Shown here piece by piece: positions 1 through 64,000 of a stretch of 64,000 bases of DNA (its first letter is position 1; each line of letters begins with the position of its first letter). Under the pieces are notes generated by a model. That model worked only from the letters and a program-made list of their open reading frames with translations. It was not told the origin of the DNA and ran no database searches. Source of the DNA: Squalus acanthias (lineage: Eukaryota); contig CM059432.1 in the NCBI GenBank assembly GCA_030390025.1, positions 75,084,001-75,148,000 on the forward strand, written 5' to 3'. The position numbers were made by a program, and so were the translations under genes.

Positions 1-2006
1 TAGTTTGGAGGTGGAATATGGGTGGTCCAAGTTTTCTGTTAACTGCGATGGATCCCTCACCACACAGGTAATACTTGAACTGAAAGCTTAGGGGTTACGA
101 TGAGATTGTGAAATGCAAGTAATTAGTTATGCAAACATTTAAAAGCAAGGCACCTGAATGGATGTTTCATTTTAAAGTTGAGAAATTACTGTGTGTGGCT
201 AGAATATGTATTAATCACCAGGCCCCATCAGCACAACAGGAGATCAACCACAACATCATATAAAAGTTCTCCAGTTACAGAGCTGGGCCTGAATTTAGTT
301 GTTGAGAGAAAATTTACCTATTTGATAAAAATTTCAAAGTGACATTTCCTACAGACTTAAAATATAAATGACAGCATAGTATATAAAATAGCATTCATTG
401 CATGTAGCCAAATAAGCATAAAACTATGCACAGTACAAATCTGAATAAGTAGCTTAGGTTCCGTAAGGTTCACATTGTTTTGTACACAAGAGCTGCAGGT
501 AGCAATGAAGCTGAACTTGCATTTCTAAAACATTTTTAAACCAGTAAAATACTAAAGTATTTACATCTTCTGTTTAATGGTTACATTTGAGTCAAAGACC
601 ATGACTACATTTATTGTACCTACATAAAAAACTACAAAGACTCACGTAGGTAATTTTAGGAAATTTTATTGCTGACAAATGACATATCCAAAGACACAAT
701 GTTACATTAAACAGGTTTGCACCTACACTTTATGCAACAGAATAAAATTACATCAATTGCAAATGCAAGGTATTCATTCCTTTATGCCGACATGGCTTTT
801 GACAAGTTAAAACTGCTAGCTTAAAGTCAGTTAGTGCACATGTAAACTTTTGACTGTCAAGTCAGCTGTAGAAGAGCCGAGATCCTTGGCCAAAATGAAA
901 ATGCAATAGGTCATTAAAAGCGACCTTTGCTAACATTGCAGATTAGCAACTTCCCCGATGGGATTTTTAGTGAACCCATCTCAATTCCAAATATCACAAC
1001 CTTTCAAACTTTATGGCTTTTTAAATTTAATACATTGCTTTTAATAAAAATGTGAGTACCATACACTAAGATTATGTTTGTCCATTTTCAGCCACATGGC
1101 TATTTAAAAGGCATATAGACAACAACATATCACAGTTGATAGGTTTTATTGCTAAATCTGACCAACATTTATCACATTTATAATGAGAAATTTCGTTTAG
1201 CTTAAAAAAACACACTTCTTACTGAAAATAGTGTTACAGTTAAAATCTCCCTGCCATTTGTAACCACTTTATACAAACACCAGATTAAACACTCTTCACA
1301 CTGAGGTTCTGTAAGGTTCACTTTGCTTTTCACACATTAGCTACAAGTAGCACTCAAGCTGAATTTGCACTCAATTATAAAAAATCTTTTTCAAATCATT
1401 ACCCCCCCCCCCCAATAAAATTAAGTTAAACGTTTACAACTGTATCTCTGTTAAATGGTTACATTTTGTTCAAATAGAATCTTTAAATTTACTGCATCCA
1501 CTCATTGAAATGTCCGCTCTAATACTGGTTTATTAAAAATAAATCACATTTACACATTACTATGTCTTTCATTTTAATGTATATATTATCTTTGTGTAAC
1601 TTAACTCCTTAGTATTTGAGAGCAGACTTTGTTTGAGAACACACAGTAGACTGATTGGTATCACACTTCCCACTGAATACCTACCACTGCAGTCATTAGT
1701 ATCACATGATTAGTTTATACAGCAAGAACCTTGGCATTGTATCCTACAGAATTCATAAAAGCACACTGGATCTAAAATTGTTAAACTTAAAAAAACCACA
1801 CACACATACAACTTAAAAAAAAAACCTAATGTACTGATGGAAAAATATTCCACATATCCTTAGTGTGTTCCATCACATATCTTCGATCCCAGAGGTCCCA
1901 CACTAATAGTGATTGCTTTAAGAACAAAAATTAAATTTAAAAAAAAGGAATAGTAGTGGAATGTAGAGTGGCCTGGTCCAAATATTTTTGAAGTCTGTGT
2001 GATGAT
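1..2006 (-). other. ASPH: Putative 3'UTR of the short junctate/humbug-type ASPH isoform (distal end not defined)
   Basis: Follows the in-frame TAA at 2009-2007. AU-rich and free of recognisable transposons. Several minus-strand AATAAA hexamers (plus-strand TTTATT near 610, 665, 1145, 1529). Confidence 0.65.
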
Positions 2007-2014
2007 TTAAAGAT
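2007..2014 (-). CDS. ASPH: ASPH alternative terminal coding exon, (G)AT CTT TAA = D-L-stop
   Basis: Strong acceptor ttgtgttgttttacag, phase 1 like all upstream exons. Mammalian junctate/humbug ends ...EVPP-D-T-stop from an equivalent exon (recalled). Confidence 0.75.
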
Positions 2015-3263
2015 CTGTAAAACAACACAAATTTTTAATTAAAAGTCCTGACAGACAATAGTGGAATTGGCTGATAATTATAACTATTCTGCACCTTTAG
2101 ATAATTCTTCATTTTGTCGTGAATTCTGCAAGATGCTCTGCAGTTTTAAATCCTCAGTGATCAATTTCTCTTGTACTTGTATTACAGTATTTACAAAATT
2201 CCATCTGGAGCACCAATCAGATAAAAGCATTGGCTGAACCCTTCATTTTGCAGATCATTGCTCTAAAAAGCCACTTCATCAGGTACAGATCTGCAATCAT
2301 TTAAAGCAGCGGCGTGATTTTTTTCCTTCAACTAAATAGAATATAGTTTTTTTTAAAAACCAATCTCATGCTAGCAGCTATCATACAACAAACTTCACTG
2401 CTGGTTTACCATACTTCACAGACAGACCAGAATCAAGACAACTACATACTTACCTATATATAGAGTTGGTGACCTTCAGAATAGAATAGAAAGTTGCCGC
2501 TGTATTAAACATTGGCTTCAACCACAAATGATCCTAGCAAACTTCTCAGTTAACTAAAAAGCCTTTTATCTAATTAACCACCCCCCTCATTAAATGATTA
2601 CCATTTAGCAATTCATACTAAAAGCATCGAGAGTGGTGTTTATGGAAATCCCTCAAAGAGTAAAGTACTCTTAGAAAATAGATCTAAAAATATCTCAAAT
2701 TAAAAACAGGATTCATACCAACACAAGTTTAACACAATTTTGGACCTAAAAAGATTAGTTTGCATTTTTGTTTGGACACCACCTATAAACGCACGTATCC
2801 ATTTTTGGCACGGTACAAATTTTCCCTATATTACACGCAATGAAAGTTCTAAGAATACAATTACTTTTCATCCCCTAAATAAAAATTCAAATGAGAGAGG
2901 ATGCCATTGATAAGTTTGGTTATAATCTAAAAATGTGGATACAATTTCCAGCTCCTGGAATTTTAAGAACTAAAGAGACTGATCCAACAAAGACACTCAT
3001 GGATTTATTGTTTAATATCTTGGTTACACCGTTCTTTACGCTCAGGAACATTGGGATGTATAGGAATGGAAAAGACCATTCCAGTCCATCAGAGCAGCAA
3101 ATAATGGGGTAGATTTTCCTCTTGCTGTGTTTGGATGTAAAGGATTGACTGGGCAGAGTGCATAGAAAATGTGGCTGGTTCCAATATGGGCAATTGCTCC
3201 AACTCACCCAATTTTTTTTTATTATGCGATATGCCCAGGCAATCCTTTACGACTAAACTTAAT

Positions 3264-4031
3264 GGCCCAAAAATTCGGCCCTTCCCGCGTGAGTACACAG
3301 TACACAGTGTGTACGCACCCATATTGATTCCCGAAGTGCCGGTTTCCTGCATGCACTGCGCATGCGCGGGAAACTGGAACTTCCAGTATGGTAAAGGGGG
3401 CGGTTCCTAGGTGAACCGCGTGCGCGCTAGAGGCTGCGCACATGCAGCACACTTAGATTTTTTTTCAGGTTTCTACGCGAGGGTAAGTATTGAAGATACT
3501 ACGCTAATAAAAAGGAGGCGTAAGACCCCTTTTGAACAAGGTAAGTGGTTAATTAAGTATAATTTTAAATTTTTTCAACAGGTTTATCTTTTTTAGATAC
3601 TTTAAAGAAAGGTAAGTTTATTTTTATAACTTTTAAAAAGTATTTTAATTTTTTCAAAAATTTAAATTTTTGTTTAAAGTGGTTAATTTATTTAACTATA
3701 GTTATTTTATAAATGTGATGGTTTTTTAAAAAATTTATTTTAAGTTTAGCTGTTCTTTTGGGGCCGATTTCAATTCACAGATTTGACAGGTCCTGTCAAA
3801 TCTATGAATGAAAGATGGTCTGCTGCCATTGGCTCTCCATGGCCCACGTGATCCCAGGGGTCGCATCGCACTAACTACGCCCCTGGAACACGCACGCACT
3901 GCGCGCTGGCTCTTGGGAGAGGCCCAGGACCCGAAGTTCCCGTGGGCCCAAAACACAACAGCAGGCGCGGTGGGTAAGAGCGCGCGCGATCCTTACCCCC
4001 GCGGCAAGCCGGAGAGGCGAATTTCTGGGCC
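3264..4031. mobile_element. Non-autonomous TIR element (MITE-like, PIF/Harbinger-type), family A copy 1
   Basis: TIRs GGCCCAAAAATTCG / CGAATTTCTGGGCC, flanks AAT/ATT. GC-rich palindromic arms around an AT-rich core. Homologous to 30601-31354 and 35909-36623. Confidence 0.8.
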
Positions 4032-4639
4032 ATTGACGCAGATTTCTCTTTCCTTATGTACCAATCTCTCTCATAGCCCTCAATCGCCCCCATGTCAAAT
4101 ATCTATCCACTACCCTCTTGAGTTTACCAACATAAACATGGCACAACTTCATCATCTACAGTATAACCAAAACCACTGCAGATCCAAATTTTTAAACTTT
4201 AAATTTGGATTAAAAAAAACCTGATTGTCCACAGAACCATCTTTAAATTTCTAATGTTAGAAAAGAAAGACTTGTATAGTACTTCAGCACATCTTTGAGA
4301 AATCTCCCAAAGTCCTTCACAGACAATTAATTACTTTGAAGTGCAGTTTAGTTTGTGGTGATTCTCAACCGGTATCCTGTGTTTGATGGGAGAGAAGCTG
4401 GTTAATATGGGCCAGCTGCCTATTTGCAAGGAAAAAGTAGCATTCCCACGGAGATGCCTGCAGAACCCACCTGATTCAACATAGTTTAAGTACATCCCCT
4501 ATGCGTTGCTATCATTTTCAGAGTTTGCTATGACAACAGGTGAGCGCGGAATGAGGAGTGCAGCAGCTTTTAAAGGCCTGCCACACTTAAAGTGCTGCCG
4601 TTGAATATTTCCTGGAGCCTAATGTTGTGGCTAAGAACT

Positions 4640-4850
4640 GGTCAATCAAAAATGTGGATTTGCAACTGGAGTAGTTGCAGAGAAAGGTGAAATGTTTTGT
4701 TTGCAGAGGGAAACCCTCCTATCCCAGTCTTCGTGCAACAAGCATGGCAGGAATTGTCTAACTATGTTAATGCCACCTCCCTTGTCCATAGCTCATGGCA
4801 CCAAATGAGAAGTTTGTTTACTGGACTGAGGAAGGGTGCCAAAGGAGTGT
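4640..4850 (+). pseudogene. Decayed Myb/SANT-like DNA-binding ORF, probably from a PIF/Harbinger transposon
   Basis: Translation FAEGNPPIPVFVQQAWQELSNYVNATSLVHSSWHQMRSLFTGLRKGAK resembles the AW.E....VN..S...R.W.Q.R..F..L pattern of Myb/SANT-like domains. Upstream frameshift and stop. Confidence 0.5.
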
Positions 4851-5782
4851 TAACAAAAGTGGGACCACCAGGAGATGAATGCCTGTACTACGCATGCACC
4901 AAGTTACTGAGTCCACAGCATGTTACCACATTTGCACTGCAGTGGGGATAGCACTTGCCCCAACCCTCGCATCATAAGTATGTCTGTAAATCTGCAGCTG
5001 CAACTTGGTGGCAACCGAAGAGAAAGGTTTCCTTTGCCTCGCGTAACTATTGCATGTTTGCCACCAAGTCAATATGGCTCCCCAAACTACTTGCACGCTC
5101 TATACTCATCTTTCCACATCAGGTGGAATGTAGGCTGGTCAGGGGCGTGTCCCTCATTATATTCTAATACTAAAAGTTTGAATTTTATTAAAAGGAGGCT
5201 TCCCACAAATATGGAAAACCCACACTGGCGGCAAACCAATTAACCAACATCACCATACGCGCTTGAGCTGGCCCTCCAAATCATTGGGGTGGATGCCACA
5301 GAGCGGAGGAAAAAGTGGAGGGGTGAAGAGATCAGGGAGGGTAAAGGACATCCAATCAATGTGCCTATTCCTTGAAATAGATCTGGCGCCATAGACAAAG
5401 GCATCCTGGCTGCTGTCAGGGTATCGCAGTCAACTGCATTAAAATTTGCTCATGGAATTTGGCTGATGCTGGCAAGGTTGCATTAATGGCCATCGCTAGT
5501 TTCCCTAACAACGGAGTGGCTTGCTAGGCCACTTCAGAGGGCATTAAGAGTCAACTAACCCTAACCCTAGACAGGAGTCATAGTAGGGGTGGAGGGGTGT
5601 CAGGTCCCCCTCCTAAAAGACATTAATGAACCAGTTCAATTCTGACTTTGGGTGGTGTGGTAAAGAAAGGCAAAAAAGATGGAAAAAAATATAAAATGAT
5701 AAAGACTACACATGAAATTTAGAAGCCCTGTACTTGTGTTTTCACTGGAAAAACTCTGATACACCCGCGACCAACACACAAG

Positions 5783-6204
5783 TGAACGTGTATTTATACA
5801 GCGCCTTTAACGTAGTAAAATGTCACATGGTGCTTCACAGGAGTGTTATAAAACAAAATTTGACACTGAGCCACATAAGGAGAAATTAGGGCAGATGACA
5901 AAAGCTTGGCCAAAGAGGTAGGTTTTAAGGAGGGGGAAAGAGAGGTGGAGAGGTTTAGGGAAGAAATTCCAGAGCTTAGGGCCTAGGCAGTTGAAGGCAC
6001 GGCCACCAATGGTTGAGCGATTAAAATCAGGATGCTCAAGAGGCCAGAATTGGAGGAGCGCAGATATCTCGGAGTTGTGGGGCTGGAGGAGATTACAGAG
6101 ATAGGGAGGGGCGAGGCCATGGAGGGATTTGAAAACAAGGATGAGAATTTTGAAATCGAGGCGTTGCTTAACCGGGAGCCAATGTAGGTCAGCGAGCACA
6201 GGGG
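5783..6204 (-). mobile_element. L2 LINE 3' fragment
   Basis: LHWLPVKQRLDFKILILVFKSLHGLAPPYL...GGRAF..GPKLWN motif plus L2 3' tail. Confidence 0.9.
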
Positions 6205-7030
6205 TAAGTACTATAGGTTAGGAAGAGGCATTGGTTCCAATTTCTACTTGCTTACAGCTTATTCCTAAAATTGTTAATGAAATGTTCCATGGTTTTTGTC
6301 ACATTCAATTTTACTCAACATTTAGCTTTATAAATCTGAATTACATTTCAATTTAGTGAGAAAAATATATATATTACACAGTATAAGGAAACTTTAATAC
6401 CCAAGCCATTTATTATTCACATATATGATTCTACAAACAGCTTACAATAACAAACACGTATGCCTTTCATTAATGGTTAAGCATGAAGATCCTGAATTTA
6501 CTTTATTGCAAAAGATGCTTTCGTACAGAAGATTGACTGGTCGAATAAAATTGTAGGATTTAGCAGTGGCATACTTTCATTGGCAATGTTGGTACAATCA
6601 CCATCAGTAATTCAATTAAACTATTCTTAAGTAACCAGTACTTTTGCTATGCCACCAGATAGATCATATTAAAAGCAGACAGGTGGAGCCACACAGGGGC
6701 TGTAGATTTCAACTCAATTGCAGACAAATACGATTTGCGTGGCAGTGGGTGGTACAGTGACAAGTTCAATATATCAGATACTAGCCAATTGGAGGTAGGA
6801 AAGTTATAAAATTATAATTTAAAATTGAAATCAACACACTTTGTCGGAAGGAAGACATACTGCATGTTTAACAAGGGATACTATTCCTTCAGCATTTTAA
6901 CATGCTAGTTTTGTGAACAAAACTAGCATGTATCCTGATCACAAAGCAGTTTCACAATGACAAACTAAACTGTTGACCTTTAATAATTTCCTATTATGAC
7001 GTTTTCAGCAAAATCTGTAACCTCACTCTA

Positions 7031-9051
7031 GCATTACCATCAAGCCAGGGGACCAACCCTGGTTCAATAAGGAGTGTAGAAGAGCATGCCATGAGCAGCA
7101 CCAGGTGTACCTAAAAAAGCGGTGCCAACTTGGGAAAGCTGCAACACAGGACTACATACATGCTAAAAAGTGGAAGCAGCATGCTATAGACAGGAGCTAA
7201 GCGATCCCACAATCAACGGATCAAAGCTCTGCAGTCCTGCCACATCCAGTTGTGAATGGTGGTGGACCATTAAACAACTAAAGGGAGGAGGAGGCTCCAT
7301 GAATATCCCCATCCTCAATGATGGTGGAGCCCAGCACGCGAGTGCAAAAGTCAAAGGTGAAGCGTTTGCAACCATCTGCTGCCAGAAGAGCCGAGTGGAT
7401 GATCCATATCGGCCTCCTCCTGAGGTCCCCGCCACCACAGAAACCAATTTTCAGCCAATTCGATTCACTCCACGTGATATCAAGAAACGGCTGAGCGCAC
7501 TGGATACAGCAAAGGCTATGGGCCCCGACAACATTTCAGCTGTCGTGCTGAAGACTTGTGCTCCAGAACTAGCCGCGCCTCTAGCCAAGCTTTTCCAGTA
7601 TAGCTATAACACTGGCATCTATCTGACAATGTATAAAACTGCCCAGGTATGTCCTGTCCACAAAAGGCAGGACAAATCCAATCCGGCCAATTACTGCCCC
7701 ATCAGTCTACTTTCAATCATCAGCAAAGTGATGGAAGGTGTCATCGACAGTGCTATCAAGCAGCACTTACTCCCCAATAACCTGCTCACTGATGCCCAGT
7801 TGGGGTTCCGCCAGGACCACTAGGCCCCAGACCTCATTACAGCCTTGGTCCAAACATAAACAAAAGAGCTGAATTCCAGAGGTGAGGTGAAAGTGACTCC
7901 CTTGACATCAAGGAGCCCTCGTAAAACTGGTGTCAATGGGAATCGGGGGGAAAACTCTCCACTGGCTGGAGTCATACCTAGCGCAAAGGAAGATGGTTGT
8001 GGTGGTTGGAAGTCAATCATCACAGCCCCAGGACATTGCTGCAGGAGTTCCTCAGGGCGATGTCCTATGCCCAATCATCTTCAGCTGCTTCATCAATGAC
8101 CTTCCCTCCATCATAACATCAGAAGTGGGGATGTTCGCTGATGACTGCACAGTGTTCAGAGCCGTTCACAACTCCTCAGATAATGAAGCATTCCATGCTC
8201 GCATGCAGCAAGACCTGGACGACATTCAGACTTGGGCTGATAAGTGGCAGGTAACATTCGCGCCACACAAGTGCCAGGCAATGACTACCTCCAACAAGCG
8301 AGCGCCTAACCACCGCCCCATGACATTCAACGGCATAGCCATCGCCGAATCCCCCACTATCAATATCCGGGGGGGTGGGGGGGGGGGTCACCATTGACCA
8401 GAAACTTAACTGCACCAGCCACATAAATACTGTGGCAACAAGAGCAGGTCAGAGGCTGGGTATTCTGCAGCGAGTGTCTCACCTCCTAACTCCCCAAAGC
8501 CTTTCCACCATCTACAAGGCACAAGTCAGGAGAGTGATGGAATACTCTCCACATGCCTGGATGAGTGCAGCTCCAACAACACTCAAGAAGCTCGACATCA
8601 TCCAAGACAAAGCAGCCCACTTGATTGGCACCCCATCCACCACCTTAAACATTCACTTCCTCCACCACCAGCGTACCGCGGCTGCAATGTGTACCATCTA
8701 CAAGATGCACTGCAGCAAGTCACCAAAAGGCTTCTTCGACAGCACCTCCCAAACCCGCGACCTCTTCCACCTAGAAGGACAAGGGCAGCAGGCGCATGGA
8801 AACACCACCACCTCCAAGTTCCCCTCCAAGTGACACACATCCTGACTTGGAAGTATATCGCCGATCCTTCATCGTCGCTGGGTCAAACTCCTGGAACTCC
8901 CTCCCTAACAGCACTGTGGGAGTACCTTCACCACATGGACTGCAGCGGTTCAAGGCGGCGGCTCACCACCACCTTCGCAAGGGTAATTAGGGATGGGCAA
9001 TAAATGCTGGCCTTACCAGCGACGCTCACATCCCATGAACAAATTTTTTAA
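7031..9051 (+). mobile_element. 5'-truncated non-LTR retrotransposon (CR1/L2-group RT), frameshifted
   Basis: KAMGPDNI, NYCPISLLS, QLGFR, GVPQG and MFADD RT motifs in successive frames. 3' end shared with copies at 34868-35682 and 44803-45287. Confidence 0.9.
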
Positions 9052-10101
9052 AGTACATTCGAGCAGACTTCTGACAACTATTCTAGTGCCTACCCTTTAC
9101 TGCTTCTATGGCGTAGAATGCAGCTATTTCAAATGAATATGTCTCTTCTTGTGCTGCTGTTCTTATCTGATGCACGCACACAGACCAAGGCAAAAAAAAA
9201 ACAGTAAAGATTACTTTTCAGCAACTAACTGAACATAAAGACGTCATTTAGTTTAGATTTGCCAATATGAACATTTGAGCAGAAAAGTCATACAGAAATT
9301 GTTGAAAATCAAAGACAAGCAGTTTTGCGCCAGTTTGCAAACAACAAATAGAGTCAAGGTATACAACTTTAATCTAGGCAGGTCTGCCACCGTATTGAGG
9401 CCCACCTGCGTACAAGAGTTATAATAAGTAAGTTAGACGTAGTTTCTCCTATCCAGAGACCTAATAAAATGAAACCTATGGCATGAAAATAAAGCACAAC
9501 AGAGTTTGAATATTAAAGAACTGCATATAACTGAGCACACGGCTCATTCCAACAGTGAATGGCACTCTAATATGTTGTGCCACATATTTGTGGGACACAG
9601 ATTATGGTTTGTGACCCGAAATCTCTGCACCCATTTACAAAATTCAATGTAGGCAAACATTAAAATTAGAGAGTGGTATAATGCTCATAAATTATAAATT
9701 AAGACCTTAAGAAGCGCTACTCACATTATGGAAGCTGAGTCTAGGACAATATATCACTATAAAAATCACACAACTCTATCCCCTCCCCCAAAAGAAAAAA
9801 AAACATTTCAATGCGGGTAAATGTGTAAAATCTAGAAAAGTAGCCGAACTGAACCAGATTGCATTATTTTCCCATGCACGCACTTTCATCCTGTGGGAGA
9901 TAGAATGCTGTACAATTAACTACTCTAGTTAAACATTTCTAATATGAAAAATCCAAGCTGACACTAGGGATATGCTACAGACCACCAGGTCAGCACAAAG
10001 ACGACGACAGATAGGTCGGATATGAGAGAACAGGAAAGTTGTGTTAATGGGCGATTTCATAAATCAGGAAAACCCAAATGTGAAAGTCAGAATTTGTAAA
10101 T

Positions 10102-11272
10102 CATAGAACCACAGAAATTTATGGCACAGAAGGAAGCTATTCGACTCATCGTGCCAACCAAAAAAAGAGCTATCCAGACTAATCCCACTTTCCAGCTCTT
10201 GGTCCGTAGCCTTGTAGGTTACGGCACTTCAGGTGCATATCCAAGTACTTTTTAAACGTGATGAGCTTTTCTGCCTCTACCACCCTTTCAGGCAGTGAGT
10301 TCCAGACTCCCACCACCCTCTGGGTGAAAAAAGTTCTCAACTCCTCTAATCCTTCTACCCATTACTTTAAATCTATGCCCCCTGATTATTGGCCTCTCTG
10401 CTGGGGGAAATAGGTCCTGCCTATCCACTCTATCTAAGCCCCTCAATTTTATATACCTCAATCAAGTCTCCCCTCAGCCTCCTCTGTTCCAAAGAAAACA
10501 ACCCCAGCCTATCCAATCTTTCCTCATAGCTAAAATTCTCCAGTCCTGGCAACATCCTCGTAAATCTTCTCTGCGCCCTCTCTTGTGCAATCACATCTTT
10601 CCTGTAATGTGGTGACCAGAACTGTATATAGTAGAAGACGACGACATAGTACTCTAGCTGTGGCCTAACTAGTGTTTTATACAGTTCAAGCATAACCTGC
10701 CTGCTCTTATATTTTATGCCTCGGCTAATAAAGGAAAGTATCCTGTATGCCTTCTTAACCACCTTATCTAACGGTCCTGCTACCTTCAGGGATCTGTGGA
10801 CATGCACTCCAAGGTCCCTCTGTTCCTCTAAACTTCTCATTTATTGTGTATTCCCTTGCCTTGTTAGTCCTCCTCAAATGCATTACCTCACACTTCTCAA
10901 GACTGAATTCCATTTGCCACTTTTCTGCCCACCAGACCAGTCCATTGATATCTTCCTGCAGTCTACAGCTTTCTTCCTCACTATCAACCACACGGCCATT
11001 TTTTGTATCATCTGCAAACTTCTTAATCATGCCCCCTACATTGAAGTCTAAATCATTGATCTATACCACAAAAAGCAAGGGACCAAGTACTGAGCCCAGC
11101 GGAACCCCACTGGAAACAGCTTTCCAGTCACAAAAACATGTCAACCCTTAGCCTTTGCTTTCTGCCACTGAACCAATTTTTGATCAAACTTGCCACTTTC
11201 CCTTGGATCCCATGGGCTTTTACTTTTCTGACCAGTCTGCCATGTGGGACCTTGTCAAAGGCCATGCTGAAA
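10102..11272 (-). mobile_element. CR1 LINE 3' fragment (RT C-terminal part and 3'UTR)
   Basis: KFADDTK, WQMEF...KCEVMH, RDLGV, LVRPQLEY, FWSPHYRKD, RRLRGDLIEVYKI. Confidence 0.9.
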
Positions 11273-11305
11273 TGTAATGTATGACTGCTTCAAGACACAG
11301 TAGGT

Positions 11306-14300
11306 CAAAGAAGCAGCAGCAGCAGCCAACTTCCTGGCATCATGGGTGGCTCTGCTGCACAGGCTGGGAGGAAAAAGTGTGGAAGAGCTATAGTGATAGG
11401 GGACTCAATCGTAAGGGGAATAGATAGGCGTTTCTGCGGCCGCAAACGAGACTCCAGGATGGTGTGTTGCCTCCCTGGTGCAAGGGTCAAGGACGTCTCA
11501 GAGCGGCTACAGAACATTTTGGAGGGGGAGGGCGAACAGCCAGTTGTCGTGGTGCACATAGGCATCAACGATATAGGTAAAAAACGGGATGAGGTCCTAA
11601 AAGCAGAATATAGGGAGTTAGGAGGTAAATTAAAAAATAGGACCTCAAAAGGTAGTAATCTCAGGATTGCTACCAGTGCCACGTGCTAGTCAGAGTAGAA
11701 ATAGGAGGATATTTCAAATGAATACATGGCTAGAGGAATGGTGCAAGGGGGAGGGATTCAAATTCCTTGGACATTGGAACCGGTTCTGGGGGAGGTGGGA
11801 CCAGTACAAACGGGACGGTCTGCACCTGGGCAGGGCCGGGACCAATGTCCTAGGGGGAGTGTTTGCTAGTGCTGTTGGGGAGGGTTTAAACTAAAATGGC
11901 AGGGGTTGGGAACCTGAGCAGGGAGACAGAGGAAAGGGAAACAAGGATAAAAGCAAAAGACAGGAAGGAGAAAAACCAAAAGTAGAAGGCAAAGAACTCA
12001 ACGGTTTAAATCAAACATGGTCACAGTAAATAATAATTCATATAGGTCTGAGAGCGTTAAAATAACAAGCCTGAAGGCTTTGTGTCTTAATGCAAGGAGC
12101 ATTCGGAACAAGGTGGATGAATTAGCTGCGCAAATAGAGGTAAATGAATACGATTTGATTGGGATTACAGAAACATGGCTCCAGGGTGGCCAAGGCTGGG
12201 AACTCAACATCCAGGGGTATTCAATATTTAGGAAAGATAGGCAAAAAAGAAAAGGAGGTGGGGTAGCATTGCTGGTTAAAGAGGGGATTAACACAATTGA
12301 AAGGAAGGATATTAGCTCTGATGATGCGGAATCTGTATGGGTAGAACTGAGAAATAACAAGGGGCAGAAAACGTTAGTGGGAGTGGTATATAGACCTCCA
12401 AACAGTAATACGGAGGTTGGGGACGGCATTAAAAGGGAAATTAGAGAAGCATGCAGTAAGGGCACAGCAGTCATCATGGGTGACTTTAATTTACATATAG
12501 ATTGGGCTAACCAAATTAGTAAAAATACTGTGGAGGAAGAATTCCTAGAATGTTTACGGGATGGTTTTCGGGAACAATATGTCGAGGAACCAACCAGAGA
12601 TCAGGCCATCTTAGACTGGGTATTATGTAAAGAGAAAGGATTAATTAGCAATCTTGTTGTACGAGGCCCCTTGGGTCAGAGTGATCATAATATGATAGAA
12701 TTCTTCATTAGGATGGAGAGTGAAGTAGTTGAATCAGAGACTAGGGTCCTGAATTTAAATAAAGGAAACTACGATGGTATGAGGCGCGAATTAGGTAGGA
12801 TTGATTGGGGAATGTCACTCAAAGGGTTGACGGTGGATAGGCAATGACAAACATTCAAAGACTGCATGGATGAACTACAGAATTTGTTCATCCCAGTGTG
12901 GCATAAGAATAAAACAAAAAGGGTGACTCAACCGTGGCTAACAAGGGAAATTAGGGATAGCATAAGATCCAAGGAGAGGACATATAAATTGGCCAGAAAA
13001 AGCAGTAACCCTGAGGATTGGGAGCAGTTTAGGATTCAACAAAGGAGGACAAAGGGATTAATTAAGAAGGGGAAAATAGAATATGAAATTAAGCTTGCAG
13101 GGAACATAAAAACTGACTAAGAGCTTTTATAGATATGTGAAGAGAAAAAGATTAGTGAAATCAAGTGTAGGTCCCTTGCAGTCAGAAGCGGGGGAAGTTA
13201 TAATGGGGAACAAAGAAATGGCAGACCAATTAAATGCATATTTTGGTTCTGTCTTCACAAAGGAGGACACAAATAACCTCCCTTGTTGGAGAACATAGGG
13301 TCTGATGAAAGGGAGGAACTGAAAGAAATCAGTATTTGCAGGGAAATTGACGGGATTGAAGGCCGATAAATCCCCAGGGCCTGATAATCTACATCCTAGG
13401 GTACTTAAGGAAGTGGCCCTAGAAATAGTAGATGCATTGCTGATCATCTTCCAACATTCGATGGAATCTGGAACTGTACCCATGGATTGGAGGGTAGCTA
13501 ATGTTACCCCACTATTCAAAAAGGGTGGTAGAGAGAAAGTGGGGAATTACAGACCGGTAAGCCTGACATCGGTAGTGGGGAAAATGCTAGAGTCCATTAT
13601 AAAGGATGTAATAGCTGAGCACTTGAAAAACAGTGACAGGATCGGACAAAGTCAACATGGATTTACAAAAGGTAAATCGTGCTTGACTAATCTACTGGAA
13701 TTTTTTGAGGATGTAACTGGGAAAATAGATAAGGGAGAACCAGTAGATGTGGTGTATTTGGACTTTCAAAAGGCTTTCGATAAGGTCCCACATAAGAGAT
13801 TAGCGTGTAAAGTTAAGGCACATGGGATTGGGGGCAAGGTATTGACTTGGATAGAGAACTGGTTGGCGGACAGAAAGCAGAGAGTAGGAATTAATGGGTC
13901 TTTTTCCGAGTGGCAAGCAGTGACTAGTGGGGTACTGCAGGGTTCGGTCCTTGGACCCCAGCTATTCACAATATACATTAATGATCTAGATAAGGGAACT
14001 AAATGTAATATCTCCAAGTTTGCAGATGACACAAAACTGGCTGGGCGTGTGTGCTGCGAGGAGGATACTGAGAAACTCCAGGATGATTTGGACAGGTTGG
14101 GTGAGTGGGCAGAAGCGTGGCAGATGCAATATAACGTGGATAAATGCGAGGTTATCCACTCTGGTGTCAAAAACAGAAAGGCAGACTATTATCTGAGTGG
14201 CAATAGATTGGGAGAAGGGGAAGTGCAATGAGACCTGGGTGTCCTTGTGCACCAGTCGCTGAAGGTAAGCATGCAGGTGCAGCAGGCGGTGAAGGCGGCA

Positions 14301-14947
14301 AATGGTATGTTGGCCTTCATAGCGAAAGGGTTTGAGTATAGGAACAGGGATGTCCTGCTGCAGTTGTACAGGGCCTTGGTGAGACCACACCTTGAGTACT
14401 GTGTGCAGTTTTGGTCGCCTTATCTGAGGAAGGATGTTCTTGCCATGGAAGGAGTTCAGCAAAGATTCACAAGGCTGATACCTGGGATGGCAGGAATGAC
14501 ATATGAGGAGAGATTGGGTCGATTGGGCTTATACTCGCTGGAGTATAGAAGAATGAGAGGGGATCCCATCGAAACATATAAAATTCTGACAGGTCTGGAC
14601 AAACTAGATGCAGGAAGAATGTTCCCGATGGTCGGAGAGTCCAGAACCAGTGGTCATAATCTAAGGATAACGGGTAAGCCATTTAGGACAGAAATGAGGA
14701 AGAATTTCTTCACCCAGAGAGTGGTGAACCTGTGGAATTCTCTGCCACAGAAGGTAGTTGAGGCCAAGTCATTAAATATATTCAAGAATGAGTTAGATAT
14801 ATTTCTTAAAGCTAAAGGTATCAAGGGATATGGGGAGAAGGCAGGTACAGGGTACTGAGTTTGGATGATCAGCCATGATCTCATCGAATGGCGGAGCAGG
14901 CTCGAGGGGCCGAATGGCCTACTCCTGCTCCTATCTTCCATGTTTCT
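11306..14947 (+). mobile_element. Near-complete CR1 LINE: ORF1 SGNH-esterase part plus ORF2 APE endonuclease and RT, inactivated by stops and frameshifts
   Basis: ORF1 IVIGDS...CLPGA...HIGINDI...DGLHL. ORF2 NARSI, ITETW, GVVYRPP, MGDFN, SDH, KSPGPD, YLDFQKAFDKVPH, KFADDTK. Stops at 12845, 13118, 14229. Imperfect 14-bp direct repeat AAGACACAGTAGGT / AAGACATAATAGGT at 11292-11305 and 14948-14961. Confidence 0.95.
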
Positions 14948-17046
14948 AAGACATAATAGGTAGTGTTCATCTTGATCTGATTTTGATAAATGACCCAGAG
15001 GACATAATGAAAAAGAAAGTTGCAGGACCCTTATGGAACAGGGATCACAGAATGATTACATTCAACATCATCCAGATTCAGAAATACTGAAAATCAAGAG
15101 CTGGGTATGTAACTATAAATGGGCTTTAAATCAAAAATGAGAACAATTTAAGCAAATTGACTGGGGTAGGTTGTTCAACAACATTTCAATAGAGGACAAG
15201 TGGAGCAGCTTTAAAAGCATAATGTTGAGCATGCAGAATAAATGCACAGCTAAAGCCAGCAAGCTCAGACTAAACAGACACAACCTTCAACAGTGGGTGA
15301 ATATGAAAACATGCAGAAAAAATGTTTAAAGCATGTTGATCAGAGGGGCAAAGAAGGGACTAGAAGATAGCATAGCTGCAGAGGCAAAACACAACAGTAA
15401 GTTCTTACAGTGCTTCAACAGTAAGAGGGGAAGAATAGAAACAGGCTCGAAACAGATCACAAGCATAAAATAGCGAACATTCCGAATGATTACTTCTTTC
15501 AAGTATTCAGAAGAGAAAGAATACCCTCCCCAAATGGAGCTAATTCAGGCAAAATAAATCATAATTTTAAAAAAAACATTAAGAACATAAACTTGGGGAA
15601 GTTCATTAAAAGTTTACACTGCAACATTTCCTACACATCATCAGTAATACAGTACTTGGAAAATGTATTGTGCAGTTTGTGATTAGAAATAAAGTTTCTG
15701 GGTACTTGAATGGATTTCAGAGAAGAAATGTCATCTTCTAGAGCGTTAGAAACTTCTTGGTGAGGAAACAAAAGGGGAGGTTTTTTTTAAAATTATGGAA
15801 CAAAATCCAATGTTCTAAAAATGGTTTCTTGGAAGAATAAAAATTGCATCATTCCATCACAGACCAAGTCATTATCAACTAGTTAAAGTTGGGTTGATGG
15901 CAGAGTTTAACACAAAAAATTCAATGAGTATAATACTGGGATTTTCGTAACCATTCAAGAATTCAATCAAGCAACCGGTTCATATACTAGGCTTGGCTCA
16001 GCTTCAGCAGTCCTTCAACATTATATTACGTTTTTTGTGTTAGAATATTATTGAAGTTTATATTTATAATTAGGCAGGGCAAAAGTTGGATGACATAATA
16101 GTTGACTCAGGTTGACTTATCAAATATTGAGATTCAGGATGGGGGTCAAGGGGAAGAAACACAGAATAATCAATGAATCACCATCATCTTAACCTCAATT
16201 CCAGAAAAAATTAGACATAAAACCCTATTAATTCTCCCTTCCACATAACAGGTAAGTCTGATGAAAATAAATAAGTGTAGTAAGCAAACTTCTCATTAAT
16301 GATCTGGAGAATTTTATATGGGCATTTTAAGGAGCAGAACAATCTTCATGAAAAAATGTTTGAAACCCACTTTCATTCGTTTGCAAATGCACAATGGGAT
16401 ACAAATATGTTTTATGTAATTTACGATGATTTACTTACTGCCCATTCTCAGTCAATTCTTGCCCACCGCTATTTTCCTGGGGCTTCTACACGGGTGGCCC
16501 AGGCACCTGCCTGCTTCAGGCAGAAGCCTCATTCCAATGTGCTAATCAGTACCCTGACACAATTTGCTTTAATTGCAAATTCAGGCACTGATCACACCAT
16601 TTTACCATAGAGAAGTGTTTTAGTTGTTTTACCAGCTTTTATCCCGTGACCATCGGCCATGTCTCACCCAGGACTTTAAAAAAGTGTCAAATTATCACTG
16701 CATTTTCCAGTAGCTGTAGGAAGAATGGAAAACCAGAGCTCAAATTTTGAATTAATTACCCATCTCCTGTACGCTTTTTCTCAAGTCACTGAAAGTAGTT
16801 CATCTTCGACTTATAGATATGCGCCTATCCAAAATACAAGAAACCAAAGAACACGATGCATTTTTACTTTTTAATCCTCACAGAAGTATGCAATCCACAA
16901 GATCTCCAGGGAATACAAAGCCTTATTCTGGATTCATACCAACTCTTTTACAGAGGAGACCATGGAAGACTGAAGGCAAATGTATATTAAAAATGAACAA
17001 AGTACTTCATCTGTGGATTAGGGGGAAAAAAGGAGAATACAGCTCA

Positions 17047-18168
17047 CAGGGTTGGGGGTAATATATTAGCATGGATAGAGGATTGATAACTAACAGAAAA
17101 GAGAGTCGGGATAAATGGGTAATTTTCAGGTTGGCAAACTGTAACTAGTGGGGTGCCACAGGGATTAGTGCTGGGGCCTCAACTAGTTACAATCTATATT
17201 AATGACTTGGATGAAGGGACTGAGTGTAATGTAACCAAATTTACTGATGATACAAAGATAGGTGGGAAAGCAAATTGTGTGGGCGATGCAAAGAATCTCC
17301 AAAGGGATATAGATAGGCTAAGTGAGTGGGCAAAAATATGGCAGATGGAGTTTAATGTGGGAAAATGCGAGGTTATCCACTTTGGTAGGAAAAAGAAAAA
17401 AGCAAATTATTTTTTTTAAATGGGGAGAGATTACAAAATGCTGAGGTACAGAGGGATCTGGGGGTCCTTGTACAAAAAGTTAGCATGCAGGTACAGCAAG
17501 TAATTAGGAAGGCAAATGGAGTGTTGGCCTTTATTGCAAAGGGAATGGGGTATAAAAGTAGGGAAGTCCTGTTACAACTGTACAGGGCGTTGGCGAGACC
17601 ACACCTAGGTGGAGTACTGCGTACAGTTTTGGTCTCCTTATTTAAGGAAGGATATACTTGCATTGGAGGCAGTTCAGAGAAGGTTCATGAGGTTGATTCC
17701 AGAGATGAAGGGGTTGTCTTATGAAGAAAGGTTGAGCAGGTTGGGTCTATACTCATTGGAGTTTAGAAGAATGAGAGGCGATCTTATTGAAACATATAAG
17801 ATTCTGAAGAGGCTTGACAGGGTAGATGCAGAGAGGATGTATCCCCTCGTGGGGGAATCTAGAACTAGGGGGCATAATTTCAGAATAAGGGGGCACCCTT
17901 TTAAATCAGAAATGAGGAGGAATTTCTTCTCTGAGGGTCGTGAATCTTTGGAATTCTCTTCCCCAGAGAGCTGTGGAGGTTGGGTCATTGAATATATTTA
18001 AGGTGGAGATAGAGAGATTTTTGAATGGTAAGGGAGTCAAGGGTTATGGGGAGCGGGCAGGGAAGTGGAGTTGAGGCCAAGATCAGATCAGCCATGATCG
18101 TATTGAATGGCAGAGCAGGCTCGAGGGGCCAAATGACCTACTCCTGCTCCTACGTCTTATGTTCTTAT
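17047..18168 (+). mobile_element. CR1 LINE 3' fragment
   Basis: PQGLVLGP, KFTDDTK, EYCVQFWSPYLRKD motifs and the CR1 3' tail. Confidence 0.9.
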
Positions 18169-18273
18169 GAAACCATTATAGCTGTATTCTGCTACAATAG
18201 ACTATTGCTACAATGGACAACAATTTTTTTTTGAAGGTGCTAGAGGCTGCATGGACCACAAAAGGATATGATA

Positions 18274-18811
18274 AAGTAGAAATTGGATCTCACTGAATAA
18301 AATAGGTGCAACGAGACCCAATTTCAATGACCAATATCCTGTGTCTCAAGGATGCCTGTAAAATGTCCGACCCAATATTGGGTCAGGCCATTTTTCAGGC
18401 ACCTCGGGTAGCTGCCTTAAACAGGCATTAGGATCCTTGCAAGTGCTAATGAGGTGCCCAACGCCAGTTTGAGATGGAAAGGTTAAATTTAAATTTATTT
18501 TTTTTAAATACTGATTTGGACCCAGAAGGAGGCACATTCCCGTGGCTATACGGCACTTTTGATGGCCACGATCAGTCCCCCTCCCGCTGCCCTCCGCCAA
18601 CCAGGACTTACCCAAAGGCCACTGCCAGAGAGGCAGGCGGCCCGAAATTCGCTTATTCAGTTGGACGAGCTGACTGTGGATGCACAACTGGCACCGGCAA
18701 TATTTAGATGAAGCCTAAGGACTAATCTTTTGTGATCCTCAGGCCTCTGTCTTTGGATGCTCCCTTGCATCCATTAGGCGCCTAAAAATTGGCCTGAACG
18801 AATTTCAAGCC
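18274..18811. mobile_element. Degenerate MITE-like element
   Basis: Ends AAGTAGAAATTGG / CGAATTTCAAGCC resemble the other TIRs. ATA on both flanks. GC-rich interior. Confidence 0.45.
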
Positions 18812-20769
18812 ATATATCTTGCACACTGCTACCTAACCTGGAGCATTTGTGCTTTGGATCCTAACTGAATCATGTTCGATTGGCAGCGATTGGTATGGAG
18901 GATTCAGCAATGTATGGAGAAAGGACCTTTTTTTCAGGATCATGTTCCAACATTTTAAGAGTTCGTATGGGTCTTCTTGGTAGAGTTTTGACTGGGCCGT
19001 GTGCTGAAAAGTCATGTGATTTAAGAAACCAAGTCCAAAGTCCACTGGCAGGATGTGTAACTTTTTAATCTAATGGACCAATATCAAGGAGGGCGGAGTA
19101 CAGCACCGCCTGAAGAAGTAGCGACCATGCTGCAACCACAGAATTCAAAAGAATAAAACATTAAATATCAACAGGATTTGGTTTGGCCAGATTTCAAACT
19201 GCAATTCAGCACTTAATAGCTTAAAAGTTTTGTTATTTAGTATCAATATGTGCATGTTCCCTTCTGGCCTAGGTTGCAGAGAATTTGACCATTCTTGGTC
19301 AATTTCTAGTAGGTGTGTTATGAAAATGACGTTGCCTACGTTATAGAAATGTATGATATAAATAATGGAAAAGCAGAAAACTTTAAATACTCCAGTCTAA
19401 GTGAATCTGTATGTGCTAACACTCAGTGGGGTAAGTGTCTTGTGATGCTGGGGTTGAGCAAATGCAATGTATAACAGTTTCTTCCCAGTGGCTCACAGTG
19501 CTTCCTTTCCCAAATTAAAACCGAAAACATTCATGAAGGTTATATTGTGTTTCTTGTCATCAAAAGCTAACAAAAAAATCTGACATCAAAATTGCCAGTG
19601 ACATATTGGTGCTTTTGATATTTCCTAAGTAGCACTAAAACTGCACACACATCCAAAACAAAGAAAATTGAAAGCACCAGTTATTAACGTTTAAATACTA
19701 ATTGGGTTATAAATGAACACAAGCTGGTTTATACTGTTTTGTTGCAATTATGATTCATGTTCCTAAAACCAAAAACTCAAAACCGATCCTGAGGATACAT
19801 GAAAATATTCACAAGAATTACAGCAAACACGCAGATGAAAGTTATATTGTAACCATCATTAATAGCAGTGCAGAACAAAGCAGTTAAAGATCTCAAGTCA
19901 AAAAGGTAACATCCAGATTCCCAATATTTCAGTTTTCTTATGGTAATTCACAATAGTCCGAGAAGATACATAAAGCTGCTGACAGACATATTTAAACATT
20001 TAACTTTAAAATCGCACTTAAGAGATAAGCAAAAATAATCTGGAACCTACCATTCTCTGTATAAGCTTTAGGTAACAGATATCTGACACAATAGCTATCA
20101 ACTCAAATTGCAGCTGGTCTCTAACTGCCCCTATGCACTTTGTGGGCTATCTCAATTTAAGTAAGGCAAATGTGATGCACCTGTCTCATGAAGTGGTAAT
20201 GTGTCCCTGAATATTGTCCATTTTATTAAATTAGGTTAACTGCTGTGCATGTTAATTATTTTGTGCACATCATTAAATTATACATTAATGATTGATTTAA
20301 AAGATTAATGCACTAATAATAGAATTAATTCTTCTCTCCAGTGGTAATCATTGTTCAGTTCTATAAACCTGATTGATATTAAACTGGCACTGCATTATTT
20401 AATTTACATCAAGTAGAAGAATGTCCAAGGCATTACATTACAGAGTAAAATATTTACAGATTAAAATACCTACAGGCAGTAACCAGAAGCCAACAATGTT
20501 GAAAAGCTAAGAGTTGGCTGGCACATAAAATATTTTGTCAGAAGCATTTGCTTAAAATGACCATTACATAGTTTTGCAATGCACAGTAACAATTGAGACC
20601 CAAACACAATCAAACAAATCTGGTTTACCCAAGCCACTATTTATCTGGGAACCTTGCAGTGAGAGTTCTTCGGTTTGTCGATTATGTTCCAACTTAATGC
20701 TTTTTCTATTTTCTTGGAGGAAACTATATTAAAATAGCCGAGTTACACTGAAAATTAATTTTGTTTTTA

Positions 20770-21930
20770 TTTATTCACAGGATGTGGACGTCATCGGCAA
20801 GGCCAGCATTTACTGTCCATCCCTAATTGCCCTCGAGAAGGTGGCGGTGAGCCGCCTTCTTGAATACAACTGAGTGGCTTGCTAAGCTATTTCAGAGGGC
20901 AGTTAAGAGTCAACCACATTGCTGTGGGTCTCGAGTCACATATAGGCCAGACCGGGTAAGATCACAATTATGGATACTAGCTTTTTATTCCAGATTTATT
21001 TAGTTGAATTTAAATTCCCCAGCTGCCGTGGTGGGATTTGAACTCATGTCTCTGGATCATTAGTCCAGGCCTTTGGATTACTAATCCAGTGACAAACACT
21101 ATGGGGGGAATTTTCCCAGCCCTGGGGAGGCGGGTATGGAGGTGGGACTGCCGGGAAAATGTCAGAAACTGGGAGCGGGTACCAACCCACCTCCGTGCCA
21201 TCTTCCCGGGAGGCGGGTTCCCGAGTCGCGCAGGGACCCGTCTCCTCGAGGCGGGAAGGGGATTAGAGCCAATTAACTGCCTGTTAACAGGGCAGTTTTG
21301 AGGCTTTTTCCCCATTTTACGCCTGCAATTGCGGGCTTCCTGACGGCTGCGAACCTCGCCAGGGTCAGCAAGGCGAGCAGTGGGTCTGCGGGGGTGAGAG
21401 GGGTCGAAATGTCAGCTGTAGAGGTGAGTAATGGGTGCAAGTGTGGACAGGTAAGTATAAGAGGTGAGAGTGTAAAGTGTTGGAAAAAGTTTCCTTACCT
21501 TTGCTACTTTCTGCAGGCTTCAACCTTTGAGGATCCGGAGTTGCCAACAGCAGAGATGACAGAATGGCTGCTGCATTCTCAGATGCAGCAGCCATCTGCT
21601 TTCTGCTGAGGAGAGAGGTCTTGGTGAGCCTGTGTGCAAGGGCTCACCTTAGAACATAAATTGTCAGTGTTGGACAGCTTCTCAAAGCTGTCAAACACTG
21701 ACAATTCATCTGTCAAAATTTTTGCGACAGATGAAGCGTCATACGCTGACATCATCTGTCACCGGCTTTCCCTTAATTGGCCGGTAAGCCCACAGGGCGG
21801 GCTTAACAAGGCCAATCAAGGGAAAATAGTGTGGGTTGGTCAGACGTCGATGGCGGCAGGACTGAAACCCGGAAACCAGAAGTCCTGCCTCCAGCACGTC
21901 TCCATTGAGAAAATCCATGCTACTGTACCT
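20770..21930 (-). mobile_element. SINE-like element with a LINE-derived 3' tail, interrupted by a GC-rich MITE-like insertion (about 21103-21916)
   Basis: Tail matches the 3' end of the 7031-9051 LINE. tRNA-like B-box (gggatttgaactc). Insert starts GGGGGGAATTTTCCC and ends GAGAAAATCC, with AT on both sides. Confidence 0.6.
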
Positions 21931-22296
21931 GGACTGACCTGAATTATCTTCATCTTGTGGTTTTACCAATGATGAGAAGTGATGTGGTACAATGAAGTGA
22001 TGATAAATTAAACAATGTAGCCCAAAATTACAAAAATGGGGGGAAAAAAATTCAAATGATAGAAAACTATAGATATTACTTGGTGTTTGTAGCAAAGCTT
22101 TTGAGATTAGCTTAGACTTTTAAAAAACATTTTTTTTACTCACTACCCTACCCATTGAAGAAGTTGACTAGAGTCAAATATTTTAAAATTATTGAGGGGC
22201 CATGCAGTTTATTTTCTGTAGAATTATGAAATGTCTTATGTTTCCTTTTGGTGCTCATAGATAATACAAAGTGCAAAACATGGAAAATGCAAATAC

Positions 22297-22341
22297 CTGA
22301 TGGCATTTCCTTTTGCTTAGCTTCTGATAGTGAAACCGTCT
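22297..22341 (-). CDS. ASPH: ASPH exon, 45 nt, ETVSLSEAKQKEMPS (last shared acidic-domain exon)
   Basis: cttgcttttcatag / gtattt, phase 1-1. Resembles human EEVSIFPVEEQQEVPP (recalled). Confidence 0.85.
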
Positions 22342-23075
22342 CTATGAAAAGCAAGTAACAAAAGAAAAACAGTGTTAATAAATTCTAATAGCTCAGGAGT
22401 CAATTAGTTTTAAAGTTAACATTTCAAAATATAATGTCCTTTTACTGGTACAATTCATTTGAAAGAAAAACAAGGTGGTGTGCTGGATGTTATGGTAGAT
22501 TAGCATGCTATTTATCACCTCTAGCAATAAGGTTCAAAACCCATCCAGATTGTTGGAACAAAAGCCCTCTCTCTGCAGAGTCCAAATATCCCAGGAGGTC
22601 TGAGCAATTTCACGTGGCATACAGTCTAAACAACAGAAAATATTTTATAATTCAGCAAAAATTGGCAAACTGATGGGTTATAAGGATAGCTGATGTTGGG
22701 ATGCTGCTCTAAAGTTTGAATTAAAGGACATTATTGGGCAGAGCAGAGGGAGCTTCATCTGAAACTGATTTGTTATACCAGAGTTGAGATCAGGTGAGCA
22801 AAAGGATGCTACACCAGTTTGATGTCGACACTGGGCTAAAGTGGAAATGTCCCAATCCCCAGCACTGATATCTCTCACCATGTTAACTACCAATATAAAC
22901 TTAAAAGGATCCACAACTGATCATTTTAGATATTCTTGTTTGCTTGAACAACTGTGTAGGTCAGGAACAAGGCAGCTGTAGTGTAAAAATAGCTATTTGT
23001 TCAGATGGAGGATCAGAGAATTATTACAAAACATGTAGATTAGTTGTTTTCAAAAGTTGGAACGTGCTAATTGAT

Positions 23076-23942
23076 TTCGCACCCTTGGTGTCATATTTGA
23101 CCCAGAGATGAGCTTCCGACCACACATCAGCTCCATCTCCAAGACCATCTACCTCCGCAACATCGCCCGACTCCACCCCTGCCTCAGCTCATCTGCTGCT
23201 GAAACACTCAACTATGCCTTTGCTACCTATAGACTTGACTATTCCAATACTCTGCTGGCTGGCCTCCCATCTTCCACCTACATAAACTTGAGCTCATCCA
23301 AAATTCTGCTGCCCGTTTCTTAACTCGCACCAAGTCCCACTTATCTAACACCCCTGTGCTCATTGACCTACATTGGCTCCCAGTCCGGCAATGCCTCAAT
23401 TTTTAAAATTCTCATCCTCGTTTTCAAATCTCTCCATGGCCTCGTGTCTCCCTATCTTTGTAACCTCCTCCAGTCCGACAACCCTCCGAGATATCTGCGC
23501 TCCTCCAATTCTGGGCTCTTGTGCATCCCTGATTTTAATCGCTCCACCGCTGGCAGCCGTGCCTTCAAGCTCTGGAATTCCCGCTCTAATCCTCTCCGTG
23601 CTCTACCAATGTTCCTTCTCATTTTTTTCCCCCATGCGTGGTCCTTTAAGTGGCTGCACTGCCCATTCAAATTTTCGTGCATGCACGGTTTCTTCCATTT
23701 AAATGCCGGTGAGTGGCCAGCGTGGGACCTCCAATCCACTGTGCGGTTGCGCAGCTTAGCAGGAACATTGCTCTCTACCATGGTCTCCTTCCTTTAAGAC
23801 GCTCCTCAAAAAGCTACCTCTGACCAAGCTTTTGGCCATCTGTCCTAATATCTCTGTGGGGCTCGGTGTCAAATTTGTCTGATAACGCTCCTTGGAACGT
23901 TTTACTACGTTAAAGGCGTTATATAAATGCAAGTTTTTGTGT
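23076..23942 (+). mobile_element. L2 LINE 3' fragment
   Basis: LRNIARL...RLDYSN.LLAGLP, FKILILVFKSLHG and the L2 tail. Confidence 0.9.
23607..23770. mobile_element. 164-bp hAT-like non-autonomous element nested in L2
   Basis: Perfect 10-bp TIRs CAATGTTCCT / AGGAACATTG. Flanks tgCTCTAC / ctCTCTAC, compatible with a decayed 8-bp TSD. Confidence 0.7.
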
Positions 23943-24971
23943 AGAATAGATTTTATATTTTCCAGCCTTAGCTTTACGCCAACAAATAAGTGTTGTCCCA
24001 TCCTGCTTCAAAACAGCACAAGTGTTGATTGAAAATTTCAAATTCAATTTTTTAATGAAAGACTACAACTCCCACTCAGTGCAGTTGTGTTATTATGCTG
24101 AGAAACACCAGTGAATTTTTCAGAATATTACATTAAAAATAAAAGTTAAATGTAACTGTAACATGCTTCCAGATTTTAAAACAATGATTCAATATATGGG
24201 ATGCTACATAGATTTTAAAGGCACAAAAAGCAGCATGGTGGCAAAGCATGACGGAGTTCCATTCACTCTGTCATGTACAGGTTCAAAATAGAATCACTTG
24301 AATTCCCCGCCGATTGAGTTTCCTATCTCACTCATGTTTTGCCGAGAACACACTGAGCAGGAACCTTACATGTCTTCTATTTTTTCTTTCCTTGATATGA
24401 AGAGAAATTACCCCATTCCATTCTGAAGCATCTTCTGGCATCTAGTTATAGTGCTTGGCAGCTTAGTAAGCAGCTTATCCTCGAGTGGGAAAGGTGCAGA
24501 CATAGCAGAAGAACCACAGAGAAAAAGAGGCAGAATAAGAAGTTAAAGAACCAATGCACAGCACTATAGAGCAGTGGGCTCTTGCGTGTGATACCTCACA
24601 CTGCTGCATTCCTTATTTCAACTGTGTCACTGTAGAAAAATAACCTGAGAGGTTTGATAATCTGTCCTAAAAAACAGGGTACGGAAAAAACCCTGAAATC
24701 CTCTCATTTTTTTTTTAAAGTTCTACCTCCCAAGTCACTGTGCCTCCAATTTGTACTCTCTTGTAAGGATGTAATGAAGGAGATAGCCTCCATTTGTCAC
24801 TAAAGTACAAGATCAGAGTTACCAAGGGGGTAAACTATGGATACGAATGTACTTCCTGCTAATCCACTGCACATTGCACTGGATCATAACATGCTCAGTC
24901 ACCATACCACCTGATAAACTGTTTCTTAAATTTAAGAAACAGTTTATGTAGCGGACAATATTTAGACATAC

Positions 24972-25016
24972 CATCAGATGTATCCTCTTGTAAACCAGCT
25001 GCTCCAACCTCCTCTT
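24972..25016 (-). CDS. ASPH: ASPH exon, 45 nt, EEEVGAAGLQEDTSD
   Basis: tttttttttaatattacag / gtatgt, phase 1-1, acidic. Confidence 0.85.
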
Positions 25017-25075
25017 CTGTAATATTAAAAAAAAAGCTGGTCACGCCGATAGAAAGCCAAGCCATAAATAATTCT

Positions 25076-25258
25076 GATGTGGAGATGCCTGTGTTGGACT
25101 GGGATGGACAAAAGTGAGAAGTCGCACACCACCAGGTTATAGTCCAACAGCTTTATTTGAAATCACAAGCTTTCGGATTTCACCTGACGAAGGAGCAGCG
25201 CTCCGAAAGCTTGTGATTTCAAATAAAGCTGTTGATAACCTGGTGTTGTGCGACTTCT
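25076..25258. mobile_element. Penelope-type foldback (inverted pseudo-LTR) insertion
   Basis: About 60-bp inverted arms at 25114-25177 and 25202-25260. Exact 13-bp direct repeat CATAAATAATTCT at 25063-25075 and 25259-25271. AATAAA and a hammerhead core inside. Confidence 0.8.
25180..25216 (+). ncRNA. Minimal type-I hammerhead ribozyme motif
   Basis: TCAC-CTGACGA-A-GGAGC(AGC)GCTCC-GAAA-GC-TT-GTGA: stem I TCAC/GTGA, CUGANGA box, 5-bp stem II, GAAA box, palindromic AGCU stem III, UH site. Confidence 0.7.
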
Positions 25259-27433
25259 CATAAATAATTCTCTACACTCAGCCTTTGCCTGCTTAAAAAA
25301 AACTCAAATTTCAGTTGGTTGAAATTAACCAACATTATAAAATATGGCCCAGAGCCCGGAGAAATTAGTGGAAAAATATAAGCTTATAGGGTAGGAAAAA
25401 AAAACTGAGCAGAATAGCCATGTCATAACACAAGAGGACAGAATAGTTCAGGCAATGGAATATTCCACAATTAATTTTCATTATGATTGTGCAGAAAGCA
25501 CAAAGCTGACTTAAGGAAATTTCTACCCTTTTTGGATTCCACGAGTAAAGTACCATCACACATTTTTGTCCCTTTCTCCACATAGCCTCCATTTCATTAG
25601 TAAATCATCTGTCAGCTAAACATCACAAGATCCCAGTGATACAGAATATAAAATGGTTTTAACATGGAAAACAAGAGCTGCAAAGAAGAAATACTCCCAC
25701 TAACTAAACAACTACTTGCAAAAAGAAAGGTTTTTGCTAGCACAGCTCAGCATCCCCTCCCACAAGATCCGATATTTTGTGCCAGGTAGAAGCATTGATC
25801 TCCACTCAACTAATGTCAGTGTGCAGCTGATCTAAAAGTACAGTTATCAGCATTGAATGTAGAATAAAAGATGTTAACCAGAGAGAGCAATCCCCATCAA
25901 AGTACTAGGCAGTATCTTGAGAAAAGGGCCAGATTTACCCAACTGCAGTTCATAACCACACACCAATGAAATAAAATGCAATGCACTTAGGAAATAATAA
26001 TTTGTAAGACCATCTAAAACATTGAAGAGTTTTACTCTTTATTTGTAAGGGTTTTTTATATTGGTCTTTAATTCGGATTTTAGGGACCCAACATCCATGA
26101 GCCAGCTCCTGACATTTATGCTATTAAATTGGTTTTCTGTAGACCTGCAGACCCAATCTGGGAACCTAAATTTAACAGAACAAATGTCAAAGCTGGCTCC
26201 TGACACCTGGATTCTGAACTAAAAGAAGCCCAACATAAAAGTGGCTTTAGAAAAATCGACAGAATAAAAGCTGGTGAAATTGTAGTAATTAGGTTCCTGA
26301 CTAACCTGTTACTTCCAGATGGTCAGGCTCTGAGGGTTCACTCACTTCTGCATAATTCACATATTCTGTAGTGACAAAAAAACAAAGAAAGCATTCACTC
26401 ATTTTAAAGAGGCTCTGCAATTTCAATCCTGGGGCTGGGATCACCCTGCCTGCACATTGACATTTAAATTAATGTAAATGACAAACTTTAAACAGAGGTG
26501 AAAAAAAACCCAAGTGGTGCAGGACACCAGTCAGATAGCTCAGTGGTACTGCGCCACAGTGTGGTACGATGCAGATCTGCACCCAAGATCGCCTACATTT
26601 CATCTCACTATATATAGTAATTACACCTGTTTTATAATTATTTCAAAAACAAAAAATAATTTGAGTACATACATGAGGTAGCACTATAACTTAGAATAAA
26701 TAAGATGTTTAAATTGAAATGGATTTTTAAAAATAAATTGTAGTGTACATTTGAATCTCTCCTTCTCAACTTTTTAAAATCAAAAGCATCATCTATGGCA
26801 CTGCTCTGCTATTCTGCCAATCTATTCCACCACAAAAAGATAAGAAATGTTATGATCATTTTGGCTGACTTCCTGTCTCCTTGCCTGTCCTCTTCCTCAG
26901 TCAGAAGGAAAGGTGGGTAGGCAAGTTAAAATGGTTTGCAATGCAAAACTCCCTACAGCTACAATCAATTCCACTTTACCGTCAAATAACAGTCAGGCAT
27001 TCTTGATCAGCCAGACATTCTTTATGGATGGAATAGTCTTCCTGTCAATTCTCTCTCAAAAGATTGGTTCCTCCAACATACATAACTAAGCAAAGCTATG
27101 AATGGCTGGGATGCAAATAAAAACCTGTACTTAATGCTCGCCACTAGATTGCATCAATTACTAATAAATTACCTCTCTCACTTTTCTCTTTGGGTAGCTG
27201 AAATTTAAAAAAAATGACTATAGTTTCAAAAATAAAACATGAGTTTTATTGTATAAAGAATGCTGGGAGGCAAATATATCTTGGAACAACTTCAACTGCA
27301 TCAACTTACACTGGAGAATAAAGAGTAGATACTAAACAGTCTTGTACTAACACTTAAATAAAATGAAGATTTCCACAGAAGCCCCACAATAGAAATCACT
27401 GTTGCGTTTTAAATTTGAAATGAAAACCAATAC

Positions 27434-27478
27434 CTTCTTCTGTTGGATGCTCTTCAGTACCCTCCAGAATATCACCCT
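27434..27478 (-). CDS. ASPH: ASPH exon, 45 nt, EGDILEGTEEHPTEE
   Basis: ctcaatttcctcag / gtattg, phase 1-1. Confidence 0.85.
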
Positions 27479-30400
27479 CTGAGGAAATTGAGTTACATTA
27501 CTAAATATGTTGACTGGCATTTGACAAATGTTTGTGAATCAACGAAGAACCTAGTGTTTCAGCATCTAGATTTCAAACAGCGCAATCATGCATCGTTTTA
27601 ACAGAAGAAATTACAGCTTCCTCTCTTGAAGGAAAACCACCCACATCATTTTTTGCAGTTCTAAGCTTTATGTGGCCTTATGACCTAAGAATCAGCATAA
27701 GATTTTCAAAGTGGTCACACATGTAGAGATTTAAGCCCCATTTACCCTGAAACAGTAATTTTGAATTACCACACAGAGGAGATTTATGTTTGTTACAGAT
27801 AAAGTTTCAAGCAAAAGTAGTCGAGCAAAACATGTACTGTGGTTTAAGTACTCAACTTTACTATAACCATAGTAGACTGTTGCCTTTTTCACCTAAGCAT
27901 CATTGCTCTTGGTCTGATACAAACAGGATTTGAAATTATACCATTTCACCATATTGTTTGAAACAGAGGTCAAGTGTTCACACAAGAACACACATTAGCG
28001 ATTGTAACATTTATTTCTGCCTGCACTTCATTCTTATGCAATTCTATCCATAAATAACTGAACAGGAAAGAGTGCCATCTGAACCACTAGATAAGCAGAA
28101 CTGTCTTAGCAGTAACCAAGCCAACATTTTGATAAACTGTATGTGCCTGTTGTATGATATGGATTTTCAAACCGAGATCCAGTGAGAAGATCCCAGAGGG
28201 TTGGACAGTCTTTAAGTTTTTGTTGTCAGCAGATTTCTGCAATTGTGATTTACTAGTACATATTTTTGTTGCAAATACAAATAAATATAAAATACACACC
28301 AAAATATTTCTGCAATAGCATTGTTTTCCTTTGAATAGCTGACTATGTCTTTCAAGGATTGCATGGGAATGTGCCAATATTTGCAGATCTCCACAGAGAA
28401 AATTTGAAAACCACTGAGGTAAGATAGCAATCAACACTTCACACCAGAGTAAATTAATTAGCAATTTCAACACAGAAACCAATTTTTTTTTTTTTAATAC
28501 AAACTTACAGTTGATCATCAAAAACATACAACTTCACTTTCATCCTCCCAGTGAGTACACAATGGAAGGTTGGCTGTTTGACACACTACCCTTTCTTTCA
28601 CTTCAGATCCAGGTTTAACACCAGTCCAGACGAAATGAAGTCTCCCCTCTCTGATTGCTACAATGGCCTGAAGGAGGTTACACAATCTCAATTCAGTCTT
28701 GAGGGGAGTGAGCCCACAGCACAAAACTGTCTTAAGGGTAGCTGGGGCGGGACTTGGAAAAGTTACCCTGTTGGAAGCCCCTCTGAGATTGGAGCGGAGG
28801 GACATTGCTGAAGAGTAGTAGCTAGCAAGTTGCATGTGGTTCTTCTGTAGCTGAAGCATGACTTTGAATGCTTTGGTTTGTTGTCCTGGCTGCAAAGAGT
28901 CCCAAACAACAAAGGACATGATCAGCCAGAACGAAACACACAGCTCTCTTTCCATTCTGACTTGGTTAATGTATATTTTTGAATTCATTGTACCATAGTA
29001 ATATTAATTGAGGACTGCACATCCAGCATATGTTTCAAAATACGGATGAAGATAGGGATCTTAAACTTGGGCTTTACCTTCCTAACAAAAAGCTTTTCTT
29101 TAAGAAATGAATTTATGCACTTTAATCAGCCCCCTATAAAAGTTAAGTAGGGTTTTTAACAAATATAAATTGTAACATTTATAGCTTAAATACAGGCTGT
29201 GATCTTCTGATTCCAGCAGGATTGCATAAACTGTTTGTAGAAAAGTAAACTCATGCAAAATGGTGCATTTGGTTTATTCCCATCAAAGCGGGGATGGTGA
29301 GGAGGGAGGGCAGGGAGGGGGAGAGGCTAATAAAGACGACAAATGTTTACAATATTCAATGTAGTTATTGAATGCAGCATTCAGTAATGAGTTTGACATT
29401 GGGTTATGCTTTCTAGGTTGTGAACTTAAACACCAAAGTTCCCAATTTGCTGCCATGAACATCAGCAGTTGTGTTTTTCCTGCAAACCTTTCCACTACAT
29501 TTCTGGCCTACCCTTTTTCTCTCTCTCCCTCTTTCACATTAAAAAGCAAAATATGTCACATAAAATGTAAACTCAATACCAACCTGAAATTCTAAATCAA
29601 TCATGAAAATGTAATGTCAACCTAGAAATCTAAAGAGCGGACTAAAACCTTCAAAGGTGACAACCCAAAAATGGCCCCGATAATAGCACTCTGACATGAA
29701 AACAAGTAGTTATGTGCATTTTGTATCTTAAGCTGTAGGTATACACAACATTAATTCATTTGAATTGGAGGGAAGAAAAACTAAGAGGCAAATACAAATG
29801 TTGAAGGCAGAAAATCTCTGCTACATTTGTAGGGGTGTCTCCTCCTGGAAAATTTTGAACAACTACCCCTTCACTTTCTGTTATTTTCACTTCCCTCTCC
29901 AATTCATTGCCATTCTTTTCATACCCACCTTTCCCTTTCCTGTTACTAATGGAGGGATTCAAGTCACTGCATACTTTAGTTAAGAGGCTCCTGTTCTCAT
30001 AAGAATTCCTGCCTACAGTAAACAGCTGTCGAGATCCCTTCAATTATTCGCCGGTTTTTTTGTAGGAGTGGCCCTGCGGGGTCAAATTCATACCGATTTT
30101 GGGCGGCCAATGCTGTTTCGGCCCCCAAAACACTGACCATCACACTGATAGTCGGCATGTATGTGAAAATTATCTAGTCCAAGAAGCTCTTGTGAAATAA
30201 ATGACATGTTCAATCTTCAGCTCAATAACTTTTACAGTTTCTTCAGATGTCTGAAGAGCACCCCTTGGTCAAAAAGTTTTATTTTGCAGGATGGGGGAAA
30301 AGGAGAGTTAGTGCAATTTCTTCAAACTTTTCCCCTAAGTGCAGGTTTTGTTGTTGGGGGAAAAAAAAAAAATCAAAATTGATTTTTATGGCAATATCAG

Positions 30401-30600
30401 AATCTATCAGGAGTGAGATGGCAGCTTAATGCTGAAGTTGACATTGGAAACATTTTCAATCTGCTGTTGGATAAGAAAACTGTGAAACTGAATAGTATTT
30501 TTAAATCTGTTGATGGACAAAGAAATCTTGCATATCCCTAGGGGAAAAGGTTCAAAGCAAAGTGAAGACTGAATGGCTAAATAGGGATTGTGTAGACATT

Positions 30601-31354
30601 GCTGAAGAAATTCTGTTCCCCACGGGTGGGTACGCGCTGCGTACTCACCCGTAGGGCCAACGGAAGTGCCGGTTTTACGCACGCACTGCGCATGCGCTGG
30701 AAACCGGCACTTCCGTTCTCTGCAGAAAGGGCTTTCCTGGACAAACGCCTGCGCCGGATAGGCAGCCCTTACGTTAAAAACTTCCTTTTTTTCCCACACT
30801 GGCTCGAGTCCAGGTAAGTTGGGAACAGCTGTGCCTAGTAAAGCAGGCGCAAGGCCTGCTTTTAGCAGGCTAATAGTTTAAAGTAAAAAAAAAAATTTTC
30901 CCACTGATTTATTATTTTAAAATACTTTAAAGAAAGGTACGTTTATTCTTAGCCCCGTTAAAAACTTTAATTATTTTTTTCAAAAATTTAAATTTTTGTT
31001 TAAAATAGTTAATTTATGTAATTTATAGTCATTTTAAAAATGTGATTTAAAAAAAAATTATTTGAAGTTTTACTTATGTCTTGGGGCTCATCTCTATTCA
31101 TAGATTTGACAGGTCTTCCTGTCAAATCTATGAATGGAGATTCCCTGCTCTGATTGGCTCCTCATGGCCCACGTGATCTCAGGGACGCTGCGAACTAGCT
31201 GCGCCCCTGGGATACGCGTGCCCTGCACACCGGCAGATTGAAGAGGCACAGCAACGGAAGTGTGCGCGTCCCGGGAGCCCTCCGGTCCAAGCGGAGATTT
31301 TTCCGAATCGCAGCCCTCCGCCCGCGGGAGGGCTGCAAACGGAATTTCTGGGCC
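30601..31354. mobile_element. MITE family A copy 2 (same orientation as copy 1)
   Basis: Right TIR GGAATTTCTGGGCC, decayed left TIR. Same internal palindromes as 3264-4031. Confidence 0.8.
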
Positions 31355-31479
31355 AAAAACTTTATTAGTATGAAAGGTTCAATTATCAGGATAGTGGGAA
31401 CAAGCAACAGCTGAGGGTAATTAAAGCCAGTATTGGGATACTGAAAAGGCATTAGATAAAAGGATAGCAGAAGTTGCAG

Positions 31480-34400
31480 TAGTGATGGCAAGGCTTTTTT
31501 CAGTTATATTGGAAGTCAGAATGCAATTAAAGACCATATTGGTCCTTTGAGAGCAGGTTAAATATGGTTGATGAGCTAAATAAATAATTTGCATCAATGT
31601 TTGCTTCTGAAGTCAATGACAATCTCATAATTGCACAATAGGCGTGCAATTAAAATTGCCTCAACAGAAGTAAGTGCAAAAATGGTTTTAGCTGAGAGCA
31701 ATGTGCTTAATGCAGAGAACTACAGAATCTTATCCGTATTACTCACAGTGCAAAAGCAAAATGGAGGAGGCAGGGTGTGAGCTACTGGTTCATATTGAGT
31801 TGAGATCTAGCTTTGTTCCCATTGATTGGATTGAAGCTCATGTGGTCCCATTATTTAAGAAGAAATCAGAGCTCGGTAATTACAGGGCCATGACCCGACA
31901 TCAGTTGTTGGGAAGCTGCTGGAAAGCATTATATGGAATGTCATTTATGATCATTTGCAGATTTCAACTGTTTAGGGAATTCCAGGATGGCTTTAAGAAG
32001 CTCAGACAAGGTGGCTCCTAGGGAGCTCCTCATTGCTACACCTCCATCCATGGGAATCTGCTACCATCCTTTGCCCTTTTACTCCCAAATCTCCTCGCTT
32101 CCACTGTTTAAGTTCCCCATGCGCTATTAGTTGGTGCATTTTAGCCCTAACTGCAAGTCTCCGCTCCCCTAAGTCCAAGGGACACAGACTTGAACAGATA
32201 TGGTGGACAATGGTTTAGCCATTCACCGTCAGATCTGGCTGGACCACAAAGCACCATCAGGTCCTGCTCTCATCTGCCAAAACTGTTTGCATTCCAGAAT
32301 GATCCTGGAATAGTGAAGATAACGCCCGGGTTCTTTTCTCCACTGCAAACCGTCTTCTTAAACCCTTCTCCCCTGTCTCCTCCACCCTCACCTCCAACAG
32401 GTGTGAGGAGCTCATGGACTTCTTTATCTCTAAGATTGAGACCATCCGATCAGCTGCCTCTGCCACTTCCCTTCCTTCCCCATGCCCACCAGGCCAAACT
32501 TCCTCTAAGGCTCCCCCCTGCCCTAGCCCTGAATTCGCATCTTTCTCCAGTTTCTCTCCGATCTCCCCTCATGACCTCTCCGAGCTCATCTTGTCCATGA
32601 GACCCACTTGCTGCTCCCTCGATCCTATTCCCACTAAACTGCTGACCACCCAAACTTCCATGTTTGAATCCTTCCAATCAGGTTTCTGCCCCGCCACAGT
32701 ACCGAAACAGCTCTCAGTCACAAATGACATCCTATGTGACGGTGACAAAGGTAAACTATCCCTCCTCATCCTTCTCTGCAGCCTTTGACACAGTTGTCCA
32801 CTCTGGTGTCCCCCAAGGATCTATCCTTGGCCCCCTCCTATTTCTCATCTACACGCTGCCCCTTGGCGACATCATCCGAAAACACAGCGTCAGTTTCCAC
32901 ATGTACAACACCCAGCTCTACCTCACCACTTCTCTCAACCCCTCCACTGTCTCTAAATTGTCAGACTGCTTGTCCGACATCCAGTACTAGATGAGCAGAA
33001 ATTTCATCCAACTAAATACTGGGAAGACCGAAGCTATTGTCTTCGGTCCCCGCCACAGACTCCGTTCGCTAGCCACCAACTCCATCCCTCTCCCTAGCAT
33101 CTGAGGCTAAACCATACTGTTCGCAGCCTTGGTGTCATATTTGACCCTGAAATGAGCTTCCGACCACATATGTTATGGAGCAGGAAATAGGCGGTCTTAA
33201 TTATGGCGCCATAATCAAGATCACCCATGTCCATCTCCGTAACATCGCCCGACTCCACCCCTGCCTCAGCTCATCTGCTGCTGAAACCCTCATCCATGCC
33301 TTTGTTACCTCTAGACTCGACTATTCCAAAGCACTCCTGGCCGGCCTCCCGCGTTCTATCCTCCATCAACTTGAGGTCATCCAAAACTCTGCTGCTCATG
33401 TCCAAACTCGCAACAAGTCCCGTTCACCCATCACCCGCGCTCGCTGACCCACACTGGCTCCCGGTTAAGCAACGCCTCGATTTTAAAATTCTCATCCTTG
33501 TTTTCAAATCCCTTCATGGCTTCACCCCTCCTTATCTGTAACCTCCTCTAGCCCTACAACCACCCCCACCCCTCCCACAGGCCCAAAGCTCTGGAATTCC
33601 CTCCATAAACCTCTCCGCCTCTTTACCTTTCTCCTCCTTTAAGACGCTCCTTAAAACCTACCTCTTTGACCAAGCTTTTGGCCATCTGCCCTAATATCTC
33701 ATGTGGCTCAGTGTCAAACTTTGTTTCATAACACTCCTGTGAAGCGCCTTGGGACGTTTTACTACATTAAAGGCGCTATATAAATACAAGTTGTTGTTGC
33801 TTATGGCCTGCCTCACTAACCTGACTAAATTCTTTGAAAAATTATGAAAATAATCCTACTGATATTTTATACCTTGATTTCCAAAAAGCGTTTGATAAAG
33901 TAACACACAGCTGGCTATTGGAAAAAATGAAGTCATAGAGGATTATCGGACACCTATCATGTTGGATAGGTGGCTGGTTGAAATCACATTAAGCAGAGGG
34001 GTGTTGTAAATCAGAGTTGAACTGATGGGATTGGTCACAAGTGGAGTTTCACAGGGCTTTAACAATGCTGTTCATTTTCATTAACGATTTAGAGCAGGGT
34101 GTAACTGGAACTATTCTTAAATTTGCTTATGACATGAAAAGGTCTGCACAAGTCCATAATTGAAACAAATCAATGGGTTGCAATTTGATTTAGACAAGTT
34201 AGGAGGATGGGCCTGCATGTAACAGATGTCATTTAATGTGGACAAGTGCAGTATCATGCATTTGGAATCAGGAAACTCCAGGCATACGTATACCATGCAG
34301 ACATACCCATTAAGGATTGAGAAACAGATTTGGGATTGTCAATTACTTATTGGCTATGACTATAGGGAAAGGCACATCCACACTTGAAATATTCTGTCAA

Positions 34401-34790
34401 GTTTTAATCTCTGCACATGGTGAAGGATAGAGAGTCTGAGGAATGTACAGAGAAGGGCAATCAGGATGAAAAACTAACCTTGCAATCTGTTATAGTTATG
34501 TAAAGATAGGATCCAAGAGTTATTTAACTGGGGCTATTTACTTTGAAGAAATGCAGCCTTAGAGGAGATATGACTGAGGTTTTCAAAATGATTAATGGAT
34601 TGGATTCAGACCATTTAGACAGACTAATTCAGGTGGAGAAGGATGGTAGACAAGAGGGCATAAAGTTAGGTTAGACTTCAGGAAGTAGTTCATTTCTTTT
34701 TGCAGACATTTCTAATCCTTGAAACTAACCATCAAATCATGTGGTGGGTAAGAGTCGCTCTAGTCCCGTAAACGGGGACTTGATAAGTTA
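31480..34790 (+). mobile_element. Old decayed CR1 RT region interrupted by a younger L2
   Basis: VVPLFKK..LGNYR and QDGF before the L2. CLTNL..FFE, YLDFQKAFDKV and LRGDM.EVFK after it. Confidence 0.7.
32160..33799 (+). mobile_element. Internally deleted L2 LINE
   Basis: [39 protein letters not shown], and a (TTG)n-type tail. Confidence 0.9.
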
Positions 34791-34867
34791 CTCAGAGGAG
34801 GGAATTTCCTGTTATAGAGGTTACAGCTAGTTATGATTGTAACGAGTTACAGGCTACTACAGTTGTC

Positions 34868-35682
34868 TTTTTTTTATATTTGTTCCGGAGATGTGGGCGT
34901 CGCTGGGAAGGCCAGCATTTATTGCCCATCCCTAATTGCCCTCGAGAAGGCGGTGGTGATCCGCCTTCTTGAACCGCTGCAGTCCATGTGAAGGTACTCC
35001 CATAGTGCTGTTAGGGAGGGAGTTCCAGGATTTTGACCCAGCGACGATGAAGGAATGGCGATATATTTCCAAGTCAGGATGGTAACTTGGAGGGAAACTT
35101 GCAGGTGATGGTGTTCCCAGGCACCTGCTGACCTTGTCCTTCTGGTTGGTAGAGGTCGAGTGTTTGGGAGGTGCTGCCGAAGATGCCTTGGCGAGTTGCT
35201 GCAGTGCATCTTGCAGATGGTACACACTGCACCAACGGTGCGCCAGTGGTGGAGGGAGTGAATGTTTAAGGTGGTGGATGGGGTGCCAAATCAAGCGGGC
35301 TGCTTTGTCCTAGATGGTGTCAAGCTTCTTGAGTATTGTTGGAGCTGCACTCATCCAGGAAAGTGAAGAGTATTCCATCACACTCCTGACTTGTGCCTTG
35401 TAGATGGTGGAAAGGCTTTAGGGAATCAGGAGGGAAGACACTCACTACACAATACCAGCCTCTGACCTGCTCTTGTTGCCACAGTATTTATGTGGGTGGT
35501 CCAGTTAAGTTTCTGGTCAATGGTGACCCCCCCCCCCGCCCCCCTCCCAGGATGTTGATGGTGGGGGATTCGGCGATGGTAATGCTGTGGAATGTCAAGG
35601 AGCGGTGATTAGACTCTCGCTTTTTGGAGGTAGTCATTGCCTAGCACGAATGTTACTTGCCACTTATCAGCCCAAGCCTGAA
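34868..35682 (-). mobile_element. 3' fragment of the LINE family seen at 7031-9051
   Basis: Reverse-complement similarity to about 8260-9050. Confidence 0.9.
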
Positions 35683-35908
35683 TAGTCTCCTTTGGTAACG
35701 TTTGTTAAGTTGGGTACGGTCTGATAAAGGAGCCCAAACAAGTGAAGGAAAGCTCTCCTCATAACCTCAGGGCCAGTCAAATTTAGAGAACGGGCCAACC
35801 AGAAAAAATTAATGTTTGGCCCAGAAATCAGAACTTTTTGAAATTTTCATCTGGCTAACTGCAAGCATTGCTTTGCTATTTGTGAAGTATTAACTTAAAT
35901 GAAATACT

Positions 35909-36623
35909 GGCCCAGAAATTGATCTCGCTCTGTTCCCGCGGGGGTAAGGAGCAGGCGCGATCTCTCACTCCGCGTTGGCTTTTTCAGATCCAGCTCGCAC
36001 GAACTTGATGTTCCAGACATCAGCTGGGCAGTGCTTGCGTATCCCACCGGCATAGTGAATTCGTGCGAGCTGTGGGATCACGTGACTCAGTTAGAGCCAA
36101 TGGCAGCACACCATCTTCCATTCATAAGTTTCACATACGTGCTGTGAAAGCTATGAATCTTACACCCCCCCAAAATAACAGCTAAACCTCAATTAAATTT
36201 AAAAAAAAAACCATCACATTAATAAAATAAGTAGTTAAATAAATTAACCATTTTAAATAAAAAATTAAATTTTTGAAAAAATTTAAAATCTTTTAAAAAG
36301 TTATAAAAATAAACTTACCTGTCTTTAAAGTCTCTAAAAAAGATATACCTGTTAAAAAAAAATTCAAAAAAATACTTACCTTGTTAAAAGTGGGTCTTAC
36401 TCCTCCTTTTTCCATTTCTAAAATCTTCCGTACTTACCTGCGCGTCCAAAGCACTAAGTGCACAGCGTGTGCGCAAGCCTGTAGCGCGCACGCGATGCAC
36501 CGAGGACCCGCCCCCTTTTCCAAAGACCAAGTGCCGGTTTTCAGACCAAAACCGGCAATTGGAGAGAGAATACGCGAGAGTACGCAGTGCGTACTCTCGC
36601 GCAGCGGGATCAATTTTTGGCCC
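35909..36623. mobile_element. MITE family A copy 3 (inverted relative to copies 1 and 2)
   Basis: TIRs GGCCCAGAAATTGATC / GATCAATTTTTGGCCC. Exact ACT duplication at 35906-35908 and 36624-36626. Confidence 0.85.
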
Positions 36624-36854
36624 ACTATCTTTACCATCATAGATATCTTTTGGCACTGCTTCATTGAATGCTTCAACTACAATTAAAAATATATCCATCC
36701 GGTTTATCGTCTCTCCCAGGAGTGACTGTAGCATGATGCATGGGGCTAGATGGGCCAGTGGGTATTTTCCAGTACATCATTTTTTTATGTTTCTATGTAC
36801 CACAGAAGCCATAATCTCTTAATACACAATATTACACTTGAAAATGATGCCCAC

Positions 36855-36899
36855 CTTCCTCTGTAGGCTCTTCCACTGCCTCTGGAAGAGGTACTGCAA
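36855..36899 (-). CDS. ASPH: ASPH exon, 45 nt, VAVPLPEAVEEPTEE
   Basis: tcttcctatcttacag / gtgggc, phase 1-1. Confidence 0.8.
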
Positions 36900-38680
36900 C
36901 TGTAAGATAGGAAGACGAATAATGTTCTAATGCCTGTGAGAAGTACAAAGCTGAGGAAATGTGCTAAAAGCTTAAGGGACATGCTGTACCTCTTAATGCA
37001 AGCAGCTGTACACAGATCAGAACAAGTCATTTTGGATTTATACAGAACAAAAGTAATCACATTAAACCAACACCCACATTGCACAAACTACACACTATAC
37101 AAAGACATTTAATGTTTTGATTACTTCATTGAATTTTTTTTACATTTCTAGAAATCTGCCGTGACAGAATTTGTCACATATTTACAGCATTAGATTCCAT
37201 AATCTTTCTCCTTCAGCATCCCCATTGCTGGCACTAACTATTTGGCATTTGCACATTGCAGGAAATGGTGAGTTAACGAATTTCAGCCAGGATGGTAGCT
37301 GGGACAATGCAGTGGCCTCGGTAGGCCTGGGCTTGGGGAGAGCAGACTGTGGGAAGAGGAAGTGAGGAGAAAGTCAGCCAGGGATCCCGCTCCTGATTAC
37401 TACCCAGTGACACCTGCTGAAAAGTGCACATGTGGACATCAGGTGAGGACAGGATCAAGCTCAATTCTAATACTCTCCATGACAAACTAGCCTGCCGACA
37501 CACCATCCAGGCTAACATGTGAAGATGTTCAATTGAGACAGATACTGAAGCATGGGCAGCACAAATGGAATTGCACCCTAACGTAGGCTCACAAACATCT
37601 TTTGAAAAGTTTTACAAAACAGCTTAAAACACACACCATTCCTAGACAGACAAAAGAACTCTTAGCATAGAAAACTGCAAACTACAAGAGGATAGGACAG
37701 GACCAAAGACAGCCAAGTCAGACAAACCTTGGATTTCAGATTCCACATCCAAGCTCTGAGATCCATAGGCTGTTATAAGTAATAAAATTGACATTTTGTT
37801 AGTAATGTTCACCCTTTACACGTTCGGCAGATAATGTTAGATTTTTTTTTTAAATAGAAAGAAAAAAATCTGAGCCAGTTATGAAAGGCAGTCTCATTAC
37901 AAACCTGATTGGCTATCTTCATCTGTACTTTGAAGAACAGGATACACTTCTGGAAGAAAAAACAGGCCAACAGGGTCAAAGGCAGTACATACACCACAAG
38001 TATAATAATCTTAATATATGATTCATAAAGTTGTAGGTCAGAGCACCTTTTCAATAGCCTACCAAGGATGGAAAGGGTACAAGGATGCACTCACTTTAGA
38101 GGGCTGTGAAGTAATTTAATACATCTAAGAATCTGAACAAGGGAGGGAGAAAACTCCTATTAAATTCCAGCACAGCTAAAAATACTAAAAGTTGTCACAC
38201 AGATTCATAAGGAAAAGTGCATATATTTTAGTGCTTGACCACAAGATTCTTTACAGGCAATACAATATGCTGCATCATGAAACATACCATTTTCCTCATT
38301 CCCCATAAGCATTTTTCTTCAGGGGGAAAACGAGGGGAAAGAAATGGGCTGTTTCATGATCCAATACTTTGTGGGGGTAGGTTGCATGCAACTTTGTTTC
38401 TACAATCAACAAAGCTACCCCAGACCAGCAGAGAATTAGTATTTTTTTTGGTGCGAGCAGGCATGAAACAGATTCAGTTTTTCTTCCCAGAGTTGGCACA
38501 TTTGCCTATCGCAAGACTTTCAGACTCGAGACTGAAATTGATGATTGATAAAACCGAATCCCGCTGAGAGAGCTGGTTTCAGGAACAGATAGTCCTCAGC
38601 CTGGAACCTGATCTAGTTGGGAATCTGTGCAGTAACTGCTAGACTTCTCATAGTACAACTGTTTAAGGGAGCAAGCAAAC

Positions 38681-38722
38681 CTTGTATGTCTTCAGTCCCT
38701 GGAACATACTCTGGTTCTTCAG
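38681..38722 (-). CDS. ASPH: ASPH exon, 42 nt, AEEPEYVPGTEDIQ
   Basis: ttgtctcctactag / gtttgc, phase 1-1. Confidence 0.8.
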
Positions 38723-38846
38723 CTAGTAGGAGACAATTTAAAAGCAGTTACAATCCAGCTTTATATTGGCATGTTCAGTATATATTTCTTCCCTCCACTA
38801 CCCAGCATAGCTGAAAAAACAGGGCTCGTTACAGTAACAAAATATT

Positions 38847-39614
38847 GGCCCTGGAATTTGCAGTCAGTGGTGAAGCAAAGGCATTCGCCGCTGGCCCCGA
38901 AGTAAGCTTCGCACAAAGATCTTACAATCTTAGTGTCGAGAAGTTCGGGTTTTCCGACGTGTAATTCAAATCAACCGAGTTTAGTGGGGATCCCCTAGTG
39001 CGAGCTGCTGTGACGTCAACAAGCTGTCTAAGCAGCCAATCAAAACGCAGAATTCACAGACAGCGAACAAGGAAGTGAGTAAGCTCTTAAAATTCTAACT
39101 TTTAAAAAATGTTAAGAGAGCAAAACATGAGAGCGGCTCTCACATGGGGAAAAGGTAAACCTGAAATAAAGATGGACAAACTTAAAAAATTTTTTTTAAA
39201 GTTTCTCAAAAATTATAATTTTTATTAAAATGATAAATTTGACACTGCACAAAATTTTAAAAAAAGTGTGTTTTTCAGGCCCATAACCTTTGTTTAGCAG
39301 TCAATATGCTGTTAAAACCCCAGTTACACCGTATCCTTTTGGGTCTAACATTTAGTGGGGAATTTAACAGCGGTATTACTGCATAAGAGCCGCAATTTGT
39401 GTCAGTTTCCCTAATTTGAGATATTACACAGATTGCTAGGTGTGCGCGTGTTTGGGGGGGGGGGCACAGCGCAGCCTGTGTCGGAGCAGTGAATGACAGA
39501 CCGCAGCTTCAGGATTTCCGCATGCGCCAGATCCCGAAGTTGCGGTCAATTTCAAAGGCGGAATGACAGCGAACGCCGCCAGTTCGCAGTTATCCGGACC
39601 ACAAATTCCGGGCC
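38847..39614. mobile_element. MITE family B copy 1
   Basis: TIRs GGCCCTGGAATTTG / CAAATTCCGGGCC, flanks ATT/GTT. Shares a CCAATCA...GGAAGTG block with 41088-41822. Confidence 0.75.
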
Positions 39615-39797
39615 GTTATTTTATTCTTAAATCTGCAATCTTTCATGTAACCACATGGTGGCCATTAATTTATTTTCTTTGCAAAAGAACATACAAAAGC
39701 ATATTTACAGCTGTCTAAGAGTTTGCTGTTTAAATTTGCTTACAGCTGAAAGGTCACATTTGTCTGTAAGAGGTATTAAGAGAAACAAGGCACTTAC

Positions 39798-39842
39798 CAT
39801 AAATTTCTTCCACTGTATCTTCAGGCTCTGGGACATCATTTT
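39798..39842 (-). CDS. ASPH: ASPH exon, 45 nt, ENDVPEPEDTVEEIY
   Basis: tttatttgcttgttgcag / gtaagt, phase 1-1. Confidence 0.9.
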
Positions 39843-40124
39843 CTGCAACAAGCAAATAAAAAAAAAAAAAATAGAACTTTTCCTTCAAACCTTCCCTTTC
39901 TTTCTTCCCTCCGGACAAGATTCCTGCTGGGGAATAGTTCCAGGTGTGCTGGCAGCCCTACAAGGACCTTGCCAAGTGAAGATTTTGAGAGTGAACCCAG
40001 AGAGTCAGGAAACCAATGAACTATGGAATTACAGCCAAGCCCAATGTATACACACACACACACACACATCTCTCGCTCTCCATATATTATATGTACATGC
40101 ATATAGATATGCAAACTGGAAGAA

Positions 40125-40822
40125 ATTTCAGCACATCCAGAACTGCATCCAGCTGCCTAGGTCCTAAGCTCTGGAATTCCCTCCCTAAATCTCTCCACTT
40201 CTCTTTCGTCCTTTAAGACACTCCTTAAAACCTACCTCTTTGACCAAGCTTTTGGTCATCGGCCTTAACATCTCCTTATATGCTAGGTGTCAATTTTTTT
40301 TTTTTGATAACACTCCTGTGAAGCACCTTGGGACATTTTATTACGTTAAACATAGAAAAAACATAGAAACATAGAATCTAGGAGCAGGAGTAGGCCATTC
40401 GGCCCGTCGAGCCTGCTCCGCCATTCAATACGATCATGGCTGATCATCCAAATCCAGTACCCTGTCCCTGCTTTAATCCCCACAGTACACATATCCCACC
40501 CTACCCCCGTAACCCCACGTATTTAATTCCCCCTAACATATCCCATCCTATCCCCATAACCCCACATATTTAATCCCCCCTAACACTAAGGGTCAATTTA
40601 TCATAGCCAAATCAACCTAACCCACACATTTTTGGACTGTGGGAGGAAACCGGAGCACCCGGAGGAAACCCACGCAGACACGGGGAGAATGTGCAAACTC
40701 CACACAGACAGTCACCCGAGGTCAGATTCGAACCCGGGTCTCTGGCGCTGTGAGGCACCAGTGCTAACCACTATGCCACCGTGTTGCCCAAAAGGCGCTA
40801 TATAAATATAAGAAGTTGTTAT
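40125..40822 (+). mobile_element. L2 3' end split by a SINE insertion
   Basis: CLGPKLWNSLPK. The tail TACGTTAAA|AAAGGCGCTATATAAAT is interrupted at 40350/40790. Confidence 0.85.
40351..40789 (-). mobile_element. Full-length tRNA-derived V-SINE (HE1-like)
   Basis: A box TGGCATAGTGG and B box GGTTCGAATC. V-domain GTGTGGAGTTTGCACATTCTCCCCGTGTCTGCGTGGGTTTCCTCCGGGTGCTCCGGTTTCCTCCCACA. CR1-derived tail ending in (TTTCTATG)n. Confidence 0.9.
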
Positions 40823-40937
40823 TGAAAGATCCCATACTACCCAACTATTTCTCAATGTCAACATATTAATCACCGGTTAAAAGAAAACAAATACAAAATG
40901 GAAAATATACAAATGTGTGCTGCAAGTCAAGATATAC

Positions 40938-40982
40938 CTTCAATGAATTCATCACTTATTGGCAGCTCCTTCTCCATTTCAT
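40938..40982 (-). CDS. ASPH: ASPH exon, 45 nt, DEMEKELPISDEFIE
   Basis: tgttttacttgcag / gtatat, phase 1-1. Confidence 0.85.
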
Positions 40983-41087
40983 CTGCAAGTAAAACATAGT
41001 ATTTAACCAGTGGCATAAGTATAGCTGAAAATCCAAAGCTTGTCAATCCCCAAGAATTTATACGTAGGTTTATTCAATTTGAAGTAT

Positions 41088-41822
41088 GGGCTGGATTTTG
41101 CTCTCTGTGGCGAATGAATAGCACCAGCCGTTCATTATATTCACACGCAGGCTTTCTATGGGATTTTGTACTGGAACTTACTGTAAATTAGAGCCAAAAT
41201 GGCACAGTGCCCTCTACAGGGAATCTGGGACCTGTGTGAAGAAGGCAAACAACTATCTATCTTCTTAACCAATCAGATTGAAGAATTGTTAATGAGCAGC
41301 CCAGAGTCTGAACCAGGAAGTGTCAGTTAGAATATGCCAAATCAGGTACAGAAAGCAAAAAAGAGAGGGAAAAAAGATGGGATTGAGAGAGAGAGAGAGA
41401 GAGAGAGAGATGAGAGAAAAAGTTTTTTTTTTAAAATTTAAATGTTTTAAAATCTCCAGCGATAATTAAAATCTGAAGGAATGAGCTTCCACAGTTGTAA
41501 AAGTTAACTTTCGGTAGTAATTAAGACTTACCACAGCATTAAAATTTACTTGCACTTTAATGGACAAGCCCTCATTTTTTCTGCCGTGTTTAGTGGGTAA
41601 GTACCGCAACTTCACAGCGTTTCATGTATTTCAATGCCGAATCTCTCAGCAAGATATAGTTATTGCGCAGGTTCTGGAGGAACAGGGCAACTCAGACAGC
41701 AACTTACTGATTTCCATGTTTAACTGCACATGTGCAGTCGTTGGAAGTTCCTGTCCGATTTACACTTTAAGAACGGTGAGCGCTACAAGCCTCGCTGTCA
41801 TTTCCACAGTAAAATCTGGCCC
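41088..41822. mobile_element. MITE family B copy 2, with an internal (GA)n microsatellite near 41385-41410
   Basis: TIRs GGGCTGGATTTT / AAAATCTGGCCC. Confidence 0.7.
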
Positions 41823-41909
41823 ATTAAAAATGCGAAATGGGTAAATTGCTCCCTCTGCTGACTGGAATCCAAAAATGGTATTGTTGTAATGCCTAATTTA
41901 CCACTCAAT

Positions 41910-42360
41910 AGCATTTATATAGCACCTATCACGGCCTCAGGACATCCCAAAGCACTTTACAGCCAATGAAGTACTTTTGAAGTATAAGTCACTGTTGTAA
42001 TGTAGGAATCGCAGCAGCCAATTTATGCACAGCAAGACCCAACAAACAGCAATGTGATAATCACCAGATAATCTGTTTCTTGGCTGTTGACTGAGGTATA
42101 CATACATACATACATATTGGCCAGGACACTGGATATAACTCCCCAACTCTTCTTTGAAAGTGTGCCATGGAATCTTTTACGTCTACATGCGAGGGCAGTT
42201 GGTTTAATGTCTCATTCAAAAGATGGCACCTCAGACAATGCAGCACTTCCTCACTACTTAACTGGAGTGGCAGCCTGGATTTTATGCTCAAGTCCCTGCA
42301 GTGGGACTTGAACTCACAACCTTCTGACTCAGAGAGGGAGTGCTACCACTGAGTCACAGC
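41910..42360 (-). mobile_element. Deu-domain SINE (SacSINE1-like)
   Basis: tRNA-like head, Deu core (GTGCTGCATTGTCTGAGGTGCCATCTTTTGAATGAGAC...TAAAAGATTCCATGGCAC), L2-like tail. Confidence 0.8.
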
Positions 42361-42773
42361 AGAAAGACAATCAGCTTTGGGTCATTTCAGGACTTTTTTT
42401 TTTTAAATCCAGCTACGGTAACCTGGTGCCAAGAACTCAGATCCTGGTTTAAATCCTTGTGCCACCACCTCAGCAGCATCCAGACTGTTGCCAATCTTGC
42501 TTTGCCTTGTTAAAAAAAAAACGAAATAAGCAGATCATTCATATACAAAACAAGTAACTACCCGTTTTAAAAGGTTAAAAAAGGTTAAAGGTTAAAAGGT
42601 AAATTGCACTCTGAAATGTAAAGTGTAAAATGGTGTGGATACCATTTCCTAGTGGATTTTGAATCTTTATTCATGCTTTTCAGCATTCTAAGAGAAAGGA
42701 CAGCGGTAAGAATGGCACACAATGGTATTTTTAACATACCCCATTAACAAAATAAAACTTTCACTTGGCATAC

Positions 42774-42803
42774 CCACGACCAACAACCCAGGTTCCTTCT
42801 CAT
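42774..42803 (-). CDS. ASPH: ASPH exon, 30 nt, DEKEPGLLVV
   Basis: ttttatttacttcag / gtatgc, phase 1-1. 76-nt intron to the preceding exon. Confidence 0.75.
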
Positions 42804-42879
42804 CTGAAGTAAATAAAAGCTGTCAACTATTAAACACAAAAAGACTTTGCAACAAGTAAATAAGCACAAAATGTTCCAC

Positions 42880-42933
42880 CTTCACTGTCCACTTGGTCAG
42901 AGAAATCCTCTTCCACTTCGGATTCATATACTC
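42880..42933 (-). CDS. ASPH: ASPH exon, 54 nt, GVYESEVEEDFSDQVDSE
   Basis: ttactttttttccag / gtggaa, phase 1-1. The VYE start resembles human AVYEPLENE (recalled). Confidence 0.85.
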
Positions 42934-44076
42934 CTGGAAAAAAAGTAACAAGTGTAAGGTAATGAAGTTCAAAACAGCATCGCCGAAGTAGATATATCAT
43001 TCTAATTCAGCATATGTAGCTGTGTTTTTAAACAATACAATAATGAAAGGAGTTCATAGCAAAATCCCGGGAATGCACTTAGTAATTTGTCCCCTACTTA
43101 TTTGAGAGAAATATTCACAGTTCAGTCTATCCTGAGGGCAGATTAGAAACCAATTTTCTTCAAATTGGAAGAACAAATCACGCTGTGGCTACCAATAAAA
43201 ATGGCAACTTTCCCCCCAACTGGCAGTTAAATGTTTCAAATCTGACAGTTTACAAAAAAACAGCCAAGTTGATATTATACTATGTTGTACACAGCACCCA
43301 GAGTGACTTCGGGTACAGTACCACTTAGAACTTATGCTACATTTATATATGAGAGAATTCTTACAAGAATTATTTTTGTGATAGTCATGGCTACCCGTGC
43401 TGTGGAATCTGCCCCATTTACATTGCAGGACAGATTCTGCATCATTAAGCAAGAGGCACACAAGAAGCTTGTTTGCAAACCATGGATATGCAGTGGTTTG
43501 AAAGTCACTGCTACTTTTCGTCCTCAGACCTTACGCAAAGGTTGAAGGACTGTCTACTTCACTGGCAGCAGCTCTATAAGGTAAATGTACAATTAGTGTT
43601 TTTACCTCATATTTTTGTAATCCACTCAAAAGGCAAAGTGAGTATACCAGTCAGATAACATCAGGTTACCACACTGGTGTTTTGTTAACTACGAAGGAAA
43701 GTTGAAAAGCTTTCTACATGTAGTGTCAGACCAGATTTCCATTTACACTTTCACAATGATTTTTCTTTGGGAAAGGTATTGGCCCAGGGGGGCATGGGGA
43801 AAAAAAGGAATAAGCAGAGAACATTACATAGTAACGTTTGCTTCAAGTCCATACCAGTTCCCAAGGTGCACCAAAGCAATAGTTGAGACGGAGTTGATTA
43901 AAGGTAGACAAATATCTTGCTTTACACCAATACCAGTAACAATTACAGTTTTGACATAGGCCCGGTTACATATTGAAGCATACATAGAAAAGTAGTCCAA
44001 CATATTTTTTTTAAATTCCTCTGTATTCACCTCTAAGGAATGTCAAACAGTTGAAAGGTATAAACACAGTACATAC

Positions 44077-44127
44077 CTGGAACATCTTGTTCAGAAACCA
44101 CCTCTTCAGGCTCAAGCTCAGCTTCAT
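44077..44127 (-). CDS. ASPH: ASPH exon, 51 nt, DEAELEPEEVVSEQDVP
   Basis: atttatgttgtag / gtatgt, phase 1-1. Confidence 0.9.
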
Positions 44128-44212
44128 CTACAACATAAATAGCTTTTTGTTAATAGGCTGAGTATTATGGACAATTGTTAAAGTTAATATATTTCCTGGT
44201 AAAGACACAAAC

Positions 44213-44260
44213 CTGAAACAGCATAATCATCAACTTCTTCCCCCCTCACTTCGGATTCTG
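44213..44260 (-). CDS. ASPH: ASPH exon, 48 nt, AESEVRGEEVDDYAVS
   Basis: ttttttcccttcag / gtttgt, phase 1-1. CAGCAG tandem acceptor. Confidence 0.85.
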
Positions 44261-44349
44261 CTGAAGGGAAAAAAAAGTGTTTCTGTAATGTTAATGATCT
44301 TTTCCATACATTTTTGATGGCTACAATGAAGATGGCACACGATAACTAC

Positions 44350-44397
44350 CTGAAATTTTGTCTTCAGCTACATCTGCAACTTCAGGTCCAGAGTCCT
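44350..44397 (-). CDS. ASPH: ASPH exon, 48 nt, EDSGPEVADVAEDKIS
   Basis: tctgttactttcag / gtagtt, phase 1-1. Confidence 0.85.
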
Positions 44398-44802
44398 CTG
44401 AAAGTAACAGATACTCATCAATGACTTGGGTACAAATAGCCAAACTGCTGGCTATAGTCATCATTTTCAAGAGCAAGCCTTTATACAACGCCCTTGATGT
44501 AGTAAGATGACCCAAGGTGCTTCACAGAGACACAAGGAAAAAAATGATCGCCAAGCAAAAAGAAGAGATATTGAGAAGGGTTCATCAAACGTTTGGTAAA
44601 AGAGGTGGGTCCTAAAGGAAGAGAGGGAGGGAATTCCAGAGCGTGAGCCTAGGCGATTAAAGGCACAGCCACCAATGGTAGCGTGACGAGAAGGGGAGAA
44701 GCCTTTGCTCCATATCCCTGGATACCCATGCCTAACAAAATATCAATCTCAGTCTTGAAAGTTTCAATTGACCCAGCACCCACAGCCTTTTGGGAGAGAG
44801 AT

Positions 44803-45287
44803 AGGTCAGGAGTGTGATGGAATACTCTCCACTTGCCTGGATGAGTGCAGCTCTAACAACACTCAAGAAGCTCAACACCATCCAGGACAAAGTAGCCCGC
44901 TTGATTGGCACCCCATCCACCACCTTAAACATTCACTCCCTCCACCACCAACACACTGTGTACCATCTACAAGATGCGCTGCAGCAACTCGCCAACACTT
45001 CCCAAAACCTGCAACCTCTACCATCTATAAGGACAAGGGCAACAGGCGCACGGGAACACCATCATCTGCAAGTTCCCCTCCAAGTCACACATCATCCTGA
45101 CTTGGAAATAAATCGCCGTTCCTTCATCATCGCTGGGTCAAAATCCTGGAACTTCCTTCCTAACAGCACTGTGGGACTGCAGTGGTTCAAGGCGGCGGTT
45201 CACCACCACCTTCTCAAGGGCAATTAGGGATGGGCAATAAATGCTGGCCTTGCCAGCGACACTCACATCCGTGAATGAATTAAAAAA
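44803..45287 (+). mobile_element. 3' fragment of the 7031-9051 LINE family, preceded by a decayed minus-strand L2 tail (about 44475-44700)
   Basis: MEYSPLAWMSAA..TLKKL..IQDK and the shared 3' end. Confidence 0.85.
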
Positions 45288-45497
45288 TTGCTGTTGAACT
45301 TCATTACCTTGTGGAATAACTTATAAAAACATCCATTCCCCAACAGGAAGCATACAGATGAAGAAGAGAAGACAGCCAATTATTCACCAATGAGGCAACA
45401 GCACTAAGAACAGCTCTTTCCAAACTTCATATTTCACAAGATCCAAACATTACAAACAAGCAAATAAGAAATAAAAGGACAAAAGCTGTCTGTAACG

Positions 45498-46293
45498 TCA
45501 TAAGAATTAGGACTAGGAGTAGGCCATACGGCCCCTCAAGCCTGCTCCGCCATTCAATAAAATCATAGCTGATCTTTGATCTCAACTCCATTTTCCCGCC
45601 CGATCCTCATATCCCTCGATTCCCCTACAGTCCAAAAATCTATCTATCTCACCCTTTAATATACTCAATGACTCAGCATCCACAATCCTTTGGGGCAGAG
45701 AATTCCAAAGATTCACAATCCTTTGAGTGAAGAAATTCCTCCTCATCTCAGTCCTAAATGGCCAACTCCTTATTCTGAGACTATGACCCCTAGTTCTTGA
45801 CTCTCCAGCCAGGGGAAACAACCTCTCAGCATCTACCCTGTCAAACCCCCTCAGAATCTTATGTTTCAATGAGATCACCTCTCATTCTTCTAAATTCCAG
45901 AGTATAGGTGCAATCTACTCAATCGCTCCTCATAGGACAACCCTCTCATCCCAGGAATCAATCTAGTGAACCTTTGTTGCACTGCCTCGAAGGCAAGTAT
46001 ATCCTTCCTCAGATAAGGAGGAGATTAAAACTGTGCACAGTACGCCAGAGTGTGGTCTTACCAAAGCCCTGTACAATTGTAGCAAGACTTCCTTACTCTT
46101 ATACTCCAATCGCCTTGCAATAAATGTCAACATGCAATATGCCTTCCTAATTGCTTGCTGTACCTGCATTTTAACTTTGTGTTTCCTGTACGAGGACAAC
46201 TTAATCTCTCTGAACACCAACATTTAATAGTTTCTCACCACTTAAAAAATATTCTGTTTTTCCATTCTTCCTACCAAAGTGAATACCCTCACA
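45498..46293 (-). mobile_element. CR1 LINE 3' fragment
   Basis: LLQLYRALVRPH, ESRTRGHSL, FFTQRIVNLWNSLP and the CR1 tail. Confidence 0.9.
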
Positions 46294-46695
46294 CATCATG
46301 GAGTGATTTCTCAGGGCCGACCCAGGTGCTGCAGTGTGGACACTCTTACTTTAATTCGTCCAATCTAATACTGAGTTAATCATTGACAAGTATATCCTTT
46401 AAATATATTTATCTTCTTTAGATCTTCGTGTCTTGCACCATCCTCTGGCTGGGTGGGCAAACAGATGAACTGAATTGTTAACTTGCCCTCCCTTGGCATA
46501 GAGAAATACATGGTGCTTGCTTAGCAACTTTCCACAATGACACAGCCAAAAAGATGCATTTGTGGTGTCAGGGAAATCAGAGCTTCAAAGCCACTATTAA
46601 ATTATTCCATTGTCCAACACCATGTAGTACTCACGTATCAACAGAAACTCACGCATTTTACTAAATAGATATGAATAAAACAGAGTAAGGAGTAC

Positions 46696-46749
46696 CTAGA
46701 ATCTCTGCTCCTTCGGACAATGTTTCATCTTCCACATACACAGACTCTT
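46696..46749 (-). CDS. ASPH: ASPH exon, 54 nt, EESVYVEDETLSEGAEIL
   Basis: tctttcttacag / gtactc, phase 1-1. VEDE as in human SEPVVEDERL (recalled). Confidence 0.85.
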   Translation of the reverse strand, partial: KSLCMWKMKHCPKEQRF

Positions 46750-46837
46750 CTGTAAGAAAGATACACCCATTTGTTTACAACCCAAGATATAATATCCAAT
46801 GGAAACCAATCTGTGCAGAGCATTTACAGTCACTAAC

Positions 46838-46891
46838 CTGGAGATTCTGTATGCTCATACATCATCTCTTCTTCCTCCATTTTAGATTCAT
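46838..46891 (-). CDS. ASPH: ASPH exon, 54 nt, DESKMEEEEMMYEHTESP
   Basis: tattctttcag / gttagt, phase 1-1. Resembles human QDMEEMMSEQENP (recalled); the most diagnostic exon for the gene call. Confidence 0.9.
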
Positions 46892-46972
46892 CTGAAAGAA
46901 TACTACTTTTTAATTAATTGAACGTTTTCATAATGCTTTAAATAAGGGATTGAATGTGTACAAAGTACAAAC

Positions 46973-47041
46973 CTGGAGTATCTGCTTCTTCAGGTCCAGA
47001 TTCTACTGTTTCATATTTAACTTCATCTGCAAACTCAGTAC
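46973..47041 (-). CDS. ASPH: ASPH exon, 69 nt, GTEFADEVKYETVESGPEEADTP
   Basis: tgtgcttgttttaag / gtttgt, phase 1-1. An internal in-frame tttgcag acceptor is also possible. Confidence 0.85.
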
Positions 47042-48076
47042 CTTAAAACAAGCACAGATTTAGCAGGACACAAAATGTAGCATCACCTACCAGAAATAAG
47101 CATGGAAAGCACAGGAGCAAACCACTTCATGGGCATCTGTATTTACTCGTGTATGTGTTATTATTCCCTACATGTACAATTCAGTGGAGATGATGAAGCA
47201 TTAATTGGACAGCCCACAAAGGAAGGGCCAAGACTACACTCTACAGATTAAAAACTACCCTAGGTAGAGTGGACTCTGCTTCCAAAGCCTTGCGTAAGGA
47301 GTTCCTACTTTAAGTAGGAAGTTGGAACAAGGTCTGAGGTCTCTCTAGTTGTGCATGTTTCTTTATAAATAGAATAACTTTGATGGCTATTTTACAGATT
47401 GCAAAAGAATGTTTTTCCTGAACAAGCCCCTGAATCTGGGCCTTAATCTGGTCAAAAATTATAGAATTAAGTCTCTTTTTGCCACCTATGGGTTTGGACA
47501 GCTTTAATTCAGTTCCTTATGATCATAAATTTGCAAACCAAAACCATAAATTGGTAGTCTCACACAGAGAAGCTAATAGGATGCTGGTGCGAGACATGAA
47601 AAATGTAAATCACTGCAAAATGGGGTGCTCTTCTAAATTTGGGGTGTGGGAACTTTTTGTAGTAAAGGGTGCTTTACTCTGTGTTTGACCTGTGATCTTG
47701 ATGGCAGGTTTATCAAACCAAGATCTCATGTTGTACACATCCCTTGGAGTACCTAAACATAGCACTTGAACTCTAGAATTTCATTTCCTGGGGAAAAAAA
47801 AGACAATACTCATTTCCCCTCCCACTACTTCCAAGCCTCTGATCTCTCTCACCATCTACTTCTGCCTCCAACATCCCTTCTTACTTGTCTTCAATTCTTT
47901 ATCCTCCAATGCCCCTTGCACCACTCACTACTCTGCCTTCCTATAATTATTTCCCTCTCCCTGATGTGCATCATGTCTCCTTTAGGACTGCCTAGTGCAT
48001 CGCCAACTCCAAACCCTACACAACTTTGTCTTCCTCCCTTTCCACCTCCAGAGTAGTCTTTCTTCATTATGTCAAT

Positions 48077-48480
48077 CTTGGCTCAGTGGTAGTTTTCTCA
48101 CCCAAGTCAGAAGGATGTGGGTTCAAGCCCCACTCCAGAAACATGAGCACATAATTTAGGCTTACACTTCAAGAGAGGGTCACTGATGCTGTCTTTCAGA
48201 TGAGATGTTAAAACGAGGCCACAGGAGAGCTTGACATAAAAGATCCCATGGCACTATACGAAGAAAAGCAGGTGAGTACTCCCAGTGTCTCAATTACCAC
48301 CACAAACAGATTATCTGGCCGTATATCTAATTACTGTTTGTGGGATCTTGTTATGCGTAAATCGACTGCCACATTTGCCTGCATGACAACAGTGACTACA
48401 TTTCGGAAGTACTTCTTTGACTGAGGCACTTTGGGACATCCTGAGGACCTGAAAGGTGTTTTATAAATGAACGGTCTTCT
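48077..48480 (+). mobile_element. Deu-domain SINE (SacSINE1-like)
   Basis: TGGCTCAGTGG...GGTTCAAGCC head, TCTTTCAGATGAGATGTTAAA...TAAAAGATCCCATGGCAC core, L2-like tail. Confidence 0.8.
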
Positions 48481-49016
48481 TTGCCTTTATTTTTCCCCAC
48501 CAATTTTCTCATCTCTCTTGAAAGTGGAGGCTTTATTGGTAACTCTCTGGTACATCACCCATAGTAGTCATATATGAACCTCAATAGTGAGTTGGCAAAC
48601 TAGTCGACACCAGAAGGCATCACAGCCAAGACAGATCCAAACATTAGCTGACGATAACATGCACTTTCCAGCAGGGGTCACTGGATAGCGACAAAAGGGA
48701 ACCCTGACTAAATTTTCTCCTCCATAAATCTAGGGGTGCTGCAGCCAACTATAGTGTCTCTATTGCTGCCTCTGCTGTGAGCTAATGTAAGTAGGAGCAC
48801 AGAAATTAACTTGCTGGTCTGCAACGTTCATATACTCACTGTATAAATCTGCTTCCGCTATAGCGGAAGCACTAATTCACTCTTGGAAAAATAATGGATG
48901 GCTTCTTAAAGTCTTCCTGACGTGGATACATCACTGATGACATATGTTGATGCTGAGATTTTTGTACTACACCTATTTCACCTCTATGTATACAATAATA
49001 GTTTATGAACGCTCAC

Positions 49017-49106
49017 CTGCTTCAGCATCTTCTGAATCTTCACCCTCAGCATCAAATTCATTTGTCCTTTCCTCTGTTGGTGGTTCTTCCCCTTCAGCTG
49101 CCACTT
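49017..49106 (-). CDS. ASPH: ASPH exon, 90 nt (93 nt with the upstream AAG acceptor), EVAAEGEEPPTEERTNEFDAEGEDSEDAEA
   Basis: ttttcataatttttaagtag / gtgagc, phase 1-1. Confidence 0.9.
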
Positions 49107-49444
49107 CTACTTAAAAATTATGAAAATAAATGCTGTGTGCGCTTCTAAAACTTGTACAAATGTTAACTTCATACAAGCTTTGAATCCTAATTCTGAAGGC
49201 CAAGATTACAATTATTTTAGAAGTTCCAAATAAGGTCCTTATAAAAACATGCTGAAAAATACAGATGTAAGCTCGGCAAATTATTTAGTATCCTATAGGA
49301 TTCACACATGAATATTTAATCTTTGGTTGAATTTTTCATAATTCCTCCAACAAACCATCCCAAGTTTTTTCATTCTTAAATTGTTGGGGTTTTTTGTACT
49401 CTCACTGCAAAAACCTTTTGTTAATATATTACAAGTGAAAACCA

Positions 49445-49899
49445 AAACTCTGCTGCCCGTATCCCAACTCGCACCAAGTCCTGTTAGCCCATCACGCATG
49501 TGCTTACTGACCTCCAGCAACGCCTCGATTTTAAAATTTTCAAATCCCTCCATGTCCGCGCCCCTCCCTATTTCTGTAACCTCCTCCAGCTCTACAACCC
49601 ACCGAGATCTCTGCACTCCTCCAATTCTGGCCTCTTGCACATCCCAGATTTTCATCACTACACCATTGGCAACCGTCCCTTCAGCTGCCTCGGCCCCAAG
49701 CTCTGGAATTCTCTCCCTAAACCTCTCCACCTTGCTCTCCTCCTTTAAGTCACTCCTTAAAACCTACCTCTGACGAAGCTTTTGGTCACCTGTCCTAATA
49801 TCGCATGTGAAAGGTGTCAAATTTTGTTCGATAGCACTCACGTGAAGCACTTTGGGATGTTTTCACTACGTTAAACACGCTATTTAGATGAAAGTTGTT
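49445..49899 (+). mobile_element. L2 LINE 3' fragment
   Basis: QRLDFKIFKSLH, FSCLGPKLWNSLP and the L2 tail. Confidence 0.85.
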
Positions 49900-50422
49900 C
49901 TGTATTATAAAGTTGTTTAAATGTGTTTCTACTTTAACATTTCCCATTCTTCTTCTCTGCACCATCCTCCAAAAGCCAAAACAGAGAATCCAGGCACCTT
50001 TGTTGTGCTTCTTGAAGAGGACCCCATGACATTTCAATTAGATATTACAAACTGTTGTGAATTCTTCACTAGTCATGGGATACCCATATATCATCTTACT
50101 GAAAGTGCATGAATTTTAAACTAGATAACGGTCATATCTACTCATATCATAGCAGTTAGTAACTATGGGGCATCAATTTATGACTACCAAAATATATCTA
50201 TCTATATTTCAGTTCCTATGAGAGAGAGGCCAAAAGGGCTATAAAATTCTATGTTACCACGATCTTTCAATTCTTCATATGACACTTTAGTGAGAAGCAA
50301 CAGATCAATTATAGTGATACCTAAAGACATATCTGGTTCCATCTATGATTTTATATCTTCGATCTGCATTGGTCTTGCTTGAGTTCTGGAATAATATGAT
50401 GCTCTGAAGAGGAAAAACCTAC

Positions 50423-50491
50423 CTGGAGTGGGTTTGAAAGTCTGCGGATCCACACTGTCTTGCATCGGTTCTAATTCTTCTTTTTCAGCCT
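50423..50491 (-). CDS. ASPH: ASPH exon, 69 nt, EAEKEELEPMQDSVDPQTFKPTP
   Basis: cattattttag / gtaggt, phase 1-1. Confidence 0.85.
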
Positions 50492-52424
50492 CTAAAATAA
50501 TGTATTTTTGTACAGAAACAATTTCAGCTTAGATACTCCTGTACTTAAACAAGTCTTAATACAATAGCTTGTATTGAGGCAAAATGTTGCTTTATTTATT
50601 TCCTGCACCCTCAAATTGCTGATACATCCATTGCCTGGTATTTACTGAGCCACACAAATAGAAAGATTTCCATATCTACACTGAGTTTGCTGATCCCAGA
50701 CTGAATTATTTTGAAACGTTATCGTTATAATTACAATTTTGATAATCAGTTTAGGGAGGTGAATGGCACTCTCTAATTGTCCCTATGCGCTCTACCTACC
50801 AGATAAATTCCTTCAACGTATACTCGTCACAAGCCCTATGCCAATACTGCTGAATGCAGATGAGCAAATAATTGGAGGTGAGCAAGAGGCAGGAGGAGAT
50901 AATGTTTATTGAAATGATAGAAACACAACATATAACAGAAGGACCAGATTACAGACAAGGTGTTGTTGAAGAATAGACAAAAAAAATTATATTAGTGCGA
51001 GTATATTTGGTATCAATTTTAGAATTGAGAATTCAGATATTACAGAAATATGGCTGCAAATAGAATATGGACTGAATGTGGAGCCAAGAAGGTATAAAAT
51101 GTTTACGATAGATTGATCTATTCAGCATTATTAGTAAAGATAATTAAAAGCCAAAGGGTTGAATAACAGCAGAAGGGGAACTGAAGAAGCAATATCGGTA
51201 GAAACTAGTAATTAAGAGCAACAATACAATTATTGGCTTCCATTATTACATGTCAGTGAAAGACAAGCCAGTAGACAGCAATTCGTTAGGCAAGGAAGAG
51301 GCTGCTCAAAATCATAATTATTTGGGGGTGAGGAAGGACTATTGCTTATGGTACACCAAGCAAGGGCAAGCAGAAGGGTGGGAGCTGTCAGGAGGATTAT
51401 GTGGGAACTGAAACTAAAAAAAAGTTGAATGCAGAAATCATTCAGCTGGTAAAACCAAAAATAATCTAAATGTTAAGGAAAAATATTTTTAAGATACAAA
51501 AAAAGACCTGAATAATCAGAACAACTGCTTAGATGTCAATAGCCAGATTTCAATGAGATTCAAAGAAAGTGGTGTAATGGTAGAAGTATTAAATTAATTT
51601 TTCACATCAATCTTCAAAAATGAAGACTATTTCTAGGCACCATTGTTTTAACTCAGAATTCTAAAACATATGTCTAGAGATCAGTAAAGCTTCTAATAGG
51701 AACAAATTCAAGTTATTAAATGAGAAGCAATCACCTGTTCTTTCACAAACAAAAATAGGTGAAATGTGTTACAAGAGTCAAATTGCAACTACTGCACAAT
51801 GAGTGGTCTTTTATATTTAATTTTAATGCAGCAATAGCTGCTGCAATTCAGTTTGGTGGAAATCACAGTATTTTTGTTTTGATATTAAAGCTACACACTC
51901 ATTATGGCTATACTGTGTGTTGCACCAGTCATTAGTCAGCTCATGACAAAGCAGGGCAAGTTTATTTTTTAAAAGCAGCACAATTAGTATAAAATGTCCC
52001 TCTTGCAGCTCCTCTCAGCAAAAAAAAAGCATGTTTCTTCGGGTGTTCAATCTGAATGCTCACAGCAGCTACTGTTAGCAAGACCCCATTAACCTTTACA
52101 GGTAACCAGCTTAACAAAGATGGGAGGGAGAAAAAAAAACACGTCTTGACAAAGAGTTGGTCTTTAAGGTTTGAAGTTGGCATTTGGATAGAATACGATT
52201 AATGAGTTTATTTTGTATTGCACTCCAGAAAATTATTAAAAATTATTCATTTTTCAATCTTCAGTTTTGCCATTTCATAATGCAGGGATTGGTTTACCCA
52301 TCTTTCTATTCCACACACTCCCATTAAAAAAAGCTGCCAAGCATCTTTACTCTATAAAGATAAGCTTGTTTATCTCCAGATAAATCATTTTCATGAGTGT
52401 TCACGTAATGGAATCTCAAATTAC

Positions 52425-52517
52425 CTGTCTCTATGAATGTGTGCATAGATGGCTGAATTGGCTCTTCATTCTTCCCAAAATGTTCAGCAGGAACAGGTCC
52501 TTCTACTTCTTTCAATC
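52425..52517 (-). CDS. ASPH: ASPH exon, 93 nt, GLKEVEGPVPAEHFGKNEEPIQPSMHTFIET
   Basis: catttgaaaacag / gtaatt, phase 1-1. Starts GLKE like the human GLKERSTSEP... exon (recalled). Confidence 0.9.
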
Positions 52518-54389
52518 CTGTTTTCAAATGCCGAAGAATTTCATAAAACAACAGAAGTTGCATCAAGGACCGGATCAGCAGGGCTTCTTAAAATTGTAAT
52601 ACTGAAAACCTTTTCAAGCATATACATTCTATTATGCTACCATCAACAACTGTGTTCAGAAGTGGTTATAAATTGTACAGGTATTAATTGAAGCAACTCA
52701 TCAGCACAAATCATGATTCTTACAGTATGATCTTGCCACTGATTTTTCAAAAGGATTTTGAAAGGAACGAGAAAAAATTCTCAACGCTTTATTTCAGGCA
52801 AGAAAGGGGAGGGATGCAAGGAAGCGAGACACACACAAACACACACCTTTACACATTAAAATTTTGCATGACTGAATTGGTTAGCAGCATTTTGCTGGCT
52901 ATTTTAAATATTTCTGGTTGCGTAATTCAAAGATACATGTGTACTTCATTCAGCTGGTAAAACCAAATGTTGATCAAATATGTATAGATAATGCATTGCA
53001 AGCCTACCCACAGCAGGACATCATTACTCTCCTAAGACTGTAAGAACTAAACAGCACAATCTTACATAACCTCAACTGCAATCAACTAGGAAATACTGCA
53101 ATTTTTAACCAGTTACCCCAACTAATGCAGCTAAAACTAAAACCCAAAAGTCATGTTCTTATATACAATAGGATGCCAATGCTCCGAACAGTCAGGCTCA
53201 GTCCAAGGTAGTGACCAGGGATGGGGATGGAGTTGGTGGTGAGGGCCGAAGATGGCAGCTTTGATTTTCCCAATTATTTTTCGAAAAGATTTTGAAAGAA
53301 ACTGGAGAACAAATTCTCAAAGCTTTTATTTCAGGCAAGAAAAGGTGGGGGTTACGAGAGCAGAGACAGCCAGCCACATATACTATCAGAAGGGGTAGAT
53401 GAGTGGAAGGGAGGGGAAAGGTGGGGAAGATGAGTGGAAAGGAGGGCTGCAGAAGAGGCAGAGGGAAAGTAAAGGAAAAGGAAAAGGGGCAGAGAAGGAA
53501 TTAGAAAAGTCTGTCAGGGGAACGGCAAGTCCATTAGCAGATATGGGGACTGGAGACCAGCCTGAAAAGTTAGTCAATGGAACGGTTGTTTGAGACCTGA
53601 AAAGATCAGCACTGGGAGTGTGTGGATGCAAACTCCAGGTAGGAGATCGGACCGGAAAATGAAGGGATGGGTTACAGTCTGGCCGGTGTCCCCTTCCTCT
53701 ATTTTAGGATACTGATAAGTTTCACGTGCATCTATCCCCAATATGGATTAAGAGATATTTTTACATAAAGATTGATTCTGCATTGCCATCCAGTGGATTT
53801 TAATGGGGCTGCATATGCTTAGACACATGGTCACCTTAAGACCAAAAAGACAGTTCCAAAGTGCTTCAAACTAACTTTATGTAACAAGTCTTTTGGCATT
53901 ACAAGTCCCACTCAGCATTTGTAATATACAATAGATATCAACAATTGTGCTTTTCTGTTACGAACTCCTCTCAGACAAAGAGCAGCTGTGAGAGGCAATA
54001 CATATGGTTCTTCGTTGATAGCTAAAAGAAACCAAACGGAATGGATTTTTTTAAAGAGTCAATCACGTCTTTTGAGTGTATATATTAAATCATTTTTGAG
54101 GCTAAACAATTTTTTTTATATTTAAAAACTGGAACTGCATAAATGAACTTAACATTTTATGTTATATTAAAGACTGTATAACTTTGAGATCAATAATTAT
54201 TTGCAAACATATTTAAACTGTTCTGCTTCTGTACTCCTGGCACATACTAGGAATAAATATCAAGAAATTGTGCATATCTAGTCTGTAATTTTCCATTAAT
54301 TTTAAGCAGAACATTTGTGTTTAAATGCTTCAAGAGTAAAACAATATGAGGAACCAACTAACAATGAGGAAAATGGTTGCAGAGATAAG

Positions 54390-57300
54390 AACATAAGAAA
54401 TAGGAGCAGGAGTAGGCCATTCTGCCCCTCGAGCCTGCTCCGCCATTCAATAAGAGCATGGCGGATCTTCTACCTCAACTCCACTTTCCTGCACTATCCC
54501 CATATCCCTTGATTCCCTTAATATTCAAAAATCTATCAATCTCCATCTTGAATATACTCAACGACTGAGCCTCCACAGCCCTCTGGGGTAGAGAATTCCA
54601 AAGATTCACCACCCTCTGAGTGAAGAAATTTCTCCTCATCTCAGTCCTAAATGGCCGACCCCTTATTCTGAAACTGTGACCCATGGTTCTAGACTCCCCA
54701 GCCAGGGGAAACATCCTCCCTGCATCTACCCTGTCAAGCCCTGTAAGAATTTTGCATGTTTCAATGAGATCACCTCTCATTCTTCTAAACTCCAGAGAAT
54801 ATAGGCCTAGTCTACTCAATCTCTCCTCAAAAGGACAATCCCCCTCATCCCCAGAACCAGTCTGGTGAACCTTCATTGCACTCCCTCTATGGCAAGTATA
54901 TCCTTCCTTAGGTAAGGAGACCAAAACTGTACACAATACTCCAGGTGTGGTCTCACCAGGGCCCTATATAATTGCAGTAAGACGTCTTTACTCTTATACT
55001 CAAATCCTCTTGTAATAAAGGCCAACATACCATTTGCTTTCCTAATTGCTTGCTGTACCTGCATGTTAACTTTCAGTGATTCAGTTACAAGGACACCCAG
55101 GTCCCTCTGAACACCAACAGTTCCCAGTCTCTCTCCATTTAAAAAATACTCTACTTTTCTATTTTTCCTACCAAAGTGGTTAACTTCACATTTCTCCACA
55201 TTACATCACCTTGAAGCCTCTTTGAATCCTCCTCACAACTTACATTCCCACCTAGCTTTGTATCAGCAGCAAATTTGGATATATTACATTTGGTCCCCTC
55301 ATCCAAATCATTGATATAGATTGTGAATAGCTGAGGCCCAAGCACTGATTCTTGCGGTACCCCACTAGTTACAGCCTGCCAACCCGAAAATGACTCGCTT
55401 ATTCCCACTCTGTTTTCTATTCGTCAACCAATCCTCAATCCATGCTAGTATATTACCCCCATCACATGAGCCCTAATTTTGTTTAATAACCTTTTATGTG
55501 GCACCTTATCGAATGCCTTCTGAAAATCCAAATACACCACATCCACTGGTTCCCCCTTATCTATTCTGCTAGTTACAACCTCAAAATAACAGATTTGTCA
55601 AACATGATTTCCCTTTCATAAATCCGTGTCGACTCTGCCCAATCCTATTATTTTCTAAGTGCCCTGTTACCACATCCTTAATAATAGATTCTAGTCATTT
55701 TCCCTATGACTGCTGATGTCAGGCTAACTGGTCTGTAGTTCCCAGTTTTCCCTCTTCCCTCCTTTCTTAAAATAGTGGGGTTACATTTGCTACCTTCCAA
55801 TCTGCAGGAACCATTCGAGAATCTATTGAATTTTGGAAGATGACAACCAATGCACCATCTCTATAGCCACCTTTTTCAAAACCCTAGGATGTCGGCCATC
55901 AGGTCCAGGGGATTTATTGGCTTTCAGTCCCATTAATTTCTCTAGTACTATTTCTTTACTAATACTAATTTCTTTCAGTTCCTCATTCCTACTAGACCCT
56001 TGGTTCTCCACTATTTCCGGGAAGTTTTTTGCGTCTTCTTCCATGAAGACAGACACAAAGTATTTGTTTAATTTCTCTGCCATTTCCTTATTCCCTATTA
56101 TAATTTCTCCTGTCTCAGCCGGTAAGGGGCCCACGTTTATCTTTTCCTTTTTACATACCTATAGAAGCTTTTACAATCTGTTTTTATGTCTTGCGCTAGT
56201 TTACTCTCATATTCTATTTTCCCTTTATCAATTTCTTGGCCCTCCTTTGCTAAATTCTAAAATCCTCCCAATCCTCAGGCTTATTGCTCTTTTTGGCAAC
56301 ATTATAAGCCTCTTCCTTTGATCTAATACAATCTTTAACTTCTCTTGTTAGCCATGGTTGGACCACTTTTCCTGTGGGATTTTTGTGCCTTAAAGGAATG
56401 TATGCGTTATAAATTATGTATTCATTCTATAAATGCTAGCCATTGCTTCTCTACCGTCACACCTTTTAAAATAGTTTTCCAATCTACCTTAGCCAACTTG
56501 CCACTCATACCTATGTAGTTTGCTTTGTTCAGATTTAAGACCCAAGTTTCAGATTTAACTAAATCACTTTCAAACTTAATATAAAATTCTATCATATTAC
56601 AGTCACTCTTCCCTAAAGGCCCCTTTACTGCAAGGTTATTAATTAACCCTTTCTCATTGCACAATACTAGATCTAAAATAGCCTGTTCCTTAGTTAGTTC
56701 CCTAACATACTGATCTAGAAAACTATCTGGTATACATTCCATGAATTTGTCCTCTACACTATTACTGCAAATTTGGTTTGCCCAGTCTATATGTAGATTA
56801 AAGTCCCCCATGATTACTGTATTACCCTTGTTACATGCGCCTCTAATTTCCTGATTTATACTCTGCCCCACATTACAACTACTGTTTGGGGGCCTATAAA
56901 CAACTCCCACCAATGTTTTCTGCCCTTTGCTGTTTCTGAGCTCCACCCAAACTGATTCTACTTCTTGATTTTCGGAGCCAAGATCCTGTCTCTCTACTGT
57001 CTTTATCCCATCCTTTATCAGGGCTACCCCTCCTCCTTTTCCATTTTGCCTATCTCTTCTAAAAGAGAAGTATTCTGGAATATTTAGATCCCAACCTAAG
57101 TCACTTAGTCATTACAGAGACGTGGTTGCAATTAGATCAAACCTATTAATTTCTATCTGAGCTATTAATTCATCTATTTTGTTGCGAATGCTTCGCGCGT
57201 TCAGATATAGTGCCTTTAGCTTTGACTTTTTTCTATTTTTCCCTGATGTCACCTTAGTCACTGATGCCCTATTACCTTTGTTACTCTGTCCCTTCCTGAC

Positions 57301-58600
57301 CCACTCTGCTTATTTTTACCCAAAACTTTGCTCTGGAGCCTTGACATTTCTCTCGCTGCTTTTAAATTTACTCTTTCCTGAATCCTCCCACCCCCACTTC
57401 ATTAGTTTAAAGCCCTGTCTACTGCCCTAGTTATTCGATTTTCCAGGACACTGGTTCCAGCCCGGTTTAAGTAGAGCCCGTCCCAATAGACAGCCCCTTC
57501 TTTCCCCAGTACTGGTGCCAGTGCCCCACGAAGCAAAACCCCTGCCTCCCACACCACCCTGAGCCACGCATTTAACCTTTTAATCTGCTTATCCCTATGC
57601 CAACTGGCACGTGGCTCAGATAACAATCCAGGAGATTATTACCTTTGAAGTTCTACGTTGTAATTTGGACCCCAACTACTCAAACTCTCAGCAGAACCTC
57701 ATTCCTAGTTCTACCTATGCCGTTGGTTCGTACGTGGACCACGACAATTGGATTCTCCCCTTCCCACTTCAAGTTCTTCTCCAGCCACGAGGAGATGTCT
57801 TTAACCCTTTAACAGGCAACACAACCTTCGGAACTCCCGGTCACAGCTGCAGAGAACAGTATCTATCCCCCTGACTATACTATCCCCTACCACAATTACA
57901 TTCCCTTTCACTGCCCCTCCACTTGAATGGCTTCCTGCACCATGGTGCCAAGGTCAGCTTGCTCATCCATTGTGCAGGCTTTTCCCTCATCCACACAGGC
58001 AGCAAGAACCTCATACCTGTTGGATAAGGACAAATTCCGAGGCTCCTCCAGCACTGCACCTGGAGTCCCCTTACCTGCCTGAGTTGCAGTCACACCCTCC
58101 CGTCCCCGACCTGTACCACTACCTAACCTAAGGGGTGTGACTGCCTCCTGGATCAAAGTGTCTAGGTAACTCTCCCCCTCCCTGATGCCCCGCAATGTCT
58201 GCACCTCAGACTCCAGCTCAAAAACTCTGATCTGAAGCTCCTCAAGATGCAGGCACTTACTGCAAATGTGGTTGTCTGGGATCACAATGCTCTCCACAAA
58301 CTCCCACATGCTGCAGCTGCGGTACACCATCTGCACTGCCATCCCTATATGACCTTGTTCTATTTAATTAAATGTATTAAATTTGTATTTAAGTAACTTA
58401 GTTTACAGTTTAGTTTCTTGACTACTTACTTGATCTAGATTAAGTTATGGGTTATGAAATTAAATATTTACCTGTAACACAAAGCACTACAAGTAGTGTA
58501 GGCAAAAAGCAGCAACTCCTTCCCCTTCTTCGCCGAATTCCCACTCTTTCCAAATAAAACACTCTTTACGTGCCCTCCGTTTAATGCCGCTCTGTGCGGA
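54390..58600 (-). mobile_element. Essentially full-length but decayed CR1 LINE (5'UTR, ORF1 with Cys/His motif and esterase, ORF2 EN-RT, 3' tail)
   Basis: ORF1 start MAVQMVYRSCSMWEF...HICSKC...LSNRYEVL (58342-57908), [34 protein letters not shown] and the CR1 tail. Many frameshifts. Confidence 0.95.
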
Positions 58601-59499
58601 GTGCTCTGTGCAGATACCGGAAGGCACAAATTTTCCACTTCTGTATTGCTGGCACACACTGGGAGAACACATCAGGAAATTGTGCACCCCCAGCCGATAA
58701 TTCTCTGCCCGTTCATTAAGCAACAGAAAATTTATGCTCTCAGATCTCAGTGATGCCTCAAATACTGATAAGTCAGTGTCACTGATAATACAACTTGGCA
58801 TAACACTCCTGTTCTTATAAAATCTCCAAGTCAGTGAGTACACTATAGTGTAATCAAAAAACAATATAATTAAAAGTTTTGTAAGTGGCATACAGCATAC
58901 TTCAAATCTGTATACAACATTTAAGATCTGAATGTCATACTTTAATGACTGGCTTAAGTAAACAGGATCTGTTCAGATAATTAGCTGTTTTGGTAAAATA
59001 CCTAGAGCTAGGAAAAGATAATGCTACCATTCAAGATAATACCTTCATCCAATCATTTTTCCAAACCCAGCAACTCAAATTTCCCACATAACTTTTGCAA
59101 AGTAGCTTCAGCAGCAATCTTCATTTCTAACTTACTGAGCATATCTCCCCAATAAAAATCATGTAAAAAAATGCTGGGGGGAAAAATACACTAACCTGAA
59201 CTATATTAGAAATTACCCCTACATCGCATTGCCCCTTTTTCTGAGACCTGCAACTTGAATATTGCTGCATCCCCGTTTGCATTGTATTCTACCTGGATCT
59301 TGCCTCAATGGAAAGGTTCAGCAAGTACCATCAGTGTCACCCAGTGCATCACAATGGTAAATGTTCATTAGGCCTAATGGTATCAATTGCAAAATGTTGT
59401 AAACTGCTCTCCACCCCTGCCCCTCACCCCACCCTTCTGTGCTTTGGTCCTAGTACCCTCTGCTTTAACTGTAATTCATTGTCCCCATCACTCTGTTCC

Positions 59500-60186
59500 A
59501 TTACCATCCTGTTAAGCGCCAGCCAAAAACTCCACACCACAGCCCAATCCCATCACTTTCCCAGCTGTATGCTCAGACCGAACCTCTGTTCTGTTGACCC
59601 TGAACTGAACTTTAAATTCCACATCCTAGCCACCACAAAGATGGCTTATCTCCACCCTATTTCACTCCCACTGCCTAAAACCCTCCTTCATCCCTTTGTC
59701 ACATCCAGGTCAACTACTTCAATGCTCTTCTCAACTCTCTCCCAAGATCCACAATACATAAACTATAACTTGTGCAAAATTCCACCACACAGCCTACCCT
59801 AGACTAAGGCACACTCCCCAATCATTCGTCTTTTATTTGCATCTCAATACTTCAAATTTAAAATCCCTGTTCCTGGCTACAAATCCCAAGGCGTTACCTC
59901 TCCCCACCTCTGCAATTGCCTCTAACCCTACGTGCCAGCAAATGGGCTGTATTCTTCAGACTCTGCCCCACTGAACTCCACCTTCACTAAAACCTTGCGA
60001 ACCTCAACACCCTACTTTGCTACCTCTTCCACCACCCCCCCACCCCCCAAAACTACAAACCATACATCTAATCATGCCTTGGGTCACTTCCCCAATTCTT
60101 CTTGTTGCTCAATGTCCGGTTTCAGCTCTTTGAAATGCGCTGGGAGCTTCTATTATATTGAAGCCTCTATGTAAATGTAAGTTGTT
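59500..60186 (+). mobile_element. Old, strongly decayed L2 fragment
   Basis: DPELNFKFHI, LLHPFVTSR, and a TATGTAAATGTAAGTTGTT tail. Confidence 0.6.
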
Positions 60187-63100
60187 ATTTGATAAAAAGA
60201 TAAAACTTCATTTGTAATTTGCCTTGCATGTTGCCAGTTAAACAAATTCATTGGTTATTTGCAGTTTTAACAGGATTCTCAATAGATATTAGAAACCTTT
60301 TTTATGAACCATCCTATAACCAAATACATTTTCACACATTGCACAGCACTCAGCCACCTCAATGTGCATCAGCTACATTGCATGAAACATATTTATGCAA
60401 TGTTTATTTCATTTAGTAATCTGGTAAATGCCATTATTATACCAACCTATTGCTACCAACTTTAGTGGTCCTAAATTTTTATGTTTCCCTAGCAAAATCA
60501 AAAACATGCTGCAGAAGATATCTGCATCTGTATTGGAGCTACTGCATTTCTATTGGTAACTGTTCAAGAAAAATCTGCCTTTTCACGGTGATGTTCCAAA
60601 ATGTTTTAACAGGTTGAAATGCTATTTTATTCGTGACTTGCAAATGAACAAATACATATTTTCACTTTAACACGAACCTTCCCTTCTTTTATAGCTTTCT
60701 CAAAGAAGGACATTTTGTGTGATAATATCTGGAATACATGTCTAATGTGCTTTCTCTGATTTAATTATGGAAAGATTTCTGTAGTACTGTATTATTTGCA
60801 ACAAAAATCAAAAATATAAACATTCATGCACATTAAATGCGCCCAAGGAAAGAAATTTGTTAGGTCAACTTGGTCATTTGGAGAAGCCGAATCTAAATTT
60901 GATTCAAAATTCCATTAAAGATATTTTTACTTTGATTTCATTTCTACATGAAGATGGGACAGCATTAGGACCCCCCTTCACTGACCTTCAAACAGCTGTT
61001 CAACTAGAACAGTGGCTTGAATGGACAAGACCAGTTTGCTGCTAGCAACAGTACAAAACTAAGCTGAAGGTTACATATCTCAAATGCAAGCCAAGCTATT
61101 TACTGTCAGTTATACATATACAAAATCAATTCCTCTTGGAAGTTAAGATTTTCACCACAAAAACAAATTAATCTTAACTCAAAAAAAAAGTCCTGGTGTT
61201 TTTTTTTTCAAATTTGTGTTATATCAAATCAAACTTCTCATATTCAGAGATGAAAATTGCCCTAAACTACTGCTACAGTTAATTATTTGACAAAGTAGCA
61301 GAGACACATTAGGTGAAAAGTCAGTTTTTATTTTCTGTTATTCCAAAGAAATTTCCACATGGTGATTTTTTTTCCAACCTTCTTAAATTATATTCCTCAC
61401 ATGGGGTAAGTTTTACCCATATATTTATATCCATTACCTTGCTCCTCTGATTTCCAATCTACAAATGCTGAGCTTTGATATACAACAGTGATAATCTTTT
61501 CATTTTATAATCTAAGAGCAAATCATGACAATAGCTTAAGACAAAGGAGCAGAATTTAAAAAGTTAGTATTTAAAGATGAGGCCCACCACTTTCAAGAGC
61601 CACCGCAATTTCTAACCAAGACAGGTCATCTTACAAAGTCCTGTGAAAATCGGATAAAATGGTTTGTTAAACCAACAGCAGCATTATCTAATACACAACA
61701 GTTTAAAAATAAACAGAGATTGATAAAATAATTGAGTATGGAACATGGATTTTTTTTTTATATAAACGGCGGAACAAAATCATTACTCTAAAGAGACAGA
61801 ATTATAAAACCGAGCAACCCCAACAAAAAATTCTCAATGTAATTTTGAAAGTGATTTGAAGTCAATGAGTAGACTGTAGATAGCAAAACTATTTTAGTAG
61901 ATAATTACCACAGTTGAGTTGGAGCAATTATCAGTGATATTTACCAATATTTGAGGGGGAAATTAACTGCAGTTTTTAAGGAGCCATTCTAGTGTTCAAT
62001 TTACCAAAAGCCAAACACTGTAGTGTTGAAAATAAAGAACAGTTTTAGGCAAACACAATCGCTCACAAGAATTAGCTGAGAAAATGCATTACTTTATACC
62101 TATTTTGTTGATAACATTTCTGCTGATTATTTGGTGACGTGTGGAGAGCACTGGTGTCCAAATATATTTGTTAAGCAAGTCAGCTGTTTCTTACTCTGGC
62201 CAAAATTCTTGTGCATTTATTATCTTGGCAAGAATTAGATTAATCTAATTAATGAAATTAAGAATTTCTACCACAAAGCCTACCTCTGAGCAAATAGGTT
62301 TATATTGCAGTCATTGGGATGACCTTTGCAACAATTACATTTACTTATAAATTCTCAGCAGGAACAATGTCATAAAATATAGGGGACCGAGTGCTTTGAC
62401 AAGAATTAGAAGCAGCTGAAAATTGCCAGTAATAAAATGGACAAAGTTGTGTGGCAGCAAAAATAATTTCATCACCTGAATTCCTTTTATGTATTCCATG
62501 CACGCAACATGGTTGCTTCTTGTAAAAATGGACCTACTTTGTAGCTATTGTTCAAGTATATTCATCTAATTTTAAAATGAAGGGTGGTCTGCAGCAATTT
62601 TGCATCAGTAGAGTGCAGGACAGGGCAAGGTATAAAAACCAATTCCTGTGCAGTCTTGCTATCAAACTAACATTTCTGGGAAATGTAAGCATAGGTGCAA
62701 ACGGGAACATACAGTCTAATACCCAGGTTAAATGCTTCAGCTGACAGCAATCGGTCTGGGCATCTTCACAAACTTGAGGCTCAGACTTCTCATATGCAAA
62801 AGCTGCCAATTGAAAATATTGTTAGAGGCATTTCTAATACAAAAACTGCTATTCTATAGGCAAGTTTAATAATTTTCTTATAAATATTGTAATTTGTATG
62901 TCTTCATTTGTTCTAAACATTAATTTCTATTAGTAAGTGCTCAGCTCATCAATAAAAGCAAAATGGCAGCCAGGAAAATTTCCAAATATTTTAAGCAATT
63001 AATTGGCTTGCTGTTAGCTGACTGCTCTTTTTGATTCATAAATTTTTGAACATCAGGATTGGTAGTTTCCATTCTTCCTAAACACTTGCTGATTGGTACG

Positions 63101-64000
63101 TTCCCTACATGTTCAACTGAGATTTGTTGCCGACACCTGAAGTGTGCTAGAAAAAACAATAGGCTAGAGGCACAATAGATTAGATCTCTTGTGGCATTGT
63201 GCACAGTGAGTCATAGGATATATTGGAATAAAAATGGAACACTGATAGCTCACTACCCCAAGTTCTAACCTGTTTTCCAGCAGTGAGCTGATCAGAGGAT
63301 TATAGGAGGCTGGATAGAGGTGGCAATGAAAATGAGTGGGGGGGGGGGGGTGCGGTAAATGCTTCCAATGTCAAACTGGGGCACCGGGGGTGGTAAAGTA
63401 GAGAAAAGAATGATGGCAGGAGTAATTACAGGAAGTGTGGCGTGTATGCAAGACTTAATAAATTACTAGTGGTAGGCTTAAGGCCATACTACACAGGGCA
63501 GGGGCAGAGTAGGCCCAAAACTGAGCTGCTGCAGATGGATTGAGCTGAGACAACTACAAAAGATCTCCAGTACCTTAAATACCCAATAAACACAGCAAAC
63601 TACTCAAAAATTGGATGAGGAAAAAAAATGGTAGATGGACATGGGTGACTCAGACCACGGGGGCAGGAGGCCGACAACTGCAGCGTGACAGAAATAAGGT
63701 TTTCCCTGTTATAAACTGTTGACACAATGGCCTTGATTATAACCCCCTTCAACAGCAAGAATGGTACGTAGAAGGGGGGTCAACATGAGACCAAGTCTAC
63801 TTACCCACCTGGCGGCATCATAGCTTTAACTTTGAAGTCGGCCGAGAGACCGATGCATTTCCACGCTTGTATCAGCTGTAAAGGCCAGTGTCCAACGCTA
63901 ACTTTATGCCTAGGACTGTTCAGTTGGGTCCCTGGTCTCTTCCCAACCCGATTTCCTGCTCCCACCCACCAACCCCGACGTCAATCCTGCTGGTTTCGGG

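Follow-up and report, generated by a model that had tools for sequence, protein, structure and literature searches.

An intronic hammerhead-bearing stub of a Penelope-like element in Squalus acanthias and its likely formation at insertion

The foldback described here lies in a window of 64,000 nucleotides (the whole stretch of DNA analysed, C8:75,084,001-75,148,000, from a genome of 3.7 Gb) and is a stub of a Penelope-like element (PLE), Neptune-type as judged from the protein predicted for its parent; it is one of many thousands of such stubs and not a separate mini-element. In all likelihood, the stub consists of two head-to-head copies of the terminal repeat (pLTR), built at insertion by the element's protein from a capped, uncleaved sense RNA, with the use of both cut strands. 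The lopsided shape of the insert is most likely a trace of this mode of insertion, and selection that spares the host gene is the less likely cause. We also lean towards reading the thousands of stubs as an in vivo record of Penelope retrotransposition, in which capped, uncleaved sense RNA beginning 7 nt before the core is copied at both nicked strands and a cap-derived C seeds the join. The stub type and the hammerhead are already known in PLEs, and it is the end statistics that shed useful light on mechanism: taken singly, the locus is ordinary debris, whereas the family amounts to a natural experiment on the PLE cycle.

The insert, its host gene and its parent element

The host gene, ASPH, runs on the minus strand, with N-terminal exons at C8:75,192,135 and 75,177,163 and catalytic exons at C8:74,956,184-74,957,620; its homologues are shark sequences, and its exons within the window were placed by tblastn. 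In run X1, presumably RNA, one contig has 26306 spliced to 25016, with a GT-AG intron of 1,289 nt between them; the contig is silent on RNA ends and on the insertion in X1. Because ASPH lies on the minus strand and this splice joint spans the insert, the stub is intronic and its whole core is antisense to the gene, so that exon mapping and splice joint agree with the antisense position given in the preliminary description. The features, in window positions, are as follows.

24972-25016, minus strand: 45-nt ASPH exon downstream of the insert (tblastn; joints 26306-25016 and 24972-22341 in run X1)
25063-25075, plus strand: left TSD of 13 bp, identical to the 13-mer at 25259-25271
25076-25177, minus strand: mirror arm, comprising the 3' part of the pLTR and a tail of about 40 nt (25076-25114), without CUGANGA
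25177-25260, plus strand: complete arm, running from the predicted RNA start (+1 = 25177) across the hammerhead and up to the first end site, without a tail
25180-25216, plus strand: minimal type-I hammerhead motif with U at H17 and a palindromic stem III, which the hairpin is predicted to sequester; the commonest form in the family (163 of 322 motifs)
25259-25271, plus strand: right TSD, its first two bases common to the element end
26306-26365, minus strand: ASPH exon upstream of the host intron (tblastn and run X1 joint)

Read from the window sequence, stem I is formed by UCAC (25180-25183) and GUGA (25213-25216), the core boxes are CUGACGA (25184-25190) and GAAA (25205-25208) with an extra A at 25191, and stem II is GGAGC (25192-25196) with GCUCC (25200-25204); U16.1-U17 fall at 25211-25212, and the predicted cut follows 25212. 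Core boxes, helices I and II, a base between A9 and G10.1 and a palindromic stem III are all present, as expected of a minimal type-I hammerhead, and the anatomy reported earlier is confirmed. The bare core pattern occurs at near-chance frequency (12 matches against 6.3 expected), and we regard the motif as real because of its family context, namely exact copies genome-wide and its place in the terminal repeats of a full-length element. A search with hammerhead models, proposed earlier as a check, yielded no hammerhead match in Rfam at the gathering score or at E<=10, and the Rfam matches to the hairpin were microRNA precursors only, far below cut-offs; we assume that these models miss hammerheads that lack stem III.

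The insert measures about 183 nt between its 13-bp TSDs (foldback z = -16). Its arms pair at 100% over 25145-25177/25202-25234 and at 96% over 25115-25140/25235-25260, the complete arm having a 4-nt deletion near 25236. The mirror arm is 5'-truncated within stem II, at about family position +25, and the minus strand contains the GAAA half but neither CUGANGA nor the 5' strand of stem II, which upholds the earlier account of an arm ending at 25177 and of a half core on the ASPH-sense strand. That account did not include the 13-bp TSD or the extra tail on the mirror arm, which matches the junction of pLTR and ORF start in the full-length element L171. The junction between the arms is that of another copy, L085, except for one C>T at +2.

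Around the insert, the 3' splice site of the 45-nt ASPH exon lies 59 nt from the stub end and about 98 nt from the long hairpin (25017-25115), a branch-point-like motif occurs near 25041, outside the stub, and the exon is included in the run X1 contig. The acidic middle of ASPH (window 36850-52520, minus strand) is divided into numerous very small exons, each about 40-95 nt long, and the next ASPH intron contains a perfect 34-bp palindrome at window 24914-24947.

A 31-nt motif of the family has 15,960 exact copies in the genome (8,096 + 7,864), against 0 for the reversed control, and the next-best 29 DNA matches are foldbacks with this same layout. From the mirror arm, the tail continues into an ORF start with 88 exact genome matches. 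L171 consists of a pLTR with hammerhead, an ORF of 891 aa and a second pLTR with hammerhead, with the 31-nt motif in both terminal repeats. Its protein contains the RT domain PF00078 by Pfam and, read by eye, a C-x4-C-x2-C linker ahead of a GIY-YIG-like motif; Pfam gave no GIY-YIG domain match for this protein, and no match for two ORF fragments of L052. The element's protein has homologues in sharks, at 79-92% over the aligned parts, and relatives contain PF00078 and in some cases also PF01541. The parent is thus an autonomous EN+ PLE with a single ORF between direct pLTRs, the EN being recognised by eye and from PF01541 in the relatives. A CX2-5CxxC linker between RT and EN is characteristic of the Neptune type in passages of PMC8557442, and its presence points to a Neptune-type parent, an assignment by linker rather than by tree that leaves Nematis formally in play. 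The link to Penelope proposed in the preliminary description is hereby placed on a full-length element.

A search that forced the core recovered U at H17 in 312 of 322 motifs, and in related subfamilies N7 and loop II have changed, while helix II is held through G-U pairs. At five loci of such subfamilies (L186, L249, L307, L121 and L134) loop II is longer, N7 is G and helix II includes G-U pairs, with the hammerhead plan kept.

The plan of the stub recurs across copies, which were sampled mostly from contigs C1-C3 by exact patterns. Among the 27 insertions behind the first 30 exact matches, counted by eye, 21 are foldbacks and 6 lack a nearby mirror arm; CUGANGA lies on one arm in 12 of the 21 foldbacks and on both arms in 9. 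Exactly one tail is present in 63 of 67 foldbacks, and exact TSDs of 12-13 nt flank 68 of 103 sister copies, so that an inverted 5'-truncated pLTR, a one-sided tail and a TSD, the marks of a PLE insertion unit, are found together. In 5 of 20 loci (L151, L155, L156, L166 and L169) an arm that begins at +1 or close to it is attached, in direct orientation, to the initial ~75 nt of the ORF; this landing site recurs and may reveal how tandem pLTRs arise. Elsewhere, C1:20,117,318-20,128,654 contains three inverted pairs, each about 1.05 kb wide, within 11 kb, which suggests local duplication of a larger inverted unit.

Predicted folding and orientation in introns

Forcing the hammerhead fold is predicted to cost 1.3 kcal/mol in the motif alone, 3.8 in the arm and 23.4 in the whole insert, and the same long hairpin is predicted for the ASPH-sense strand. 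The hammerhead in the stub would, on this modelling, be inactive on either strand, and the earlier notion of a strand able to cut the pre-mRNA sits badly with a fold in which GAAA, cut site and stem I are predicted to pair with the mirror arm. A U at H17 is, moreover, a poor cleavage base. For metazoan minimal hammerheads in general, passages of PMC4209133 and of the review PMC6765202 describe no monomer activity and low dimer activity.

These properties bear on the possibility that intronic stubs are kept mainly with the intact core antisense, as a core in sense would cut the pre-mRNA. The window copy has the antisense orientation, and Xenopus retrozymes are described as under-represented in introns in passages of bioRxiv 10.64898/2026.07.22.740005 that contain no strand test. 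We nevertheless consider such selection improbable, given a motif predicted to be sequestered and of a kind with little activity, and given that one-core and two-core foldbacks are both common. As a proxy for gene direction we used transcription-linked TA+GC skew in repeat-masked flanks, which reads +0.11 on the sense strand of ASPH and is positive in 8 of 9 bins. Read in the core-sense frame, 105 of 120 long one-core loci (15 were dropped for having <1,500 unique bases) gave a flank skew of -0.003 +/- 0.007, with 56 positive and 49 negative loci; left and right flank skews correlate weakly (r 0.23, p 0.03, n=82). With the genic fraction assumed to be 0.4-0.5 and the genic skew 0.05-0.10, full antisense retention lies 2.4-6.5 SE away, whereas the proxy does not separate a mild bias such as 70:30 (0.7-2.4 SE); a small 3-kb locus set (13 of 20) inclined towards the sense side (+0.07, p 0.012). 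A strong antisense bias is therefore unlikely, a mild one being compatible with the skew proxy, and the selection against a sense-strand core that had been offered as one explanation is unsupported.

The other explanation offered, inversion or truncation at insertion, is supported. A literature search, with supplements and subscription papers outside its scope, found no strand test of such stubs. One-core and two-core stubs share the same hairpin and AATAAA on both strands, and hence would, given a gene annotation, provide a clean comparison for selection against intronic cores.

Arm ends, junctions and the making of stubs

Under the mechanism that we favour, the template would be a capped, uncleaved sense RNA starting at +1, and each nicked target strand would prime one cDNA at one of two internal start sites, one giving a tail and the other none. 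One cDNA would reach the cap and hence carry the whole hammerhead, and the two cDNA 3' ends would then be joined by 1-4 nt of microhomology, trimming the other arm at a variable point; the strand that retains the core would be a by-product of joining. An Anolis PLE protein in vitro cuts and extends both target strands and has two internal starts that define the tail, with no need of ribozyme cleavage (passages of PMC11167929), and this behaviour predicts stubs of the kind observed, with one cDNA per nick and joined 3' ends.

In L171 a TATA-like run begins 30 nt before an Inr-like TCACTTC, the A of which is +1 (window 25177), and from these two motifs +1 is predicted to be the RNA start. TATA and TCACT motifs are noted in rotifer pLTRs in passages of PMC3846280, and the Drosophila Penelope promoter is described as internal and TATA-less in passages of PMC2377424. 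Arm ends pile up at +1, 7 nt before CUGANGA. Genome-wide, the base before +1 is the native C in 16,210 cases, G in 3,030 and A or T in 1,479 (29 A among the first 100 A/T matches listed, counted by eye). Of the copies sampled, 44 of 46 with G lack native upstream sequence, as do 10 of 10 with A, 9 of 20 with T and 7 of 30 with C, and the arms that run past +1 (23 of the 30 C copies) imply that read-through RNAs are also used. Scaled up, non-native bases number roughly 2,900 G, 430 A and 470 T, and roughly a third of the arms reaching +1 end there; 43 incidental flank arms, partly of other subfamilies, were left out of the end counts. G is thus about seven times as frequent as A or T, whereas on the mirror strand G and A are available in nearly equal numbers (38 vs 32 bases; GA 10 vs AA 9).

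An extra cap-derived G marks full-length L1 insertions (passages of PMC11702581), and our literature search, of the same scope as above, found no report of a cap-type end signature in PLEs. Against the mirror arm, 12 of the 46 G junctions fit G and A equally, and these need no cap; a further 12 fit G only, 2 fit neither, and 20 have no exact mirror match before the G. At least two pairs have G on both arms (C1:80,769,882/907 and 114,623,289/313). The same G would also result if the RT added C at whatever RNA end it reached, which counts against the cap reading. Two other sources of the G are ruled out: a subfamily with native G at -1, by the copies without native upstream sequence, and a splice acceptor at +1, since the native bases are TC rather than AG and the sequence before the G varies by copy.

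The head-to-head shape could also arise from self-priming of one strand, whether an antisense RNA, as proposed for head-to-head PLE insertions in passages of PMC3846280, or a cDNA folding back. Short complementarity at the junctions is compatible with this, subfamily marks are usually common to both arms (180 of 191 and 128 of 141 foldbacks, against expectations of 55% and 53%), and self-priming could yield copies whose complete arm also has the tail. However, among one-core copies it is the truncated arm that bears the tail in 73 of 100 and 24 of 40 cases, so that each arm contains sequence absent from the other, in the window as in most one-core copies, and a single strand folding back cannot produce such arms. 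An antisense template, furthermore, gives no reason for a sharp end at +1 with an extra G, nor do the pairs with G on both arms favour it, and we consider self-priming an improbable explanation. Under the favoured two-primer mechanism, the shared subfamily marks imply that the two cDNAs are mostly of one source; loop-II length is unequal between arms in 18 of 149 foldbacks, which this mechanism leaves unexplained. A non-CpG subfamily mark differs between arms in 11 of 191 foldbacks, and two different RNAs may have been used in some insertions.

Cleaved RNA as the main template is ruled out by the end counts, cut-site ends being rare relative to those at +1 and to the recurrent junction types (540 and 549 copies). 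With the 4-nt microhomology of stem I, 63 ends fall at the cut site, plus 26 of the first 100 of 164, whereas another 4-nt junction is found in 540 copies. Ends do cluster locally there (26 of 100 ends within 13 nt), a peak that stem-I microhomology can explain and to which some cleavage could add.

Each of the two recurrent junction types is found on both subfamily backgrounds (51 and 17 copies; 19 and 14), and either arm may bear the tail (73:19 of 100; 24:14 of 40); it is from these two observations that we infer that junctions form anew at each insertion. Also improbable is the reading that the preliminary description had adopted in calling the insert a short non-autonomous ribozyme-bearing retroelement, namely a self-propagating foldback akin to retrozymes or SINEs, for which master stubs would serve as templates and which the Penelope protein would copy whole: the recurrent junctions and the retention of the hammerhead and both end sites agree with it, but junctions are many and vary by copy in the manner just given, no fixed internal structure inherited from master copies was found, and the stub begins only after the TATA box, which it lacks, and forms no tandem array.

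The PLE cycle and the role of the hammerhead are left open in passages of PMC11167929, PMC8557442 and PMC3846280, and the stub end counts give predictions for the start site, the cap G and the rare use of cleaved RNA. If the favoured mechanism is true, the stub record would settle whether head-to-head PLE insertions are copied from a sense or an antisense template, and would show that most integrated cDNAs do not owe their ends to the hammerhead.

Comparison with known systems

Passages of PMC8557442 and PMC3846280 describe EN+ PLE insertion units as a 5'-truncated copy with an adjacent inverted pLTR, a one-sided tail of 30-40 bp and a TSD. The stubs resemble these units in their head-to-head pLTR arms, single tail and TSD, and the family pLTR resembles theirs in its TATA and TCACT-type Inr and in an ORF start at the tail; unlike them, the stubs are only about 185 bp long and contain no ORF, and their thousands of copies make ends countable. 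Where PMC3846280 invokes antisense self-priming, the present data favour a capped sense template.

Minimal type-I hammerheads have been described in metazoan PLE pLTRs in passages of PMC4209133, and the shark motif shares with those the CUGANGA/GAAA core, a 4-bp helix I, an unpaired base before G10.1-C11.1 and a palindromic stem III; it differs from the forms described there in having U at H17, a 5-bp helix II and, within stubs, pairing with the mirror arm. Like the non-LTR retrozymes described in passages of bioRxiv 10.64898/2026.07.22.740005, the stub is non-coding, derived from a pLTR and equipped with a type-I hammerhead. As defined in those passages, however, retrozymes consist of direct repeats in tandem that include two or more complete hammerheads, whereas the stub is one inverted pair with one core and gives no sign of its own propagation.

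LINE-1 twin priming, as presented in passages of PMC11702581, offers a further parallel, with inversion by priming on both strands, joining by microhomology and an extra G at full-length 5' ends; in the stub, by contrast, both arms copy the same RNA segment and there is no poly(A) priming. Finally, the shark family resembles the Anolis Poseidon element PAc, in passages of PMC11167929, in its two internal end sites set apart by the tail, in the proposed extension of both strands and in the proposed use of uncleaved RNA as template. It differs from PAc in its Neptune-type linker, in an ORF that starts at the tail end and not inside the hammerhead, and in evidence that comes from the genome alone.
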